Below are positions 1 through 10,060 of a DNA stretch of 10,060 nt, one piece after another. Each line of letters starts with the position of its first letter. Within the stretch, counting starts at the first letter, position 1. The DNA is from a virus (lineage: Duplodnaviria > Heunggongvirae > Uroviricota > Caudoviricetes). Location of the stretch: positions 64,001 through 74,060 of IMG/VR virus record IMGVR_UViG_3300037471_001511; one strand, 5' to 3'. The notes beneath the pieces are model-generated. The model was not told the origin of the DNA. It searched no databases and worked only from the letters and a program-made list of their open reading frames with translations. A program made the position numbers and the translations under genes.

Positions 1-1
1 G

Positions 2-445
2 GCCCTGTTCAACCCGCTGGCGCTGGACGGCGGCTGGCGTTGGGACAACCTGATCGACGCCCTGCCGCGCATCGGGTTCGCGTTCACGGCGGGGATCCTG
101 CTGCGCCGACACCCGCTCCCCGTGCCGCCCGTCGCGGCGCTTCTGTTGCTTTTGGTCTTCGTGCCCGCACGCCTGCCGGGCTTCATCGTCCTGTTCATCC
201 CGCTGCTGGTCGCGGCGGGCGCCCGTGTCACCATCGCGCCCAGGATCTGCAATCAACTGGGCCGGCTATCGTACCCGGTCTACGTGCTGCACAGCCCGCT
301 GCTGTTCGGCATGCTGACCCACCGCTGGCCCCTGCCGGTCGCGCTCGCGCTCACCGCGCTCGCAGCGCACCTGGCCTCCGTTTACTACGACGAACCCATC
401 CGGGCCTTGCTCACCCGCCGTCGGGTCGCGCTACAACAGGCCTGA
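2..445 (+). CDS. Acyltransferase family 3 (OafA/YrhL-like) membrane protein, 3' part; runs off the left edge
   Basis: Frame is open from position 2: ALFNPLALDGGWRWDNLIDALPRIGFAFTAGILL...LGRLSYPVYVLHSP...ASVYYDEPIRALL. It has several hydrophobic segments, the LGxLSYxxYxxHxP motif and the terminal YDEPxR motif typical of Acyl_transf_3 C-termini. Confidence 0.85.
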   Translation, partial: ALFNPLALDGGWRWDNLIDALPRIGFAFTAGILLRRHPLPVPPVAALLLLLVFVPARLPGFIVLFIPLLVAAGARVTIAPRICNQLGRLSYPVYVLHSPLLFGMLTHRWPLPVALALTALAAHLASVYYDEPIRALLTRRRVALQQA

Positions 446-466
446 CACCAGTCGGGGACTCAACGC

Positions 467-649
467 ATGCCCACCGTCATCGCGCGCAGACGCGTGCGCT
501 TCACCATGGCCCCTCGCCATGAGTTCGACCGAGCCTGCAACGTGCCCGGCGAGCTGCTCACCATGGACGACGGGACCGAATGGTTCCACCCGCACGGGGG
601 CGAGGCTCCCGTGCTCATCACCGACCAGAACAGGAGCGGACTGTCATGA
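467..649 (+). CDS. Hypothetical protein, 60 aa
   Basis: ATG follows a GGGGA SD-like site. The stop overlaps the next start (ATGA 646-649). Confidence 0.6.
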   Translation: MPTVIARRRVRFTMAPRHEFDRACNVPGELLTMDDGTEWFHPHGGEAPVLITDQNRSGLS

Positions 650-927
650 CCCACAACGTTCACGTAATCCGTGCGCGTGCCGTCGACGAAGACTGGCTGG
701 TTGCTGCGTACACAGAGCGCCAGACTGCCGAGGACGTGCGCGATACTCTCCAGCGCGCCGTCAACGACTACGCCACCAGCACGCGCAAACCCATCGACAA
801 GGCCCACGCCCTCGCCACGCTGGTCGCGGCCGGCGACACCTATGTCGGGCAGGTGGAGATCGACGCCGACCTGTCGTCCATCGACTACACCTTGGTCACC
901 GTGCCGCTCTTTTCCCCGGCCGGGTAA
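646..927 (+). CDS. Hypothetical protein, 93 aa (MTHNVHVIR...PLFSPAG)
   Basis: AGGAG SD and ATGA coupling support a start at 646 rather than 580. The TAA stop lies inside palindrome copy 1. Confidence 0.75.
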   Translation: MTHNVHVIRARAVDEDWLVAAYTERQTAEDVRDTLQRAVNDYATSTRKPIDKAHALATLVAAGDTYVGQVEIDADLSSIDYTLVTVPLFSPAG

Positions 928-929
928 AA
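910..929. repeat. 20-bp palindrome copy 1, TTTTCCCCGGCCGGGTAAAA (one mismatch)
   Basis: Read directly. It overlaps the TAA at 925-927 and abuts the ATG at 930. Confidence 0.95.
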
Positions 930-1418
930 ATGCCGAACGTGTCCACGCCGCCGGTCGAGCGGCTCATCAAGCTGCTCGACTGGCCCGAGCTTGCCGACGT
1001 CCTCGGCCGCTGGCCCAGCAAGGAGCCCGTCCCCTGTCGCAAGGGGCCGAAGCTCATGTGGCACGACAACCGGACGCAACCCACCGTGCGGGTCATGCTC
1101 GAAAGCACGCTCGGTCCGCTGCACCGGTCCTGGCGCGTGAAGCGCACCTGCGAGCGCCCCGAGTGCATCCACCCGTGGCACTACAGCCTCGAGAACATGC
1201 AGCGGATCGACGGCACGCCCCGCGAGCCCCTGCCCCAGCGGTGCTTCCAGTTCACCGAACCGGCCTATCCCGAGGAAGACGACGTGGACACCGCCGTCGC
1301 CATGATCCTGCACGTGGAAGGCCACAACGACGATCCCCAAGCCTTGGCCGAGCGCTTCGATCTGCCGATCGACGCGATCCTGCAGGCCCTGCAACAGATC
1401 AAGGAGGAAGGACTATGA
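930..1418 (+). CDS. Hypothetical protein, 162 aa, with a degenerate HNH/His-Me-finger Zn loop and a possible C-terminal HTH
   Basis: MPNVSTPP...; GPLHRSWRVKRTCERPECIHPWHY resembles the GPIPxGxxVxHxCxNxxCVNPxHL motif of phage HNH proteins. The C-terminal PQALAERFDLPIDAILQAL is HTH-like. The ORF-track extension back to 519 overlaps two better genes. Confidence 0.7.
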   Translation: MPNVSTPPVERLIKLLDWPELADVLGRWPSKEPVPCRKGPKLMWHDNRTQPTVRVMLESTLGPLHRSWRVKRTCERPECIHPWHYSLENMQRIDGTPREPLPQRCFQFTEPAYPEEDDVDTAVAMILHVEGHNDDPQALAERFDLPIDAILQALQQIKEEGL

Positions 1419-1777
1419 AGGTTTTCAGCGTCCCCGACGCGGTCCCGTTCCCCGAACCGGACTACGCCAACTACGACGTGGAGCGAGAACTCGCCCGCCA
1501 GGCCGAGCACACGGCCGCGCTCAAGCAGCACCTGATCGAGGCGGGCTACACCGGCAAGCACACCGGCGAGATCGCCCGCTTCGGCGTCGCCGACGGCTAC
1601 GCCGCCTACATGCTGGCCGACGGGAAGGGGATCTACGGATCGTCGTTCCTGATCCACCTGCCCTACTTCGACGCCTATCACTACCGCCACATCGAGTTCC
1701 TGCCCAAGAAGGAGATCTTGGCGCAGATCGAACGCGGCAAGGCGAGGCCGACGAGCATCTTCTCGAGGAAGCCATGA
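1415..1777 (+). CDS. Hypothetical protein, 120 aa (MKVFSVPD...)
   Basis: Strong AAGGAGG SD and ATGA overlaps at both ends. Globular-looking sequence (GYTGKHTGEIARFGVADGYAAYM). Confidence 0.85.
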   Translation: MKVFSVPDAVPFPEPDYANYDVERELARQAEHTAALKQHLIEAGYTGKHTGEIARFGVADGYAAYMLADGKGIYGSSFLIHLPYFDAYHYRHIEFLPKKEILAQIERGKARPTSIFSRKP

Positions 1778-2259
1778 CCAACGACGAACTCGCCGATCAG
1801 ATCTGTCGGCAGCACGAGCGCCACTACTCGCGCCGGCCCAAGGAAGGTCTGATCCAGACCTGCATGATCTTCCACGGCGACGGCCAGGCCGAGCTGGTGC
1901 AGTGCCCGTGGCGGGACAAGACCGAGCGCATCCTCGTGCTCGAGTTCCTGCGCCAGCGCGTGAAGGAGGTCAGCGCCACCAAGTACGCGTTCTGGGCCGA
2001 AGCGTGGGTGTCCAAGGGCACGCTCGACAAGCCCCTGAACGAGCAGCTGCTCCCGAGCCAGGACCCGAACCGCGAAGAGATGGTGTTCACCATCGTGGTG
2101 GAGCCTGGCCAGCCTGTCGTCACGCGCGCGCAGCGCATCCGCCGGGACGCGATCACGGGCAAGGTGCTGGCCCTGATCAAGGAACAGCCCGAGGCTTTCC
2201 CGATCATGGAAGGTCCGCTGCTCGACCTGCTGGGCGACCGAAGCGGCACCCAGCACTGA
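1774..2259 (+). CDS. Hypothetical protein, 161 aa
   Basis: ATGA-coupled start with GAGGA SD. The stop is immediately followed by palindrome copy 2. Confidence 0.85.
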   Translation: MTNDELADQICRQHERHYSRRPKEGLIQTCMIFHGDGQAELVQCPWRDKTERILVLEFLRQRVKEVSATKYAFWAEAWVSKGTLDKPLNEQLLPSQDPNREEMVFTIVVEPGQPVVTRAQRIRRDAITGKVLALIKEQPEAFPIMEGPLLDLLGDRSGTQH

Positions 2260-2279
2260 TTTTCCCCGGCCGGGGAAAA
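2260..2279. repeat. 20-bp perfect palindrome copy 2
   Basis: TTTTCCCCGGCCGGGGAAAA begins at the base after TGA 2257-2259 and lies upstream of the AAGGAGG SD (2292-2298). Confidence 0.98.
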
Positions 2280-2303
2280 CCCAATCAAATCAAGGAGGTT
2301 CAC

Positions 2304-2846
2304 ATGGCGTGGTTCACCTTCAAGGGTGAAGACCGGCAGGCCGGCGCTATCGGCGCGTTCGAGCCGTTCGAAGAGGCCGTCGACGCCCGCAACCCTATCG
2401 AAGGCAAGGAGGCGCTGATCCGCCGCCGCAACGAAGCCGGGCGGCAGGACGTGCGGGTCACCGAGATCACCGGCGCCGAAGTCCACACGTGGACCTTCGA
2501 GCGAGCCTACGTGCTCGGTTCGTACAGCACCGTCGTGATCGAGGCGCCGACCTACGAGCTGGCCTGCGCCAAGGCGCTGGAGGTGGGCGACGACGACTGG
2601 GCCGACTTCGAGGACGACGGCGAGAGCAGCTCGTCGGTGTATCTCAGCGACGCCGTCGAGGGCGAGCACGACAACACCTACAGCGCCGGCCTCGTCCACC
2701 TGCCGATCCCGTACCCGCAGGCCAAGGACGCAGAGGTGCTGGACTGGCTCGGTCTCAAACCCCTGATCGACCAAGCCCTGACCGCCGGCCCCGACTTCGA
2801 CTTCCCCTCATGGCAGGCCAAACTGAAGGAGGCCCTCAATGCCTAG
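2304..2846 (+). CDS. Acidic hypothetical protein, 180 aa (MAWFTFKGED...)
   Basis: AAGGAGG SD 5 nt before ATG 2304. Hand count gives about 35 D+E against about 15 K+R. Confidence 0.85.
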   Translation: MAWFTFKGEDRQAGAIGAFEPFEEAVDARNPIEGKEALIRRRNEAGRQDVRVTEITGAEVHTWTFERAYVLGSYSTVVIEAPTYELACAKALEVGDDDWADFEDDGESSSSVYLSDAVEGEHDNTYSAGLVHLPIPYPQAKDAEVLDWLGLKPLIDQALTAGPDFDFPSWQAKLKEALNA

Positions 2847-3294
2847 CCGCATGGACCAGTTCTACGCCAACATCGACCGCCACATCGCCACGCTCGGACG
2901 CAGCATCCTGGGCGTGATGGGCGAAGGCGAGCACCTCGGGTTCAGCTACACGATCGGCAACCACAAGGCCGACCTGCCCGAGCTGCTGGTGATCGGGCTC
3001 GAGCCGCGCACGGCCGGCCAGCTGCTGAACTGGATGTCCGACGAGATGAAGAAGCGCGGCCAGAGCTTCGAAAACGGCGAGCTGGTGAACTGGGGCGGCG
3101 AAGGCAAGCTCGCCCTGAAGTTCGTGCGCGCCGGACGCAAGGCCCGCGACGAGTACACGATCCAGGCCACGCGCTACCTCGAGACCGAGGACTACGGCCT
3201 GATGCAGATCCTCGTGCCCGACACCGAGGGCCGCTACCCGGACGAACCCGGGTGTGCGCCGCCGTACGGGACCGTGCCGGTCCTGACCGAATAA
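2839..3294 (+). CDS. DUF4262 domain-containing protein
   Basis: Motifs FSYTIG...LPELLVIGL...AGQLLN and MQILVPDTEGRYPDEPG match the DUF4262 pattern. AAGGAGG SD and an 8-nt overlap with the upstream gene. Confidence 0.85.
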   Translation: MPSRMDQFYANIDRHIATLGRSILGVMGEGEHLGFSYTIGNHKADLPELLVIGLEPRTAGQLLNWMSDEMKKRGQSFENGELVNWGGEGKLALKFVRAGRKARDEYTIQATRYLETEDYGLMQILVPDTEGRYPDEPGCAPPYGTVPVLTE

Positions 3295-3296
3295 CC

Positions 3297-3320
3297 AAAC
3301 CCGCCAAAGGCGGGTTTTTT
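3297..3320 (+). terminator. Rho-independent terminator
   Basis: AAACCCGCC-AAA-GGCGGGTTT followed by TTT (six T in total), 2 nt after the stop at 3294. Confidence 0.85.
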
Positions 3321-3335
3321 AATGGAGCAGCCGCC

Positions 3336-3923
3336 GTGCCAAATCATTGCACGAACCGACTGAGAGTAATCAAGGGGGACGCCAAGTACATTCGCTCGCT
3401 CGTAGCGAACAGGGACGACATCGTCGACTTCAACGTGTTGGTCCCACGTCCGCCCTTCCTCGACTTCACCGAGTCCGGTTCGCAGGCCACGGTGGGCTGG
3501 GAGATCCTCGGCTTCTATGGCGTGCCGGGGGAGGTATTCCGCTTCGGCACGCCGCGCTCGCCCGACGAGGCGTTCGCCTTCGCGTGGGACCAGCTCGGCT
3601 CGAAGGCGAAGCCGGCCGAGCGCAAGAAGTACGTGAAGACGTGCGTCGGCAAGGCGCTGTCGGGCCTGTTCTGCTTCCTCATGACCGGCACGCCCAGCTG
3701 GTACGAGTGGTCTCAGCGCTACTGGGGCACCAAGTGGAACGCCTACAGCACCGCGCCCGGGGAGTGGACCTTCGTCACGGCCTGGTGCCCGCCTCTGGGC
3801 TGGTGCAAGGCGCTCAGCCACGCCCTGCCGGCCGACGCCGAGGTCCGCCTCGACTGGGACGAGGAAGGCGGCGGCTACGGGCGCATCACCATCACCGCCG
3901 ACAAGGTGGAGGAAGAGGAATGA
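3336..3923 (+). CDS. DUF1281 / YubB-like ferredoxin-fold protein, 195 aa
   Basis: GTG start after GGAG. Hallmark motifs MPNHCTNRL, DFNVLVPRP, WYEWSQRYWGTKWNA and FVTAWCPP. Confidence 0.88.
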   Translation: MPNHCTNRLRVIKGDAKYIRSLVANRDDIVDFNVLVPRPPFLDFTESGSQATVGWEILGFYGVPGEVFRFGTPRSPDEAFAFAWDQLGSKAKPAERKKYVKTCVGKALSGLFCFLMTGTPSWYEWSQRYWGTKWNAYSTAPGEWTFVTAWCPPLGWCKALSHALPADAEVRLDWDEEGGGYGRITITADKVEEEE

Positions 3924-4138
3924 TCGACTTCACCGTCGCAGGTCGGGGCGAATTCCCGATCGACATGCTGCGCTACGACCAGTGCTGGCCGGCGGACGGC
4001 AACGCCGCGTCCGACATCCTGCACAGCCTGCGCCCAGGCCCGCTCGAGCGCCGCGAGATCAAGCTGCGCAGCGCGGCCCGGCAGATCACGCCGGACCGCT
4101 GGTCCAGCTTCCTGTGGACTGTGATTAAGGAGAACTGA
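3920..4138 (+). CDS. Small hypothetical protein, 72 aa (MIDFTVAGRGEFPIDMLRYDQCWP...RWSSFLWTV)
   Basis: ATGA coupling and a purine-rich SD. The aromatic-rich compact sequence resembles small phage proteins (recollection, not searched). Confidence 0.8.
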   Translation: MIDFTVAGRGEFPIDMLRYDQCWPADGNAASDILHSLRPGPLERREIKLRSAARQITPDRWSSFLWTVIKEN

Positions 4139-4140
4139 AC

Positions 4141-4680
4141 ATGGGACTCGATTGGGTAGCTACGGCCAAGGCCGACGGCACCAACCCGCGCACCACGCTG
4201 GGCATGCGCCAGATCAGCCGCGACGACCCCGAGACCGTCGAGGAGTTCCGCAAGCTGTGGGAGTCGCACCGCGAAGGCGCGAGCGACAGCAACCCCCGCC
4301 ACAAGGAATACTGGACGCGGCCGTTCGAAACCGTGCTCGACGAGATTCTCGCCGAAGAGGGCGGCGCGCCGTTCATCGCCACCAAGGACACCAAGATCCC
4401 CGAGTTCTGCACCGGGGGCAGCTTCGCGGTCGACCAGTCGATCTCGTGGCGCGGCAAGCGCCTGAACTTCGTCGGCCTGCCCGCCGAGCTGGTGAACGCC
4501 GCCTATGAGGACATGACCCCCGACGAGATGCTGGTCTACGCCGACCGGCTCGAGGCGGCGAGCCTCGACAGCTCCGCGGCGGACATGACGCCCGAAGAGG
4601 CCGAAGAGACCGTCAAGGAAGCTGTGGCATGGCTGCGCTTTTGGGCGAACCACGGCCACGGCCTGTACGCGTGGAGCTGA
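4141..4680 (+). CDS. Hypothetical protein, 179 aa, MGLD-type N-terminus
   Basis: AAGGAG SD, start 2 nt after the upstream stop. Ends AVAWLRFWANHGHGLYAWS. Confidence 0.85.
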   Translation: MGLDWVATAKADGTNPRTTLGMRQISRDDPETVEEFRKLWESHREGASDSNPRHKEYWTRPFETVLDEILAEEGGAPFIATKDTKIPEFCTGGSFAVDQSISWRGKRLNFVGLPAELVNAAYEDMTPDEMLVYADRLEAASLDSSAADMTPEEAEETVKEAVAWLRFWANHGHGLYAWS

Positions 4681-4685
4681 CCCAA

Positions 4686-4705
4686 TTTTCCCCGGCCGGG
4701 GAAAA
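4686..4705. repeat. 20-bp perfect palindrome copy 3
   Basis: Five nt separate it from TGA 4678-4680. Its 3' AAAA runs straight into GGAGA, the SD of the gene at 4715. Confidence 0.98.
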
Positions 4706-4714
4706 GGAGAACCA

Positions 4715-5557
4715 ATGACAGAAGCAGTTCATGAAGAAAAAGCTGGCGGCTTCAAGCTGAAGCTGCTGCCCGACAGCGACGTCGAGTGCCCGGTCGACGA
4801 GCACGACAAGGCCGTCCGGTTCGTGGTGCTGCACGGCCGCTACTCGAACCCCTACCCCGCCCTCAAGACCGTTGAAGAGGTGCAGGAATTCGAGCGCGAG
4901 AACGCCCACGACGACGCCGAATGGGAGATCTTCAGCCTCTGGCTGTTCGACCACTCGACGCGCACGTACCAGCCGTCGAACGACGACCAGAACCCGTTCG
5001 GAACCGGGATGTACGCCCGGTTCGACTCGGGCCGGGTGGGCGTGATCGCGCTCAAGAAGTCCGAGTGGCCAGGCCCGCGCGAGCAGCGGTTCGTGGCCGC
5101 CAAGAACATCGCGCGTGAATACTCGTCCTGGGCCAACGGCGACTGCTACGGCTACGTGATCGAGAACGCGGCCACCGGCGAGGAGGTTGACTCCAGCTGG
5201 GGCTTCGTCGGCTACGAGTACGCGCTCGAGCAGGCCCGCGGCGCCCTCGCCGCCGCCGGCCCGGCCCACTTCGCAGGCGTCAGCGACGAGCACCGCAAGG
5301 TCCTGGACGCACTGATGGCGCCCGACATGTTCCTGCACGGCGTGAGCTACGACCCGACCGAGCAGCGCTACCACTACCGCGACAAGGTCGAGCTGTACCC
5401 GCCGCGCAGCAAGGTCAACGACGAGGCCGAGTGGCTGCTGACCGTCGGCGAAGCCACCGAAGTCGGCAAGTTCCCCGGCCTGCTGCCGGCGGTGCAGGCG
5501 TTCGGCGAGCAGATCGCCAAGTACAAGATCAGCACCGACCTCGACAGCCTGCGCTGA
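4715..5557 (+). CDS. Hypothetical protein, 280 aa
   Basis: AAGGAGA SD. Motifs LFDHS...FDSGRVGVI and WANGDCYGYVIE...DSSWGFVG recall a widespread uncharacterised mobile-element family. It is bracketed by palindrome copies 3 and 4. Confidence 0.85.
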   Translation: MTEAVHEEKAGGFKLKLLPDSDVECPVDEHDKAVRFVVLHGRYSNPYPALKTVEEVQEFERENAHDDAEWEIFSLWLFDHSTRTYQPSNDDQNPFGTGMYARFDSGRVGVIALKKSEWPGPREQRFVAAKNIAREYSSWANGDCYGYVIENAATGEEVDSSWGFVGYEYALEQARGALAAAGPAHFAGVSDEHRKVLDALMAPDMFLHGVSYDPTEQRYHYRDKVELYPPRSKVNDEAEWLLTVGEATEVGKFPGLLPAVQAFGEQIAKYKISTDLDSLR

Positions 5558-5558
5558 T

Positions 5559-5578
5559 TTTTCCCCGGCCGGGGAAAA
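5559..5578. repeat. 20-bp perfect palindrome copy 4
   Basis: One nt separates it from TGA 5555-5557. It is followed by CAAGGAG (SD) and ATG 5594. Confidence 0.98.
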
Positions 5579-5593
5579 CAAGGAGAGCCTGAA

Positions 5594-6070
5594 ATGGGCA
5601 TGGACGTCTTCGGCAAAGAGCCGACCGGCGAGGTCGGTGAATACTTCCGGGCCAGCGTATGGAGCTGGCATCCGCTCGCCACCTTCCTCTACGAGGAATT
5701 TCCCGAGCTGTGTGTCGGGTGCCGGAACTGGCACAGCAACGACGGTGACGGGCTGGACGCGGTCCAGTCCAAGGCGCTGGCCGCCGCGCTGACCGTTGCG
5801 CTCGAGAGCGGCCAGGTCGGCGACTACGTGAGCCGGCGCGACGCCGAGCTGGCCGCGATGCCGGATCTGGTCTGCACCTATTGCAACGGCACGGGCGTCC
5901 GCACCGACGAGGTCGGCAAAAAGCACGGCCTCGACAAGCCGGGCGGCTGCAACGCCTGCAGCGGCAAAGGCAAGGTCCGGCCGAGCGAGACGATGTACTC
6001 GCTCAGCGTCGAGCGGATCACCGCATTCCGCGACTTCCTGCAGGCCTGCGGCGGTTTCGAGATCCTCTGA
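5594..6070 (+). CDS. Hypothetical protein, 158 aa, with two DnaJ-type CxxCxGxG Zn-finger motifs
   Basis: CTYCNGTG and CNACSGKG. N-terminus MGMDVFG, AAGGAG SD. Confidence 0.85.
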   Translation: MGMDVFGKEPTGEVGEYFRASVWSWHPLATFLYEEFPELCVGCRNWHSNDGDGLDAVQSKALAAALTVALESGQVGDYVSRRDAELAAMPDLVCTYCNGTGVRTDEVGKKHGLDKPGGCNACSGKGKVRPSETMYSLSVERITAFRDFLQACGGFEIL

Positions 6071-6264
6071 TGGAACCCGGCGACCGCATCCGTCTCGTCA
6101 GCATGCCTGACGATCCCGATCCCCTTCCGCCGGGCAGCACCGGCACCGTGACCTTCGTCACCCCGCTCGCCGGCCTCGGCTGGACGCAGGTGGGCGTGGC
6201 CTGGGACAACGGCCGCACGCTGCTGCTCTCAATCCCCCCTGATCGAGTGGAGATTATCGAATGA
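6070..6264 (+). CDS. DUF4314 domain-containing protein, 64 aa
   Basis: TGATG coupling at 6068-6072. GDRIRLVSMPDDPDPLPPGSTGTV...VAWDNGRTLLL...D matches the DUF4314 pattern. Confidence 0.88.
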   Translation: MEPGDRIRLVSMPDDPDPLPPGSTGTVTFVTPLAGLGWTQVGVAWDNGRTLLLSIPPDRVEIIE

Positions 6265-6767
6265 TTATCCAGATCAGCGAAAAGCCGCTGCGCGATCTGA
6301 TCGGCGCCGCCGAGAGCTACGCCGAAGACTTGTCCACGGGCCTGGACGACGGCACGTACGACAGGACGGACGAGAACGCCCAGCGGTTACAGGACACCGA
6401 GAACGCCATCAGCTACGCCAAGGCGGCGCTGGCGGAATTCGGCACGATGGGCGCCTACCCCGGCGCCCACAAGATCTTCCCTGACTTCGTCCAGCTGCCG
6501 GTGCCGGAAGGTTTCTACGACCGCACCGACCGGGACGACACGATGCCCAACTACTACGACCCGCGCAGCTCGCTGTGGTTGTTCACAGACTTCGAGCGGG
6601 AAGAAGACCGGGAAGTGCCGGGCCGCAGCCGCTTCCAGCTCTACATGAAGGTTCCCGGCGGCGACGCCGACACCAGCAAAGAACTGTTCATGTCTGACTC
6701 GTGGGACGCAATGGTGGGCTTCATCACGGCGTGGCGGGTTTGGACCACGGGGCCGGGAGCGTCCTGA
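6261..6767 (+). CDS. Acidic hypothetical protein, 168 aa, possibly two domains
   Basis: ATGA coupling and GGAG SD. A helical-looking N-terminal half precedes FPDFVQLPVPEGF...RFQL. Confidence 0.8.
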   Translation: MIIQISEKPLRDLIGAAESYAEDLSTGLDDGTYDRTDENAQRLQDTENAISYAKAALAEFGTMGAYPGAHKIFPDFVQLPVPEGFYDRTDRDDTMPNYYDPRSSLWLFTDFEREEDREVPGRSRFQLYMKVPGGDADTSKELFMSDSWDAMVGFITAWRVWTTGPGAS

Positions 6768-7100
6768 ATGGCCCGCTTCGTCAAGCCAACCCCCGACTTC
6801 GTGCGCCACTGCGCCGGCCGCGACTTCCTCTCCGAACTGCGCATGGCCTTCGTCTACTACCGCGACGCCCAATGGCTGCGGCGGTCGGCGCTGGACAGCA
6901 GCGACCCCGACACCCGGGCTTGGCGCCGGCGCAAGGGGCGCGAGTACATGGCCTGGTGCCGCATGTACGTCCTGCGTGCGCTGGGCACCCTCGAGCGTGA
7001 TCGTGCCGCCGAGAGCTTCAGGCTCCCGCTCGGCGTGACGTGGGAAGAAATCGCCGTCCGGCGACCGCAGGTTGCTGGCGCGCAACATCAAAGAAAGTGA
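6768..7100 (+). CDS. Basic, Arg-rich hypothetical protein, 110 aa
   Basis: ATG directly abuts the upstream TGA, with a GGGAG SD. It fills the gap between two well-supported genes. Confidence 0.6.
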   Translation: MARFVKPTPDFVRHCAGRDFLSELRMAFVYYRDAQWLRRSALDSSDPDTRAWRRRKGREYMAWCRMYVLRALGTLERDRAAESFRLPLGVTWEEIAVRRPQVAGAQHQRK

Positions 7101-7113
7101 GGAATTCCCCATC

Positions 7114-7476
7114 ATGGCTGGAACCCTGACCTTCCAAGCCGCCGACGTGCAGCGGCTGATCGACGTGACCAAGGCGGCCAAGGAGCATCGCGGCCGTCCG
7201 TACGAGGACGACACTCCCGAACCGGGGCTGTGGCTCGTCGGCGACGACGGCGTCTATCTCATGACCAACCGCAAGCTCGGCCAAGGCGAGAAGCCGGAAG
7301 TGGTCTACGCCCAAGAGTGCCCGTCCGGCGACTTCCACGCCAAGCGGCAGATCTTCGGCGGCGACGACGGGGCCGAGTTCCTGCCCGTCGAAGACTGCGA
7401 GAAGTGGGTCAGCCGCTCGGGCGGGCCGACCGTGTTCATCAAGCTGTCGCCCGAGCAACTGGAACTGCTTTCGTAA
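7114..7476 (+). CDS. DUF3085 domain-containing protein, 120 aa
   Basis: GAGGA SD favours ATG 7114 over 7072. LWLVGDDGVYLMTN...VVYAQEC...FGGDDGAEFL matches DUF3085. Confidence 0.88.
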   Translation: MAGTLTFQAADVQRLIDVTKAAKEHRGRPYEDDTPEPGLWLVGDDGVYLMTNRKLGQGEKPEVVYAQECPSGDFHAKRQIFGGDDGAEFLPVEDCEKWVSRSGGPTVFIKLSPEQLELLS

Positions 7477-7513
7477 TCAGTTCCACTGGAACCAACGACT
7501 CAGTGTCTGGCCC

Positions 7514-7534
7514 GCCCGCTTCGGCGGGCTTTTT
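7514..7534 (+). terminator. Rho-independent terminator with a C(UUCG)G tetraloop
   Basis: GCCCGC-TTCG-GCGGGC followed by TTTTT. An alternative stem, 7510-7516 with 7523-7529, is also possible. Confidence 0.88.
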
Positions 7535-7561
7535 CATGTCCGCACCGCAAGGGAGGACCCC

Positions 7562-7906
7562 ATGAAGAAGCCCATCACCGAACTGGTTCCGAACGACGTG
7601 ATCACCATCCAGGTCCGCGTGACCCGGCGCATCGAGGACGACTTCCTGACCGTGCAGGTCCCCTGCCGGCCGGACAAGACCATGTTCCTCGAGGTGCCGT
7701 CCGACGCCTACGTCGGCTGGATGCGCCACGACTTCCAGTCGGGCGACCGCGTGGCCTGGCACGACGACCAGTACCAGTACGAGGGCAAGGTGATCGGCTC
7801 GACCCGCGAGCTGCTCATCGTGCAGCTCGACACTGGCCCCGAAGCAGCCGTACGCAAGGACGAACCGTCGCTTGTGGACGCCCTAGCCTATGCAAAGGCA
7901 GCATAA
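7562..7906 (+). CDS. Hypothetical protein, 114 aa, possibly tandem small beta-barrels (SH3/KOW-like)
   Basis: GGGAGG SD. Two beta-rich segments (LVPNDVITIQVRV; FQSGDRVAW...EGKVIG). The fold is a guess. Confidence 0.75.
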   Translation: MKKPITELVPNDVITIQVRVTRRIEDDFLTVQVPCRPDKTMFLEVPSDAYVGWMRHDFQSGDRVAWHDDQYQYEGKVIGSTRELLIVQLDTGPEAAVRKDEPSLVDALAYAKAA

Positions 7907-8739
7907 TGGGAACACGTAATCTCACCGCCGTCGTACTGGGCGGCAAATACAAGATCGCCCAGTACGGCCAATGGGACGGCTATCCGAAGGGTCAGGGCCT
8001 GACTTGCCTGAACTTCCTTCGCTCGGTCGATCTCGACGCCTTCAAGGCCAAGGTCGCGACGACGCGCTTCGGCAGCAAGGCCGAGCTTAAGGCCATCTTC
8101 AAGCCGTACACCGACGACGAAGGCTGGATGAACATGACCCAGGCCGAGGCGTTCGCGAAATCGCCGTACGCCTATCTGAGCCGCAACACCGGCGCCGGCA
8201 TCTTGCAGGTGGTGATGGACGCCCCGGACGGGATCCTGCTGCAGGACGACCACGAGTTCGCCGCCGACGGCCTGTTCTGCGAGTGGGCCTACGTGATCGA
8301 CCTCGACCGCCGTACCTTCGAGATCTACCGCGGCTTCCAGAGACGCCCCGTGCCGCCGGGCCAGCGCTTCTACCACCTGAACAAGCTGGCCCACGTCTCA
8401 CACGACAAGAGCGTGTGGTATCCGGTGCAGTTGCTGCGCAGCTACCCGCTCGACGCCCTGCCGACGGACGAGGCGTTCCTCAAGCTCGAGAACGCCCAGT
8501 GGTTGCCCGACAGCGTCCATGAGGGCGGTCCGGACGTGGCGTGGAAGGTGGTCGACATCGACTGGGACGACCCGCGCTACGCGATCCTGGAGTCGAGCGA
8601 CCATGAATACCAGGTCGCGTTCCGCAGCCCCGATCAGGAGGACCGCGACGAGTGGCAGGACGTCTTCGAGGCCCTGCCGGCGTTCACCACCCTCGAAGCG
8701 GCCAAGGCCGCTCTGGCGCTGAAACATGAGCAAGCCTGA
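7906..8739 (+). CDS. Hypothetical protein, 277 aa (MGTR...AQYGQWDGYP...LFCEWAYVIDLD)
   Basis: TAATG coupling at 7904-7908. The motifs recall an uncharacterised phage/plasmid family, with an acidic C-terminal extension. Confidence 0.85.
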   Translation: MGTRNLTAVVLGGKYKIAQYGQWDGYPKGQGLTCLNFLRSVDLDAFKAKVATTRFGSKAELKAIFKPYTDDEGWMNMTQAEAFAKSPYAYLSRNTGAGILQVVMDAPDGILLQDDHEFAADGLFCEWAYVIDLDRRTFEIYRGFQRRPVPPGQRFYHLNKLAHVSHDKSVWYPVQLLRSYPLDALPTDEAFLKLENAQWLPDSVHEGGPDVAWKVVDIDWDDPRYAILESSDHEYQVAFRSPDQEDRDEWQDVFEALPAFTTLEAAKAALALKHEQA

Positions 8740-9052
8740 GCACGTCGTCGTCCTGCACCTCGACGCCGACGGCTCGGTCTCCCTGCGGGTGTGGGGCGAC
8801 GAGCGCGTCTGCGTGCTCTGGGTCGACGAGACCTGCCCCACCGACCGGGTCTACTGCCAGACGGCCCGCGAAACCGATCCCGAGGCGCTGCGCGCGCTGA
8901 TCGGCGACAGCCCGATCGGCCACTACGGCGACGGGACGCTCACCCCTGAAACGGAACAGGCGATCCGCGCCGCCCTGTGGCGGGCCGAAGGCGGACGCCT
9001 GCAACTGGTGGAAATCAACAATGAAACTGGAGACCGCACTCAGGCTTCGTGA
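8726..9052 (+). CDS. Hypothetical protein, 108 aa
   Basis: 14-nt overlap with the upstream gene, with codon style matching its neighbours. Confidence 0.75.
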   Translation: MSKPEHVVVLHLDADGSVSLRVWGDERVCVLWVDETCPTDRVYCQTARETDPEALRALIGDSPIGHYGDGTLTPETEQAIRAALWRAEGGRLQLVEINNETGDRTQAS

Positions 9053-9503
9053 CGCCCTCAACGAGGCGATCACCGAGCTGCAGGCGGCCCGTGTCGTTCC
9101 CGCGACGCGGACCGACGAGCTGGCCGACACGCTCGGCGACGCCGTGACTGACGACATCTGGTACGACGCCGGCAGCTTCGACGACGAATCGTCCAAGGCC
9201 GCCGCCCAGCGGATCGAGAAGACCCAGAAGGCGATGCTTGAGGCCGCAGCGGTGCTGCGCCGGCTCGCCAGCCTGCGGATCGGCGTCTGGATCCACGGCG
9301 GGAACGTCGTCGGCGTGTTCAGCGACCGGGACGTGCCCGACCTCAGCGTCAGGGTGGTCGACCTCGACAGCCACGGCGCGTCGCCGGACAACATCACCGA
9401 GGTGCGCCAGGGCCGAGTCTGGGTCAAGGCGCTCGTCACCGACTGGGGCGTCGAGCACGTCCCGACCCTCAACTGGCAGGAGGATTTCCGTGGCCCAGAC
9501 TAG
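9021..9503 (+). CDS. Hypothetical protein, 160 aa
   Basis: 32-nt overlap with the upstream gene. Helical N-terminal half and beta-rich C-terminal half (IGVWIHGGNVVGV...VRVVDLD). Confidence 0.75.
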   Translation: MKLETALRLRDALNEAITELQAARVVPATRTDELADTLGDAVTDDIWYDAGSFDDESSKAAAQRIEKTQKAMLEAAAVLRRLASLRIGVWIHGGNVVGVFSDRDVPDLSVRVVDLDSHGASPDNITEVRQGRVWVKALVTDWGVEHVPTLNWQEDFRGPD

Positions 9504-9717
9504 ACGCTTCCAGCTCAGCATGTGGCTGCAGAACGCAGCGTTCGCGCCGCCCCACACGTCGGACGAAATCGCCAGGATCCTGCGGGACGTGGCGGTCCGG
9601 ATCGAGCGGGCCGACAGCATCTTCGACAGCCCGCAGTTCATCCTGTTCGACGTCAACGGGAACGAAGTGGGCTTCGCCATCGTGACGGGGCCGGAACCGG
9701 AGAGCACCGATGGCTAA
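9490..9717 (+). CDS. Small hypothetical protein, 75 aa (FQLSMWLQNAAF...EIARILR...LFDVNGNEVG)
   Basis: GTG 9490 follows GGAGG. The NAAF/ExARILR/DxNGNxVG pattern recalls a common small phage protein family (recollection). Confidence 0.8.
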   Translation: MAQTRRFQLSMWLQNAAFAPPHTSDEIARILRDVAVRIERADSIFDSPQFILFDVNGNEVGFAIVTGPEPESTDG

Positions 9718-10060
9718 GAAGCTCATCCACCCCGAAACCAAGGGCGACATCGTCGGCACCCTCGAGACCGTGCCCGGGATCGCCCTGATCGAACAGGGCG
9801 AGGGTCCGAACGGCTTCGAGATCGACGGCGTTCACTTCTGCTACGCGGGCTCGACCACTGTCCTGTGGGACGACCAGAAGACCGTCCTGCGCGACGGCAA
9901 GCGTGTGTTCGTCGACGAGGGTGGCGACCAGACCACCGAGCCCCAGCTCGTCGACGAAGACGACGAGGAAGAGGAAGTTTCCCCGGCCGGGGAAAAACTC
10001 TGGCTGGTCGTGATCACCCACAAACACGGCGAGGACCGGAGCCTGCACCGCACCAAGGCC
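9710..10060 (+). CDS. Hypothetical protein, partial, runs off the right edge (MAKKLIHPETKGDIVGTLETVPG...); not in the supplied ORF track
   Basis: GGAG SD, 8-nt overlap with the upstream gene, and 117 open codons to the window end. Contains DEDDEEEE followed by VSPAGEK, which is encoded by palindrome copy 5. Confidence 0.85.
   Translation, partial: MAKKLIHPETKGDIVGTLETVPGIALIEQGEGPNGFEIDGVHFCYAGSTTVLWDDQKTVLRDGKRVFVDEGGDQTTEPQLVDEDDEEEEVSPAGEKLWLVVITHKHGEDRSLHRTKA
9977..9996. repeat. Palindrome copy 5, GTTTCCCCGGCCGGGGAAAA (one mismatch; perfect 18-bp core 9978-9995), intragenic
   Basis: Read directly; in frame within the gene starting at 9710. Confidence 0.95.

Follow-up and report, generated by a model that had tools for sequence, protein, structure and literature searches.

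What keeps a 20-bp inverted repeat nearly unchanged among the small genes at one end of a phage genome? The 10,060 nucleotides analysed here, called the window, make up the final 10 kb of a 74-kb contig from a Seuss/JWF-like siphophage. The phage is probably temperate; an integrase and a CI-like HTH_3 protein are encoded on the contig. Completeness is about 87%, with some 10 kb absent between the contig ends, which means that part of the early arm, and possibly the regulator gene, is missing. The genes of the window were mapped by GC3 frame analysis. Exact-protein look-ups retrieved two short Logan contigs whose independently called genes match this map, without extending the sequence. Almost all genes of the array are orphans, lacking homologues in five related phages (Seuss, JWF, 2-1, Lumi and KB12-38). 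Searches for closer relatives returned none with the primase and two loci only (32% identity) with the 280-aa protein. In the search for a regulator, a conserved 153-aa protein encoded next to the primase gave nothing informative in the Atlas. The HNH_3-like 162-aa protein was its own sole match in a set of 5.8 billion proteins, and gene 646-927 matched no family in the Pfam and PHROG scan.

The palindrome in the window

The palindrome is TTTTCCCCGGCCGGGGAAAA, with a length of 18-20 bp. A search allowing up to three mismatches found exactly five matches in the window, starting at 910, 2260, 4686, 5559 and 9977, and none in 200 shuffles. An earlier note on this DNA had listed the same positions as three perfect copies and two with one mismatch, spaced 1350, 2426, 873 and 4418 bp from start to start, and both the counts and the spacings proved correct. 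Chance is ruled out as their origin by the shuffles and by the whole contig, on which 12 copies at three mismatches or fewer stand against 0.06 expected.

The first copy (910..929; one mismatch, G16>T) covers the final six codons of gene 646-927 (FSPAG-stop in translation), provides its TAA stop and abuts the ATG (930) of gene 930-1418. The perfect copy at 2260..2279 begins immediately past the TGA that ends gene 1774-2259; 24 nt beyond the copy, gene 2304-2846 starts at an ATG served by its own AAGGAGG ribosome site. Two further perfect copies, at 4686..4705 and 5559..5578, bracket a single gene (4715-5557, 280 aa). Gene 4141-4680 stops 5 nt before the former, which is itself 9 nt ahead of the bracketed ATG, and the latter is 1 nt past the stop of the bracketed gene and 15 nt ahead of the ATG of gene 5594-6070. 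The last copy (9977..9996; one mismatch, T1>G) lies in frame within an ORF running from 9710 to the contig end, where it is read VSPAGEK in rare codons. None of the five is assigned to a strand.

On the GC3-based map four copies do sit at stop/start junctions, as had been proposed. The same map reproduces the account of the six intergenic gaps longer than 20 nt: the palindrome occupies three (copies 2260, 4686 and 5559), canonical intrinsic terminators occupy two (3297-3320 and 7509-7535), and the gap at 446-466 is the sole empty one. The palindrome itself is not an intrinsic terminator, in line with the earlier reading, since on both strands the stem is followed by an A-run (AAAA) and by no T-run, so that the U-tract of the two real terminators is lacking.

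Distribution along the contig and conservation

Nine copies are found within the last 13 kb, at contig positions 60,789-73,996 (window -3211 to 9996), a region referred to here as the early arm. Elsewhere on the contig, degenerate copies occur within genes at 6886, about 18071 and 30462; all near-perfect copies are at 60.8-74 kb, bar the one at about 18071. The 18-bp core is perfect in eight of the nine early-arm copies. In their information profile, positions 2-19 are invariant with one exception, positions 1 and 20 are semi-conserved and the flanks are random, which bears out the sharp 20-bp edges and unshared flanks described before; the reported lack of target-site duplications was likewise upheld.

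Seven of the nine copies lie in or across stop/start gaps, and the genes flanking all nine are on the same strand, divided by the copies into blocks of one to six genes. Distances from copy to start codon are 0, 9, 15, 16, 24, 27, 73 or about 96 nt, most genes having separate ribosome sites. The copies at 60789 and 62860, upstream of the window, follow AT-rich promoter-like regions, the one directly upstream of 62860 being 200 bp long. A scan of 20 kb of the contig for the sigma-70 consensus gave 0 sites against 1.3 expected, and so none overlapping any copy; the same scan of JWF gave 3 against 4.5 expected, neither count being informative. Within genes, the copies use codons that are rare in the contig genome, including TTT (1.7% of Phe), GTT (2.9% of Val), AAA (7.9% of Lys) and GGG (13.6% of Gly). 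That the motif is kept despite these avoided codons points to selection at the nucleotide level. The array marks out the early regulon of an uncultivated relative of Caulobacter phage Seuss.

Beyond the contig the sequence is sparse. The exact 18-bp core was found in 57 scattered single-copy stretches among 185,579 species reference genomes, none with more than two; in a metagenome collection it gave 63 matches, all single copies, and among viral contigs it occurred in one unrelated contig. A REP-like repeat of the host is thus ruled out; an already described host-wide repeat was one of the findings named earlier that would overturn the interpretation.

Palindromes of related phages

Each of the five related phages carries a palindrome of its own, restricted to one genome arm. 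Seuss has five unique copies of TTTACCTSAGGTAAA and JWF nine unique copies of GGTTCGTWACGAACC; Achromobacter phage 2-1 has nine copies of a palindrome identical to that of JWF. KB12-38 has ten copies of CGGGGTAACGTTACCCCG, within a longer repeated cassette made up of palindrome, AT-rich box and ribosome site. In Lumi the form is TTACT-N5-AGTAA, of which 17 unique copies were counted; the other three phages have none, and a reversed control likewise gave 0. An extended 30-bp leader is common to three of the JWF copies. The Seuss palindrome includes the Shine-Dalgarno motif, and in four of five sites its end is separated from the start codon by 0-5 nt; it is therefore certainly transcribed. The lineage palindromes are not mentioned in the genome papers of Seuss and Lumi, the two that were checked.

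Seven orthologous sites could be compared between JWF and 2-1. Their half-sites are 100% conserved, with 60-nt flanks of about 64% identity on average, and no compensatory changes were seen. In Lumi, fixed half-sites surround a variable 5-bp spacer whose bases are often unable to pair. In the study contig, KB12-38, JWF and Seuss, complementarity runs on through the three or four middle bases at the centre of symmetry.

A protein site on DNA or a hairpin in RNA

These patterns bear on two of the three models proposed earlier, one in which a dimeric protein of the element binds the site and coordinates the array, and one in which the palindrome acts as a hairpin in RNA or single-stranded DNA. 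We favour the first, and put at roughly 55% the probability that the palindrome is a sequence-specific double-stranded DNA site for a dimeric phage-encoded regulator controlling the early arm as a unit. Conservation and symmetry speak for that model; the protein itself is still conjectural, and the scans described below returned no binder. The invariant half-sites of Lumi, set around a spacer that often cannot pair, are the signature of a dimer and not of a hairpin. At other places in this array, moreover, the phage employs terminators of the usual kind, a stem followed by a U-tract, which supports the operator interpretation.

If the element acted in RNA, its transcript would fold between cistrons into a hairpin of 8 bp closed by a GGCC loop. 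Such a hairpin could signal processing, stability, translational coupling or antitermination (nut/put-like), perhaps through an RNA-binding protein that recognises its sequence. Folding predicts the stable hairpin whatever the context, with about -10.5 kcal/mol for the isolated element. Every junction copy follows a stop codon and precedes the ribosome site of the next gene, a position that would suit an RNA element equally well. The transcribed Seuss palindrome is consistent with it, and the two intrinsic terminators of the array, neither with a promoter downstream, imply some control of read-through. However, hairpin strength varies across the relatives, being limited in Lumi to five A/U-rich pairs with a variable loop and weak in Seuss. 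Lumi thus combines an invariant would-be stem with a variable would-be loop, the opposite of known protein-bound RNA hairpins, and in four lineages the would-be loop is itself included in the symmetry. Neither JWF against 2-1 nor the imperfect copies of the study contig show compensatory or wobble substitutions: the variant of copy 910 would make a C-U mismatch, and that of the copy at about 18071 a C-A mismatch on its coding strand. Shuffle z-scores are unremarkable for four of the five window copies. The hairpin model is physically feasible but disfavoured by the loop symmetry, the Lumi spacer and the lack of compensatory changes between JWF and 2-1, and we regard an RNA element as rather unlikely. 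Invariant half-sites with no compensatory changes, as in JWF and 2-1, are the outcome that the covariation check suggested earlier had assigned to a protein site. Two specific RNA or hairpin elements were also rejected, an RNase III site, for which the stem is too short, and an N4-type hairpin promoter, as there is no virion RNA polymerase and the 2016-aa protein matches tape-measure homologues.

A proposed operator and roadblock

For the favoured operator array, two settings can be envisaged. The copies at 60789 and 62860 stand between a promoter-like AT-rich region and the first gene of a block, where, with protein bound, they would work as classical operators. The remaining copies occupy minimal gaps between cistrons, from stop codon to ribosome site, and a protein bound there could block elongating RNA polymerase in the manner of stoperators. 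The whole arm would thereby be tightly silenced, whether in lysogens or during the switch from early to middle expression. We infer that a protein binds the site, that it is dimeric and of phage origin, and that repression is the outcome. Most copies leave no room for a promoter, so the operator model needs a roadblock mechanism, and the fact that such a mechanism is documented mainly for asymmetric, monomer-bound stoperators counts against it.

As to the binder, the helix-turn-helix proteins of the contig could be candidates, namely the CI-like HTH_3 protein (21016-21714) and tandem-HTH proteins (18805-19281 and 19281-19991). The copy at about 18071 shares gene block and strand with their genes. 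None of these candidates has a homologue among the virulent relatives, which nonetheless carry arrays. When every gene of the array was scanned against Pfam and PHROGs, no DNA-binding domain came up, and ParB_N/KorB had no match in Pfam or PHROGs among the approximately 60 proteins scanned from this contig, itself about 87% complete.

A broader version, which we consider decidedly unlikely, would have each lineage of Seuss/JWF-like siphophages carry a fast-evolving "address label", a private palindrome that marks its early arm and is read by a cognate family of proteins. On this label would depend whether the early genes of a co-infecting or resident relative are expressed or silenced, as a form of immunity between phages in which virulent members take part, and the sites would double as exchange joints for orphan early genes. 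If so, the rare-codon copies within coding sequence would be functional brakes rather than relics.

Recombination and other DNA transactions as possible roles

The third model held that the palindrome is a junction through which genes are gained or shuffled. Identical 20-mers would serve chiefly as short patches of homology for the gain, loss and shuffling of modules of one to six genes in a hypervariable early arm, like the PeSL cassettes of T4-type phages. The orphan status of nearly all early-arm genes relative to the five relatives, the partition of the arm into blocks of that size and the single gene held between perfect copies (4715-5557) are all compatible with this. A two-gene insertion in JWF relative to 2-1 is bounded by palindromes at 77578 and 76940, and the 30-bp leader of JWF and the longer repeat unit of KB12-38 count in the same direction. 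Against it, 20 bp is short for efficient homologous recombination, and the sites have neither target-site duplications nor an associated recombinase. In the comparison of JWF with 2-1, unique genes adjoin palindromes in 4/9 cases versus 6/28, an enrichment that is not significant. Invariance amid diverging flanks and retention in coding DNA also require a selected function beyond that of a joint. No close relative of the study phage is present in the collections for a comparison of breakpoints. The cassette model is thus weakly supported, at most as a by-product, and as the main role of the site it is the least probable of the explanations weighed here. An integron attC or cassette site was discarded, the element being too short and accompanied by neither IntI nor attI.

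Another kind of DNA transaction, such as binding of a host nucleoid or regulatory protein, control of replication or DNA entry, or the action of a phage nuclease or defence-related factor, appears very unlikely. JWF and 2-1 have both their host species and their palindrome in common, which leaves room for a host factor, yet the 18-mer never exceeds two copies per reference genome, unlike a host-factor regulon, and the palindromes of Seuss and the study phage differ though both phages look Caulobacter-type. Also in favour are the HNH_3-like orphan (930-1418) abutting copy 910, whose Seuss homologue gp117 adjoins a Seuss palindrome, and the 200-bp AT-rich stretch immediately ahead of copy 62860. 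Against it, cutting or nicking at a palindrome would break both strands, and a set of nine sites scattered across 13 kb where cistrons meet is unlike an origin or a packaging site.

Relation to known repeat systems

The earlier note had compared the palindrome with the KorB/KorC operators and CUP repeats of plasmids; the element is a phage, so these analogies are functional only. KorB operators (OB) of IncP plasmids are 13-bp palindromes present in 12 copies and bound by one global dimeric repressor able to act at a distance. They share with the study site an AT-rich rim, a GC-rich centre and dispersal over one element, and differ in belonging to a plasmid system with a ParB-family protein.

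Among phages, a close parallel is the 17-bp dyad-symmetry repeat TGTTCGGNNNCCGAACA of Cluster O mycobacteriophages (PMC4351075). Both are phage-private inverted repeats, invariant over many copies (tens in Cluster O), placed mostly between ORFs or at the 5' ends of genes, with no clear orientation signal and no known binder or function. The Cluster O repeat is genome-wide and has a 3-bp spacer, whereas the study array is confined to one arm, all near-perfect copies but one lying at 60.8-74 kb. Host and phage lineage are unrelated to those of the study phage, and no homology is implied. Arrays of such a kind are already described in the literature (PMC4351075, PMC3203893, PMC6550527); comparable mycobacteriophage arrays being known, the present finding opens no new category. 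It does extend to Seuss, JWF, 2-1, Lumi and KB12-38, a whole siphophage group with lineage-private palindromes. Pairs of site and regulator would allow early genes to be identified without expression data and would point to the regulator family, and they could yield orthogonal operator-repressor pairs for GC-rich hosts.

The PeSL elements of T4-type phages are composites of a terminator and sigma-70 promoter motifs (PMC2839356, PMC4122927). Like the study site, they are stem-loop repeats at the edges of early genes that are small and orphan; the region is hyperplastic, and recombination between copies can shuffle genes. Conservation at the study site ends at 20 bp, and it has neither promoter hexamers (in the 20-kb scan) nor a U-tract. 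Start-associated sequences of Cluster K lie in the non-structural arm, are asymmetric, contain AGGAG and stand 3-7 bp from the start codon; the extended forms are inverted repeats specific to a subcluster and are regarded as sites for a protein, not as RNA hairpins (PMC3203893). Location in the non-structural arm upstream of starts is common to both systems, and the Seuss palindrome also holds the ribosome site, but the study copies are 0-73 nt or more from the start and mostly have separate ribosome sites.

In Cluster A mycobacteriophages, stoperators are 13-14-mers that lack symmetry, are oriented with transcription and are bound by a monomeric repressor of the L5 gp71 type (PMC9283540, PMC6550527). 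In both systems one short site is repeated many times in short gaps within operons, with an additional promoter-proximal operator that is putative in the study array, and specificity differs between related phages; unlike stoperators, the study site is a perfect palindrome restricted to the early arm. The stoperator mechanism is the one proposed for the intercistronic copies. Any strand or orientation signal in the study array is concealed by the palindromic sequence itself.

Palindrome array and its phage

The window contains five copies of the 20-bp palindrome TTTTCCCCGGCCGGGGAAAA, at 910, 2260, 4686, 5559 and 9977 (three perfect, two with one mismatch). Their positions and spacings are those reported in the earlier note, and none arose in 200 shuffled windows. 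Nine copies lie at contig 60,789-73,996, in the early arm formed by the last ~13 kb, and 8/9 contain a perfect 18-bp core. Their information profile bears out the sharp edges claimed for the motif: positions 2-19 are invariant with one G>T exception, positions 1 and 20 are semi-conserved, and the flanks are at background. Three degenerate copies are intragenic (contig 6886, about 18071 and about 30462); the expectation for the whole contig at ≤3 mismatches is 0.06 copies. A host-wide repeat had been named as a possible refutation. The exact 18-mer is instead scattered singly, in 57 stretches of one copy each from 185,579 species genomes (at most two per genome), in 63 metagenomic contigs with one copy each, and in one unrelated contig of the viral collection. 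A cellular repeat is ruled out.

The contig (74,060 bp, with the window as its final part from base 64,001; 66.5% GC; CheckV completeness 87%) encodes the large proteins of a siphophage, including a J-like tail protein, portal, large terminase and major head protein, together with primase, a DNA polymerase fragment, an SbcC-like protein and ribonucleotide reductase. Its gene order is colinear with those of Caulobacter phage Seuss, Achromobacter phages JWF and 2-1, Xylophilus phage Lumi and Pseudoalteromonas phage KB12-38. The major head protein shares 62% identity with its Seuss counterpart and 46-52% with the counterparts in the other four. Close relatives were absent from the collections searched. 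Unlike these five phages, it carries an integrase (PHROG 1, E=1.5e-11) and a CI-like HTH_3 protein, which point to a probably temperate phage. The contig ends inside the DNA polymerase gene, and part of the arm beyond the window is therefore absent. The window gene map, built from third-position GC and in agreement with gene calls made independently for two short Logan contigs, holds 23 tightly packed genes, all on the + strand and mostly orphans. Family matches were limited to an acyltransferase_3 membrane protein, a possible surface-modification moron, DUF4262, DUF1281_C (Api92-like), DUF4314 and DUF3085 (window 1-445, 2839-3923, 6070-6264, 7114-7476), a CxxC zinc-finger and a weak HNH_3-like match.

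Placement of the copies

Six gaps in the window exceed 20 nt and, as counted before, three hold the palindrome (2260, 4686, 5559), two hold terminators and one is empty. The copy at 910 overlaps the 3' end of gene 646-927 and supplies its stop codon, and that at 9977-9996 is in frame within the last ORF. Upstream of contig copies 60789 and 62860 are AT-rich intergenic stretches that resemble promoters; the remaining early-arm copies lie between a stop codon and the next ribosome site, mostly 0-27 nt from the start codon. Two strongly AT-rich regulatory regions are present in this 66% GC genome, at contig 60460-60790 and 62650-62860 (window about -1350 to -1140). The octamer TTGTATTG is found just twice in the whole contig, 58 nt before palindrome 60789 and 15 nt before palindrome 62860.

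Both terminators (window 3297-3320, and 7509-7535 in the largest gap) are intrinsic and of textbook form. They lie inside the early array, where a promoter cannot fit ahead of the next gene, so expression of the genes beyond them requires read-through or antitermination. Another palindrome family, GTTCCANTGGAAC, is present 17 times contig-wide at ≤2 mismatches, one of them perfect at window 7480-7492, 17 nt ahead of terminator 7509-7535. Its outer half-sites (GTTC-N5-GAAC) are the same as in the JWF/2-1 early-arm palindrome GTTCGTWACGAAC.

Private palindromes of relatives

In each relative examined, a private palindrome is restricted to a single genome arm; in the four phages with terminal repeats, this is the small-gene arm adjoining the repeat. 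Seuss has five unique sites of TTTACCTSAGGTAAA, 4/5 of which include the annotated ribosome site and stop 0-5 nt short of a start codon. JWF carries nine unique sites of GGTTCGTWACGAACC, all within its last 12.5 kb, and phage 2-1 has nine sites of an identical palindrome. In Lumi, the last 25 kb contain 17 unique sites of TTACT-N5-AGTAA; this motif was absent from the other three phages, and a reversed control also gave none. KB12-38 has ten sites of CGGGGTAACGTTACCCCG within 26 kb, followed by a conserved AT-rich box and a ribosome site. There (record 34088-60031), a longer cassette is repeated, running from the palindrome through TTAATTAAACTAAAACT and GGATTGACA to ATG, a layout like that of a PeSL-type terminator and promoter module. 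The palindrome repeats go unmentioned in the Seuss genome announcement and the Lumi paper.

DNA site or RNA hairpin

An intercistronic RNA signal is possible, since the palindrome is transcribed, could form a hairpin of about -10.5 kcal/mol and occupies a suitable position for one. Against this reading, Lumi keeps its half-sites fixed while the five central bases vary, often being unable to pair, the opposite of a protein-bound RNA hairpin. The covariation proposed as a sign of a hairpin did not appear: JWF and 2-1 have the same half-sites at all seven orthologous positions compared, amid 60-nt flanks averaging ~64% identity, and changes fall only at the central base, none compensatory. Hairpin strength is likewise not conserved across lineages, and for 4/5 contexts in the present phage the folds are unremarkable relative to shuffles. 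In this phage, KB12-38, JWF and Seuss, complementarity runs through the 3-4 central bases that a hairpin needs as its loop. Intragenic copies use codons avoided by the genome (TTT, 1.7% of Phe; GTT, 2.9% of Val; AAA, 7.9% of Lys; GGG, 13.6% of Gly), so the nucleotides are conserved rather than the peptide. Of the readings proposed earlier, a double-stranded DNA site recognised by a symmetric protein is thus favoured by five sequence observations (invariant half-sites, the Lumi spacer, symmetry through the centre, unconserved hairpin strength and rare codons), and the hairpin is disfavoured.

Four copies are translated in one common frame around a P-A-G core: FSPAG-stop (window 910-927), VSPAGEK (9977-9996), FSPAGK (contig about 18070-18089) and AYPAGE (about 30461-30480); the degenerate copy at 6886 is read in a different frame. 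In the ORF at 9977 the motif links an acidic tail to the apparent start of another domain, and this ORF possibly arose by gene fusion where a junction once lay.

Family scans of the array genes found no recognisable DNA-binding domain. The CI-like protein and a pair of tandem-HTH proteins are candidate binders, encoded in the same gene block and on the same strand as the copy at about contig 18070; they have no homologues in the virulent relatives. A counterpart of the Seuss Cro/C1-type gp77 would lie in the absent portion of the contig.

Known arrays and recombination

The closest described arrays are the 17-bp dyad repeat of Cluster O mycobacteriophages (PMC4351075), stoperators (PMC9283540, PMC6550527), SAS and extended SAS of Cluster K (PMC3203893) and PeSLs (PMC2839356, PMC4122927). 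Stoperators and SAS are defined by an asymmetry that the present array lacks, and PeSLs by a composite promoter that is likewise missing here. By analogy, the array would work most like a stoperator/operator network, yet lies outside those families. It is real, its favoured reading as a protein site is reasonable, and it adds to a known type of array without opening a new category.

Exchange of gene cassettes at the repeats, also proposed earlier, is plausible as a side effect, for which recombination at PeSLs is a parallel (PMC2839356, PMC4122927), but implausible as an explanation of why the repeats are conserved. The JWF and 2-1 arms are syntenic with patchy similarity, several similarity blocks begin or stop at a palindrome, and a two-gene insertion in JWF is flanked by two palindromes with a common extended leader. 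JWF-unique genes, however, directly follow palindromes in 4/9 cases vs 6/28, an enrichment that is not significant. Three JWF copies (record 75020, 76940, 77578) share a ~30-bp leader, the palindrome then ttcaaggatNaatcATG, a sign that the leader as a whole may have been duplicated or converted.

Directly adjoining copy 910, window 930-1418 encodes a 162-aa orphan with an HNH_3-like Cys...C-I-H-P-W-H motif (PHROG 1872, E=6e-4). This PHROG also includes JWF gp114 and 2-1 gene 76. Only one homologue of the orphan is detectable, Seuss gp117 (32% over 96 aa), and it too is next to a Seuss palindrome.
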